64,000 nt of DNA from Candidatus Poribacteria bacterium. Its GTDB lineage: Bacteria; Poribacteria; WGA-4E; WGA-3G. The DNA is taken from positions 4,354,799 through 4,418,798 of the forward strand of contig OZ243935.1 of assembly GCA_965214045.1 (NCBI GenBank), in the 5' to 3' direction. How positions within the stretch are numbered: position 1 is the stretch's first letter; each line of letters starts with the position of its first letter. The notes under the pieces were generated by a model. That model had not been told where the DNA came from. It ran no database searches and saw only the letters and a list, made by a program, of their open reading frames with translations. This document shows positions 1-64,000 of the stretch, piece by piece. The translations under genes and the position numbers were made by a program.

Positions 1-4
1 CGGC

Positions 5-547
5 ATGAACGACACACATTTTTTTATCCCTGAAACAAAGCGCGAACGAATCGCAACAGTATATGAGCGAACCAAAGATGGACCCATAACACGCAAGTCC
101 CCAGAACCGACAGTGGACGGTGCACTGATCTATTCAACGGATTATCCTTACAACGGTCCGCGAACCTATTTCTCTGGTGGTGGTGGGTTGGTCTCCACCG
201 CTCCTGATTACGTCCGTTTCTCACAGATGATGCTGAACGGTGGAGAATTGAACGGTGTCCGATTGTTGAGCCGAAAAACCGTTGAATTGATGACTTCAAA
301 TCGACTTGCCAAGATGGATATCGACTATGGATTCGGTTTAGGCTTTAGCGTTGTCCGAGACAAATCAGACCTTAATGAAGTCGGATCGGTTGGAACGTTT
401 GGCTGGGGTGGTTTCTTCTTTACCAATTTCTTCATTGACCCTCAAGAGCAAATGATTGGTATTTTCTTATGCCAATTGTATCCGAGCGGCGGCTTGGATC
501 TCGGAGAGAGAATTCGTATCCTCTGCTACCAAGCGATTATTGATTGA
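5..547 (+). CDS. C-terminal fragment of a serine hydrolase (beta-lactamase/PBP-related); the 5' end lies outside the window
   Basis: The ORF runs from the window edge. Its C-terminal GWGGFFFTNFFIDPQEQMIGIF resembles the end of the beta-lactamase-related serine hydrolase fold. Confidence 0.5.
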   Translation: MNDTHFFIPETKRERIATVYERTKDGPITRKSPEPTVDGALIYSTDYPYNGPRTYFSGGGGLVSTAPDYVRFSQMMLNGGELNGVRLLSRKTVELMTSNRLAKMDIDYGFGLGFSVVRDKSDLNEVGSVGTFGWGGFFFTNFFIDPQEQMIGIFLCQLYPSGGLDLGERIRILCYQAIID

Positions 548-690
548 ATTATGGCGAATTGAAAAAATAAACGCAATAGATAGTTTGCGATAGTGCTTTG
601 TCAACCTTATTTTGAGGTAAATCCCGTTCGTAGTCGCGCAATTCATTGCGCATTTCCGAAGTGCGATACACAGAAAGGAAAATAGCCAAT

Positions 691-1725
691 ATGTTAAGAG
701 AACTTATTGCCCCCGCCCAAGAACAGGTCGCTTTCCGAGAATATGAAAGCCAACCGTTGCAGCCTAACGAGATTCGGGTCAAGAGCCAGTTTGGTGCCGC
801 CAAACACGGTTCAGAGATGGCATCGTATAAGGGGTATGCGGGTCCACGCGGCGGCTACGATGGTGAATACAAAATCTTTCGAGCAGACGGTTCTGGCGGG
901 ATGGTGAGCTATCCTTCAGGACTGGGGAACATGTGTGTCGGCGAGGTAACTGAAATTGGTGCGGATGTTACCGAATTTGAGATCGGAGAGCGGGTTTTTC
1001 GGCACAGCTCCTTTCGCGAAGAAAATGTTTGGGCCGCGGCAGGTGTCCGGAAACTTCCTGATGGTGTGCCTTGGCAAGCCGCTGTCTGTCTGGATCCGAC
1101 AGATTTTGCTTTGGGTGCGGTGCGCGACGGTAATGTCCGCATTGGGGATGCTGTAGCAGTCTTTGGAATGGGTGGGATCGGATTGATGGCACTGCAACTC
1201 GCCAAATTGGCGGGTGCCTATCCTGTAATTGGTGTTGATCCACTTGAGTTGCGTCGCAATGTTGCCCTCGACTGTGGTGCTGATCTTGTTATCGATCCCA
1301 CAACAGATGATGCGGGTTTGGAAATTAAAAAGGCTACCAGCAAACGTGGTGCTGACGTTTGCATTGAATACAGCGGTCATCATACGGCACTCCAAGCCGC
1401 TATCCGCGGTGTGACGTATTTAGGAACAGTTGTCGCTGGTGCGTGGCCCGGTATCTATCCATCGGGATTAGATCTCGGTGCGGAAGCGCATTTCAATCGA
1501 CCGACGATTGTCTTCTCACGCGCCTGCAGCGAACCGAATCCTGAGTACCCAAATTGGAATGAAGGCAGGCTTTTTGAAATCAGTTGGCGACTGCTTTGCG
1601 ATGGCAGCCTGAAGTCTGAGCCTGTTATTTATCCTGTTGTTGATTTTGACGATCTCTTGGATGAGTATCCGAAGATCGCGACACATCCGGGTGAGAATGT
1701 AAAGTTAGGCGTTCGATTCGCATAA
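691..1725 (+). CDS. Zn-dependent alcohol/polyol dehydrogenase (MDR family)
   Basis: GMGGIGLMALQLAKLAGA is a Rossmann GxGxxG motif and an N-terminal catalytic domain precedes it. ATG at 691 follows AGGAAA. The longer ORF from 646 lacks an SD. Confidence 0.8.
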   Translation: MLRELIAPAQEQVAFREYESQPLQPNEIRVKSQFGAAKHGSEMASYKGYAGPRGGYDGEYKIFRADGSGGMVSYPSGLGNMCVGEVTEIGADVTEFEIGERVFRHSSFREENVWAAAGVRKLPDGVPWQAAVCLDPTDFALGAVRDGNVRIGDAVAVFGMGGIGLMALQLAKLAGAYPVIGVDPLELRRNVALDCGADLVIDPTTDDAGLEIKKATSKRGADVCIEYSGHHTALQAAIRGVTYLGTVVAGAWPGIYPSGLDLGAEAHFNRPTIVFSRACSEPNPEYPNWNEGRLFEISWRLLCDGSLKSEPVIYPVVDFDDLLDEYPKIATHPGENVKLGVRFA

Positions 1726-1831
1726 GAGTGATTTTTAGGGTCTCGTCCTTACCAAAGCACCAGATGGCAACTACAAACCATTCGCATTCCCTGTTACGGT
1801 CGTTCCCATCATCCCGATAGAAGACAAAGAT

Positions 1832-2380
1832 TCATAGCCGGTTTATAGGTAAGTATTGGGCAAGGAGTTTATTTGCGTTCTCGCGCTGGTCGGCTTGAAA
1901 TTTGTCCCACTCAAGCCACCATGGGAATTTGTCCCCTGATCTCGTCACGCCGAGTACATACGCCTCTTTGCCCAATCCTAATGCGTAGTCCCCCTCTTTT
2001 TTCCATTCAAAGGCGTTAAGTTTCTTCCAATTTACAAAATGTCCGTTAGTAAGAATGCCAGCCTCTCTGATTTCAAATCGGTTTACGGAATGCAGACGAA
2101 ATGCAAGGCATATGGGGACCCCTGTCGCAGCCCAAAATTGTGGTGCAGACTGCCAACCATCCTTGATTATGAACACGATTTGCATAAGCATGATACCCAC
2201 CCACACAAGGATGACAAGTTTCAAAAGCACTTTATGGATTTTGGGGGCAGGAAGGTAAAACAGCACTTTGCCCATCGTTCTCTGTCTCCGAGATAAATAA
2301 AAAGGCAGCACCACCAAGAGGGACAGACACACAATGACAAAACAGATACTAATTATATCAACGACTAACATCGCTTTCAT
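1832..2380 (-). CDS. hypothetical integral membrane protein
   Basis: Three predicted TM helices lie in the N-terminal half. The frame has no overlapping competitor, and AAGGA sits just upstream of the ATG. Confidence 0.5.
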   Translation of the reverse strand: MKAMLVVDIISICFVIVCLSLLVVLPFYLSRRQRTMGKVLFYLPAPKIHKVLLKLVILVWVGIMLMQIVFIIKDGWQSAPQFWAATGVPICLAFRLHSVNRFEIREAGILTNGHFVNWKKLNAFEWKKEGDYALGLGKEAYVLGVTRSGDKFPWWLEWDKFQADQRENANKLLAQYLPINRL

Positions 2381-2481
2381 TCGTCCTTAGCTATTGCAAT
2401 ACTCTTTGTGATCTGATTTTAGCATAAAATATAATCAGGTTTAAGAAAAATGAGAATAAAAAAATTAAATTGATTTCTTTA

Positions 2482-3498
2482 CTACTGTCGCAATCCCGCC
2501 GCCCGCAGCACCGTTTCCTGAACTGTGAATTCGTGGTCGAGGGAGCGATCAGGGGATTTCTCGCCCCGAATATCAGCGATAAACGCTCGCAGGCTTTCGA
2601 CGTAACGCGGTCGTCGTTCCACAGGCACTGTCTGCCAGCCTTTCGCATATCCGTCCCGTTCCTCATCAAGACACAACCGCAATTCCGGCGGTTCAAGCGG
2701 CTCAAGGATTGCACTGCCGCGTGTCCCGTAGACTTCCAATCGTCTTGCTTTGCCCGAATCAACTTCCAACGCCGTTGACTCAAGAATCGCCAATGCTTTG
2801 GGATATTCAAGGACAGCCGCTGTATTGTTACGATACCACGGCACATCATGTCCGTCGTGCCTCGAAAAGGGTGTCACCCGTGTCGGTCGTCCCAGCAATG
2901 CCACGATAATATCGGTGAGATGACAGGCGAGGATAAACATAATGCCACCGGAGTGTTCACCGAGTGAATCCCAACGTTTCCAGTGAGCGTCGCTTGAAAG
3001 ACTTGATGAGATTCTTGCCCGAACGGAAAAAATATCACCGAGTTTGCCGGAGTTTGCCCAGTCGAGAACGAACTGAAAGCCAGCATTGTATCGGAACATA
3101 TAACCGAGTTGAACGAGCAGATTTTTGTCTCGCGCGATGTCTAAGACCTCTCGGAATTCGTCAAGATTATCACCGGCAGGTTTATCGAACCATACATGCT
3201 TGCCGTGTTCGAGAATCTCCCGTGCAAAGGCGAGGTTCTGCGATACACGCCCCTGCGCCGCCACCCCAACGATTGTTTCGTCCTCGAGTATCTCTTCTTT
3301 GGATGTAAACCAGTGAACACCTTCGTAGACTGGACTTTGACCGAGGGTCTCTCGGACTTCAGGTGAGGGTTCAAAAACACCGGCGAACTCAATTTCGTCA
3401 CTTTCCTTCATCACATTAGCTTTCCCTCCAGCGTGGTCATGGGAAATACCGTATTGTGCAAGTCTAATTTTCACGTTTTTCTCCTTAGGTAGTATCAT
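2482..3498 (-). CDS. Gfo/Idh/MocA family NAD(P)-dependent oxidoreductase
   Basis: An N-terminal Rossmann segment KIRLAQYGISHDHA is followed by a C-terminal alpha/beta domain typical of the family. Confidence 0.8.
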   Translation of the reverse strand: MILPKEKNVKIRLAQYGISHDHAGGKANVMKESDEIEFAGVFEPSPEVRETLGQSPVYEGVHWFTSKEEILEDETIVGVAAQGRVSQNLAFAREILEHGKHVWFDKPAGDNLDEFREVLDIARDKNLLVQLGYMFRYNAGFQFVLDWANSGKLGDIFSVRARISSSLSSDAHWKRWDSLGEHSGGIMFILACHLTDIIVALLGRPTRVTPFSRHDGHDVPWYRNNTAAVLEYPKALAILESTALEVDSGKARRLEVYGTRGSAILEPLEPPELRLCLDEERDGYAKGWQTVPVERRPRYVESLRAFIADIRGEKSPDRSLDHEFTVQETVLRAAGLRQ

Positions 3499-3548
3499 GT
3501 TTGAAAACTATGATTCCCAAAAATAGTGGGTAAGGTTTAAACACATGT

Positions 3549-5528
3549 CTAAAAAGCATTCGCCACCGCTACCAAATCTAACACGTTGACAGTACCATCA
3601 CCATTTACATCCGGTGTTGCTTTACCAAACGCATTCGCTACCGCTACGAGATCGAGAATATTCACAATATTATCGCCATTCACGTCATACGGATCCGCAG
3701 TCTTTTTCAGGAATATCTCGCCATCTAAATCAAAGACGATATGTTGTATGTCGTCTTTCTCGTTGGCTACGCCTGTCACCTGCTCAGGAAAGTGGATTGT
3801 TTGTTCTGTACCACTGCGATTATACACTGCCCAACCGTTAGTGAACTCTCGGATAAATAACCCCTCGCGGTTGCGATACAACTCGGCTTTCTCTCCGATA
3901 GGTTGACCGAGATCGGCATCCCAGAAGGAATACCAGATGTGTACGTGCTGCATATACCCATCGATCTCTCGCGGAACTCTGAAGATAGAATAACCATCAG
4001 AATGTGTGAGCGACATTGTTGTGAATAGACGCATCCACCGTAAGTTGTTAAGACTTTCAAAAGGTTCAAAAACACCGTGCCCCTCTAACACATTGATTCT
4101 CGGTTCACGTAGATTTTTCTCATTCCAAATCAGGGCATCCTCAATCTCTTGAAGACCCTTATAGGTGTAACCGCCCGGATGATCCCTAACCGTTTCCATA
4201 TAACTGCCGTTAACATATTCGGCATATCTTGTAACCTTTGTCCGGTTCGCATTCACAAGAATTAAGAAATCATCGCGAACCCGTTCCCGAACTCCTTTTA
4301 AGATTTTTTTATGTGCTTCTATCGCCTCCTCCACTGTTGCAATCTGAAGCCTATGCGCGTAAAGAAGCGCACCGTGCTCAAAAAAACCATCCAGCAGCAC
4401 CCCATCAAGGAGCCCGCATTCCGCAAGACCAACAATGCGATTGATAAGCAACTGCTGGACTTCTGGATTAAATATGTCGAAAAAAAATTCATCCCATCCA
4501 ACTTCGTCATTTTCCAGGAATTTCCCCTCTGCATCTCTGATCCAAAAGTCAGAATCTTCAGGGAAAGCGTTTAAGTTAAAATGGTTATGAAGTCGAATCT
4601 CAGGGAGAAATAGCATATTTGGATTCCGTTTGGTGTGTTTTTGATGCTCCTTCTTTGAATTCTCCAAATCTCCACCAAGACGTGTAGATAAACCATAATA
4701 GGATTCAGATGGTGTTAGAAACCACCACATACCAAAAGTAGTCCCGAAATAATTTAAATCATGTTCTGAAATGTGTTCATAGTAAAATTCTACACCCTCT
4801 TCCGAGCCAAACCACCGGACCGGATTTGTATTATGAACAAGACTACTACCCGGTAACGCTATTGAGGGAAAGGTTCTATTCTGAATACGCTCAGTCACTG
4901 GATTGCCCACCGGTGGTATCTCACAAATTTCATCACGTATAAATTCTGTTAAAGTTAACCCCGATAGTGGTGTAAAGTCTAACACAGAAGTATGATCCAA
5001 TCGAACGCTCTTGAGTTTCGTGAAGTTTGCTAAAATCTCGATGTTCTCCACGGGATTATACCCAAGATTAATCCATTCCAATTCGATTAAGTTCCTAAGC
5101 GGTGTGATGTCTAATACCTTGTTCCCTCCCAAGTCAAGTCCTTTCAGATGGATAAGACTCGCCAATGGAGAAACATCAGAAATTAGATTGCCACACAATG
5201 AGAGATATTCCAAACGAATTAAATCCGCAAGCGGCGTGAGATCCGAGATTTGGTTGCCGCAGACACCGAGATCTCTCAAATTGGTTGCATACTCTAAGCC
5301 GGTTAAATCTGTTATGTTGCTATTCCAAACTTGAAGATGATCAAACCAGAGCATTTTATCTTTTGTCAAGGGTGCCGTTGGTGGTAGTCCAATTACTTCC
5401 CGCACAGCAGAGCATAGCACAGGATCGGGCATCCAATCTTCGGTATCTTCTGCAAATACGTTGCACATTAGTAGGACTCCGATGCAGCTGAGTTGTAGAA
5501 TTACAAAATCTTTATGATTGATTTTCAT
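3549..5528 (-). CDS. secreted leucine-rich-repeat protein with a glycoside-hydrolase-like TIM-barrel domain and two C-terminal dockerin-type repeats
   Basis: A signal peptide is followed by about 8 LRRs (LxxLxLxxNxIxDxxPL). The central domain is GH-like. The C-terminus carries two copies of DVNGDGTVNVLDLVAVANAF, a dockerin Ca-binding repeat, and the stop codon follows immediately. Confidence 0.7.
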   Translation of the reverse strand: MKINHKDFVILQLSCIGVLLMCNVFAEDTEDWMPDPVLCSAVREVIGLPPTAPLTKDKMLWFDHLQVWNSNITDLTGLEYATNLRDLGVCGNQISDLTPLADLIRLEYLSLCGNLISDVSPLASLIHLKGLDLGGNKVLDITPLRNLIELEWINLGYNPVENIEILANFTKLKSVRLDHTSVLDFTPLSGLTLTEFIRDEICEIPPVGNPVTERIQNRTFPSIALPGSSLVHNTNPVRWFGSEEGVEFYYEHISEHDLNYFGTTFGMWWFLTPSESYYGLSTRLGGDLENSKKEHQKHTKRNPNMLFLPEIRLHNHFNLNAFPEDSDFWIRDAEGKFLENDEVGWDEFFFDIFNPEVQQLLINRIVGLAECGLLDGVLLDGFFEHGALLYAHRLQIATVEEAIEAHKKILKGVRERVRDDFLILVNANRTKVTRYAEYVNGSYMETVRDHPGGYTYKGLQEIEDALIWNEKNLREPRINVLEGHGVFEPFESLNNLRWMRLFTTMSLTHSDGYSIFRVPREIDGYMQHVHIWYSFWDADLGQPIGEKAELYRNREGLFIREFTNGWAVYNRSGTEQTIHFPEQVTGVANEKDDIQHIVFDLDGEIFLKKTADPYDVNGDNIVNILDLVAVANAFGKATPDVNGDGTVNVLDLVAVANAF

Positions 5529-5758
5529 AGATGAACCCCTCTTTGTCAGGACTATTCAGTTTTCCGAAATTTTAGGTTTTCGGTCCCTGCGGACCCGCTG
5601 TAGGAGGAACTCCGATTCCCGACTTTTCCGATAAATTGAACAAAAACCTTAAAACTAAATGGTCCTGCCCTCTCTGTAAAAAGTGAGTGCGATTTTTGGC
5701 GACATGTGCTAAACTCTAAAGAATCGGTTTCCCAATATTATCTTTTAGTGTGGCTCGC

Positions 5759-5787
5759 TTGTAATCTATAGATACGTGCCTTATAAT
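5759..5787 (+). promoter_or_regulatory. sigma70-type promoter (TTGTAA–17 bp–TATAAT)
   Basis: Hexamers and spacing are read directly from the sequence. It lies upstream of the glutaredoxin-like and ggt genes. Confidence 0.45.
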
Positions 5788-5880
5788 ATAGATTATCATT
5801 TCACAATTTACGCGCGAAGTCAAATTGATTTTAGGTTAGCACAAGAAGATGAACTTTATTTTCGCTTTTAGGCGATTCTT

Positions 5881-6177
5881 TTGAAGACCCAACCGATACA
5901 ACTCCAGTTATACACGAAACCGGACTGTCCGCTCTGTGACGAAGCAAAGACGGTCCTCCAGAACATCAGTGCGAAGGCATCATTTATTGCAGTGGAAGAA
6001 ATCGACATCACCAAAAATCTGGGATTATTTACGAAGTATAAGCATCTGATTCCTGTGCTTGAGTTGGATGGACAACAACTTTTTGTGCATCGCACCACCT
6101 ATTGGAAACTAACGTGGCAGATCCGATGGCATCGGGTTCGGAGGCTTATAACCCAAATAGGTAGGCGCGGTTTGTAA
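5881..6177 (+). CDS. glutaredoxin-like thioredoxin-fold protein (DUF836-like)
   Basis: The N-terminus reads LQLYTKPDCPLCDEAKTVL, a CPxC motif. It starts with TTG and has its own consensus promoter about 95 nt upstream. Confidence 0.5.
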   Translation: MKTQPIQLQLYTKPDCPLCDEAKTVLQNISAKASFIAVEEIDITKNLGLFTKYKHLIPVLELDGQQLFVHRTTYWKLTWQIRWHRVRRLITQIGRRGL

Positions 6178-6236
6178 CCTCGCCGAGTCTAAAATCTGCC
6201 ATAGAACTTGGTATAAAAAATAATGAGGAGGGAAGG

Positions 6237-7856
6237 ATGACTTTTCCATCACACGGCACAACACATCGATCCACTGTAACAGGCACACGCGGAATGGCAA
6301 CAAGTGCCCATCCGCTTGCGAGTCTTGCGGGTGCACGCATGTTGCTCGCTGGCGGTAATGCCTTTGATGCGGCAGTCGCAGTCGCTTCAACGCTCAACGT
6401 CGTTGAGCCTTATATGTCGGGTATCGCTGGTAACGGGTATATGTTGCTCTATAGTGCGAAGGATAAAACACATCGCGTGATAGATTATCTGGGCACTGCC
6501 CCTTATGCAGCGACGCTGGATGTCTATCCAACCCTCGAAAGCCAGCAGATTGGCATTCGTGCCGGTATGGTGCCGGGTGGCTGCGGCGGATGGCTCGCAC
6601 TCTTGGAACGCTACGGGAGTATGGACCACTTGGACATCTTTACCCCAGCGATTGAATTGGCAGAAAATGGATACGCCGTCACCGTCAAGAATGCGGAATT
6701 CATCGCAGGTGCACGCCCCTATTTCTCCGAAAGAGCTGAAGAGGTTATCGCCTCACGAGGGAGAACTCCACATCCTGGCGAGATTTTAGTACAAAAGGAT
6801 TTAGCGAACACATTTCGACAGGTCGCCGAAGGCGGTGCGGAGGCATTCTACCGTGGCGACATTGCTAAAGAGATCGTCCGTTTCTCCGAAGAAACCGATG
6901 GACTGATTACTGAAAAGGATTTGGCTGACTTTGAGGTAGAGTGGCAGGAACCCATCTCCATTACCTACAAAGATTATGAAGTCTACTGTCCACCGCCACC
7001 GTGTTCCGGTTTCCAGTACTTAGAGACCCTGAATATTCTGGAAAACGATGCCCTCGGTGAACTTGGGCACAACACCCCGGAATACCTACATCTGCTGATT
7101 GAAGCGATTAAACTGGCAAGTGCGGATAGAGCCGAATACGCCCCGCGTCCGAATCCACCGATTGAACGGCTGTTATCTAAAGACTACGCACGTGCGCAAC
7201 GCGAACGCATCGGTGAACAGGCTGCAGTCAGCGGTGGTGAGCGTTGGTCTAAGGACAAACTCCCCGGCGAGATCGTAGCTGACGATTGGACGACCGAATG
7301 TACAACCCACTTTGACACTGCTGATGCAGAGGGCAATATCGTCGCTGTGACGCAGAGCCTTGGACAACCCTTCGGTTCAGGCGTAATTCTCGGTTCAACA
7401 GGAATGTTTCTCAACAACTTTATGAACTGGTTCGACAGAATCCCAGAGAGTCCCAACGCCGTTGGACCACATAAACGGATAGAGATGTGTATGTCGCCGT
7501 GCCAAGTCTGGAAGAATGGAAACCCGTTTGCTGCAATTGGCACACCCGGAAGCCACGGCATCCTTCAAACGACGTTACAGATGGTGTTGAACCTGATTGA
7601 ACACGGAATGAATGTACAAGCGGCGATTGAAGCCCCGCGCGTTCGCTTGGTAAATCCGGGAACGCATGTCAGTATGGAGGGACGTATTCCTGCTGCGGTC
7701 CGTGCGGCATTGGAAGCACGTGGACATGAGGTAGAGGTGTTGCCCGATTGGACTGCAACCGTCGGCGGCGGTCAGGGTATTGCCTTTGATCCTGATGAAG
7801 GAAGTTTTATGGGGGGTGCCGATCCACGGCGCGATGGGTATGCAATAGGTGTGTAA
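6237..7856 (+). CDS. ggt: gamma-glutamyltransferase
   Basis: The catalytic Thr region TTHFDTADAEGNIVAVTQSLGQPFGSG and the GGT large and small subunit architecture are present. GGAGGGAAGGATG provides the RBS. Confidence 0.85.
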   Translation: MTFPSHGTTHRSTVTGTRGMATSAHPLASLAGARMLLAGGNAFDAAVAVASTLNVVEPYMSGIAGNGYMLLYSAKDKTHRVIDYLGTAPYAATLDVYPTLESQQIGIRAGMVPGGCGGWLALLERYGSMDHLDIFTPAIELAENGYAVTVKNAEFIAGARPYFSERAEEVIASRGRTPHPGEILVQKDLANTFRQVAEGGAEAFYRGDIAKEIVRFSEETDGLITEKDLADFEVEWQEPISITYKDYEVYCPPPPCSGFQYLETLNILENDALGELGHNTPEYLHLLIEAIKLASADRAEYAPRPNPPIERLLSKDYARAQRERIGEQAAVSGGERWSKDKLPGEIVADDWTTECTTHFDTADAEGNIVAVTQSLGQPFGSGVILGSTGMFLNNFMNWFDRIPESPNAVGPHKRIEMCMSPCQVWKNGNPFAAIGTPGSHGILQTTLQMVLNLIEHGMNVQAAIEAPRVRLVNPGTHVSMEGRIPAAVRAALEARGHEVEVLPDWTATVGGGQGIAFDPDEGSFMGGADPRRDGYAIGV

Positions 7857-7960
7857 CCTATAGGCATTCAGTATTTGGAGTGAACGAAGGTGAGGGTTTA
7901 AATGAACCAAATGAAAGATATGCTTGATTTTTCGGGTAACAAGTTTAGCACTCTCACAAA

Positions 7961-8212
7961 ATGGAGAATTTTATGCTTAATCAATACCCGTATCCGGAGT
8001 CCGAAGGTAGACGGAGTATCGTGATTGGAATTTTAGTAACCTTGGTTACTTGTGGTATCTATGGGCTTTATTGGCAATATAAGCAGATGGCAACACTTAA
8101 CGCTTGGTTGAAGCGGGATGAGTACTCCTTTTGGCTCTGGTTGCTGCTATCAATTATTACTTGCGGCATCTTCGGTATCTATTATGAGTACAAGATGGCA
8201 AGATGTGGATAA
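7961..8212 (+). CDS. DUF4234-family small membrane protein
   Basis: Two TM helices each carry the CGI(Y/F)G(L/I)YW-type motif. It may be truncated, since the frame continues in +1 (see findings). Confidence 0.45.
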   Translation: MENFMLNQYPYPESEGRRSIVIGILVTLVTCGIYGLYWQYKQMATLNAWLKRDEYSFWLWLLLSIITCGIFGIYYEYKMARCG

Positions 8213-8323
8213 AAAACACTTGGAGCCGTTGTTCACCGGCCATCCGAAACACAATTACCATCGATGGAATTGTGCTATGTCTTTCCACTTGGATTTACAA
8301 ATTATGGGCATAAAAGCGAAGTC

Positions 8324-9265
8324 TTAGTGCCCTCTCAGGATAGTCCCTTTCGCACCGACAATCCATCCGGCATTTTTCTGAAGATAGATAGCCTGCAAGT
8401 TATGCTGAGCCGGTGTGGGGTAGCGACTCCACGTATTACCGCCGTCTGTTGTATGGAGGATTAGACCTTTTTCGCCAACTGCCCACCCGCGTTTTTCGTC
8501 TCGGAAGGCAACATCCCGTAGGTTCAGATTCACAGGCGTTTCTTGCCGACTCCACACCTTCCCACCGTCAGTCGTATGGAGAATCAAGCCGTTGGTTCCT
8601 ACAATCCATCCATGCGTCAGATTTGCGAAATAGACAGAAAATAAATGCTGCTCGGTGTTGCTTCTCTGTTGCACCCATCGTTCCCCGCCATCTTGAGTAT
8701 GCAGTATTTCCCCCTCTTCCCCAACAATCCACCCGTGTGCTGGATCGACAAAATACACACCCCATAAATGTTTATCCGACAGATCTCTTTGACTTTCCCA
8801 CCGACTCCCGCCACTCTCTGTTTTGAGCACTGTCCCTTTTCCACCAACCGCCCAACCCTGCGTCGTATCAACAAAATGGAGATCCAAGATGCCTGAAGAG
8901 GTTTTACCCATGCCGCGTGCTTGGTGTTGCAAGTTCCATGAGGCACCACCGCTGCCAGTATAATGTACCTGCCCAATACTAACTGCCCAGCCGTTGTTTG
9001 GGGTTGCGAAATTAACCTGTGTCAGCGTATCTTTTGAGATTGAAGTCGCTTTCCAAGAGGCTCCACCGTCAACGGTCGACAGGACTGTTCCGCCTGTGCC
9101 GACTGCCCATCCATGTTTCGTATCTATAAAATGGACTCCGTAAAGATGTTCACCTGTTCCACTTTCAAGTTGTCGCCACTCAAATTGCACTGTATCTTCG
9201 GAGCAACCGAGGCACACAAGGCTTCCACACAAAATCATGAGCGCGAGGTAGTTTCTGTTCTGCAT
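8324..9265 (-). CDS. secreted lipoprotein with BNR/Ycf48-like beta-propeller repeats (photosystem II stability/assembly factor-like)
   Basis: The lipobox is LVCLGC. At least 7 repeats of hGWAVG..GtiLhTtDGGxtW are present. Confidence 0.7.
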   Translation of the reverse strand: MQNRNYLALMILCGSLVCLGCSEDTVQFEWRQLESGTGEHLYGVHFIDTKHGWAVGTGGTVLSTVDGGASWKATSISKDTLTQVNFATPNNGWAVSIGQVHYTGSGGASWNLQHQARGMGKTSSGILDLHFVDTTQGWAVGGKGTVLKTESGGSRWESQRDLSDKHLWGVYFVDPAHGWIVGEEGEILHTQDGGERWVQQRSNTEQHLFSVYFANLTHGWIVGTNGLILHTTDGGKVWSRQETPVNLNLRDVAFRDEKRGWAVGEKGLILHTTDGGNTWSRYPTPAQHNLQAIYLQKNAGWIVGAKGTILRGH

Positions 9266-9381
9266 TTTGAGGCACCTACCGATAAAAATTTTATTGCAAC
9301 TATTTGCTAAATCGTGTAAACTACATTATAGAGGATGCAGTGTGAATTGTCAAGTTCTTCATAGAGGTGCTATCCCAAAAT

Positions 9382-10290
9382 ATGATGTACATCATCGGAA
9401 TCGATGGCGGCGGAACAAAAACGATTGGTATTCTGGCAACACGAACGGGAGAACACCTTGCAGAAGTGCAATCGGGGCCAGCGAACTATCACGTCGTAGG
9501 TGAAGCGAAAACGCAGACAGTTTTGGAAGGTATCGTCGGGGAGCTTCATGAAAAAGCAGGCGTTCCATCAACAAGTTCTGTCCCGTGTTGCTTGGGTATG
9601 GCGGGTTTGGGACGTCCTGCAGACCGGGAAGTAATTGGGCGAATTTGCGATGAGATTAGTATTTGTAAAGATCGGATATTGACACACGATGCACATATCG
9701 CGCTCGTTGGTGGCACGGAGAAACAGGAAGGTGTAATTGTCATCTCTGGAACGGGTGCGATTGTCTACGGCATCCATACCGATGGCAGAGAAGCACGCGC
9801 GAGTGGTTGGGGATACCTTCTCGGAGACGAAGGGAGCGGTTACAATATCGCTATAAAAGGGCTCCAAGCTATTGCCCGTGCCGCCGATGGAAGAGGCGAT
9901 CAGACCGAATTGACAGATCGAATTCTCAATAGACTTGAACTCAACGAGTCGAGTGAACTAATTCGCTGGGTACACGCCGCAAATAGGGATACAATTGCAC
10001 AGTTGGCAGAGGTGATTTTTGATACAGCCCTAACAACGGACACTGTCGCTGCATGCATTGTTGACGAAGCGGCTGATGAACTCGTTTGTGCCGCAACCAG
10101 CGTAATTGAACAGTTGGAATTCACAGAGCCGTTTGATATTGTTCTCAGTGGTGGCAATCTCATCCATCAAACGATGTTCGCCGATAAACTCCGCCACCGG
10201 TTTGCGAGGACTCAACCAGAGGCATCGGTGCAATTCCCAAAACACGAGCCTGCCTATGGTGCTGTGTTATTAGCGCAAGCGAATTTGTAG
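9382..10290 (+). CDS. BadF/BadG/BcrA/BcrD-type ATPase (N-acetylglucosamine/MurNAc kinase-like)
   Basis: The N-terminus IIGIDGGGTKT is the sugar-kinase phosphate-1 motif. The gene is adjacent to murQ. Confidence 0.75.
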   Translation: MMYIIGIDGGGTKTIGILATRTGEHLAEVQSGPANYHVVGEAKTQTVLEGIVGELHEKAGVPSTSSVPCCLGMAGLGRPADREVIGRICDEISICKDRILTHDAHIALVGGTEKQEGVIVISGTGAIVYGIHTDGREARASGWGYLLGDEGSGYNIAIKGLQAIARAADGRGDQTELTDRILNRLELNESSELIRWVHAANRDTIAQLAEVIFDTALTTDTVAACIVDEAADELVCAATSVIEQLEFTEPFDIVLSGGNLIHQTMFADKLRHRFARTQPEASVQFPKHEPAYGAVLLAQANL

Positions 10291-18469: not shown

Positions 18470-20497
18470 ATGAAGAGATGTTTGTCTTTACCCCTCATGG
18501 CATTAGCGTTACTGGCAATGTTTGTATTCGTTGGATGCAGCGCGAAAGAAATCCCTCCAGTTCCAACCACCCCTGAAGTACCAGCCGTACAACAAAAATC
18601 AGAAGAAAAGCACGAAGAAGCACATGCCGAAGAGGCCGACCTTGATGAACACGACGAAGTCCCTGAAGAAGTACACGAAGAAGCACATGCGGCTGAAGAG
18701 GAAACGCATCATGAAGTTGAAGATGAAGAAGGAATGTCGATAGCGGAGATTCCGGACAGCAGTGTTCTACATCTGATACCGGAACATACGGCTGGAATTA
18801 TTTATTGCCCCAGTTTGAATGCGTTAAACGATCGGGTTAACATGTTGGCAACAGACTTGATGCCGACCACTGAAAACCCAGAAGTAATCGCCAAAATTTT
18901 AGCAAATACTTTTGGTGCTGGCTTTGAGAATCTTGCTGAATTGGAAGAAATTGGGCTGGATTTGGACCAAGATTTTGCGATCTTCATGACCTCCTTGAAC
19001 CCATTAGACCTCTCCGCAACCGTGCATCTCATAGACCCCGCAGCTATGCAACAGGTGATCGACGCCGAAAGCGAAGGAACTGCTCCTATGGAATATAATG
19101 GCGTAACCTATTGGAACGCGGCTGGAGGGGGTGGCAGTTTCGCTATTATAAAGAATACCCTCGTTTTTTCTCGGTCATCCGAAGTCTGTGAAAGCGTCAT
19201 TGATACCTATAAGAAAACAAAACCGGCTGTCACAACCAATCCAGATTATCAGGCATTTCTTGACGATATTTCAGCAGGGACCCCGCAGCTCGCGGTACAC
19301 TTTAACCTTGAATCAATCGTGCCTGTCGTGAGTGCGGCACTTAAGGATGAATCGGAAGCGATGAAGGACAGCCTTGAAAGCGATCCTGCAGCCATGGCAG
19401 CAACGCCCTTCCTTGAAAGCATATTCGCTGGCGCGATAGATTTGCTTGAGCAGCTAAAATCACTGAGTGCGATCCTTGAGGTGGAAGGCACCGATGTGAA
19501 ACTCTCTCCATTTCTGAAGTTCAAGAGCAATAGCGGAATTCAGAACGCGTTAAAAGAGATGGCTCCCGACGCGTTGACTCTCCTTAACGAACTCCCAAGC
19601 CCAGCGTTTATGAATGGTGCATTTCAGGGTAAACCCGAATTGATGATTGAGATGAACCTGTTCTGGCTGAAGCTGATTTCACGAGAGTCTAACCCGGAAC
19701 AGACTGAACTACTCACGTCCCTTACCACACAGATGGAAGATTTTTATAGTTCACTTGCCGAAGAATGGTCTTTCTCTGCCAATTTTAGCGATAGCATCAT
19801 TCCAGATTATTTGATTGTCTATGGGATGAAAGATGAACAAAAGGCAAGAACCTATATGGAAAAGTCGTTGATTAAACAACTTCAAGATTCAATGGAACTC
19901 GCTCAAAGCATGATGGGTGATGCCACTCCCAGTCTTGGAATGTACCGAGATGCACATCATGGTGAACCCACAATGCACAACGGTGTTGAAATCAAGAGTT
20001 ACGTCTTTCCTAATTTTGGTGCCGGTTTCGGAGAAATGCCGCCCGAAGTGGCTGGTTTGATGCCCAGCGAATGGCACTGGTACTATGCCTTTGCCGACGG
20101 TTATTTGCTCATGGCAATAGGCAGTGAGGAACTAATGAAAACAGCTTTGGATAACAAGGCAGGAGTCGGTACCGCGCCTGATTTCTCTGAAGAACCGAGT
20201 TATGCAAAACTGGTCACGACCTTAGGCTTGGAGAGTAACCTATTTTTTGCCATTTCTCCAATGACTATGGTTAAAAGTTTCTTACCTATTATTGCGAAGG
20301 TTACGGATCCGAATAGTGCCGCAGCATTGCAAATGATGGGAGGAATGTTTATGAATTTGCCTGAAGACTATAGCATCGGTTTTTCTGCCAAAGTAGTGGA
20401 AGGTGGGATTGGTGCAAAACTGTTACTCGCTCTCGGGGACTTCAGGCAACTGATACAAACCTTTGCTATGATGCAAAGTATGGGACAGATGCAATAA
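18470..20497 (+). CDS. lipoprotein with N-terminal His/Glu-rich acidic tract (DUF3352-like)
   Basis: The signal and lipobox are MALALLAMFVFVGC. An acidic tract of about 70 aa rich in HEEAH/EEVHEE repeats follows. The remainder is alpha-rich with no catalytic motifs. Confidence 0.55.
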   Translation: MKRCLSLPLMALALLAMFVFVGCSAKEIPPVPTTPEVPAVQQKSEEKHEEAHAEEADLDEHDEVPEEVHEEAHAAEEETHHEVEDEEGMSIAEIPDSSVLHLIPEHTAGIIYCPSLNALNDRVNMLATDLMPTTENPEVIAKILANTFGAGFENLAELEEIGLDLDQDFAIFMTSLNPLDLSATVHLIDPAAMQQVIDAESEGTAPMEYNGVTYWNAAGGGGSFAIIKNTLVFSRSSEVCESVIDTYKKTKPAVTTNPDYQAFLDDISAGTPQLAVHFNLESIVPVVSAALKDESEAMKDSLESDPAAMAATPFLESIFAGAIDLLEQLKSLSAILEVEGTDVKLSPFLKFKSNSGIQNALKEMAPDALTLLNELPSPAFMNGAFQGKPELMIEMNLFWLKLISRESNPEQTELLTSLTTQMEDFYSSLAEEWSFSANFSDSIIPDYLIVYGMKDEQKARTYMEKSLIKQLQDSMELAQSMMGDATPSLGMYRDAHHGEPTMHNGVEIKSYVFPNFGAGFGEMPPEVAGLMPSEWHWYYAFADGYLLMAIGSEELMKTALDNKAGVGTAPDFSEEPSYAKLVTTLGLESNLFFAISPMTMVKSFLPIIAKVTDPNSAAALQMMGGMFMNLPEDYSIGFSAKVVEGGIGAKLLLALGDFRQLIQTFAMMQSMGQMQ

Positions 20498-20593
20498 GTG
20501 TGTTTCTAACTCGTCCACAACTTGATTGTGGGCGATTTTTTATATTTTATCATAATTGGACGGTATTATTATCTAACTGAGGAGGAAAATCTC

Positions 20594-21910
20594 GTGCATA
20601 AATATAGAGGTTTCATCAACTTTTTTTTTATGAAAAATCGAAAATATCAACACATCTTCGTCTTCAGTATCGCATTTTTGCTAATTGTTACGCCGTTCGC
20701 GATAGCCGATACAACCGAAGATGCGGAAGAATCCGTTGAGGCACCAGCACCGAAGAAGAGTCCCATTAAAGTCGGCGGAGCGATGCGCGTGAACTACGCC
20801 TATGGTGCTTACGGTGATGAGGAGAACCCACATCCGCGAGGCGAAAAAATCGGTGACGTGGACCTTGAGATATTCCGTCTCAATGCCGACCTTGACTATA
20901 ACAACATCACCGGTCGGCTTGAATACCGGTGGTATGATGGCTACAGCATGATACACACTGGATGGTTAGGGTATAAACTTGGTGATTCTGGCACAGTTAA
21001 AGCGGGTATTGTCCGGGTACCCTTCGGTCCGACCGCCTACGGCATTTCTACGAGCTGGTTCTTCGATCAACACTTTTATGTTGGACTCGCCGACGACATG
21101 GATTTAGGGATCACTTGGAGTGACACCTTTGACAAGCTAACCCTTGATGTAGGCTATTACCTGATGCCTGAACCTCAACTGATACAGTATGGCAGTTTAG
21201 CGAGTTCGCGATACAGCTATGATGTCGTCAAATGGGAAGAAAAAGCAGATGCGCAAGGAAACGTCGAGTGGGGTGCTGGTGAAAACGGATATGATGAGCA
21301 GCATCAAGTTAACCTCCGAGCCATCTATGCGCTTGAGAATATCGCAGATGTCGGTGTGTCGCTGCAATACGGGTTGTTGGCAGGGACAAATGTGGGTAGC
21401 GATGATAGTGGTAACCACTACGCGTTTTCCGCACATGCCAAGAATACCTTCGCAGACTTCACGCTCTATTCACAATTCTCCTATTATGCACATAATATTG
21501 CTGATAAAACCCCTTGGGGGACTGGCGACCTAATTCCAATGGGTGCTTACGATTTTGCGTGGCCCATCGCATCCACAGGATTAATACCCGCGCTATCGCT
21601 GCGTTACGGCGGTATAGATACCTCAAGTATCTCATGGGTTGACAGTGTTACGCCGTATGCGGAGTGGAGTACTATCCTCAAAACTGTAGATGATTACAAC
21701 GCCAGCACGCTCGTGACGCTCGGTGCAAGTTGGACGGTCTTGGGCGCGCTGTATGTCTATAGTGATCTCGCACTCTCCGACGGCAACTTTTTTGTCGGTA
21801 ACACGGGAGATGCCTACGGAAATATCCTGACAGGAGTTAGTCACGTGGGTGCCAACGGAAATAACGTATGGCATTGGCGACTTAACTTTAACTTCGGTTA
21901 TTATTTCTAA
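20594..21910 (+). CDS. putative outer-membrane beta-barrel protein
   Basis: GGAGGA sits 8 nt upstream of GTG at 20594. It has a signal peptide, alternating amphipathic beta strands rich in Y/G/W, and a C-terminal FNFGYYF with terminal Phe, which is an OMP sorting signature. Confidence 0.5.
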   Translation: MHKYRGFINFFFMKNRKYQHIFVFSIAFLLIVTPFAIADTTEDAEESVEAPAPKKSPIKVGGAMRVNYAYGAYGDEENPHPRGEKIGDVDLEIFRLNADLDYNNITGRLEYRWYDGYSMIHTGWLGYKLGDSGTVKAGIVRVPFGPTAYGISTSWFFDQHFYVGLADDMDLGITWSDTFDKLTLDVGYYLMPEPQLIQYGSLASSRYSYDVVKWEEKADAQGNVEWGAGENGYDEQHQVNLRAIYALENIADVGVSLQYGLLAGTNVGSDDSGNHYAFSAHAKNTFADFTLYSQFSYYAHNIADKTPWGTGDLIPMGAYDFAWPIASTGLIPALSLRYGGIDTSSISWVDSVTPYAEWSTILKTVDDYNASTLVTLGASWTVLGALYVYSDLALSDGNFFVGNTGDAYGNILTGVSHVGANGNNVWHWRLNFNFGYYF

Positions 21911-22008
21911 GTTACGTAACCTTCCACTGTCGGCGCGCTTTGTAGGTGCGCCGCGCTCCGTGCGCGGTTCTGAACCGCTAACTCAATTCTAATAAGGAGA
22001 ATTTTGAA

Positions 22009-23526
22009 ATGCACGAAGAAGGAAAACAACTCCAGAACGATACCAAGATATTTGGGTTGACACCCGTATTCCTCATCTCCTCAGTCGTCATCGTCATTTT
22101 TGTTCTTGCTTCCCTCGTGTTCCGGGAAGGCGCAACAACTCTGTTCGGGGCTACCCGAAAATGGCTCACGACGAACTTCGACTGGTGGTTTATGGACATT
22201 GTCAACCTCCTTGTCGTGTTCTGTCTATTCCTAATTGTCTCGCCATTGGGCAAGGTGCGCCTCGGCGGACGGGATGCCGTTCCTGAATACTCTAATCTTA
22301 CTTGGTTCTCGATGCTCTTTGCAGCCGGCATCGGTATCGGACTCCTTTTCTTTGGAGTCTTGGAACCCGTCCAACACTTTATGAGTCCGCCTCTCGGCGG
22401 TGAAGCGAAAACCGATCCAGCCCTGGGGATCGCAGCAACCACCTTTCACTGGGGTATACACGGCTGGGCTGTCTACGGGGTCGTCGGACTTGCTCTGGCA
22501 TTCTTCGCTTACAACCGAGGACTGCCGCTGACCATCCGCTCTGTATTCTATCCCCTCCTCGGTGAACGGATATGGGGCTGGCCGGGTCATGTCATTGATA
22601 CGCTCGCGGTCTTCGCCAGTTTGTTCGGACTTGCGACCTCACTCGGCTTAGGGGCCCAGCAGGTGACCGCCGGACTCAACTATCTCTTTGAGGTTCCCGC
22701 GACCAACACCACCATGGTGGTCCTGATAATCGTCATAACCTCAGCCGCGCTCGTCTCTGTGCTAACAGGTCTGAATGTAGGCATCAAACGCCTCAGCCAA
22801 TTTAACGTGATCCTTGCATTTCTGCTCCTACTTTTTGTCATCCTCGTCGGTCCGAAAATCGCTATATTTAAAGGCATGTTCACTGGACTGACCGCCTATA
22901 TCTCAAAGATGAGACCTCTCAGCAACTGGGTTGGTCGCGAAGACACCGGGTTTCTCCACGGATGGACAACGTTCTATTGGGCGTGGTGGGTCGCGTGGGC
23001 TCCCTTCGTCGGCACATTCATCGCCCGAATTTCAAAGGGACGGACGGTTCGCGAGTTTATCATCGGTGTACTCCTACTACCCACCCTATTGTGTTTAGTA
23101 TGGTTCAGTGCCTTCGGCGGCACCGCCCTCGATCAGATCGCTGATGGCTACACAGGCGTGTCGGAAACTGTGGAAGCCTATAAGCCGGAACTCTCGCTGT
23201 TCAAAATGCTTGACGAACTGCCGATGACGACCCTGATCTCCACCGTCGCGATGCTGCTGACGATCATCTTTTTTGTGACTTCATCGGACTCCGGTTCACT
23301 TGTCATTGATACCATTACAGCGGGCGGCAAACTTGATGCCCCCGTATCTCACCGAGTGTTCTGGTGCACGGCTGAGGGGGCTGTTGCCATTGTGCTGTTA
23401 CTTGGCGGCGGTCTGAGTTCCTTACAGGCAGCCTCCCTCGTGGCAGGATTTCCATTCGCGGCTGTACTCTTCGGAATGGCAGTCTGTCTCTGGATCGGGC
23501 TTCGTAAGGAAGCACGTCAATCTTAA
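22009..23526 (+). CDS. BCCT-family (betaine/carnitine/choline) transporter
   Basis: The BCCT signature WTTFYWAWWVAWAPFVGTFIARISKGRTVREF is present, with 12 TM helices. AAGGAGAATTTTGAAATG provides the RBS. Confidence 0.85.
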   Translation: MHEEGKQLQNDTKIFGLTPVFLISSVVIVIFVLASLVFREGATTLFGATRKWLTTNFDWWFMDIVNLLVVFCLFLIVSPLGKVRLGGRDAVPEYSNLTWFSMLFAAGIGIGLLFFGVLEPVQHFMSPPLGGEAKTDPALGIAATTFHWGIHGWAVYGVVGLALAFFAYNRGLPLTIRSVFYPLLGERIWGWPGHVIDTLAVFASLFGLATSLGLGAQQVTAGLNYLFEVPATNTTMVVLIIVITSAALVSVLTGLNVGIKRLSQFNVILAFLLLLFVILVGPKIAIFKGMFTGLTAYISKMRPLSNWVGREDTGFLHGWTTFYWAWWVAWAPFVGTFIARISKGRTVREFIIGVLLLPTLLCLVWFSAFGGTALDQIADGYTGVSETVEAYKPELSLFKMLDELPMTTLISTVAMLLTIIFFVTSSDSGSLVIDTITAGGKLDAPVSHRVFWCTAEGAVAIVLLLGGGLSSLQAASLVAGFPFAAVLFGMAVCLWIGLRKEARQS

Positions 23527-23574
23527 TAGCAATCGACTCTCAGCTACTGAGCGTCAAAAGAACGGTTATTGGCA

Positions 23575-23617
23575 GTCGGTTAAGAGGTTTTGATTAATCA
23601 AACATCTCTTAACCGAC
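23575..23617. other. 43-nt near-perfect palindrome (12-bp outer stem GTCGGTTAAGAG/CTCTTAACCGAC with an internally palindromic loop)
   Basis: Read directly from the sequence, between the BCCT stop and the accA start. No U-tract follows. Confidence 0.6.
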
Positions 23618-23642
23618 CACCGAAAGCCGAAAGCCAATAAAT

Positions 23643-24614
23643 ATGAATACAACAGAACTGGAATTTGAAAAACCCTTCATTGAATTGGAACAGCATCTCT
23701 CCGAACTGAATGCTTTCTCGGAAACACATCCTGAGTTAGATCTCACGGAGGGTCTTGCGGCACTCAAGCAGAACGCAAACACGCTCACAAAACAGACCTT
23801 CCAGAATTTAAGTCGCTGGGACAAAGTACGGTTAGCGCGGCATGCACAACGTCCACAGGCACCCTTCTATATTAACGCACTTTTCGACGAACATGTTGAG
23901 CTCCACAGCGATAAACTATACGGCGACGATCGGGCACTCGTTGGTGGTTTCGCGTGGTTCGATGGACAACCGCTTGTTTACCTCGCGCAACAGAAAGGCA
24001 CAAACCTCAAAGAGCGACAGGAGATGAATTTCGGTTACACGCATCCGGAGGGTTACCGCAAGGCAAGACGATTGATGCAGTTAGCAGAGAAATTCAACCG
24101 ACCCTTAATCTGTTTTGTTGATACCCCAGGCGCACACTTTGATCTGCGTTCCGAAGAATATGGGCAAGCCATGGCGATCGCTGAGAATCTTGCTGAGATG
24201 ATGACGATGCGAGTGCCGATCCTTGTTGTTATTATCGGCGAAGGTGGAAGTGGTGGTGCTTTGGCGATCGCAGTCGGAAATCGCGTCTTGATGATGGAGT
24301 ACGCCGTCTATTGTGTAGCACCCCCTGAAGCCTGCAGTGGCATTGTGTGGAAGGATAAAGGCGAACACGCACCCGAAGCAACCGAAGGCTATAAACCGAC
24401 CGCTCCAGATCTGCTTAAGTTAGAGATTATTGATCAAATTATCCGCGAACCGCTCGGCGGAGCACACAGAGATGCGGAAGCCGCTGCACGCAACGTCAAA
24501 CGTGCAGTCCGTAAGCACCTCACTGAACTGATGCAGATGACACCACAACAACTGATCCAACAGAGACATGAGCGTTATCGGCACATTGGACTCTATGGCG
24601 AAGATCCTGCTTGA
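23643..24614 (+). CDS. accA: acetyl-CoA carboxylase carboxyltransferase subunit alpha
   Basis: It is AccA-like throughout. IGEGGSGGALAI and the FGYTHPEGYRKARRLMQLAEKF region are present. Confidence 0.85.
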   Translation: MNTTELEFEKPFIELEQHLSELNAFSETHPELDLTEGLAALKQNANTLTKQTFQNLSRWDKVRLARHAQRPQAPFYINALFDEHVELHSDKLYGDDRALVGGFAWFDGQPLVYLAQQKGTNLKERQEMNFGYTHPEGYRKARRLMQLAEKFNRPLICFVDTPGAHFDLRSEEYGQAMAIAENLAEMMTMRVPILVVIIGEGGSGGALAIAVGNRVLMMEYAVYCVAPPEACSGIVWKDKGEHAPEATEGYKPTAPDLLKLEIIDQIIREPLGGAHRDAEAAARNVKRAVRKHLTELMQMTPQQLIQQRHERYRHIGLYGEDPA

Positions 24615-24634
24615 TAGGTTATAACACGAGCGAC

Positions 24635-25765
24635 ATGAAAATCCGAACGATTACCACAGGCATTCCACTCCCTTTTTCGCCATACCAACTCCAACGTGCG
24701 GCAAAATTTAACGCTGCCTGTCAAACCTATTTCGAGGCGAATGGTTACGACGTACAAACAACACGCGTAAGTTGTCAAATTTGGGATGAGATACGAGATA
24801 TAGATACAATCCTAAGGTTGGAATCCGATGCCAAGGCTTTCGGAATTGAGTTTCTTAATTTAGGAACGATCCTACCGGAAAAACGGCACACCGAAGCCCA
24901 CATCGCTCGTATCGCCGATGTAATTGTTCAGAGTGAGATACTCTTCGCCACCGTCACCCTGACGACGCAATCTGGACGTGTGGCATCAGAGATAGCAGAA
25001 AGCACGGCTGAGGTGATACAGCAAATTGCACACCGAACCGATGCTGGCTACGGAAACCTACGTTTTGCAGTGTTGATGAACTGTCCACCGAATACCCCCT
25101 TCTTTCCAGCGGCGTACTGGCACGACGCTCGAACTAACTTCAGCATCGGATGGCAGGCTATAGACCTTGTGCAAGACGCTTTCACAGATGCCCCGAATTT
25201 AGAAGTCGGTTTGCAAAACCTAAAAACCGTCATGGAAGCAGAAGGCCAGAAGGTTGTCGCGCTCGCAGAAACCTTTGCACAGGAGTGGGGGATGAAATTT
25301 GTCGGTATAGATGCATCGCTTGCACCGATGGGTGACGAGAGTATCGCCTATGCGATGGAGCAACAACTTCCGGGTTATTTTGGCGAGAGAGGCACGTTAA
25401 CAGTTGCTGCTGGTCTGACCCGCACACTCCAATCGCTCGCACTACCGCTCTGTGGATATTCCGGATTAATGCTCCCTGTTCTTGAGGATGTAGGTTTGGG
25501 AAAGCGAAGTGAAGCAGGCTATTTTAACCTCGACAGTCTTCTCCTCTATTCCACTGTCTGTGGGACGGGATTGGATACCATTCCGATACCCGGTGATGCT
25601 TCGACATCTCAAATTACCTCTATTCTGAAAGATGTCGCCACGCTCTCCATACAATTAAACAAACCGCTGTCGGTACGCCTTTTTCCGGTTCCGGGATGCA
25701 CCGCAGATTGCATGACAGAATTTGATTCACCCTATCTAACAAATACCACAGTAATGCGCGTTTGA
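24635..25765 (+). CDS. DUF711/UPF0210-like protein
   Basis: The N-terminus MKIRTITTGIPL resembles the UPF0210 family DIRTITMGISL. Assignment is tentative. Confidence 0.4.
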   Translation: MKIRTITTGIPLPFSPYQLQRAAKFNAACQTYFEANGYDVQTTRVSCQIWDEIRDIDTILRLESDAKAFGIEFLNLGTILPEKRHTEAHIARIADVIVQSEILFATVTLTTQSGRVASEIAESTAEVIQQIAHRTDAGYGNLRFAVLMNCPPNTPFFPAAYWHDARTNFSIGWQAIDLVQDAFTDAPNLEVGLQNLKTVMEAEGQKVVALAETFAQEWGMKFVGIDASLAPMGDESIAYAMEQQLPGYFGERGTLTVAAGLTRTLQSLALPLCGYSGLMLPVLEDVGLGKRSEAGYFNLDSLLLYSTVCGTGLDTIPIPGDASTSQITSILKDVATLSIQLNKPLSVRLFPVPGCTADCMTEFDSPYLTNTTVMRV

Positions 25766-25811
25766 TTGAAGGGTTTTTAATCAGATCGGGGTCGGTTGCA
25801 AACTTTTTTGC

Positions 25812-25840
25812 TTGCCAACTGTTACATGTTTTGATATAAT
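25812..25840 (+). promoter_or_regulatory. sigma70-type promoter (TTGCCA–17 bp–TATAAT) upstream of the sulfatase
   Basis: Hexamers and spacing are read from the sequence. A 110-nt leader follows. Confidence 0.45.
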
Positions 25841-25953
25841 GATGCGTATGGAAATTGACGAGCGGTATTTACTCATCAGAAACTACCGTGAACGCCCCTT
25901 AAGACAACGGCATTGGACCCATCTTGTGCATCCGATTTTCGGTAAGGATAACT

Positions 25954-27411
25954 ATGAGCGACAAACCACATGTTCTTTTGATTTCGACAGATCATTGGCC
26001 CAACTCGTTATTAGGTGTCAACGGACATCCTGCTATCCAAACACCGACACTGGACACACTCGCTCGCGCTGGCACCCGTTTCACACGAGGGTACAGCGAA
26101 TGTCCTGTCTGCGTTCCGGCGCGAAAAACGTTGATGACTGGCACAACGACACGAACCCATAAAGACAGAGTTTTCAACGACCAGCAGGGATTAAATGGGC
26201 TCCCAACAATCGCACAGACCTTTCGAGATGCAGGGTATCAAGCCTACGCTGTCGGCAAGTTGCACATCCATCCCCAGCGGAGCCGTATCGGTTTCGATGA
26301 CGTGCTGTTAGGTGAGGAAGGTAGACTGCAGCACGGCGTGGTCGATGACTATGAACTGTTTCTCGGCGACAGAGGCTATGCAGGCCAACAGTTCGCGCAC
26401 GGGATGTGTAACAATGATTATCTTAACCGTCCTTGGCATCTCCCTGAAGACTGTCATATCACAAACTGGAGTACGCAGCAGATGGTGCGGATGATTAAAC
26501 GCCGCGATCCCACACGTCCCGGATTCTGGTACCTCTCCTATTGCCACCCACATCCGCCGCTGGCACCCCTTCAGTGTTACATGGACATGTATCGCGATAT
26601 CGACGTGGATATGCCATACTGTGGTGAATGGGCGCAGCAAACCGAGCAGCTACCGTTCCCTCTAAAGGCGCGCCAGAAACAGGACGAGCATTTTACAGAA
26701 GATCAGATTCGTTCGGCACGCCAAGCGTTTTATGCCCTCTGCACACAGATCGACCATCAATTGCGCGTTGTTATCGGTACGTTACGGGAAGAAGGACTGC
26801 TGAACAACACCATTCTTTTGTTTACCTCCGATCACGGCGACATGCTCGGAAATCATCGGATGTGGGCGAAACGACTCTATTATGAGGATTCCACCAACGT
26901 TCCTATGCTCCTCGTCGGCACTGCAGGCGATGAACGGGTAGGACATCACAGAGTGGACGACCGACTCGTCGGATGGCAGGATGTAATGCCTACACTCCTC
27001 CACCTTGCAGGAATTGACATCCCAGATACGGTAGATGGGATACCGATGGTGGGTGACGAAAAACGCGATTGGTTGTACGGCGAAATTGGGAATGGCGGCA
27101 GTGCGACCCGGATGATTCATGACGGACGCTTCAAGCTTATCTACTACGCCACAGGAAACTACCGTCAACTCTTTGATCTGAAAGAGGATCCGAGGGAATT
27201 GAACGACCTCGCCAATTCATCAGCACATGCTGAGATACTTGAACGATTGACAAACCATCTCATAGGTGAACTCTACGGAGGCGATGAAGACTGGATACAA
27301 GACAGTAAACTTGTCGGTTTGCCCGACCAAGCGTATCGTCCGTCTCCCAACCGTGCCTTATCAGGTCAACGCGGACTTCACTGGCCACCTTCCCCGTCCG
27401 CCGGACGTTAA
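25954..27411 (+). CDS. sulfatase (arylsulfatase family, Cys-type formylglycine motif)
   Basis: CVPARKTLMTG is a C-x-P-x-R sulfatase signature. The N-terminus LLISTDHW is present. AAGGATAACTATG provides the RBS. Confidence 0.85.
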   Translation: MSDKPHVLLISTDHWPNSLLGVNGHPAIQTPTLDTLARAGTRFTRGYSECPVCVPARKTLMTGTTTRTHKDRVFNDQQGLNGLPTIAQTFRDAGYQAYAVGKLHIHPQRSRIGFDDVLLGEEGRLQHGVVDDYELFLGDRGYAGQQFAHGMCNNDYLNRPWHLPEDCHITNWSTQQMVRMIKRRDPTRPGFWYLSYCHPHPPLAPLQCYMDMYRDIDVDMPYCGEWAQQTEQLPFPLKARQKQDEHFTEDQIRSARQAFYALCTQIDHQLRVVIGTLREEGLLNNTILLFTSDHGDMLGNHRMWAKRLYYEDSTNVPMLLVGTAGDERVGHHRVDDRLVGWQDVMPTLLHLAGIDIPDTVDGIPMVGDEKRDWLYGEIGNGGSATRMIHDGRFKLIYYATGNYRQLFDLKEDPRELNDLANSSAHAEILERLTNHLIGELYGGDEDWIQDSKLVGLPDQAYRPSPNRALSGQRGLHWPPSPSAGR

Positions 27412-27429
27412 AGAAAACTGTTGAGAATC

Positions 27430-27458
27430 TTGACAAAATTTTGAAAATTAACTATATT
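27430..27458 (+). promoter_or_regulatory. sigma70 consensus promoter (TTGACA–17 bp–TATATT)
   Basis: Read from the sequence. It lies upstream of the STAS gene. Confidence 0.5.
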
Positions 27459-27539
27459 AATCTATCAAATATCTTTTGTTAGGACACGAACTTCGATCCT
27501 ATCGGGGTTATAGCGCAAACAATTAAGAAAGGAAAATAT

Positions 27540-27893
27540 ATGTTAGCAGAAATCCGTCAAAGAGAAGGGGTCATTGTTATTCGACCCACGGGCCGCATGA
27601 TTGGTGCGGCAAATGCTGAAATTAGAGAACAGATTAATGAGGAACTGGAGGAGCATTTTGAATCTCCAAAGGTTATCTTTAACCTCGAGAATGTTACCCG
27701 TATGGACAGTAGCGGACTCGGCACGTTGGTATCTGTGAATGTGACGGTCTCCCGCAAAGGCGGACGGACTGCCCTCGTCAACGCAGGTGCGCATATCCGT
27801 AACCTTCTCATTCTCGGGCGCTTAATGAGCGTCTTTGAGAATTACAATAGCGAAGAAGAGGGAATCCTTGCCCTCACCTCCGAGGAAAGCTAA
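27540..27893 (+). CDS. STAS-domain anti-sigma-factor antagonist (SpoIIAA-like)
   Basis: It is 117 aa with the STAS fold. The phosphorylatable-Ser region is MDSSGLGTLV. Confidence 0.8.
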   Translation: MLAEIRQREGVIVIRPTGRMIGAANAEIREQINEELEEHFESPKVIFNLENVTRMDSSGLGTLVSVNVTVSRKGGRTALVNAGAHIRNLLILGRLMSVFENYNSEEEGILALTSEES

Positions 27894-28040
27894 TCAACAG
27901 GATAAAGTATCCCTTTAGTTCCTCCCTTTAACAACTGTAGCCATCCCTAAAAACTGTATGGCTCTTATAAAGAGGGTGATTATCTCTTTCGCTACTTAGG
28001 AAAATTTCTGAGCGGAACCAAAATACGAAGAAGGAGATTT

Positions 28041-29207
28041 ATGTCAAATCAGAATCTTCCGACGTTTACTGTCAATGCTGGTTATCACAATCGGGATGGG
28101 TGTCCAGTTAGTGTTAACGTCGACCATCCCGGCGTGAACCAACTCCATGATCATGCCGTCACCTTAACAGATATTGCATCCGGTGATGTCATTTCAGCAC
28201 AGTGTTATGCTGCCGAGGATGGCACGACTACCTTAACTTGGATACTCGATGGACTCGCCGCTGGTGAATCGCGGACCTATATCCTATCGGAAGGAAGTGT
28301 TGCTGGCAAGACAGGCGTTCAGTTAAAAGAAGAATCCGAAACCATAACTGTAACACTCAACGACCGACATTTTACAACATTCCGCTACGCAACTTCTCAC
28401 AACCCTGGGCAGTTCCGTCCGTATTTTTTTCCGGTTATCGGTCCGAATGGACGCGAAGTAACACGCGGTGAAACAAGCGACATCTCAAAGGACCATGTCC
28501 ATCACCGCTCCCTCTATGTCGCCTACGGCGAAGTCAACGATGTTGACTTATGGGGGGAAGGGAGTAACTCTGGAAAGGTCGTGCATCAAGGCTTCACACA
28601 AAAACAGGGTGGGGCTGTCGTCGGTAGACTTTATACACAAAATAGTTGGCAAACACAGGTAGGAGAGGTTCTGATGACGGACGTGCAGAATTTCCGCATC
28701 TACAATCTACCTGAAGATGCCGCACTTCTTGATCTCGATCTCAGTTTTATCGCCTCTGAGGGGGATGTCCATTTCGGAGACACCAAGGAGGGCGGTATCA
28801 TCTCTATTCGGGTGCATCCGTCGATGAACGCTTCAGATGGTGGGAAGATAGAGAACGCTTTTGGTGGTCTCAATGAGGCAGAAACTTGGGGTAAGCGCGC
28901 GAACTGGTGCGATTATTCTGGCGTTGTTGATGGAACGCCTGTTGGTATCGCTGTGTTCGATCATATTGTTAACCCACGCTATCCGACGTATTGGCATGTA
29001 CGCAATTACGGGCTAATGGGAAGCAATATATTTGGAGGCGGCACTTTTGAAAGTGATCCTTCTAAAGATGGTTCCTATACACTCAAACAAGGTGAAGAGA
29101 TGCACTTCCGGTTCCGTGTGCTTATCCATGCTGGCGATGCAAACGTTGGAAAAGTAGCACAGAAATATCACGATTTCATCAACCCACCTGTCGTTGAGGT
29201 ATCCTAA
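28041..29207 (+). CDS. DUF6807 (PmoA-like) family protein
   Basis: The length, the HVHHRSLYVAYGEVNDVDLWGEG motif and a downstream Gfo/Idh/MocA partner match the recurrent DUF6807–oxidoreductase pair. AAGGAGATTTATG provides the RBS. Confidence 0.5.
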   Translation: MSNQNLPTFTVNAGYHNRDGCPVSVNVDHPGVNQLHDHAVTLTDIASGDVISAQCYAAEDGTTTLTWILDGLAAGESRTYILSEGSVAGKTGVQLKEESETITVTLNDRHFTTFRYATSHNPGQFRPYFFPVIGPNGREVTRGETSDISKDHVHHRSLYVAYGEVNDVDLWGEGSNSGKVVHQGFTQKQGGAVVGRLYTQNSWQTQVGEVLMTDVQNFRIYNLPEDAALLDLDLSFIASEGDVHFGDTKEGGIISIRVHPSMNASDGGKIENAFGGLNEAETWGKRANWCDYSGVVDGTPVGIAVFDHIVNPRYPTYWHVRNYGLMGSNIFGGGTFESDPSKDGSYTLKQGEEMHFRFRVLIHAGDANVGKVAQKYHDFINPPVVEVS

Positions 29208-29325
29208 GCGCGAATTCATACCCAATTGGCTATCAGCAGTCGGCTGTCGGTTTCCATCAGCAGTCAGAAAAAGAACTCCAAAAGCCGATAGCCATCCGCT
29301 GATAACCAATACAAGGAGATTGCAA

Positions 29326-30396
29326 ATGCCGATTCCTACTATTCATGTCGGATGTACCCATTTCGCGCACGGTCGCCTACAAGCGCAAATCAATTCAAAA
29401 GGACTTAACCCCGTCGCCTGTGTAGACATTAATCTCGCTGCTGCTCGCGAAGCTGTAACAAGTTTAGAAGGGGATGTTCCTGACGACCTTTCCGATCGCA
29501 TCTACACGACAATCACCGAGGCAAAAGAGAAACACGACGCGCAGGCATGTCTTATCTATGCCTCAACGACCGTCCACGCCAAACTAATTGTTGAAAGCCT
29601 GAACCTCGGCATGCATACCCTCTGTGTCAAACCCATCGCAACGACACAGACAGAATTCCACGACATTATACGCGCACATAAAGCGAATCCCGGCTTGATG
29701 CTCGTCCAAGGGCAGAATAAACGATGGAACCCTGCCGCTGCGAAAATGCGGGAATGGCTCCGAGAAGAGGGTGGCATCGGTGAGATGTTAGCAGGGGAGT
29801 GTCGATTCTGGATTCGCCAAAACTTATATACAGGTCCAGATTCTCGGCAACCTGATGCCTACGTTGATGGGCTTTTTTTCCACGCTGGCACGAGTCACCA
29901 ACTCGATCAGCTTGTCGCCGCGAAGGGACTTCCGAAGTACGTTACCGCGCATGTTCACAACCGCCGAGATCCTGAACTGGGACAGATTGAAGCTTGGGGG
30001 ACTGCTGGTGGCAACGCGCTCATGGAGTACGCAAACGGTGCGCCTTTCTCTTATGCAGGAACACGTGCCGCGCATACAGGCCCGTTCGGATGGAGTGGGC
30101 ATTGGACTTTCCACGGCGAGGATGGAGATCTCCGACGAGATGCAGGACACCTGCAACTTTTCCGACTCGGCAAAACCATTGAAGATGTATCCCTCCAAGA
30201 TTTGCACGCCGGTCTTATAGAAGACGACCGACTCCAGTTTGATGCGTTTGCACAGGCGATCGCCAACGGAACGGATCAAGACTGGATGCAGGATACGACG
30301 CTTGGTACATGGCTACTCATGGAAGCCTGCAACGAATCTGCTCGAACGCACGAAAAAGTTGATGTTGAAGCGTTCGCCAAGAAGATGCTTGCTTAG
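29326..30396 (+). CDS. Gfo/Idh/MocA-like oxidoreductase
   Basis: ATG at 29326 follows CAAGGAGA. A dehydrogenase N-terminal Rossmann-like region and a C-terminal alpha/beta domain are present. The upstream part of the ORF from 29194 overlaps the previous gene. Confidence 0.65.
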   Translation: MPIPTIHVGCTHFAHGRLQAQINSKGLNPVACVDINLAAAREAVTSLEGDVPDDLSDRIYTTITEAKEKHDAQACLIYASTTVHAKLIVESLNLGMHTLCVKPIATTQTEFHDIIRAHKANPGLMLVQGQNKRWNPAAAKMREWLREEGGIGEMLAGECRFWIRQNLYTGPDSRQPDAYVDGLFFHAGTSHQLDQLVAAKGLPKYVTAHVHNRRDPELGQIEAWGTAGGNALMEYANGAPFSYAGTRAAHTGPFGWSGHWTFHGEDGDLRRDAGHLQLFRLGKTIEDVSLQDLHAGLIEDDRLQFDAFAQAIANGTDQDWMQDTTLGTWLLMEACNESARTHEKVDVEAFAKKMLA

Positions 30397-30431
30397 TGGA
30401 AATCTGAACGAACCGCAAGGAAAAATTAAAA

Positions 30432-32069
30432 ATGCAATCCCCACACGGTATTACGGCTTCAGCGTTTCGTCCCTCTGTGATGGGAAGAAACGGCATGGTT
30501 ACATCCGGACACGTCCTCGCGTCGCAGGCTGGTATTCAGACAATGATGGCTGGGGGCAATGCTGTTGATGCAGCAATCGCAACGGCTGTGGCTCTTGGCA
30601 TGGTTGAACCTGCTGGCTCTGGGGTCGGTGGCGACGGCTTTATTCTTATCTATTGGGCGGACACTGGGAAAGTCGAGGCGGTGAATGGAACTGGTCCCGC
30701 ACCGCGTGCCGCTACCCGAGAAACCTACCTCAAAGATGGCGGGATCCCGATGAAAGGCATGCGAAGTGTTTCAGTGCCAGGAATCGTTGACGCATGGCTC
30801 CTCGCACACGAACGCTACGGTGCACTCAAATTAGAGGACGTTTTCGCACCGGCAATTTCGCTTTGTGAAGAAGGGTTTCCGGTGAGCCACAGACTTGCGG
30901 GTGGGCTTAAAGGCGAAAACGCTCGTTTTGCTGCCGAGCCAGATTCGCGTGCCGTCTTTACAAACGATGGCGAACCGATCGCCGCAGGTCAATTCCTCGC
31001 GAACCCCAACCTTGGTAAAACCCTCCGAAAGATTGCCAAACACGGAAGAGAGATATTCTACGAAGGTGAGATCGCTAAAGCCATCGGTGAATTCAGCCGT
31101 GCTTACGATGGACTCTTGACAGCTGAGGATCTCGCGAACTACCACGCGCACTGGGCTGAGCCTATACACGTCAACTACCGTGGATACGAGGTTTATGAGA
31201 TGCCTCCCAACTCCAGTGGGCATATCTTACTTCAAGAATTAAACATGGTTGAATTATTTGATTTGCAAGCCTTAGGGTGCAATACTGCCGAAAGTGTACA
31301 TCTGATGGTCGAGGCGAAAAAACTCGCCTTTGCTGATCGTGAAAAATATATGGCGGATCCAGAGTGGGTCGATGTCCCGATAGAAGGGATGTTATCTAAA
31401 TCCTACGCCGCTGAACAAGCGGAACGGATAGATTTAGAGAAGGCGGCTTTTGATGTGCCAGCAGGCGGTCCAGAGGCACACGAAGATACAACCTGTTTTT
31501 GCGCTGCGGATCAAGCAGGAAATCTCGTTTGCATACTGCAGAGTATCCAGTCAGGGTTCGGTTCCGGCCTCATAGCAGGTGATACAGGTATCCTTTTGAA
31601 CAATCGCATGACCTATTGGCATTTGGAAGAAGGACATCCCAACTGCCTGATGCCAGGCAAACGCGTCCGTCATACCATGAATCCTGTCATTGTAACAAAG
31701 GACGGTCAACCCGTCTTAACATGCGGCACCCCCGGAGCAGATACACAGGTCCAAACGAATCTTCAACTCGTTACCCACATGCTTGACTTCGGAATGACCC
31801 CGCAGGAAGCGGTCTCTGCCCCGCGCTGGCGGAGCTTGCAGAATCCAATGGAATCTACTATCCCACACACTTGTTCCAACGACCTACAGTTAGAAAACCG
31901 ATTCTCCTCGGATACCAAGGATGGATTAGGAGAAAGGGGACATGAACTCCAAATTGCTGGTGATTGGGGTGGTCCAGGAAGCGCTCAAGCGATCATGGTT
32001 CATCCTGAATCGGGCGCGCTTATCGGTGGTTCAGATCCGAGAACCGATGGGTATGCGGTCACTTTTTAG
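30432..32069 (+). CDS. ggt: gamma-glutamyltransferase (second paralogue)
   Basis: The catalytic Thr region TTCFCAADQAGNLVCILQSIQSGFGSG is present. Repeat module C lies immediately 5' of the ATG. Confidence 0.85.
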   Translation: MQSPHGITASAFRPSVMGRNGMVTSGHVLASQAGIQTMMAGGNAVDAAIATAVALGMVEPAGSGVGGDGFILIYWADTGKVEAVNGTGPAPRAATRETYLKDGGIPMKGMRSVSVPGIVDAWLLAHERYGALKLEDVFAPAISLCEEGFPVSHRLAGGLKGENARFAAEPDSRAVFTNDGEPIAAGQFLANPNLGKTLRKIAKHGREIFYEGEIAKAIGEFSRAYDGLLTAEDLANYHAHWAEPIHVNYRGYEVYEMPPNSSGHILLQELNMVELFDLQALGCNTAESVHLMVEAKKLAFADREKYMADPEWVDVPIEGMLSKSYAAEQAERIDLEKAAFDVPAGGPEAHEDTTCFCAADQAGNLVCILQSIQSGFGSGLIAGDTGILLNNRMTYWHLEEGHPNCLMPGKRVRHTMNPVIVTKDGQPVLTCGTPGADTQVQTNLQLVTHMLDFGMTPQEAVSAPRWRSLQNPMESTIPHTCSNDLQLENRFSSDTKDGLGERGHELQIAGDWGGPGSAQAIMVHPESGALIGGSDPRTDGYAVTF

Positions 32070-32203
32070 AGAAATTGTTTTTTATCCAAAGCGAGGTTTA
32101 AATTACAGAACAGAGATGTTTGTGTGTTAGCGATATTTGTGGTGGGCTACCAACATACGCTGTCACAATATCATTATTGGGTTGAAACCCTTGGAGCATA
32201 ATT

Positions 32204-33055
32204 GTGAACAGCAGCACTACGAGAATTATTACACACATGGTTCTTATGATAACCTTTTGTCTTATAGCACCACAAACTTGGAGTCGTGATGTTGTCCTTC
32301 TTGAGGAAGATTTTGAGGACGTGAAACTCGAAGCAAGTATAATGGAGCAGATTAAAGATAAAGACGTTTGGTCAGGCACACCTCCGGAAGGTTGGGAAAT
32401 TACAAACGAAAATCCCAAAGACCTCGGGATGCCGGAGTGGAGAACTTGGGCAATTGTCGATCTGGAGTGGTGGACACGAACAGCGGAAGACCAGCGGCGG
32501 AGTGAGTTCACAGGGGTACACAATGACGGCAAGGGCATCGGTAAAGGTGCCGTTTCTGACCCTGATGAATGGGACGATTGGGGCGGCAATGGCGATCCTG
32601 ACGCTCTTAGTCGTTGGAACGGACACTTAATTACCCCACCCATTAAAATCAAGGGCGCAGCCGCAAAATCGCTCGTCTTAACATTGGATTCGAGTTGGCG
32701 GCCCGAAGATACCCAAACTGCTGAAATAATCGTAAGTTTTGACGGCGGCAAGGAAGAACAAATTCTACGCTTCGAGAGCGTCGGTATTGACGCAGGCGCG
32801 CATACCCTTGTTACCATTCCTACCCTTAAACTCAAAGAGGAAAAAATAAACGATGGGGAACAGATAAACGAAACGTTAGAAATCCCGATCGATAATCCTG
32901 CCGGTGCCGCTGAGATGACTATTAGTTTCGGTGTTATCGATGCTCAGAATGATTGGTGGTGGGCGATAGATAATATAGAACTCATAAGCACCGCTTATGA
33001 TGTAGAACCGAGAGATAAATTAGCAACGAAATGGGCAGAAATAAAACGCTTGTAA
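32204..33055 (+). CDS. secreted LamG/concanavalin-like hypothetical protein with C-terminal KLATKWAEIK tail
   Basis: GGAG sits 7 nt upstream of the GTG. It has a signal peptide, a paralogue at 35961, and a C-terminal WWWAIDNIELI beta-strand. Confidence 0.5.
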   Translation: MNSSTTRIITHMVLMITFCLIAPQTWSRDVVLLEEDFEDVKLEASIMEQIKDKDVWSGTPPEGWEITNENPKDLGMPEWRTWAIVDLEWWTRTAEDQRRSEFTGVHNDGKGIGKGAVSDPDEWDDWGGNGDPDALSRWNGHLITPPIKIKGAAAKSLVLTLDSSWRPEDTQTAEIIVSFDGGKEEQILRFESVGIDAGAHTLVTIPTLKLKEEKINDGEQINETLEIPIDNPAGAAEMTISFGVIDAQNDWWWAIDNIELISTAYDVEPRDKLATKWAEIKRL

Positions 33056-33186
33056 TAGACCCTCTTTGTTAAATTGCGAGCGACCCAGCGTCGCTTACAA
33101 TTCGTCAAAGATGCCTAAAAAGAGTAATGCACTTCCTTTCAATGTATTACGCTTTTATACCATACTGACCTTTAGGAGAAAAAGTC

Positions 33187-34239
33187 GTGAAAATTTTGGT
33201 CACGGGCGGTACAGGCCGTATCGGGTCCAACCTTGTCAAAAAATTACTGGAAAAAGGACACGATATCCGCAGTTTTGTCTACCCAGGGGATGTCAATCGT
33301 ATCGGAAGATGGGACGATACTGAACGTGTAGAAACCGTTCTTGGCGACCTCCGAGAATACGAAGATGTCAAAAAAGCCGTTGATGGCGTAGATGCCATCT
33401 ATCATATCGCCGCGGCTTTCGGGGGTCCTTTTGATAACCGTCAGTACTTGGCAATCAATGGGATGGGAACGCTCAATATTTTGGAGGGCATCCGTGAGGT
33501 CAACCCGAACATTCATCGACTCGTCTATGCCTGTACCGAGGCGATTTATTGGGAACTCACCGAAAAAGGTAGATATTTCAATGAACTTATCACCGAAGAC
33601 AACGTTGCCAAATATCACCACATGCCGTATTTCCTTACCAAATGGATTGGCGAGGAATTGTGCATGACATATCATCACCAGTATGGTGTGCCTTCCACAG
33701 TCTTCCGTTTCACAACCGTCATTGAACCGAGCGAATACCTCAACGAAGATGGTTTGCCGAGGCAATTCGTCTTTAGTAATATCTACAATCGGTACAAGAA
33801 TTATACAGGTGATGATCCTGCTGAGTTAGAGACTGCAGATGCTGTCAAACGCCTTTGGGACGGGCAGGAGAAATTCATACTCAAGCGTAATCCTGACGGA
33901 CACCCCTACAAGGAGCATTTCACCGATGTACGCGATATTGTACAAGGATTGGTTTTAGGGATCGAAAAGGATGCCGCTATCGGTGAAGAATTCACGCTCG
34001 GTGGAAACGGTATCTTCAAACATGAAGAGGTAATTCCATACCTATGTGAACGTTACCAGAAGGATTTTGTTGATGTGAAACTCCCGCAATCCCTCTATTT
34101 CGAGTTTGACTTAAGCAAAATCAAAACGCTATTGGACTTTGAACCACAACACGATTTAGCGAGTATCCTCGATGCCGCTGAAGCGATACGCCGTGGTGAA
34201 GATGTCGGCATCATTCCGACGGGCGTTCGGTGGACTTAA
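33187..34239 (+). CDS. NAD-dependent epimerase/dehydratase (SDR family)
   Basis: The N-terminus ILVTGGTGRIGSNL is the Rossmann motif, followed by the YxxxK region. AGGAGAAAAAGTCGTG provides the RBS. Confidence 0.8.
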   Translation: MKILVTGGTGRIGSNLVKKLLEKGHDIRSFVYPGDVNRIGRWDDTERVETVLGDLREYEDVKKAVDGVDAIYHIAAAFGGPFDNRQYLAINGMGTLNILEGIREVNPNIHRLVYACTEAIYWELTEKGRYFNELITEDNVAKYHHMPYFLTKWIGEELCMTYHHQYGVPSTVFRFTTVIEPSEYLNEDGLPRQFVFSNIYNRYKNYTGDDPAELETADAVKRLWDGQEKFILKRNPDGHPYKEHFTDVRDIVQGLVLGIEKDAAIGEEFTLGGNGIFKHEEVIPYLCERYQKDFVDVKLPQSLYFEFDLSKIKTLLDFEPQHDLASILDAAEAIRRGEDVGIIPTGVRWT

Positions 34240-35888
34240 TTACCGTGAAAACCTATCTTGGTATATCCTCACTTTCTCTATTCGTTTTTACTTGCTTGAT
34301 GCTCAGTTGCACCAAGATACCGGTCGCGCCGACACGGCAGGTTTCATCAAGTACGAAACACCTCGACCGGTATATCAATGCCGCGCTTAAAAGGGAAGGT
34401 ATCCAGCCTTCACAGATGTCGGAAGATACCGAATTTTTGCGTCGAATTCATCTTGATCTGACAGGAAAAATCCCAACGCCTGAGGAGGTCATGGATTTTC
34501 TCAAAGACGGTTCTTCGATCAAACGCCAGAAGAAAATTAAGCAATTGCTAACGAGTGACGCCTATCTTGACTATTGGACCGGGTTATGGGTGAACTGGTT
34601 AATCGGTAGGCGCGAAGATAGCGATGATCGACGCATTGGCTTAACGTTTTGGGTGAGAGATGCCTTGACGAAGAATATGCCGTACAATCAGTTCGTTCAG
34701 GAACTTATTGCGGCTGATGGTGAGTTACGAGACAACGGCGCGGGAAACTATATTCTACGTTACGACAGTTCACCCGTCTTTCTCACTTCGCATACCTCTC
34801 GACTCTTCTTGGGACTGCCTATGCAGTGTGCGGAGTGCCACGACCATAAAACAGAGGCGTGGAGTCAAGAGAGTTTCTACGGTATCGCTGCCTTTTTTAC
34901 AGGAATTGAGCGTGAAGATAAGGGTGAGTTCCAGACAATAGATATGGCAGGAGATGAGCGAAGCATGGAGAATATTCTCATCACGAATACAGCAGAAAAT
35001 GCGATTTGGGTCGAAAGACTTGAAAAACAGATGCGTCCGTACTTTTTAGATGGCACAGAATACAAAGGACCGCTCCGCAAAAAGCGAGAAGCACTTGCGC
35101 AGTGGATGACTGATAAATCAAACCCCTATTTTAGTCAAACAATCGTGAATCGCATCTGGAAACATTTCATGGGGCACGCTTTTGTCGAGCCGGTTGATGG
35201 CTTCGGAGAAGAAAATCAACCTACCAATCCTGAACTCTTGAAGTGGCTCGCAAATGATTTCGTCATTTACGGTTACGACTTAAAACACTTGATGCAGACT
35301 CTCCTGAATTCAGAGACGTATCAACGCACATCCGAAACAAACGTGAGCAACAAAGACGATGAATACTATTATTCACACGCCTATGTGAAACCGTTGAGTG
35401 CCGAACAGTTCTTCTATTCTCTATTACAAGCCACGGGTTTCGAGAGACTTCAACAGATAGAGATGGAAGGTATCCAGAAGGAAGGTGGCGAAGACCGGAA
35501 AAATATGATCCGTGCCCTTGAGGAAAAGAAGCGTGAGCATCTCAGAAAATTCCTGTTCCTCCTGGATAACGGTGAGATGGAAGAGATCGAGGCGTTCAAC
35601 GGAACCATCCCACAAGCACTTATGATGATCAATGGTGATATGGTCAACGAGAGTATAAGCCATGAAAAACGCGGGAGTTTCGTTAATTACGTTCTCGATA
35701 GATGGCGAGACCCGATGGAACGGATGGCGTCTATCTATCTCACGGTCCTGTCTCGGTTGCCAACAACTAAAGAAAAAGCCTATTTCAGACGTTATTTAGA
35801 GCGGAGTCTTTACCGAAACAAGAATTTGGCTTACGAAGACCTCTATTGGGTCTTACTCAATTCAGCTGAGTTTTCGCTTAACCACTAA
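34230..35888 (+). CDS. DUF1549/DUF1553 domain protein (planctomycete-type cytochrome-like)
   Basis: The signal peptide and the PMQCAECHDHKTEAW (CxxCHDHK) motif are present. The start is GTG at either 34230 or 34245. Confidence 0.7.
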   Translation: MDLITVKTYLGISSLSLFVFTCLMLSCTKIPVAPTRQVSSSTKHLDRYINAALKREGIQPSQMSEDTEFLRRIHLDLTGKIPTPEEVMDFLKDGSSIKRQKKIKQLLTSDAYLDYWTGLWVNWLIGRREDSDDRRIGLTFWVRDALTKNMPYNQFVQELIAADGELRDNGAGNYILRYDSSPVFLTSHTSRLFLGLPMQCAECHDHKTEAWSQESFYGIAAFFTGIEREDKGEFQTIDMAGDERSMENILITNTAENAIWVERLEKQMRPYFLDGTEYKGPLRKKREALAQWMTDKSNPYFSQTIVNRIWKHFMGHAFVEPVDGFGEENQPTNPELLKWLANDFVIYGYDLKHLMQTLLNSETYQRTSETNVSNKDDEYYYSHAYVKPLSAEQFFYSLLQATGFERLQQIEMEGIQKEGGEDRKNMIRALEEKKREHLRKFLFLLDNGEMEEIEAFNGTIPQALMMINGDMVNESISHEKRGSFVNYVLDRWRDPMERMASIYLTVLSRLPTTKEKAYFRRYLERSLYRNKNLAYEDLYWVLLNSAEFSLNH

Positions 35889-35960
35889 CCAGTTAACTAA
35901 CTAATTGTGTCCTTCGGGACTATGTCCTAAGCAGGTACACGCTAAAAGGAGTATACTATT

Positions 35961-36683
35961 ATGAAAAGACGCTATTTGTTCATCGCTATCTGCGGTATTA
36001 CGCTCGGCATTGCTGCGCTTGCGATGTCGCAGACCTATTTTGAGGATAATTTCGACGATCCAAAAGTATCTGCGGAGAAATGGGTCGCTCTCTTTGGAGA
36101 ATGGGAACTCAAGGACGATGAATACCATCAACTCCAAAATTCCCCTAACTGTATGAGTGTCGTCGCTGATGAATTCTGGGAAGACGACTGGAGTGATTAC
36201 ACCTTTGAGGTCCGAGGAAGCAAAACCAGTGGTGCCGAGGGATTCCTGATTATGTTCCGGTGCCAAGGTTTGATGGAAGCGCGCGGACAAGCACTTGAGG
36301 ATCATCCGCCACGTATGGAAAAACTCAAACCCTCGTTGGAATACTGGTGGAACCTCGGCGGATGGGGAAACTCACGCTCACAGGTTGAATCCTGGGGCGG
36401 CAAAGCCGGTGCCAATAGTGCGCACACCATTAAAGATAAGGATTGGTATAACATCAAGATTGTCAATACCCCCGATAGTTACACGGTCATTCTCAACGAT
36501 GAAGAAGTCGCAACCGTTGACGATGACACTGAGGGTGGTGTTGGGAGAATAGGCTTAGCAACATGGAGCACGGTTGCTAAGTATGATGATGTCGTGGTTT
36601 ACGGACCTGACGGTCCCTCGTTACCCGTCGATGCGAAAAGCAAACTCGCGACGACATGGGGACATCTTAAATCCGTGAAGTAG
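35961..36683 (+). CDS. secreted LamG/concanavalin-like hypothetical protein with C-terminal KLATTWGHLK tail
   Basis: AAAGGAG precedes the ATG. It has a signal peptide, a GRIGLATWSTVAKYDDVVVY terminal strand, and a paralogue at 32204. Confidence 0.55.
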   Translation: MKRRYLFIAICGITLGIAALAMSQTYFEDNFDDPKVSAEKWVALFGEWELKDDEYHQLQNSPNCMSVVADEFWEDDWSDYTFEVRGSKTSGAEGFLIMFRCQGLMEARGQALEDHPPRMEKLKPSLEYWWNLGGWGNSRSQVESWGGKAGANSAHTIKDKDWYNIKIVNTPDSYTVILNDEEVATVDDDTEGGVGRIGLATWSTVAKYDDVVVYGPDGPSLPVDAKSKLATTWGHLKSVK

Positions 36684-36758
36684 TTTTCAAACACTTTGAT
36701 GAATCAGAGCGCGAGGCCTTGATGCCTCGCGTTCCCTTTATACTCCCGATGAAAACAG

Positions 36759-37928
36759 ATGCTAAACTATTTTTTACCCCCGCAAATTGAATTTGGCGAC
36801 GGAGCAATCCAAAACTTAGGCGAACACGTCAAGGTGTTTGACGGCAAAAAACCGTTCTTGGTGAGCGATGCTGGTGTTATCAATGCGGGTCTCCTTGCGA
36901 AAGCGACAGATGCCTTGGAGACAAGCGGTTTGTCTTATGCTACGTATTCGGATATCGAACCGAATCCCACGGACCTCAGTGTTACACACGGTGTAGAAGC
37001 CTACAAAGCCGAGGGATGTGACGTCGTCATCGCTGTTGGCGGCGGAAGTGTGATGGATGCCGCCAAAGCCATCCGTCTCTTGACGACCCACGAGCCCCCA
37101 TTGGAACCCTACTATTCTGATGTTGGCGGGATTGACCGAATCCGAGGCGATATGCCACCACTAATATGTGTACCGACGACCGCTGGCACCGGTAGTGAGG
37201 TGTCACAAGGCTCAATCATTACAGATACATCTTTCCAGACAACCGATCGATGGCGGAAACGGGCAATCGTTACACCCTTCAACATGTCGAACATTGCACT
37301 CCTTGATCCTGGAATCACCCTTGGTATGCCACCTGCCCTTACGGCTGCGACAGGTATGGATGCCATCACACACGGTATCGAGGCGTATGTGGCGACGAAG
37401 TACCACCCTATTGCTGAGGGTGTTGCATTGCAGGCACTCAGAATGTTGAGTGCGAATATCCAACAGGCCTATCACAACGGTGCGGATGTAACCGCACGTG
37501 GTGAAATGCTTTTCGGATCCTGCATGGCAGCATTTTCGTTCCAGAAGGGACTCGGTGCGGTGCATTCTCTGGCACATCAACTCTCTACAGACGCACCCAT
37601 ACCCCATGGCGTAGCAAACGCGATTCTCCTTCCATCCGTCATGGAATTCAACTTTTCTCATGCAAGCGAAAAATACGCAGAAATCGCACGCGCCTTAGGT
37701 ATAGATACAAGTAATATGGATATCGACGAAGCAGGGCATGCCGCGATTGATAAAATCAGGGCATATAACGCGGAGTTGAATATACCTACAGGTCTTGGAG
37801 ATGCTGGTTTGGAGCGGGAAAAGATTCCAAAACTCGGCGCGGATGCGATGCTCGACCACTGTCACAAATTCAATCCGAGGGTGTGTACGGAAGAGGATAT
37901 GGTGGATTTATTTGAGGCGGCGTTTTAA
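36759..37928 (+). CDS. iron-containing alcohol dehydrogenase
   Basis: GGGSVMDAAKAI and the His metal ligands of Fe-ADH are present. Confidence 0.85.
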   Translation: MLNYFLPPQIEFGDGAIQNLGEHVKVFDGKKPFLVSDAGVINAGLLAKATDALETSGLSYATYSDIEPNPTDLSVTHGVEAYKAEGCDVVIAVGGGSVMDAAKAIRLLTTHEPPLEPYYSDVGGIDRIRGDMPPLICVPTTAGTGSEVSQGSIITDTSFQTTDRWRKRAIVTPFNMSNIALLDPGITLGMPPALTAATGMDAITHGIEAYVATKYHPIAEGVALQALRMLSANIQQAYHNGADVTARGEMLFGSCMAAFSFQKGLGAVHSLAHQLSTDAPIPHGVANAILLPSVMEFNFSHASEKYAEIARALGIDTSNMDIDEAGHAAIDKIRAYNAELNIPTGLGDAGLEREKIPKLGADAMLDHCHKFNPRVCTEEDMVDLFEAAF

Positions 37929-40192
37929 GGAATGTCAATAGGTACAATCCATCCCTTCGTCAGGGCGGGTTTATATGCGTTGTCGCGCAAGTAATTTGAT
38001 GTTTGCCATAAGCAGAGATGTTTACCGTCAGGCATCCAGACAACAGATGTCAATTTCATTGGCGTACGGGCGATAGGGAATTTTTTGCCGCTCTCAAGGT
38101 CATAAATCCAGACCTTCCAGCGGATGCCCACACAGTCCTCACGTTCCATATACGCTAACTGTTTACCTGTTGGCGACCACGCGGGTGATGTGTGTTTCAA
38201 AATCTGACTCTGCGTCAAAGTGGCCCCTGTCTCCGATAAGTGCAGTTGCTTATCAATCAATTGCCCCGGGCGGTTGCTACCGGACAAGACATAAGCCAAT
38301 TGGGTTCCATCCGCCGACCAGTTCAGATGATGGACCTGTTGATGCTGCGTCAGGATTTCTTTTATCCGTCTCCCTTCTATATCTTGAATACGGATGCCAA
38401 TATATTTTGAATTGTTTACACCAAAGGCAACACGAGTGCCATCGAGTGCCCAAGAGGGTGCTGACAGATAGGTGTAGGTACGCTGCAGGCGTTCAATTGG
38501 TACGCGAGCAATAGCACCCAAACCACTACCATCGCTATTGATTCGATAGACGACATCCATTCCCTTTTCGCGTCTCCTGAACACCAAACGGTTAGATGTC
38601 GGTGAAAAGGCAGGTCCATCGCCATGAGCTAACTGTTTAATCCGTCCGAATTTCCAATCGACTGTGGAAATAAAGCGTTCACCATTTTCGTCAACTTCAA
38701 ATGCGACAAGCCTGCTATCAAGCGACCAAGAGACATACGGATTGTAAAAGTCTCCGGTGTAGAACTTACGTGCCCGTTCCCCCTTCCGATCCATAATCCA
38801 CAACTCATTCGCACGCCAATATCTGCCACTCAAATCTTCTCTTCTCAAAAATGCGATGAACTCTCCATCCGGGCTCCAGCGCGGAAACTCAGCTCCCTCA
38901 ATCAATTGCACCCTATACGGCTCCATAATCGAGTGATCTTCCTTGCGACAGAAAGTCGTATTGAACATAATACCGTCTATCTCTTTGAACTCACCGAAGG
39001 TGAACTCGTTCATCCATCCTCGTACACCGTGCGGGAGCTCAACTTCATACCACCCGTCGGAAACTCGCACAATTGGCAAACGCACTCCATCGTTGAGTTG
39101 TAACAACACAGATGTTCCTTCAGCAGTGGTGGTTGTCCCCCCATCCTTTCTTGTATAGACCGGTGCCGCGTCATGTACCACAGTCCCTTGCCGTCCATTA
39201 TCTGTCGCGGAATTCCCGCTGGCGAGATTTGTAATCTCGCTTGCATTTGTAAAGGCGTAAACATAACCATCACCAGAAGCGGCATAGAGAAAGCCATCGG
39301 AGATTGCAGGGGCAGCACCCACAAACCCTCCGAGCTGATATGTCCAAGTTTCGGTCTGGGATGCTACATCAAATGCGTGAAGTTGCCCATTGCGGGCACC
39401 GATATAGACGATACCATTCGCCGTCACAGGATAACTCTCACTACCATTTGTGCGATCCCGCCACAAATCCGCATTGTGTTCTGGAGAGATAGGACGAAAC
39501 ACCGCATTAGCACACCCGTATTCGATACCTTGAATACGAATGGTTCGCTCACGCATCGCTTCAAGAACCCCTGTAGTCGCGTTCAGCAGATAGATTTTTG
39601 AAGGAAACGCACCAATGTAAACCCTATTGTCCAAAACGATTGGCGGCGCGTCCATCCAACTTTTCGATTTGAACTCCCATAGTTTTTCACCTGTTTTCGC
39701 GTCTAACGCGTAAACTTTGTTGTTCCGCGCGCTAAAGTAGACTTTATTTCCCAAGACCGTTGCAGAGTAGCGGATAGCATCCCCAGCATCAAAAACCCAC
39801 TTGATACCCCACTGCTTCGCATCCAGGGCATATAACTTGCCATCGGTCGATCCGATATACAAAATGTCATTCGCAATCACTGGTGAAGCGTGGATCGGTC
39901 CACCGGTTTTGAATTTCCACAGCAGTTCCAATGGCGGTGTAATGCTTTTGTCGGGGCTAATCCCAGAAAAGCCAAGATTGTGCATGAACATATGCCAATC
40001 TTCAGCACGTGGGGGCGGGACAGGTTCTATTGCTTCAGGAGTCGCTGGCTGCTGTGTTGTTGGCTGCTGCGTCTGCTTTTTTTGTTGGGAATCGCATCCC
40101 CACACAAGGAGAAGTGCAAGTAGGACTATAAACTTTTTGGCACAGTTCACAAGCGAAAATTTACTATAGAAAAGTCTATTCCAGAGATACAC
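37925..40192 (-). CDS. secreted lipoprotein with an N-terminal PQQ-like beta-propeller and a C-terminal TolB-like WD40 beta-propeller
   Basis: The lipobox is LLVWGC. The N-terminal half has repeats of LYALDAKTGEKLWEF type, as in BamB/PQQ proteins. The C-terminal half has PAWSPTGKQLAY and SWSLDSRLVAF repeats, as in TolB. The start may be GTG at 40150. Confidence 0.6.
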   Translation of the reverse strand: MYLWNRLFYSKFSLVNCAKKFIVLLALLLVWGCDSQQKKQTQQPTTQQPATPEAIEPVPPPRAEDWHMFMHNLGFSGISPDKSITPPLELLWKFKTGGPIHASPVIANDILYIGSTDGKLYALDAKQWGIKWVFDAGDAIRYSATVLGNKVYFSARNNKVYALDAKTGEKLWEFKSKSWMDAPPIVLDNRVYIGAFPSKIYLLNATTGVLEAMRERTIRIQGIEYGCANAVFRPISPEHNADLWRDRTNGSESYPVTANGIVYIGARNGQLHAFDVASQTETWTYQLGGFVGAAPAISDGFLYAASGDGYVYAFTNASEITNLASGNSATDNGRQGTVVHDAAPVYTRKDGGTTTTAEGTSVLLQLNDGVRLPIVRVSDGWYEVELPHGVRGWMNEFTFGEFKEIDGIMFNTTFCRKEDHSIMEPYRVQLIEGAEFPRWSPDGEFIAFLRREDLSGRYWRANELWIMDRKGERARKFYTGDFYNPYVSWSLDSRLVAFEVDENGERFISTVDWKFGRIKQLAHGDGPAFSPTSNRLVFRRREKGMDVVYRINSDGSGLGAIARVPIERLQRTYTYLSAPSWALDGTRVAFGVNNSKYIGIRIQDIEGRRIKEILTQHQQVHHLNWSADGTQLAYVLSGSNRPGQLIDKQLHLSETGATLTQSQILKHTSPAWSPTGKQLAYMEREDCVGIRWKVWIYDLESGKKFPIARTPMKLTSVVWMPDGKHLCLWQTSNYLRDNAYKPALTKGWIVPIDIP

Positions 40193-40583
40193 ATTGATCC
40201 TTTCATTTAGACCTTAGATCGAGGATTGAGGCTATCGGAAAACCACTGGGACGTTTTATTATCTATTAGATTAGCATATTATCAAAGCGTGCGCAAACGA
40301 AATCTACCTGATGATTCTCTTACTGGCGAGACCTATAACCCCGCTGGTGTATTGTTAACCGTATACTTTACTATAAGCGGTTCTGACGAAGTATTTGGAA
40401 ACTTTGTATTCTTTGAAGAAAACCGCATCGGTTTGCAACAAAGGGCAAAGGGATGGAGCGTCCGTCCTTCAATTTTTTATAGATTTTCGTGGAACAAAAT
40501 TACAGCGAGTTTCTAATGAGGAGTCGATGCCTGAAAACTGCAAGGAATCTGTTTTTCCAAACTCCGCAAAAATTACGAAAAAT

Positions 40584-40612
40584 TTGAATTTACGGCAAAT
40601 TTGTGTTAAAAT
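40584..40612 (+). promoter_or_regulatory. sigma70 promoter with extended -10 (TTGAAT–17 bp–TGtTAAAAT) for glyA
   Basis: Read from the sequence. Confidence 0.45.
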
Positions 40613-40660
40613 TTAACTTCTACAATATAACACCATTTTAATTTCAAGCGGTGAAGAAAA

Positions 40661-41944
40661 ATGAACACGTCAGAGTCTCGCAATCCGAGTATTGCTTCCA
40701 AATTAGGTGAAGTCGACCCACAGATCGTTGAAATCACCGCCAAAGACCTGAAACGCCAGCAAGATTCTCTCATGCTGATCCCATCCGAGAACTACGCAAG
40801 TCGTGCTGTTATGGAAATCCAGAGCAGTATCCTCGCCAATAAATACGCTGAGGGCTACCCCGGCGAGCGTTACTATAACGGATGCCAGTTTATGGACGAA
40901 GTTGAATCGCTCGCGATTGAACGCGCAAAGGCACTCTTCGGTGCCGAGCACATCAATGTTCAACCACATGCTGGTTCCCAAGCGAACATGGCAGTCTATC
41001 ATGCCCTGCTCGAACCCGGTGACACGATTCTCGGTATGTCTCTCAGTCAAGGGGGGCATCTCACACATGGTGCTGGTGTCAATTTCTCGGGAAACTATTA
41101 CAATATCGCCATGTACGGGGTAGATGCCGAAACCGAACAAATCGACATGGAGGAGATCGCACGTCTCGCTGCGCAGCACCGTCCCAAACTCATCGTTGTC
41201 GGTGCGACAGCCTATCCCCGGCAGTTTGACTTCGCAGCATGGCGGCATGTCGCTGATTCCGTAGGGGCGTACTTGCTCGCGGATATCGCTCATATTGCCG
41301 GACTTATTGCTGGCGGTGCACATCCGGATCCTGTTCCTTACAGCGACGTAATTACCACAACGACACACAAGACTTTACGCGGTCCTCGCGGTGCCATGAT
41401 TATGTGTAAAGCTGAATACGCGGACAAGATCGATCGCGCTGTGTTTCCGGGTTTACAAGGCGGTCCTTTTCTACATACAATCGCTGCCAGAGCCGTAGCC
41501 TTCAAAGAAGCCAGCACACCCGCTTTTAAGACATATCAGGCGCAGATCGTAAAAAATGCTAAGGCACTCGCTGCCCGGTTAATTGAAAACGGTTTCCGGT
41601 TGGTGAGCGGAGGCACCGACAATCATCTCATGCTAATAGACCTCACTTCCAAGTATGAGAAACTCAGTGGACGGCAAGCCGCCGATCATTTGGAAGATGC
41701 CGGAATTATTGTAAATAAAAACACCATTCCTTTCGACAAAAGGAAACCGAGAACAACAAGTGGGCTACGTCTTGGGACACCGATGATTACGACACGCGGG
41801 ATGAAAGAGGATGAGATGGTCCTCGTCGCTGATTTCATCGCGGAAACGCTTGAAAATAGGCAGAAAGCCTCTATCAAACGGCAAATTCGTGCGAAAGTCA
41901 AGGAACTCTGCGCACAATTCCCAATTTATGAATACCTACAATAG
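40661..41944 (+). CDS. glyA: serine hydroxymethyltransferase
   Basis: It is SHMT throughout. The PLP-Lys region [13 protein letters not shown] is present. Confidence 0.9.
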
Positions 41945-42092
41945 TTATCGGTCGTCGGTCATCAGTTTTCAGTTAAGACGCGGATCTGTAACGATGGATC
42001 CCTTTCTGGAGTCCACCAAGTTGGAGAAAGTTGTTCCAAAACGCCCCCTAACTGACAACTCTCACCGCGAGGCGAACTGAAAACTGCCAACT

Positions 42093-43505
42093 ATGGACTA
42101 CAAAGCGGCACTCGCCTATATTGAAGGGTTTATCGACTATGAAAGGAGTCCTGATTTTTCACGACAGGCACGGCTCTATAATTTAGACAGGATTTCCCTC
42201 TTGTTGGAGTTGCTCGGTAATCCACACGATAAACTACAAGTTGTCCATATCGCGGGAAGTAAAGGGAAAGGCTCTACCGCCGCACTCGTAGCGTCGGTGC
42301 TTACGCATGCAGGCTATAAAACAGGTTTGTTTACATCTCCGCACCTCATTACACCGCGAGAACGGTGCCGTATTGATGGCGAGTTAATCTCAAAATCAGA
42401 CGTTACTTTCTATATTGAGAAACTCAAGCCTGCAATTGAGACCGTTTCCGCTTCTGAGTTCGGACGTGTTTCATTTTTTGAAATATACACAGCACTTGCG
42501 TTTTTCTATTTTGCCGACAAAGGAACAGACTTTGCTGTTATTGAAGTCGGTTTAGGCGGGAGACTCGATGCAACGAATGTCGTTACGCCTGTTGCAACTG
42601 TTATTACACCGATCGGTTTAGAGCATACCGCGATATTAGGGGAGACATATACCGAAATAGCAAGCGAGAAAGCAGAAATCATTAAACGGGGTTGTCCGTT
42701 GGCACTCGCGCCACAACACTCAGATGCGCGAACGGTATTTGAGAAGGTGGCAAGCGAGCGCGAAGCATCTATTATTGAATCTAAAGATTTGGTAGTGCGA
42801 GATTCCTGTACCCCAAACCCGCGTCTCGTCCGAAATGCCGATGGTATGCCTATAACACAGCAATTTGACATGGAAACGGATTCGGAGCGTTATCCGCAGC
42901 TCACTCTGCCGCTCCTTGGACACCATCAGTTTATAAACGCGACAACTGCTGTTGCAGCGATTGAATGCCTGAAGCAGAAGGGATACATAGTTCCGAAAAC
43001 CAGCGTTTATGCCGGACTTAAGAACGTGCAATGGCAGGGACGGATCCAACGCATTAAGTCTTCGCCAATTGTTGTCCTTGATGGTGCGCATTCTCCTGCC
43101 TCAATGGAGGCACTCTGCCGCACACTCCATCAGAGCTTTCGTTACAGCCAAGTGACTTTTATCGTTAGTTTAATGAGAGATAAAAATCTCACAGCAATCG
43201 GTAGTGTTATTTCACAGACAGCGAATTTCGTGATTACTACACAAGTTCTCAATAACCCGCGAGTGACACCTGCTAAGGAAATACAGCGTGCATGGGAGAG
43301 TATCTGTGATAAAATTACCACGTGTTCAACCCCGGAAAAAGCAATCGCGAAGGCGTTATCCGAAGCATCGCCGACAGATTTAATCTGCGTTACAGGTTCG
43401 CTCTACCTCGTTGGTCAGGCACTTGAAATATTTGAATCGAATTTTTCAGCGAAAGATAACACTGGAATTCCATTTTCTGAGCGAAAGATCGCCAGCCTGC
43501 AATAA
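42093..43505 (+). CDS. folC: bifunctional folylpolyglutamate synthase / dihydrofolate synthase
   Basis: It has a Mur-ligase fold. The P-loop HIAGSKGKGST is present. Confidence 0.85.
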   Translation: MDYKAALAYIEGFIDYERSPDFSRQARLYNLDRISLLLELLGNPHDKLQVVHIAGSKGKGSTAALVASVLTHAGYKTGLFTSPHLITPRERCRIDGELISKSDVTFYIEKLKPAIETVSASEFGRVSFFEIYTALAFFYFADKGTDFAVIEVGLGGRLDATNVVTPVATVITPIGLEHTAILGETYTEIASEKAEIIKRGCPLALAPQHSDARTVFEKVASEREASIIESKDLVVRDSCTPNPRLVRNADGMPITQQFDMETDSERYPQLTLPLLGHHQFINATTAVAAIECLKQKGYIVPKTSVYAGLKNVQWQGRIQRIKSSPIVVLDGAHSPASMEALCRTLHQSFRYSQVTFIVSLMRDKNLTAIGSVISQTANFVITTQVLNNPRVTPAKEIQRAWESICDKITTCSTPEKAIAKALSEASPTDLICVTGSLYLVGQALEIFESNFSAKDNTGIPFSERKIASLQ

Positions 43506-43598
43506 CGGGCAGGCGACTCGAACACGAAAAACGTCAAAACACAAACCCCGAAAGGTACCCGCAAGGTATAATTAAAAGTAGAAAAGAGAGGTTTTTTA
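43506..43598 (+). repeat. mosaic interspersed repeat copy (module D inverted + module C TATAAT-variant) upstream of hppA
   Basis: ACTCGAACACGAAAAACGT is the reverse complement of the same 18-mer at 10455-10475. CCGCAAGGTATAATTAAAAG is the module C variant. Confidence 0.6.
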
Positions 43599-45956
43599 AT
43601 GCGTGATATCACTTACAAGAAACGGTGGCTAAATTGGAAGACATTTCTGATATCCTTGCCCGTTCTGAATTTAGCCACCATGGCTTTTGCCGAAACAGGT
43701 TCCCCGCCGCCTGTACCACCGATATGGTGGATTGCCCCAATTGGCTCACTCATCGCTTTGGGATTTGCCTATCACTTTTACCGCACTGTGATGAAGCAGG
43801 ATGAAGGAAACGAAACCATGCGCGAGATCGCGCAATCCGTCCGTGAAGGCGCGATGGCATATCTCAGACAACAGTACAAAGTTGTAGGCATCGTTTTTGT
43901 TGTCCTCTGCGTTATCTTTATTTTCATGGCTTTCGTTCTCGATGCGCAAAATAAAGTCATTCCATTTGCTTTTCTCACGGGTGGTTTTTTCTCAGGACTC
44001 TGCGGTTTCCTCGGCATGAAAACCGCTACTAACGCCTCCGCACGCACGACAAGTGCCGCGATGCAAGGACTCAACGCCGGTTTAAAAGTCTCTTTCCGCG
44101 CCGGGGCAGTTATGGGATTGATAGTCGTTGGCTTCGCACTCCTCGACATAACCGGATGGTTCCTCATTCTCTATTATCTCTTCCCCAAAATACTTCCCGG
44201 ATTCTTAGGCGAGAACCCTCTGCCGCAAATTACCGTGATTATGCTCAGTTTCGGCATGGGTGCTTCGACACAGGCACTCTTCGCTCGTGTCGGCGGTGGC
44301 ATCTATACAAAAGCCGCGGACGTTGGGGCGGACCTGGTCGGGAAAGTTGAAGCCGGAATCCCAGAGGACGACCCGCGTAACCCTGCTGTTATCGCGGATA
44401 ACGTCGGTGACAACGTCGGCGATGTCGCGGGCATGGGGGCGGATCTCTACGAATCTTATGCAGGCTCAATCTTAGCCACAGCCGCACTTGGTGTTGCAGC
44501 CATTGCTGCCAGAGATCACAATAACATTGCCCTCCAACTTAAATATCTTTCAGCACCTATGATCATCGCTGGCATCGGCGTCGTTCTTTCCATTTTAGGT
44601 ATCTATATGGTGCGGACAAAAGAGGGCGCAACGATGAAACAGTTGATGGGTTCTTTGAACTTAGGCATCAACGGAAGTGCTGCAGGCATCGCGGTTGTTT
44701 CACTCCCCGTCCTCATCTATTTGGGACTCCCGAACATGTGGCAGATTTGGGGAGCAATTATCGCTGGACTCGTAGCAGGTTTGATTATTGGGAAGGTCAC
44801 TGAAGTATTTACCTCTCACGACTATGCACCGACCCGTGCTATCGCGAAGCAGGCACAGACGGGGCCCGCAACAGTCATTATCGAAGGTATTGCTGTCGGT
44901 ATGGAATCAACGGCAATTCCGGTCATAACCATTGTCGCTGCAGTTGCCGTTAGTTACTACCTCCCCGGTGGCGCAACCGAACCCCTGATGGGACTATACG
45001 GGGTCGGCATTGCCGCTGTCGGTATGTTGGCGACGCTTGGAATCACCCTCGCCACAGATGCATACGGACCGATTGCAGACAACGCTGGCGGAAACGCCGA
45101 AATGGCAAAACTTGATAAAAGTGTTCGAGAACGGACCGATCAGTTAGATGCACTCGGTAACACGACAGCCGCAACTGGTAAGGGATTTGCAATCGGTTCA
45201 GCCGCGCTAACAGCACTCGCACTCTTAGCTGCCTACTTAGAAGAAATCCGCTACGGATTGATCCATTTAGCAGGTAAGGATACACTGAACATTGAAGGCG
45301 AAGGCACAGTTGAGACGCTGAAAGTCACTGTCAGTCAATTCATGGATTACTATGACGTTACCCTGATGAATCCGCAAGTCCTCATCGGGCTGTTCATCGG
45401 TGCAGTGATGGCGTTCTATTTCTGTGCGTTGACGATGAAAGCCGTGGGGCGTGCTGCCGGTGCTATGGTCGAGGAAGTCCGTCGCCAATTCCGAGAGAAA
45501 CCTGGCATTATGAAGGGCGAAGAGAAACCGGATTACGCACGATGCGTCGAAATCTCAACAGTGGGTGCACAGCGAGAAATGATCTTCCCATCACTCATCG
45601 CCATCATTGTGCCTGTCGCTGTCGGTTTAGTCTTTGACGTCGGCGGTGTGTTAGGATTGCTCGCCGGTGGGTTGGCAACTGGGTTTGTCCTCGCGATTAT
45701 GATGGCAAATGCCGGTGGTGCCTGGGACAACGCCAAGAAATTTATTGAAGAGGGTAAACACGCGGATGAATACGGTGAAAAAGGCTCCGAACAACACACA
45801 GCGACCATTGTCGGTGATACTGTCGGAGATCCGTTCAAAGATACTTCCGGTCCCTCGCTGAACATCCTGATTAAGTTAATGTCTATGGTGTCTGTCGTGT
45901 TTGCTGGTCTCATCGCGAAGTATGGTGGTATGCTTAATAGTTGGCTCGGTATGTAG
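43599..45956 (+). CDS. hppA: membrane-bound proton-translocating pyrophosphatase
   Basis: GDNVGDNVGDVAGMGADL and about 16 TM helices are present. AGAGAGG provides the RBS. Confidence 0.9.
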   Translation: MRDITYKKRWLNWKTFLISLPVLNLATMAFAETGSPPPVPPIWWIAPIGSLIALGFAYHFYRTVMKQDEGNETMREIAQSVREGAMAYLRQQYKVVGIVFVVLCVIFIFMAFVLDAQNKVIPFAFLTGGFFSGLCGFLGMKTATNASARTTSAAMQGLNAGLKVSFRAGAVMGLIVVGFALLDITGWFLILYYLFPKILPGFLGENPLPQITVIMLSFGMGASTQALFARVGGGIYTKAADVGADLVGKVEAGIPEDDPRNPAVIADNVGDNVGDVAGMGADLYESYAGSILATAALGVAAIAARDHNNIALQLKYLSAPMIIAGIGVVLSILGIYMVRTKEGATMKQLMGSLNLGINGSAAGIAVVSLPVLIYLGLPNMWQIWGAIIAGLVAGLIIGKVTEVFTSHDYAPTRAIAKQAQTGPATVIIEGIAVGMESTAIPVITIVAAVAVSYYLPGGATEPLMGLYGVGIAAVGMLATLGITLATDAYGPIADNAGGNAEMAKLDKSVRERTDQLDALGNTTAATGKGFAIGSAALTALALLAAYLEEIRYGLIHLAGKDTLNIEGEGTVETLKVTVSQFMDYYDVTLMNPQVLIGLFIGAVMAFYFCALTMKAVGRAAGAMVEEVRRQFREKPGIMKGEEKPDYARCVEISTVGAQREMIFPSLIAIIVPVAVGLVFDVGGVLGLLAGGLATGFVLAIMMANAGGAWDNAKKFIEEGKHADEYGEKGSEQHTATIVGDTVGDPFKDTSGPSLNILIKLMSMVSVVFAGLIAKYGGMLNSWLGM

Positions 45957-46269
45957 CCGGATACGTTTCTTGAATCGTTTCCCGTTCAACTTCATGTTTC
46001 CCTTGTACACAATGCTAACGGGGACACATGCGAAGCATATCCAACGGAGAACTATCGCTTCGATATTACACCGATCAAAACAATGTATCAGGAGGCTTAT
46101 CAACAGGAAGCAGGGATCATCATTTTACGACTCAAAGATGCCCCAGACGGGAACCTCGTCTACGAATTTACGATGTAGTTGCGATTTCTCAATTGCGGGG
46201 TTGTAGGGAAACCGATTTCCCATGCCTCTGCCTTCTGCTTGTCTACTATTTTGTAGGAGAACACACGAA

Positions 46270-47949
46270 ATGTCCAATAAGTTGAAACCCCGAAGTTATG
46301 CGATTACCGATGGACCCGACCGCGCCGCCGCACGCACTATGCTCATGTTCGGCGATGGTGGATTATCACCTGAAGATCTTGACAAACCGATTATCGGGGT
46401 TGCCAATACTTGGATCGAAATAGGTCCTTGTAACTTTCACTTGAGACGACTTGCTGCTAAGGTCAAAGAGGGTATCCGCGAGGCAGGTGGAACACCTCTT
46501 GAATTCAATACCGTCAGTATCTCCGACGGTATCACTATGGGCACCGAGGGTATGAAAACTTCGCTCATCAGTCGGGAAATCATTGCAGACTCGATCGAGT
46601 TAGTTTCCATCGGTAACATGTTTGATGCTGTCGTTGCCCTCTGTGGATGCGATAAGACCGTCCCGGGCACTGTCATGGCACTTGCCCGGTTAGATATTCC
46701 ATCGCTCACGCTCTACGGCGGATCGATCATGCCGGGCAAATTTCAAGGGCGAGATGTCACCATCCAAGACGTATTTGAAGCAGTCGGGCAACATGCGGAA
46801 GGCACAATCACCGTCGAAGAACTCGATGATTTGATTAGTAAGGGGTGTCCAGGTCCCGGGGCATGTGGTGGCCAATTTACTGCCAATACTATGGCAACAG
46901 CCGTTGAAATGTTGGGCATTGCTCCAATGGGAAGTGGGAGTGTCCCCGCAGTCGTAGGCGACAAAGATCAAGAAGCATACAGAGCCGGACAAATCGTTAT
47001 GGACATGCTTGACGCTGATCGGAGACCGAGTCAAATTATCACTCGCAAGTCCCTTGAGAATGCGATCACCTCTGTCGCGGCAACCGGCGGTTCTACCAAC
47101 GGTGTTCTCCATCTACTCGCCATCGCGTACGAGGCACAGATTCCGTTGACGCTTGAGGATTTTCACAGCATTAGTCAAAGAACCCCGGTATTGGCAGACC
47201 TCAAACCCGGTGGACAGTTCGTTGCGACCGATCTTTATGAGGCGGGTGGCATACCGTTCTTGGCAAAACGCTTGGCAGAAGCAGGTTTGCTCCACACCGA
47301 TGAACTCACTGTCACAGGAAAATCCATCGGTGAAGAGGCAAACGCTGCCACCGAAACTGAGGGACAGCAAGTCGTCAGACCCGTCGATGTGCCACTCAAA
47401 CCGACTGGTGGCTTTGCCATCTTAAGGGGTAACCTTGCACCAGATGGGTGTGTTATTAAATTAGCAGGTCAGGATAAAACACTCCATCGGGGTCCCGCCC
47501 GTATTTTTGAACGTGAAGAGGATACCTTTGCCGCCATCAAAGGCGGACAGATCCAACCCGGGGATGTCGTCGTTATCCGTTATGAAGGACCGACCGGTGG
47601 TCCCGGTATGCGTGAAATGTTAGGCGTAACAGCCGCCATCGTAGGGGCAGGCTTGAGTGAAGATGTTGCCCTTTTAACCGATGGTAGATTCTCTGGCGCG
47701 ACACACGGTTTCATGATCTGTCACGTCGCCCCTGAAGCCGCAAACGGCGGTCCTATTGCTATCCTTCAAGAAGGAGACGAAATCGTGATTGATGCCAAAG
47801 AACGACGACTCGATGTCGAGCTTTCCGATGCTGAAATTCAAGCACGTTTTGAGCAGTGGAATCCACCTAAACCGCGCTACGCTCGCGGCGTCATGGCAAA
47901 GTATGCCAATTCAGTTTCTTCTGCTTCTGAAGGTGCTGTGACAGGATAA
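46270..47949 (+). CDS. ilvD: dihydroxy-acid dehydratase
   Basis: ATG at 46270 follows AGGAGAA. The IlvD/EDD family Cys ligands (CDK, CPGPGAC) are present. Confidence 0.9.
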
Positions 47950-48107
47950 ATACCATCTTTTTCTATCTGTAGGGGCAGGTCTCTGTACTTGTCCCTTTTC
48001 TTTCTATTCACCTTCGCAGCAGATCGGTTCGACGAAATTGTCTATCATTTCGACGCATAACGCCTAATTACCAAACAGTTTAAGCGTTTCACGAAAGGAA
48101 TTGTAAG

Positions 48108-49091
48108 ATGTCAAAAACCTTAAACGCTAAACCCATTATTTCCAATGCGGATGCCAGCCTGATAGACATCGGTGATGGCATCGCCCGGCTTGAACTGCAC
48201 AGTAAATTGAACATCATAGGGGACGGAATGTTGGAGATGTTTGATGCGGCGTTGGATGAGATAGAAACCAATTGGACAGGTATGATTGTCGCCACAGAAG
48301 CGCAGAATTTTTCGGTGGGACTCAACCTTATTCTCCTGTTGGAGCGTGCCAAAAGCAAAAATTGGGACGCAATTTCAACAACGCTCCGAAAACTACAAGC
48401 CGTTTGCACACGGCTTCGGACGGTATCAAAGCCGGTCGTCGCGGCAACAGCAGGTATGGCACTTGGCGGTGGATGTGAACTCGCATTCGGTGCTGATGCG
48501 GTACAAGCTTTTACTGAGAGTTCCGTCGGTCTCGTTGAACTCCGCGTGGGGCTAATTCCGGGTGGTGGTGGCACGAAAGAGATGGCAGTTCGATGTCTCG
48601 AAGGACAGTCTCCGACTGCACCGATTCAGACCCTATTTCCCTATGTGAATAAGGCTTTTGATACGCTTCGTGAATCGAAGGTTTCACAGAACGCAACGGA
48701 TGCAGTGGAACTCGGTTATCTTCGACGCACCGATGCCATTTCATTAGATCAAGAGAGGCATTTTGAGGATGCCAAAGAACTTGTGCTCTCACTGCACAAA
48801 GCAGATTATCGTCCACCGGAACCGCAGCAGATATTAGTACTCGGTGAGGAGGGAATTGCTCGGCTCGACCTACAAACACATCTCCTTCGGCAAGCGGGGG
48901 CTATCGACGACTATACACAGTATCTTGCGAATAAATTAGCATTCGTCCTCTGCGGTGGCGCGCTTTCAACCCCCCAATTCGTCACCGAACAATATCTGCT
49001 CGACTTGGAGCATGAAGTATTCCTCAGTCTTTGTGGAAAGGAGGAAACCCACGCAAGGATAGAAGCAACGCTCCAGAGAGGTAAAAAGTAA
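48108..49091 (+). CDS. enoyl-CoA hydratase/isomerase (crotonase) family protein
   Basis: KPVVAATAGMALGGGCELAFGAD is the oxyanion-hole region. Confidence 0.7.
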   Translation: MSKTLNAKPIISNADASLIDIGDGIARLELHSKLNIIGDGMLEMFDAALDEIETNWTGMIVATEAQNFSVGLNLILLLERAKSKNWDAISTTLRKLQAVCTRLRTVSKPVVAATAGMALGGGCELAFGADAVQAFTESSVGLVELRVGLIPGGGGTKEMAVRCLEGQSPTAPIQTLFPYVNKAFDTLRESKVSQNATDAVELGYLRRTDAISLDQERHFEDAKELVLSLHKADYRPPEPQQILVLGEEGIARLDLQTHLLRQAGAIDDYTQYLANKLAFVLCGGALSTPQFVTEQYLLDLEHEVFLSLCGKEETHARIEATLQRGKK

Positions 49092-50272
49092 TGGCAACGA
49101 CACCAGACGTGGTTATCGTATCCGCGGCACGAACAGCCGTAGGCAGAGCGGGGAGAGGAACACTCAAAAACACCCGTCCAGATGAACTCGCTGCGACTGC
49201 CCTCCGCGGAGCGGTTGAGAAACTTCCACGCCTTGATCTGGATGCCGTAGACGATGTCATCATTGGATGTGCCACACATGAGGGACCACAGGGGTACAAC
49301 GTCGCCCGTATCGCCAGTTTACGCGCTGGGTTTCCTGTTTCCGTCCCTGCTCTGACAATCAACCGATTCTGTGCATCTGGTTTAGAGACGATAGCGATGG
49401 GTGCGGAACAGATTCTATCTGGACGTGCTGAAGTCGTTATTGCTGGTGGTGTGGAGAGTATGAGTCAAGTACCGTTTGGGGTCAACCTCTCGCCGAACCC
49501 TACGCTCATAGAATACGCCCCTGATGCTTACCTCAGTATGGGCTTGACTGCCGAGAACTTGGCGCGAAAGTATGATATATCTCGAGGCACACAAGACACT
49601 TATGCATACCAGAGCCATCACAAGGCGATCGCAGCAATCGATGCAGGTAGATTTAAAGAAGAAATAGTGCCACTGACAATAGAAGAAACACACTTTGATT
49701 TGGAAAATACATCCGAAACGACCTGTTCCGTGTTTGATACGGACGAGGGACCCCGCCGAGATACATCGCCAGAAGCACTGGCATCCCTCAAACCTGTCTT
49801 TCATGTAGATGGCACTGTAACCGCCGGCAACGCTTCCCAAATGAGCGATGGTGCTGCCGCTGTTGTCCTCATGTCCGAGGCACGAGCGAACGCAAAAGGT
49901 TACGATCCGTTAGTCCGTTTCGTCAGTTACGCCACAGCAGGCGTTGCTCCCGAAATCATGGGAATCGGACCGGTTCCGGCAATCCCTAAGGCACTCGCAA
50001 CCGCTGGATTAACTTTAGCCGATATAGATGTCATAGAGCTAAATGAAGCATTCGCTGCACAAGCCCTCGCTGTAATTCAAGAGGCACAATTACCACCCGA
50101 AAAGGTGAACGTCAATGGTGGTGCAGTCGCCTTGGGACATCCACTCGGTTGCACAGGTACCAAACTCACGGTAAGTTTGATTAACGAAATGCGGCGGCAA
50201 AATCACCAATACGGTATGGTAACAATGTGCATCGGTGGGGGCATGGGTGCCGCTGGTATTTTCAGTTTTTAA
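49091..50272 (+). CDS. acetyl-CoA C-acyltransferase (thiolase)
   Basis: [15 protein letters not shown] is the active-site Cys region and [12 protein letters not shown] is the C-terminal motif. The start overlaps the previous stop (ATGG). Confidence 0.85.
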
Positions 50273-50425
50273 TTTATGGGCACTTGACTGCGCTCCGCTA
50301 TGCTTACGCGCAGCAGGTTTTCGCGTAAACACAACCACAAGCCTGCAACAATACGCAGACGACCCTTGAGAAACGCAGTTGATAGTTTAGACGCACTTCG
50401 TTTCTCCGCAAGGAAAATTAAAAAT
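50273..50425 (+). repeat. mosaic interspersed repeat copy (modules E, B-degenerate, C) abutting the lactonase ATG
   Basis: TTTATGGGCACTTGACTGCGCTCC...TTACGCGCAG, AGCCTGCAACAA and TTCTCCGCAAGGAAAATTAAAAATATG are present. Confidence 0.65.
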
Positions 50426-51442
50426 ATGCAAACGCATGTCTATCTCTCCATAGCAGGAGAAAACAGAATCGCCATTTACACATTGGATGTTTCCAGCGGC
50501 GACATTGAACTTCAGGAAAACATCGGAGTCAGCGGTTCTCCCGGTCCGTTAGCACTCTCACCGTGTGGTAACTATCTCTATGCTGGACTGCGATCCAGTC
50601 GGGAAATCGCAAGTTTCCGCATTGATGAAGAGACAAAATATCTCACCCACTTGCGAACAGTGCCATTGGACGCGGATACCTGTTATATCGCAATTGACAA
50701 AACTGGTAATTTCCTACTTTCCGCCTATTACGGTGCTGGCAAGGTTACTGTGCATACTATTGGCGACGATAAGACCGTCCAAGGTGAGCCGATTCAGACC
50801 GTCGAGACCGATATACATGCACACTGCATCGAAACGGATGCCTCAAATCGGTTTGCGTTTGTGCCGCATACCGTGCCTCGAAACGCTATCTATCAGTTTC
50901 AATTCGATGAGGAAACAGGGGGCCTCACACAAAACCCCGTTGGGAATCTCAATCCGGGTGCTCCGATTGGACCCCGGCATTTCTGTTTTCATCCAAACAA
51001 ACCGATCCTCTATGCCTCAAATGAACAAGGATCGAGTGTCTCCGCATACACGCTTCAAGAAGGAGGAGAACACCCAGGAATCTTGGTGGATTTACAGGAA
51101 GATCTGTCTACACTCCCCGCAGATTTCGATGCGGATAATACCTGTGCTCAGATTCACATCGATCCACAGGGAAAATTTCTCTATGTTTCTAATCGAGGTC
51201 ACGACAGCATCGCAGCATTCGCAATAGACGCAGATAGCGGGAAACTCAGTGCTATCGGGCATCAGTTAACTGAACCTACACCGCGCGTTTTCAACATTGA
51301 CGCAACCGGCTCCCTTCTCTTTGTCGGTGGCCAGGGGTCAGGTAAACTCGCTACCTACCGCATCAATCGAGAAAGCGGAGCGTTGGCACCACTTGGCAAC
51401 TATACAGTCGGGGAAAGCCCGATGTGGGTGCTTTTTCTCTAA
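50426..51442 (+). CDS. lactonase, 7-bladed beta-propeller family (6-phosphogluconolactonase-like)
   Basis: The ATG at 50426 is directly preceded by repeat module C, which carries an AAGGAAA SD. It matches the 3-carboxymuconate cycloisomerase/Pgl-type propeller. The upstream part of the ORF from 50300 lies within the repeat element. Confidence 0.7.
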   Translation: MQTHVYLSIAGENRIAIYTLDVSSGDIELQENIGVSGSPGPLALSPCGNYLYAGLRSSREIASFRIDEETKYLTHLRTVPLDADTCYIAIDKTGNFLLSAYYGAGKVTVHTIGDDKTVQGEPIQTVETDIHAHCIETDASNRFAFVPHTVPRNAIYQFQFDEETGGLTQNPVGNLNPGAPIGPRHFCFHPNKPILYASNEQGSSVSAYTLQEGGEHPGILVDLQEDLSTLPADFDADNTCAQIHIDPQGKFLYVSNRGHDSIAAFAIDADSGKLSAIGHQLTEPTPRVFNIDATGSLLFVGGQGSGKLATYRINRESGALAPLGNYTVGESPMWVLFL

Positions 51443-51580
51443 CGTCGTTTCTCCGCAAGGAAAATTAAAAATGTGCAGATTCTTGTTTAATCGTAGCCTG
51501 TAACGAAGTGGAAGGCGGATTTAAGAAAGGTACCTCAAACATGAAACTCTCGTCATTTCTCCGCAAGGAAAAATTAAAAC
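51443..51580 (+). repeat. mosaic interspersed repeat copy (C, B-degenerate, F, C) spanning the tmk start
   Basis: Two copies of TTCTCCGCAAGGAAAA(A)TTAAAA are present, plus GGAAGGCGGATTTAAG. Confidence 0.65.
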
Positions 51581-52185
51581 GCGGAATTTTTATTACATTT
51601 GAAGGCATAGAAGGAGCAGGAAAGACGACGCAATCAGAACGTTTGGCAACCGCGCTCGGATCGGACATTGTACTCACCCGTGAACCTGGCGGCACACATA
51701 TTTCTGAACGGATACGCGACATCTTTCTGGCATCAGACAACATAACCCCGATGACAGAATTGCTTCTCATTGCCGCCGCACGCACACAACACGTAGACGA
51801 ACTGATACGCCCGGCGTTAGACGCAAACCGGACAGTCATCTGTGATAGGTTTATTGATGCCACTGTGGCTTATCAAGGCTATCGTGGCGGTATTGACCTT
51901 TCGTTTATTCACCAATTAAATTACACTGCGACTGGCGGCTTAACCCCCGATATCACCTTTATCCTCGACCTACCCCCAGAGATCGGGACATCACGCCAAC
52001 AACACGCAGAGATAGCTCGCGACCGTCTGGACAAAGAATCGTTGGCATCTCACCGAAAGGTTCGCACAGGATATCTCTCTGTCGCGAAGGCGAACCCACA
52101 TCGCATCAAACTGATAGACGCGACACAGTCGCCAGATGCTATTCACGCCAAGGTCTTAGCCGAATACGAAGACTATACATGGTAG
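51541..52185 (+). CDS. tmk: thymidylate kinase
   Basis: FITFEGIEGAGKTT is the P-loop. The only in-frame start is ATG at 51541, which makes repeat module C part of the N-terminal coding sequence. Confidence 0.8.
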   Translation: MKLSSFLRKEKLKRGIFITFEGIEGAGKTTQSERLATALGSDIVLTREPGGTHISERIRDIFLASDNITPMTELLLIAAARTQHVDELIRPALDANRTVICDRFIDATVAYQGYRGGIDLSFIHQLNYTATGGLTPDITFILDLPPEIGTSRQQHAEIARDRLDKESLASHRKVRTGYLSVAKANPHRIKLIDATQSPDAIHAKVLAEYEDYTW

Positions 52186-52296
52186 GTGAGGTCTACGAAT
52201 TGCGATTGTTAATATCGTTGAAATTAAAGGTGTCTGCCTGTCAGTGTGTAGGAGCGATCTCTAAGTCACGATGGCTTCTCTCGTCTTGGAGGAAAA

Positions 52297-53259
52297 GTGC
52301 AGAACTCAATCATTGGACATCAACAGATTATTGAGCAACTCCAGCGCACCGTCGCATCGGGACGTATTGCTGGAGCATATCTTTTCGTCGGAGCAGCAGG
52401 CGTCGGAAAGGAAACGGTCGCTCGCTACTTTGCACAATTAATCATTTGTCAACAAGAGGCACAACCTCCGATAGTTTGTGGAACATGTCTTGCCTGTCGA
52501 AAGGTAGATTCGGGAAACCATCCTGACCTACAGTTCATTCGACCTGAAGGCAGTCTACTGAAAATCGGGCAAATTCGAGAGTTGCAAAGACAAGTTATCT
52601 ATGAGCCTCTTGAAGCGAGTCGAAAACTTTACATTTTGACAGATGTAGACCGGATGAATATAGAAGCCGAGAACTGCTTACTTAAGACGCTGGAGGAACC
52701 TCCCGCGGCATCCGTTTTAATTTTACTCACGTCAAACGCCCAAGCACTGCTCCCTACGACGCGTTCCCGATGCCAAATTCTCCAGTTTCATCCGATGCCG
52801 ACGCAGGAATTAGCCGCAATTTTAGTAGAGAGGTACTCAGTGGCACCAGAGCAAGCAACAGCACTCGCAATTGCATCAGGAGGTTCAGTCGGCACAGCAC
52901 TTACGCAACTTGAAAAAGGTGATTCCTTCGCAGAGAAAGTACCGGAAATCTTGAGAGAAACGGATCGATTAGCCGCTTTCAGACTCGCCGAAGACTTTAA
53001 AAACAACCCTGAAACCATAGGCGAATTAGTCACATGGTACCGAGATTTACTCTTTCTACAACAAGGCGCGCCCAACGAATTAATAACGCACATTTACTCT
53101 CTTGAGGAGCTCCGCGCCATCGTTCCGTACTATTCTCACTTACGCATACAGCAAGCCATCCAAACCGTCTTTGACACCAAATCCCTCCTTGAAAATACAA
53201 ACACGAACGCTACTTTAGCTTTAGAGGTAATGTGTTTAAAATTACTCAAAACATCTTAA
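52297..53259 (+). CDS. holB: DNA polymerase III subunit delta'
   Basis: GAAGVGKETVA is a degenerate Walker A. The zinc module CGTCLACRKVDSGNHPD is present. It follows tmk as in many genomes. Confidence 0.8.
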   Translation: MQNSIIGHQQIIEQLQRTVASGRIAGAYLFVGAAGVGKETVARYFAQLIICQQEAQPPIVCGTCLACRKVDSGNHPDLQFIRPEGSLLKIGQIRELQRQVIYEPLEASRKLYILTDVDRMNIEAENCLLKTLEEPPAASVLILLTSNAQALLPTTRSRCQILQFHPMPTQELAAILVERYSVAPEQATALAIASGGSVGTALTQLEKGDSFAEKVPEILRETDRLAAFRLAEDFKNNPETIGELVTWYRDLLFLQQGAPNELITHIYSLEELRAIVPYYSHLRIQQAIQTVFDTKSLLENTNTNATLALEVMCLKLLKTS

Positions 53260-53420
53260 GGGAACAAGTTTGTATGCGTGTGATCCATCGCCCCTTAGAT
53301 CACCGACAATTAGGTAACCCAGCGTTAAGTTTTCAATTCCGTTGCCAATATTCAGACACTATTAGCTCCTCACCAATGTATGACGTTTGAATCTCGTAAA
53401 GAATAACGGAGAAAGACAAA

Positions 53421-53449
53421 TTGACAGGTAGGTTTTCTCGTGGTATAAT
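53421..53449 (+). promoter_or_regulatory. sigma70 consensus promoter (TTGACA–17 bp–TGgTATAAT, extended -10) for metG
   Basis: Read from the sequence. Confidence 0.55.
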
Positions 53450-53500
53450 TTTTAAAAATTAACTAATGAACCCTAAATTAGAGCCTTAAAAGGAAATACA

Positions 53501-55396
53501 ATGAGCGCATTTTATATCACCACACCCATCTACTACGTCAACGATGAACCGCATGCGGGACACGGTTATAGTACCATTGTCGCAGATACTTTGGCGCGCT
53601 ATCACCGACTCAAAGGCGATGAGGTGTTCTTTTTGACCGGTGTTGATGAGCACGGCGCAAAGATACATAAAGCCGCTGAAAACGCAGGGCTTACCCCGCA
53701 AGATTATTGCGATAAAATAGCACCTACATTTATCAAATTTTGGAAACGGTTGAATATCTCACACGACATCTTCATGCGCACGACAAGCGATATGCACAAG
53801 CGCGGCGCGGAGAAATTTCTCACCGCCCTCTACGATAATGGAGATGTCTACAAAGGGACTTATGAAGGATACTATTGCCTCCCCTGCGAGCGGTTTGTTC
53901 CTGAAAAAGAATTGACAGACGAAAAGACCTGCCCTATTCATAAATTGCCCTTAGAATGGCTCGAAGAGGAGAACTATTTCTTCAGGCTTTCTAAGTATCA
54001 AGACCGTCTACTCGCGCATTTCCACGAGAATCCAGACTTTGCCTACCCTGCCGCTCGGCGCAATGAGCTCCTGAGCGTCCTCAACTCTGGATTGGAAGAC
54101 ATAAGTATCTCTCGTTCCTCCGTCTCGTGGGGAATTTCTTTGCCGTTCGATCCTGAGCATATCGTCTACGTCTGGATCGAGGCATTAATGAATTATATGA
54201 CAGCACTCGGTTATGAAACCGATAGTGAGCAGTATCACACTTTCTGGCCAGCGGATGTCCACATGATGGGGAAGGACATCACCCGCTTCCATGCGCTGAT
54301 CTGGCCCGCAATGCTGATGGCTGTAGACCTGCCACTTCCGAAGCAGATTATCGCACACGGTTTTTTGACAAAAGATGGCGAAGCGTTGAGTAAAACGCGC
54401 GGTATTTTCGTTGATCTGGATGCAGATATCGCGAAATACGGATTGGATGCGTTCCGTTATTATCTCCTGCGTGAATTTAGCTTCGGAAACGACGGCGATT
54501 ACCGTCCCGCCCGTTTGCACGCCCGCTACAATGCTGATCTCGCGAACGATCTCGGTAATCTGCTCAATCGTGTTCTCGGTTTAGTGAATAAGAACTTTGA
54601 TAGGATTCCCGGACCCACAACTCCCGGTGAATTTGATGATGAAATCACGGCGATGGCGCAGACGACAGTGGATACATTAGACGAAGACATAAAAGCGTTT
54701 GCCTTTGACGCGGCATTGGAAACCATCTGGGAATTTGTCAGACGTATCAATCGGTACGTCCAACAAACGCAGGTCTGGACGCTCGCGAAGCCTGAGACGA
54801 AACCGAGAATGGGGACGATCCTCTACAATAGTTTAGAGGCACTGCGGTTCATTTCTGTCCTGATCTCACCGTTCATTCCGGACACGGCTGAGAAGATTCA
54901 GAAGCAGATCGGTTTAGCGGAATTTGATACCGTCGCAGAATGGGGACGTTTACCTGTAGGACTGACAGTCAGTAGGGGCGAACCCATTTTCCCGCGTGTC
55001 GAGGTCAAGAAACAGAAACAACCGCAACCCAAAGAAGCAACGCAACCCAAGCAGAAGAAGGGAAAGGAAACATCGAGCCTTATCCCCTTTGCCGACTTCC
55101 AAAAATTGGATCTGCGGGTGGCGCGTATCCTCAGTGCTGAACCGATTGAAGGGGCTGACCGACTTCTCAAGCTGCAGGTTGACCTCGGTACTGAAAAACG
55201 ACAATTGGTCGCTGGAATTGCCGAACACTATAAACCCGATGCACTGGTGGGTAAACAGATAATAGTCGTCGCGAATTTAGAACCCGCAACAATCCGTGGC
55301 GTCGAATCACACGGTATGGTTCTCGCGGGAAGCGGTGACGCCGTAGTTTTGGCAACTCTTGAAACAGAAATGCCCCTCGGCACACAGGTAAGGTAG
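53501..55396 (+). CDS. metG: methionine--tRNA ligase (with C-terminal EMAP/tRNA-binding domain)
   Basis: The HIGH region is PHAGHGYS and the KMSKS region is ALSKTRG. The C-terminal tRNA-binding domain is present. Confidence 0.9.
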   Translation: MSAFYITTPIYYVNDEPHAGHGYSTIVADTLARYHRLKGDEVFFLTGVDEHGAKIHKAAENAGLTPQDYCDKIAPTFIKFWKRLNISHDIFMRTTSDMHKRGAEKFLTALYDNGDVYKGTYEGYYCLPCERFVPEKELTDEKTCPIHKLPLEWLEEENYFFRLSKYQDRLLAHFHENPDFAYPAARRNELLSVLNSGLEDISISRSSVSWGISLPFDPEHIVYVWIEALMNYMTALGYETDSEQYHTFWPADVHMMGKDITRFHALIWPAMLMAVDLPLPKQIIAHGFLTKDGEALSKTRGIFVDLDADIAKYGLDAFRYYLLREFSFGNDGDYRPARLHARYNADLANDLGNLLNRVLGLVNKNFDRIPGPTTPGEFDDEITAMAQTTVDTLDEDIKAFAFDAALETIWEFVRRINRYVQQTQVWTLAKPETKPRMGTILYNSLEALRFISVLISPFIPDTAEKIQKQIGLAEFDTVAEWGRLPVGLTVSRGEPIFPRVEVKKQKQPQPKEATQPKQKKGKETSSLIPFADFQKLDLRVARILSAEPIEGADRLLKLQVDLGTEKRQLVAGIAEHYKPDALVGKQIIVVANLEPATIRGVESHGMVLAGSGDAVVLATLETEMPLGTQVR

Positions 55397-55457
55397 AAAT
55401 CACAATGGAAGGGGTTTTTGGAGAAACACCCAAGCAAAACACCCCGATGCGAAACAA
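55397..55457 (+). repeat. mosaic interspersed repeat copy (complete module A hairpin GGGGTTTTTG...CAAAACACCCC)
   Basis: It shares GAAACACCCAAGCAAAA with 10478-10500, and in reverse complement with 58470-58500. Confidence 0.55.
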
Positions 55458-58421
55458 ATGCACGATATTGAAAATATTCTTAGAACCCGCATTCAGAACG
55501 ATGAAGCAAACACCTTCGTCATTATTGTACCGACCGATTCTGCGCGTCTGAAGCGTCAGCGCGAATTGGTCGGTTATCATCCGAACCGCGCAGTTGCCAA
55601 TCTACGGGTCTATACACTCGGAAGTCTCATTCAAAGGCTATATAACCAAGTCCGCCCGGCAAAATCACACATTTCCCAAGGAGTCCAAAACCTTTGGCTG
55701 CATGAAATAGCGGACCCACAGTCGGACGATAGCAATGCCTACCGTTATGACGCCTTTCGACCCAGCCAACACATTTCCGTTCCCGATAGTACACTCTCCC
55801 TCATCGTAGATACAATTAACCAGCTTAGAGAACGTGGTGAGACTGCGCGAAACATTGTGGCGGATAATCCAACTAAGGTTGACCTCGTTCACATTTATGA
55901 AAATTATGAGGCGAAACTCGCGGATCGCTGGATAGATGAGCAAGGTAAACATCTGCACCTTGCTAACAATTTTGATCCCAATTTCGTGAAAAATGCATTC
56001 CGTCAGACTGACCTCGTTATTGTTGAAGGGTTCACTGTACTTTCCAACGCCGACATCAAAATTCTGACAAGCATTGCCCGGACACCTAATATCGAGATGT
56101 GGTTCCGTACCGACTATGTTGAAGGAAATGAAGACCTTTACAGAAATATTGCTGACCTCGTTAGACAACTTAAAGCGGCAGGTGTAAACATTGATGCCGA
56201 CTATGAACGCACATCCGACCTACATCAACATTTCGCCAACAACCTGTTCCGTGCGGATGCGCGGGACGTAACTTCAGGGCACAATTCTGATAAGAAACCT
56301 CGGATTAAGGTATTGAAGCCAGCCGACCGGTCCCAAGAGGTTGAGCAAATTGCGCATCTGATCCAAAAGCATGTCTCGAAAGGTCACTGCAAACTGAGTG
56401 ACATCTGTGTTGCCTATTATAACATAGGTCAATATCAACAGCGCATCGCCGAAATTTTTCCTACTTACGACATTCCATATTCGCTTGTAGAAACTGTCCC
56501 GCTGACAAAATCAGAGGTTGTCAAAGCGATTTTTTCTCGTCTTTCATCCCGCCAAGTCCCGTTAGACGGTGCCTATTTCTCTGAAGTCGATCCTGCTCCG
56601 CATACACGTATGTTTCACCCTGACGCGTTTCAGAAATATGTTGATGACATACTCAAAAAGGGTGGAGTCATCCAGCACATTCTAAACCCTATGCTCGGAG
56701 AAAACCGCGAGATTATCGAAGGTGAGATCGAGGCGTATCGCCAATTCAAGAGGATTGTTAAAGAACTCTGTAGCGTTTTAAAATTGGATGGGGTTGAATC
56801 ATGTTCCCTTGATGATTATATTAAGAAACTACGTCACATTGCAAAGCATACAAACTATCAAAACAGAGCAGCGACAAAAGCGGAAGTTGTCAGAATCGTT
56901 CAACTTGGTGAACTCAGAAGTCTGGAGTTTGATGTCGTCTTTTTAGGTGACTTTGTAGAGGGAAAGTTTCCAGCCACTTATCAACCAGATCCACTACTCC
57001 CTGAAATTCCGTATCGCGATGAAGAAGAGCAACTGCACGATAATCGGTTCATGTTCTATCGAGTCCTTAAGTCTTTTCGCAAACGGCTCTATCTGCTTGT
57101 CCCGAAACGTGAACGTGAAGCAGATTTGATTCCATCTCCGTTCCTCGCGGAATTAAATAAAGTTGCCAACGTGGTATCAATGAACATCAGAGCCCCCTCG
57201 CGGGGTAGTATCTCTGGTTTCCTCAGCAGGTACGGTGATTATATATGGACAACCCCTACTCCCTCCAATGAGGCATTCCCTGCTGAAATCTCAGAGATGC
57301 GTCCGCTAATAAGCCATATCGTTGAAGTTGAAAAAAGCCGCGAAAAGACACATTGTCATTTGGCTTATGAAGGACTGTTAACGGAAGGGAAGCTTTCCGT
57401 TAAAAGCCGAGAACGTTTGAAAAGTCGCCAAGAACACACTTATTCCGTTACAGACTTGGAAACCTACGCTAGATGTCCATTCCAGTATTTTATATCTAAA
57501 ATTTTAGGTCTTGATGCTAAAGATGAGGAGGAGACTGAAGGGTTATCCAGCCTTGAAAAAGGCGTGTTGGTTCATGAGATTCTCTTTAAGTTCTATGAAA
57601 ATCGTCGAGAACAACCCGCTATTAGTCAGTGTGATGAAGCGAATTTTGAAGCAGCAAAACAGCAGTTATCTGATGTTATAGATGAAATGATAGGTAATGT
57701 AGCCTCGGAAGATCTGTTTCGGGAAGTAGATAAAACAATATTAAGAGTTACGTTAAACCAGTGGCTTGAAGCAGAGCAGAAATACAATGTAACCACTATC
57801 CCACGCTATTTTGAAGTCAACGTTGGTCGTAGGCAGGGGGTGACCGATTCAGTCCTCAGTGATCCTGAACCTATCCACATCAGTAACGTCCGCCTCAATG
57901 CAAAGATTGATCGCATTGATGTAGCCAGCGACGTTTTTAATGTTATTGACTATAAGACCGGAAGTTCAACCTTCGGAATAAAGGATATTCTTGAAGGACG
58001 AGCACTCCAACTACCAATCTATCTTGAAATTGCGAGGCAACTGCTCGGGACCAGATACGAACCGATGGCAGGTATGTATAACAAAGTCAGATTGAACGAT
58101 TGCAGAATTGGACTCGGGATTGGAAGGGAATCTGGTAGAAATCAAACATACGTTCTGAAACGAAAAACGCAGCAAATGTTGTCCGACGAAACCTTTGATA
58201 ACGTGATCGCCCGCGTCAGTGGCTACGTCCAGCAGTACGTTGATGGTATATCTAACGGGACCTTTCCCCTCATCACACGCGTTGAGACATTTGTAGATTC
58301 TGAAGAAGAAGGCGATACGCCAATCACCCCCAAAAATAAGACTGCCCCCTGTAATTACTGTAGTTATAAGCGTGTCTGCCGTGTCGGGGCAATCTCTGAA
58401 ACACCTCAGTCGGATGACTAA
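55458..58421 (+). CDS. AddB/RexB-like helicase-nuclease subunit (inactive UvrD-like N-domain + PD-(D/E)XK nuclease with Cys4 cluster)
   Basis: The C-terminal nuclease motifs are YSVTDLETYARCPFQYF, VHEILFKFY and IDRIDV...VIDYKTG. The terminal CNYCSYKRVC gives a 1+3 Cys pattern as in AddB and Cas4. No Walker A is present in the N-domain. Confidence 0.65.
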   Translation: MHDIENILRTRIQNDEANTFVIIVPTDSARLKRQRELVGYHPNRAVANLRVYTLGSLIQRLYNQVRPAKSHISQGVQNLWLHEIADPQSDDSNAYRYDAFRPSQHISVPDSTLSLIVDTINQLRERGETARNIVADNPTKVDLVHIYENYEAKLADRWIDEQGKHLHLANNFDPNFVKNAFRQTDLVIVEGFTVLSNADIKILTSIARTPNIEMWFRTDYVEGNEDLYRNIADLVRQLKAAGVNIDADYERTSDLHQHFANNLFRADARDVTSGHNSDKKPRIKVLKPADRSQEVEQIAHLIQKHVSKGHCKLSDICVAYYNIGQYQQRIAEIFPTYDIPYSLVETVPLTKSEVVKAIFSRLSSRQVPLDGAYFSEVDPAPHTRMFHPDAFQKYVDDILKKGGVIQHILNPMLGENREIIEGEIEAYRQFKRIVKELCSVLKLDGVESCSLDDYIKKLRHIAKHTNYQNRAATKAEVVRIVQLGELRSLEFDVVFLGDFVEGKFPATYQPDPLLPEIPYRDEEEQLHDNRFMFYRVLKSFRKRLYLLVPKREREADLIPSPFLAELNKVANVVSMNIRAPSRGSISGFLSRYGDYIWTTPTPSNEAFPAEISEMRPLISHIVEVEKSREKTHCHLAYEGLLTEGKLSVKSRERLKSRQEHTYSVTDLETYARCPFQYFISKILGLDAKDEEETEGLSSLEKGVLVHEILFKFYENRREQPAISQCDEANFEAAKQQLSDVIDEMIGNVASEDLFREVDKTILRVTLNQWLEAEQKYNVTTIPRYFEVNVGRRQGVTDSVLSDPEPIHISNVRLNAKIDRIDVASDVFNVIDYKTGSSTFGIKDILEGRALQLPIYLEIARQLLGTRYEPMAGMYNKVRLNDCRIGLGIGRESGRNQTYVLKRKTQQMLSDETFDNVIARVSGYVQQYVDGISNGTFPLITRVETFVDSEEEGDTPITPKNKTAPCNYCSYKRVCRVGAISETPQSDD

Positions 58422-58584
58422 CATTCCGCTTTTCGTTTCCACTATTCAAACGAAAACAGTAAGCCCGTAACGGAGTGGAGGGGTTTTTGCTTGGGTATTT
58501 CTCCAACTCTACGGAAAGGCACATAAAACTTCTAACCCATCTCACCGATCCGCAAGGTATCATTAAAAAACCTTTCAGAAAAAA
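58422..58584 (+). repeat. mosaic interspersed repeat copy (module A inverted + module C variant) upstream of the sodA promoter
   Basis: GGAGGGGTTTTTGCTTGGGTATTTCTCC and ATCCGCAAGGTATCATTAAAAAACC are present. Confidence 0.55.
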
Positions 58585-58613
58585 CTTGCACACTTCTACC
58601 AAATCTGTTATAC
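58585..58613 (+). promoter_or_regulatory. sigma70-type promoter (TTGCAC–17 bp–TATACT) for sodA
   Basis: Read from the sequence. Confidence 0.45.
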
Positions 58614-58708
58614 TCTTTTTGATTTTTAAAGTACACTGCTTGCACGCCCCTTGGCGCGCAGACTCGCAAGCGCAAGTGAAAAAATAAATTAGGAGGCTAT
58701 TTTTAAAA

Positions 58709-59314
58709 ATGGCACATACATTACCAGCATTGCCTTATGCACATGATGCTTTGGAACCCCATATTGATAAAGAAACGATGGAAATCCATCACGGCAAACA
58801 CCATCAAGGTTATGTTACGAATCTCAACGCTGCCTTAGAGGGACTCGGTGACCTCGCCGATATGGATATTCACGAGTTGCTCAGTAACCTCGATCAGGTA
58901 CCGGAAGACAAACGTCAAGCCGTCATCAACAACGGGGGTGGACACGCCAATCATTCCCTCTTCTGGTCGATTATGAGTCCCAATGGCGGCGAAATCGGCG
59001 GCGAGATTGAAGCGGCAATAAACGCCACTTTCGGATCGCTTGAAGCAGCCGGAAAAGAATTCGCAACAGCTGCAACAACCCGGTTCGGATCCGGTTGGGC
59101 ATGGCTTGTCCTCGGCGACAACGGCTTAGAAATCTACTCCACGGCGAATCAGGACAGTCCGATTATGCAGGGACATATCCCGCTTCTCGGTCTTGATGTC
59201 TGGGAACACGCCTATTATCTGAATTACCAAAACCGTCGTCCAGATTACGTTGAAGCGTGGGTGAACGTTATCAACTGGAATCGGGTCAATGAACTCTATA
59301 TAGCGAACGCCTAA
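58709..59314 (+). CDS. sodA: Fe/Mn superoxide dismutase
   Basis: The N-terminus [28 protein letters not shown] and the DVWEHAYY motif are present. Confidence 0.9.
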
Positions 59315-59350
59315 CTGTCCGTAACACGTTTTAAATAAGAGTATCAGGTT

Positions 59351-59397
59351 GGAAACCAGCATTACGAGCATAGTCGCAAGGCTATGTGCTGGTTTCC
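59351..59397 (+). terminator. long hairpin downstream of sodA (GGAAACCAGCA...TGCTGGTTTCC), possible terminator
   Basis: An 11-bp stem is read from the sequence. A weak T-tract follows. Confidence 0.3.
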
Positions 59398-59537
59398 TCC
59401 CACTCGTAACTGAAACGAGAAACTTATCGGTAGACCGATAGGCTTGGGTACATTGACACCTACCCTCTACTTCCTGTAACAACAAGCATGTTTTGTCGTA
59501 ACTGTAGGTGCAAGAGAACACAGTTCAATTAAATTTC

Positions 59538-59566
59538 TTGACATTTCTGTTCAAATGTGTTATACT
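59538..59566 (+). promoter_or_regulatory. sigma70 consensus promoter (TTGACA–17 bp–TATACT) heading the ilvB leader
   Basis: Read from the sequence. Confidence 0.5.
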
Positions 59567-59572
59567 TAAAGC

Positions 59573-59967
59573 GTAATATATAGTTCTTTTTAGCATGCCT
59601 GTGAAACTTCGTAAAACGGTGTGCGTAATTAACAATTAAATAGATTACCCCAAAAAGCGTTGAAGGGGAGGAGTAAGTCGTCCGGGCTTGCGAGAGAAGG
59701 AGATTCATAGGCTGAAAGGTCTCCTCAAGTTCCTACGACCCAAGGTCGCCCTGGAGTTGCTAATCTGAACAGTCCGTAGGACATCAGTAAGATTAGTCGG
59801 TGTGATGTCCGTTAACGCATCCCAAAGAGTGCCTTTTCTCGTTGGTAAGGTTTTATAGTCTGATGCCTTAAATAAAAATGAGAAAGGGAATTGGAGTGGT
59901 ACCACGGTAAGGCAAGTGTAAATGTCCTTCTCGTCTCCATGTTCGGAACGAGAAGGTTTTTTCTTTT
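59573..59967 (+). promoter_or_regulatory. putative T-box riboswitch leader (tRNA-sensing antitermination) ending in an intrinsic terminator
   Basis: At 59889-59907, AATTGGAGTGGTACCACGG matches the T-box consensus AAUUAGGGUGGUACCGCGG at 16 of 19 positions, including the UGGN-ACC core. It is immediately followed by the terminator hairpin CCTTCTCGT/ACGAGAAGG at 59926-59956 and then TTTTTTCTTTT. About 310 nt of structured leader lie upstream, with AGAGA and several stems. Confidence 0.5.

Positions 59968-64000: not shown

What the first reader, a model, noticed from the sequence alone, without database searches (positions are those of the whole stretch)
59573..59967. T-box-like tRNA-sensing leader with intrinsic terminator upstream of ilvBNC
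A near-consensus sigma70 promoter at 59538-59566 is followed by a structured leader of about 400 nt. The leader contains AAUUGGAGUGGUACCACGG at 59889-59907, which matches the T-box consensus at 16 of 19 positions with the UGGN...ACC core intact. Directly downstream is a 9-bp-stem terminator (CCTTCTCGT...ACGAGAAGG) followed by UUUUUUCUUUU. This is the arrangement expected for aminoacyl-tRNA-responsive antitermination of a branched-chain amino-acid operon, as in the Bacillus ilv-leu T-box. The UGGU before ACC implies a tRNA with discriminator A73, consistent with Leu, Ile or Val. T-boxes are rare outside Firmicutes, Actinobacteria, Chloroflexi and Deinococcus, so its presence in a genome with this gene content is notable. 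The specifier codon could not be assigned by eye.
Basis: partly seen in the sequence, partly recalled or inferred. Interest (0 to 1): 0.55.

Follow-up and report, generated by a model that had tools for sequence, protein, structure and literature searches.

The report
Valine-sensing T-box riboswitch in Poribacteria
The leader upstream of ilvBNC is a complete T-box riboswitch, most likely read by uncharged valine tRNA; the class is textbook, but this one sits in Candidatus Poribacteria, a phylum for which I found no published T-box report.

Summary

- **Rfam hit:** RF00230 (T-box) matches window 59651-59941 (+) over the full model at 96.4 bits (gathering score 93, E 6e-20). It is the only Rfam hit in the 64 kb window.
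- **Anatomy:** every canonical part is present, from the K-turn and Stem I to an antiterminator that shares bases with a 9-bp terminator and U-tract.
- **Organism:** Candidatus Poribacteria.
- **Conservation:** the same leader sits before ilvB in all 11 distinct Poribacteria lineages first examined. It also appears on about 25 metagenome contigs, with strong compensatory covariation in every helix.
- **Specifier:** It is GUC (Val, 59745-59747) followed by a purine. The loop reads GAA-N-GUC-R everywhere, with N free and GUC fixed. One sub-lineage has switched to AUC (Ile).
- **Other phyla:** ilvB T-boxes elsewhere use Leu or Ile codons.
- **Not universal:** two Poribacteria-labelled loci lack the element and one carries a decayed copy.

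This is a new member of a very well-known kind. Interest is modest: phylogenetic reach, Val specificity on ilvBNC, and a natural specifier switch.

The parts
59538..59566 (+). Sigma-70-type promoter: TTGACA, 17-nt spacer with TG, TATACT
   Evidence: 11 of 12 consensus positions. The same TTGACA-N17/18-TATACT is found upstream of the T-box in 6 of 11 Poribacteria lineages.
59573..59650 (+). 5' leader segment between the predicted transcription start and Stem I; function unknown
   Evidence: Conserved with L001 and L085 (core TAAAACGGYGTGCRTAATTAA). Absent in L083, L087, L088 and L089, where the promoter lies 11-33 nt from the T-box. No significant fold (z = -0.67).
59651..59941 (+). T-box leader, full RF00230 match
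   Evidence: 96.4 bits, gathering score 93, E 6.4e-20, model positions 1-219. It is the only hit in the window even at E <= 0.1.
59657..59758 (+). Stem I: K-turn (GC/GUUGAA...GGA/GU), specifier loop (5' side AGGAGUA 59669-59675), AGAGA bulge 59693-59697, distal loop 59704-59719 with GCUGAAA
   Evidence: Rfam alignment. Covariation on 11 lineages: 92% of cells paired against 53% or less when partners are slid; 8 of 24 pairs have double changes; 0 of 500 shuffles reach the observed score.
59745..59748 (+). Specifier codon GUC (Val, 59745-59747) plus the following purine G (59748), at the 3' end of the specifier loop CAAGGUCG (59741-59748)
   Evidence: All relatives read (G/C)AA-N-GUC-R, with N = G, C, U or A and GUC fixed. 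This is the '+0' frame of the TBDB rule (PMC7778990).
59760..59796 (+). Stem II (CUAAUCU/AGAUUAG) with the GAA...AGUA S-turn motif
   Evidence: 5 of 7 pairs show compensatory changes.
59798..59821 (+). Stem IIA (CGG/CCG) and the IIB pseudoknot (GAUGU 59804-59808 with GCAUC 59817-59821), including the CCGUUA box
   Evidence: the pseudoknot is 98% paired. One lineage carries AUAC/GUAU in place of GAUG/CAUC.
59832..59888 (+). Stem III (CCUUUUCUC/GAGAAAGGG) with a long variable loop
   Evidence: 6 of 9 pairs show compensatory changes.
59893..59938 (+). Antiterminator: GGAG [bulge UGGUACC 59897-59903; UGGU pairs with the tRNA 3' end ACCA] ACGG-U-AAGG ... CCUU-C-UCGU CUCC
   Evidence: 98.3% paired in 10 lineages; -11.4 kcal/mol.
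59926..59967 (+). Intrinsic terminator: hairpin 59926-59956 and U-tract 59957-59967. Its 5' arm is the 3' arm of the antiterminator.
   Evidence: 94.6% paired; -14.7 kcal/mol, z = -4.1.
59963..60079 (+). Three perfect tandem copies of a 39-nt unit between the terminator and the ilvB ribosome-binding site; probably a recent insertion, role unknown
   Evidence: period 39, 3.0 copies, 100% identity. Not found elsewhere in the window or in the 90 loci held at the time. Each unit folds weakly (-6.8 kcal/mol, z = 0.36).
60134..61810 (+). ilvB (acetolactate synthase large subunit); GAGG lies 8 nt upstream of the ATG
   Evidence: Pfam TPP_enzyme N, M and C domains; sources name it biosynthetic-type acetolactate synthase large subunit, Candidatus Poribacteria.
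61835..62332 (+). ilvN (acetolactate synthase small subunit)
   Evidence: Syntenic genes in relatives carry ACT and ALS_ss_C domains.
62585..63577 (+). ilvC (ketol-acid reductoisomerase)
   Evidence: KARI_N and KARI_C.

Best explanation
This is a canonical full-length transcriptional T-box riboswitch that controls the ilvBNC operon of a Candidatus Poribacteria bacterium, most likely in response to uncharged tRNA-Val.

Proposed mechanism:
1. Transcription starts at the near-consensus promoter, around 59573.
2. Stem I docks the tRNA. The specifier GUC (59745-59747) pairs with the GAC anticodon, and the AGAGA bulge and distal loop contact the tRNA elbow.
3. If the tRNA is uncharged, its free 3' end ACCA pairs with UGGU (59897-59900) in the T-box bulge. 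This stabilises the weaker antiterminator (59893-59938), and RNA polymerase reads through into ilvB.
4. If the tRNA is aminoacylated, that pairing is blocked. The more stable terminator (59926-59967) forms and transcription stops.

Shown here: family membership by covariance-model score, all structural modules, their conservation and covariation, the fixed GUC, and the overlap of antiterminator and terminator.

Inferred from established T-box knowledge: tRNA binding, charge discrimination and read-through.
For: - RF00230 full-length hit at 96.4 bits, above the gathering score of 93, E 6.4e-20. It is the sole Rfam hit in the window.
- The same element scores above the gathering score before ilvB in L001 and in 9 of 10 further Poribacteria loci. 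The tenth, L088, has it by eye.
- Covariation: Stem I 92% paired with 8 double-change pairs. Stem II, IIA, IIB and III 90.8% paired with 13 of 24 double-change pairs. In both, 0 of 500 shuffles reach the observed score and slid controls stay at 53% or below. Antiterminator 98.3% paired; terminator 94.6%.
- Terminator -14.7 kcal/mol against antiterminator -11.4 kcal/mol, with shared bases 59926-59938.
- Specifier loop GAA-N-GUC-R: N varies and GUC is fixed in 11 lineages and 23 metagenome contigs.
- UGGU implies A73, as expected for tRNA-Val (general knowledge of bacterial tRNA identity).
- The downstream genes make the precursor of valine.
- A TTGACA-N17/18-TATACT promoter recurs in 6 of 11 lineages.
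Against: - No experiment was done. tRNA binding and read-through are not shown.
- No tRNA gene lies in the window or in the Poribacteria loci. The existence of tRNA-Val(GAC) with A73 in this genome is therefore untested.
- The +1 frame UCG/UCA (Ser) is also conserved.
- The score is only 3.4 bits above the Rfam threshold, mainly because of a long Stem III loop insertion.
- The three 39-nt repeats and the 78-nt 5' segment have no assigned role.
- The element is absent or decayed in three Poribacteria-labelled loci, so it is dispensable in some lineages.
Confidence: 0.86

Rival explanations
1. It is a functional T-box, but the effector tRNA is not Val. It could be tRNA-Ser through the +1 frame (UCG), tRNA-Gly through the -1 frame (GGU in the window), or the element could respond to more than one tRNA.
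For: UCG (UCA in L104) is as conserved as GUC across relatives. TBDB notes that alternative frames and multi-tRNA specificity occur in some T-boxes (PMC7778990).
Against: - The -1 frame is not conserved: GGU, CGU, UGU and AGU all occur.
- In the +1 frame the first G of GUC would be a free position like its 5' neighbour. Yet it is G in about 34 leaders and changes only once, to A, which gives another branched-chain codon, AUC.
- Bacterial tRNA-Ser has G73, which calls for UGGC rather than UGGU (general knowledge).
- A serine or glycine signal makes no regulatory sense for ilvBNC.
- The canonical geometry puts one purine between the codon and the helix (PMC7778990).
Confidence: 0.07
2. It is an evolutionary relic. 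The T-box-shaped leader no longer switches and acts only as a constitutive partial terminator or an inert 5' UTR.
For: Some Poribacteria have lost it (L124, L125) or carry a decayed copy with UGCU in the bulge (L126). The window copy has insertions: a long Stem III loop, the 39-nt repeats and a 5' extension.
Against: Every functional position is intact in the window: the K-turn, S-turn, AGAGA, the distal loop, GUC plus purine, UGGUACC, and the antiterminator/terminator overlap. Helices are kept through compensatory changes across lineages whose IlvB is only 60-80% identical. That pattern implies purifying selection on structure. Insertions fall only in loops and spacers.
Confidence: 0.04
3. 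Control is by classical ribosome-mediated attenuation through a short leader peptide (ATG 59595 to TAA 59639, MPVKLRKTVCVINN, 5 of 14 residues branched-chain) rather than by tRNA sensing.
For: A 14-codon ORF with three Val, one Leu and one Ile lies in the 5' leader segment (read).
Against: There is no Shine-Dalgarno sequence upstream. In L001 the ATG is replaced and a 1-nt insertion removes the stop. The segment is absent in most relatives that keep the T-box. The ORF ends 287 nt before the terminator, so ribosome position could not control it.
Confidence: 0.02

Closest known systems
Bacillus subtilis ilv-leu (ilvBNC-leuABCD) T-box leader, RF00230
   Same: Same RNA family and modular architecture. 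Same mechanism class: tRNA-dependent transcription antitermination. Same first genes of the operon, ilvB-ilvN-ilvC (PMC12452182).
   Different: The B. subtilis element senses tRNA-Leu (PMC12452182; that its specifier is CUC is my recollection, not checked), and the operon is also controlled by CodY and TnrA. Here the specifier is GUC (Val), the operon carries only ilvBNC, and the host is Poribacteria rather than Bacillota.
T-boxes before ilvB in other phyla found here: Paenibacillus (L017, L019, L070), Armatimonadota (L011, L014), Atribacterota (L048), and L123 (unidentified taxon)
   Same: T-box leader directly upstream of ilvB.
   Different: Their specifiers are CUC (Leu) or AUC (Ile), not GUC. 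All but L123 (94.9 bits) score below the Rfam gathering score (54-86 bits), whereas the Poribacteria leaders score 93-110 bits.
Geobacter/Pelobacter leuA T-box (the delta-proteobacterial exception)
   Same: An isolated T-box on a branched-chain amino-acid biosynthesis gene in a Gram-negative lineage outside the classical T-box phyla (PMC2494555).
   Different: Different gene (leuA) and a different phylum. The Poribacteria element is conserved across deep intra-phylum divergence.
Actinobacterial ileS translational T-boxes
   Same: tRNA sensing through a specifier and the UGGN bulge, outside Firmicutes (PMC7778990).
   Different: Those are shortened, with the specifier in the Stem I hairpin loop, and they sequester the ribosome-binding site. 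This element has the full Stem I, II, IIA/B and III set and an intrinsic terminator with a U-tract.

Membership tests
T-box leader (Rfam RF00230) | Covariance-model score at or above the curated gathering score over the full model | tested here: met
   96.4 bits against 93, model positions 1-219, E 6.4e-20. Relatives score 93.1-109.9 bits.
T-box leader (Rfam RF00230) | Stem I with a basal K-turn (GA motif) and a specifier loop carrying the AGUA/GAA S-turn, with a codon followed by a purine at its 3' end | tested here: met
   GC-GUUGAA-GGGG...CCCU-GGA-GU; loop AGGAGUA / CAAGGUCG. Relatives read GAA-N-GUC-R. Covariation. In the window the first base of GAA is C; all relatives have G.
T-box leader (Rfam RF00230) | Stem I distal AG bulge and distal loop, the tRNA-elbow platform | tested here: met
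   AGAGA at 59693-59697 is invariant in 11 lineages. Distal loop GGCUGARA matches the model's GGUGaaA. The tertiary interaction itself is not testable here.
T-box leader (Rfam RF00230) | Stem II with an S-turn, the Stem IIA/B pseudoknot, and Stem III | tested here: met
   24 pairs, 90.8% paired, 13 with compensatory changes. The pseudoknot helix is 98% paired.
T-box leader (Rfam RF00230) | Conserved T-box sequence forming an antiterminator with a 7-nt bulge that starts with UGGN | tested here: met
   GGAG-UGGUACC-ACGG at 59893-59907, invariant in relatives.
T-box leader (Rfam RF00230) | Mutually exclusive intrinsic terminator overlapping the 3' arm of the antiterminator, followed by a U-tract | tested here: met
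   Bases 59926-59938 are shared. Terminator -14.7 against antiterminator -11.4 kcal/mol. The terminator is conserved in 10 of 10 lineages.
T-box leader (Rfam RF00230) | Downstream gene belongs to amino-acid or tRNA metabolism matching the specifier | tested here: met
   ilvB, ilvN and ilvC with a Val codon.
T-box leader (Rfam RF00230) | A cognate tRNA in the host with a matching anticodon (GAC) and discriminator (A73) | not tested
   No tRNA genes lie in the window or in the Poribacteria loci.
T-box leader (Rfam RF00230) | Read-through dependent on uncharged tRNA | not testable with these tools
   Needs in vitro transcription or in vivo reporter assays.

The most novel reading that the evidence does not exclude
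The Val-specific T-box on ilvBNC is an old, vertically inherited feature of Candidatus Poribacteria rather than a recent import. It is present in clades whose IlvB is only about 60% identical, has been lost or has decayed in a few lineages, and has been re-targeted from Val to Ile by a single base change in one. That would make Poribacteria a bona fide T-box-using phylum outside the Firmicutes, Actinobacteria, Chloroflexi and Deinococcus group. It would bear on whether T-boxes arose once and spread by transfer or are older than assumed.
Probability: 0.5. Interest if true: 0.4.

Novelty: new member of a known kind. Interest (0 to 1): 0.33.

Why it matters
T-box riboswitches are among the best understood RNA regulators, so the mechanism itself is not news. 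The value here is in comparative biology.

1. It extends well-supported T-box regulation to Candidatus Poribacteria, an uncultivated phylum. No mention of it was found in the searchable literature, and earlier surveys found no T-box in the neighbouring Planctomycetes.
2. It gives a clean specifier assignment, Val GUC, for an ilvBNC operon. The ilvB T-boxes found here in other phyla use Leu or Ile codons.
3. It documents a natural one-base Val-to-Ile specifier switch between close relatives, together with loss and decay in others. This makes a compact case study of T-box evolution.
4. It offers a regulatory handle: a prediction that ilvBNC expression tracks Val-tRNA charging. That prediction can be checked in metatranscriptomes of samples that contain Poribacteria.

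Tried and rejected
- **Leader-peptide attenuation.** The ORF 59595-59639 (MPVKLRKTVCVINN) has no Shine-Dalgarno sequence and is not conserved in L001 or more distant relatives.
- **The 39-nt x3 repeats as extra terminators or a dispersed repeat family.** Each unit folds weakly (z = 0.36) and has only four U residues after the hairpin. The unit occurs nowhere else in the window or in the 90 loci held at the time.
- **The 5' segment 59573-59650 as an extra structured domain.** It has no significant fold and no Rfam hit.
- **A HIP1-like GCGATCGC repeat.** I suspected this from insertions in L001, L082 and L085, but it is not enriched in the window.
- **Other T-boxes in the window.** None was found even at E <= 0.1, including upstream of ilvD (46222) and the methionyl-tRNA synthetase gene (53501).
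- **tRNA-Val in the window or loci.** No tRNA genes were found.
- **A second T-box type in Poribacteria.** The metagenome scan returned a Trp (UGG) T-box before a TrpB2-like gene, a Met T-box before a methionyl-tRNA synthetase gene, and one chance match. Their taxa could not be established, so they say nothing about Poribacteria.
- **Vitreschak et al. 2008 (PMC2271356).** The paper is not held in the library.
- **Evidence that ilvB plus the T-box came from Firmicutes.** The best non-Poribacteria IlvB matches are about 55% identical and come from mixed phyla, so there is no donor signal.

Full report

Yes.
- A TTGACA-17 nt-TATACT promoter at 59538-59566, matching 11 of 12 consensus positions with a TG extension.
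- AAUUGGAGUGGUACCACGG at 59889-59907.
- A hairpin with arms CCTTCTCGT (59926-59934) and ACGAGAAGG (59948-59956), followed by TTTTTTCTTTT (59957-59967).

My promoter/terminator scan did not list the hairpin only because its loop exceeds the 8-nt limit. ViennaRNA folds it at about -14.7 kcal/mol, z = -4.1.

Rfam RF00230 (T-box) matches 59651-59941 on the + strand over the whole model, at 96.4 bits against a curated threshold of 93, with E 6.4e-20. It is the only Rfam family found in the 64 kb window, even at E <= 0.1.

**2. Anatomy**

The Rfam alignment and direct reading give these parts:
- **K-turn:** GC-GUUGAA-GGGG paired to CCCU-GGA-GU.
- **Specifier loop:** AGGAGUA on the 5' side and CAAGGUCG (59741-59748) on the 3' side.
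- **Distal Stem I:** AGAGA bulge at 59693-59697 and a distal loop containing GCUGAAA.
- **Stem II:** 59760-59796, with the GAA/AGUA motif.
- **Stem IIA:** CGG/CCG, with a IIB pseudoknot (GAUGU 59804-59808 pairing with GCAUC 59817-59821).
- **Stem III:** 59832-59888.
- **Antiterminator:** GGAG[UGGUACC]ACGG-U-AAGG...CCUU-C-UCGU-CUCC, 59893-59938.

The 3' arm of the antiterminator is the 5' arm of the terminator, so the two structures exclude each other. The terminator is the more stable (-14.7 against -11.4 kcal/mol). That is what a switch needs if tRNA must stabilise the antiterminator.

Downstream lie ilvB (60134-61810, GAGG 8 nt before the ATG), ilvN and ilvC.

**3. Whose genome?**

IlvB is 96% identical to that of a Candidatus Poribacteria MAG (L001, JAJECN010000010.1). 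The closest proteins in the large protein database are named Candidatus Poribacteria. The window's gene content fits: sulfatase, PSCyt2/PSD1, dockerin and LRR proteins.

**4. Comparative evidence**

I fetched ilvB loci for IlvB homologues 77-96% identical to the window's.
- L001 and 9 of 10 further loci carry an RF00230 hit above threshold directly upstream of ilvB. Two of those nine, L083 and L084, are identical.
- The remaining locus, L088, has the element by eye.
- This gives 11 distinct lineages including the window.
- The gene order sodA, leader, ilvBNC recurs in most of them.

Helix-by-helix counts on these 11 lineages:

| Region | Cells paired | Slid controls | Pairs with double changes | Shuffles reaching the observed score |
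|---|---|---|---|---|
| Stem I | 92% | 53% or less | 8 of 24 | 0 of 500 |
| Stem II, IIA, IIB pseudoknot, Stem III | 90.8% | 50% or less | 13 of 24 | 0 of 500 |
| Antiterminator (10 lineages) | 98.3% | 65% or less | 1 of 12 | 14 of 500 |
| Terminator (10 lineages) | 94.6% | 62% or less | 2 of 13 | 125 of 500 |

Length differences between lineages sit in loops and spacers. This is the signature of a structure under selection.

A TTGACA-N17/18-TATACT promoter recurs in 6 of 11 lineages.

**5. The specifier**

The 3' strand of the specifier loop reads (G/C)AA-N-GUC-G in all 11 lineages. N is G, C or U, and GUC-G is invariant.

One scan of metagenome contigs, using a pattern based on the antiterminator and independent of the specifier, returned 33 contigs, 26 of them with ilvB downstream.
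- 23 of these read GUC, one of them followed by A instead of G.
- These 23 include a high-GC clade (L096, L104, L111, L122). IlvB of L104, L111 and L122 is only 61-62% identical to the window's; L096 carries only a 37-residue fragment. The nearest named relatives of the L122 IlvB are again Poribacteria.

By the standard rule, the codon occupies positions 2-4 from the 3' end of the loop and is followed by a purine (PMC7778990). The specifier is therefore GUC, Val.

The alternative frames fare worse:
- The -1 frame is not conserved.
- The +1 frame (UCG, Ser) is conserved. However, it would leave the first G unconstrained, and that base is fixed. It would also call for a G73 tRNA, and UGGU fits A73.

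UGGU fits tRNA-Val (A73; general knowledge of bacterial tRNA identity). Valine is a direct product of the pathway that ilvBNC starts.

Two contigs (L094, L095) read AUC (Ile), although their IlvB is 93% identical to that of L083, which has GUC. This is a natural single-base re-targeting between two end products of the same enzymes. It further supports the +0 frame.

**6. Comparison with the known**

The element passes every testable defining feature of RF00230. It is a member, not merely an analogue.

The closest characterised system is the B. subtilis ilv-leu T-box. That element senses tRNA-Leu and is layered with CodY and TnrA control (PMC12452182).

ilvB T-boxes that I found in other phyla use Leu or Ile codons:
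- CUC in Paenibacillus, Armatimonadota and an unidentified contig (L123).
- AUC in Atribacterota.
- All but L123 score below the Rfam threshold.

The Val assignment therefore distinguishes the Poribacteria group.

Surveys describe T-boxes as limited to Firmicutes, Actinobacteria, Chloroflexi, Deinococcus-Thermus and Geobacter. They found none in the one Planctomycetes genome surveyed (PMC3766115, PMC2494555). TBDB attributes occurrences in other phyla to horizontal transfer. No paper in the library mentions both Poribacteria and T-box, and the single paper mentioning Poribacteria and riboswitch is unrelated.

**7. Limits and oddities**

- The element is not universal in the phylum. Rfam found nothing at E <= 1e-3 in three Poribacteria-labelled ilvB loci.
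  - L124 and L125 have no trace of a T-box. In L125, ilvD is fused to the front of the operon.
  - L126 keeps recognisable remnants: CUGAAGGUCGCCCCGGAGCU, and GGAGUGCUACCACGG with UGCU in place of UGGU, plus a terminator. It looks like a decayed or aberrant copy.
- In the window clade an extra 78 nt or so lies between the promoter and Stem I. It is conserved with L001 and L085 but has no significant fold.
- Three perfect 39-nt tandem repeats occupy 59963-60079, between the terminator and the ilvB ribosome-binding site. They are unique to this genome among everything I fetched.
- Neither feature has an assigned role. Neither disrupts the switch.
- No tRNA gene was available to check the cognate tRNA.

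**8. Verdict**

The finding is correct as observed and as interpreted. I add the organism (Poribacteria), the specifier (GUC, Val), the covariation support, the distribution within the phylum and the Val-to-Ile switch.

It is a new member of a thoroughly known class. A riboswitch specialist would find the host and the evolutionary pattern mildly interesting, and the mechanism unsurprising.

Noticed in passing
window 59963-60079: Three perfect head-to-tail copies of a 39-nt unit (CTTTTGTAGAGCAAGTTTTCGGTTGGCAAGCTGCACCGA) lie between the T-box terminator and the ilvB ribosome-binding site. The unit was absent from the rest of the window and from the 90 loci held at the time. Each unit forms only a weak hairpin.
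   Followed up: partly
window 59573-59650: A segment of about 78 nt lies between the predicted transcription start and Stem I. It is conserved with L001 and L085 (core TAAAACGGYGTGCRTAATTAA). It is missing in more distant relatives, whose promoter abuts the T-box. It has no significant fold, no Rfam hit, and only a non-conserved 14-codon ORF.
   Followed up: partly
L094 6439-6695 and L095 (metagenome JYMV01): Here the ilvB T-box has the specifier AUC (Ile) instead of GUC (Val). Yet IlvB is 93% identical to that of L083/L084, which have GUC. This is a natural single-base specifier switch.
   Followed up: partly
L126 about 2130-2490; L124 2150-2500; L125 684-815: Three Poribacteria-labelled ilvB loci have no Rfam T-box. 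L126 retains a decayed or variant copy with the specifier loop intact but UGCU replacing UGGU in the bulge, and its contig has an N gap. L124 and L125 have no trace. In L125, ilvD is fused to the front of ilvBNC.
   Followed up: partly
L001 3759-3790 and L085 2697-2735: The Stem II loop of these close relatives carries an insertion (GGAGCGAUCUCCGAAUCGCG) that could form a small hairpin or pseudoknot. The window lacks it.
   Followed up: no
L100, L106, L112 (metagenome contigs): T-boxes with a UGG (Trp) specifier and the same GGAG...CUCC antiterminator variant sit upstream of a TrpB2-like tryptophan synthase beta gene. The taxon is unknown.
   Followed up: partly
window 46222-47949 and 53501-55396: An ilvD-like dihydroxy-acid dehydratase gene and a methionyl-tRNA synthetase gene lie in the same window without any T-box. 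In this stretch T-box control is confined to ilvBNC.
   Followed up: yes
L047 3042-3313 and 3393-3652 (Bacillus benzoevorans): Two tandem T-boxes above the Rfam threshold precede ilvB. This matches the tandem arrangement reported for branched-chain amino-acid genes in Bacillota.
   Followed up: no
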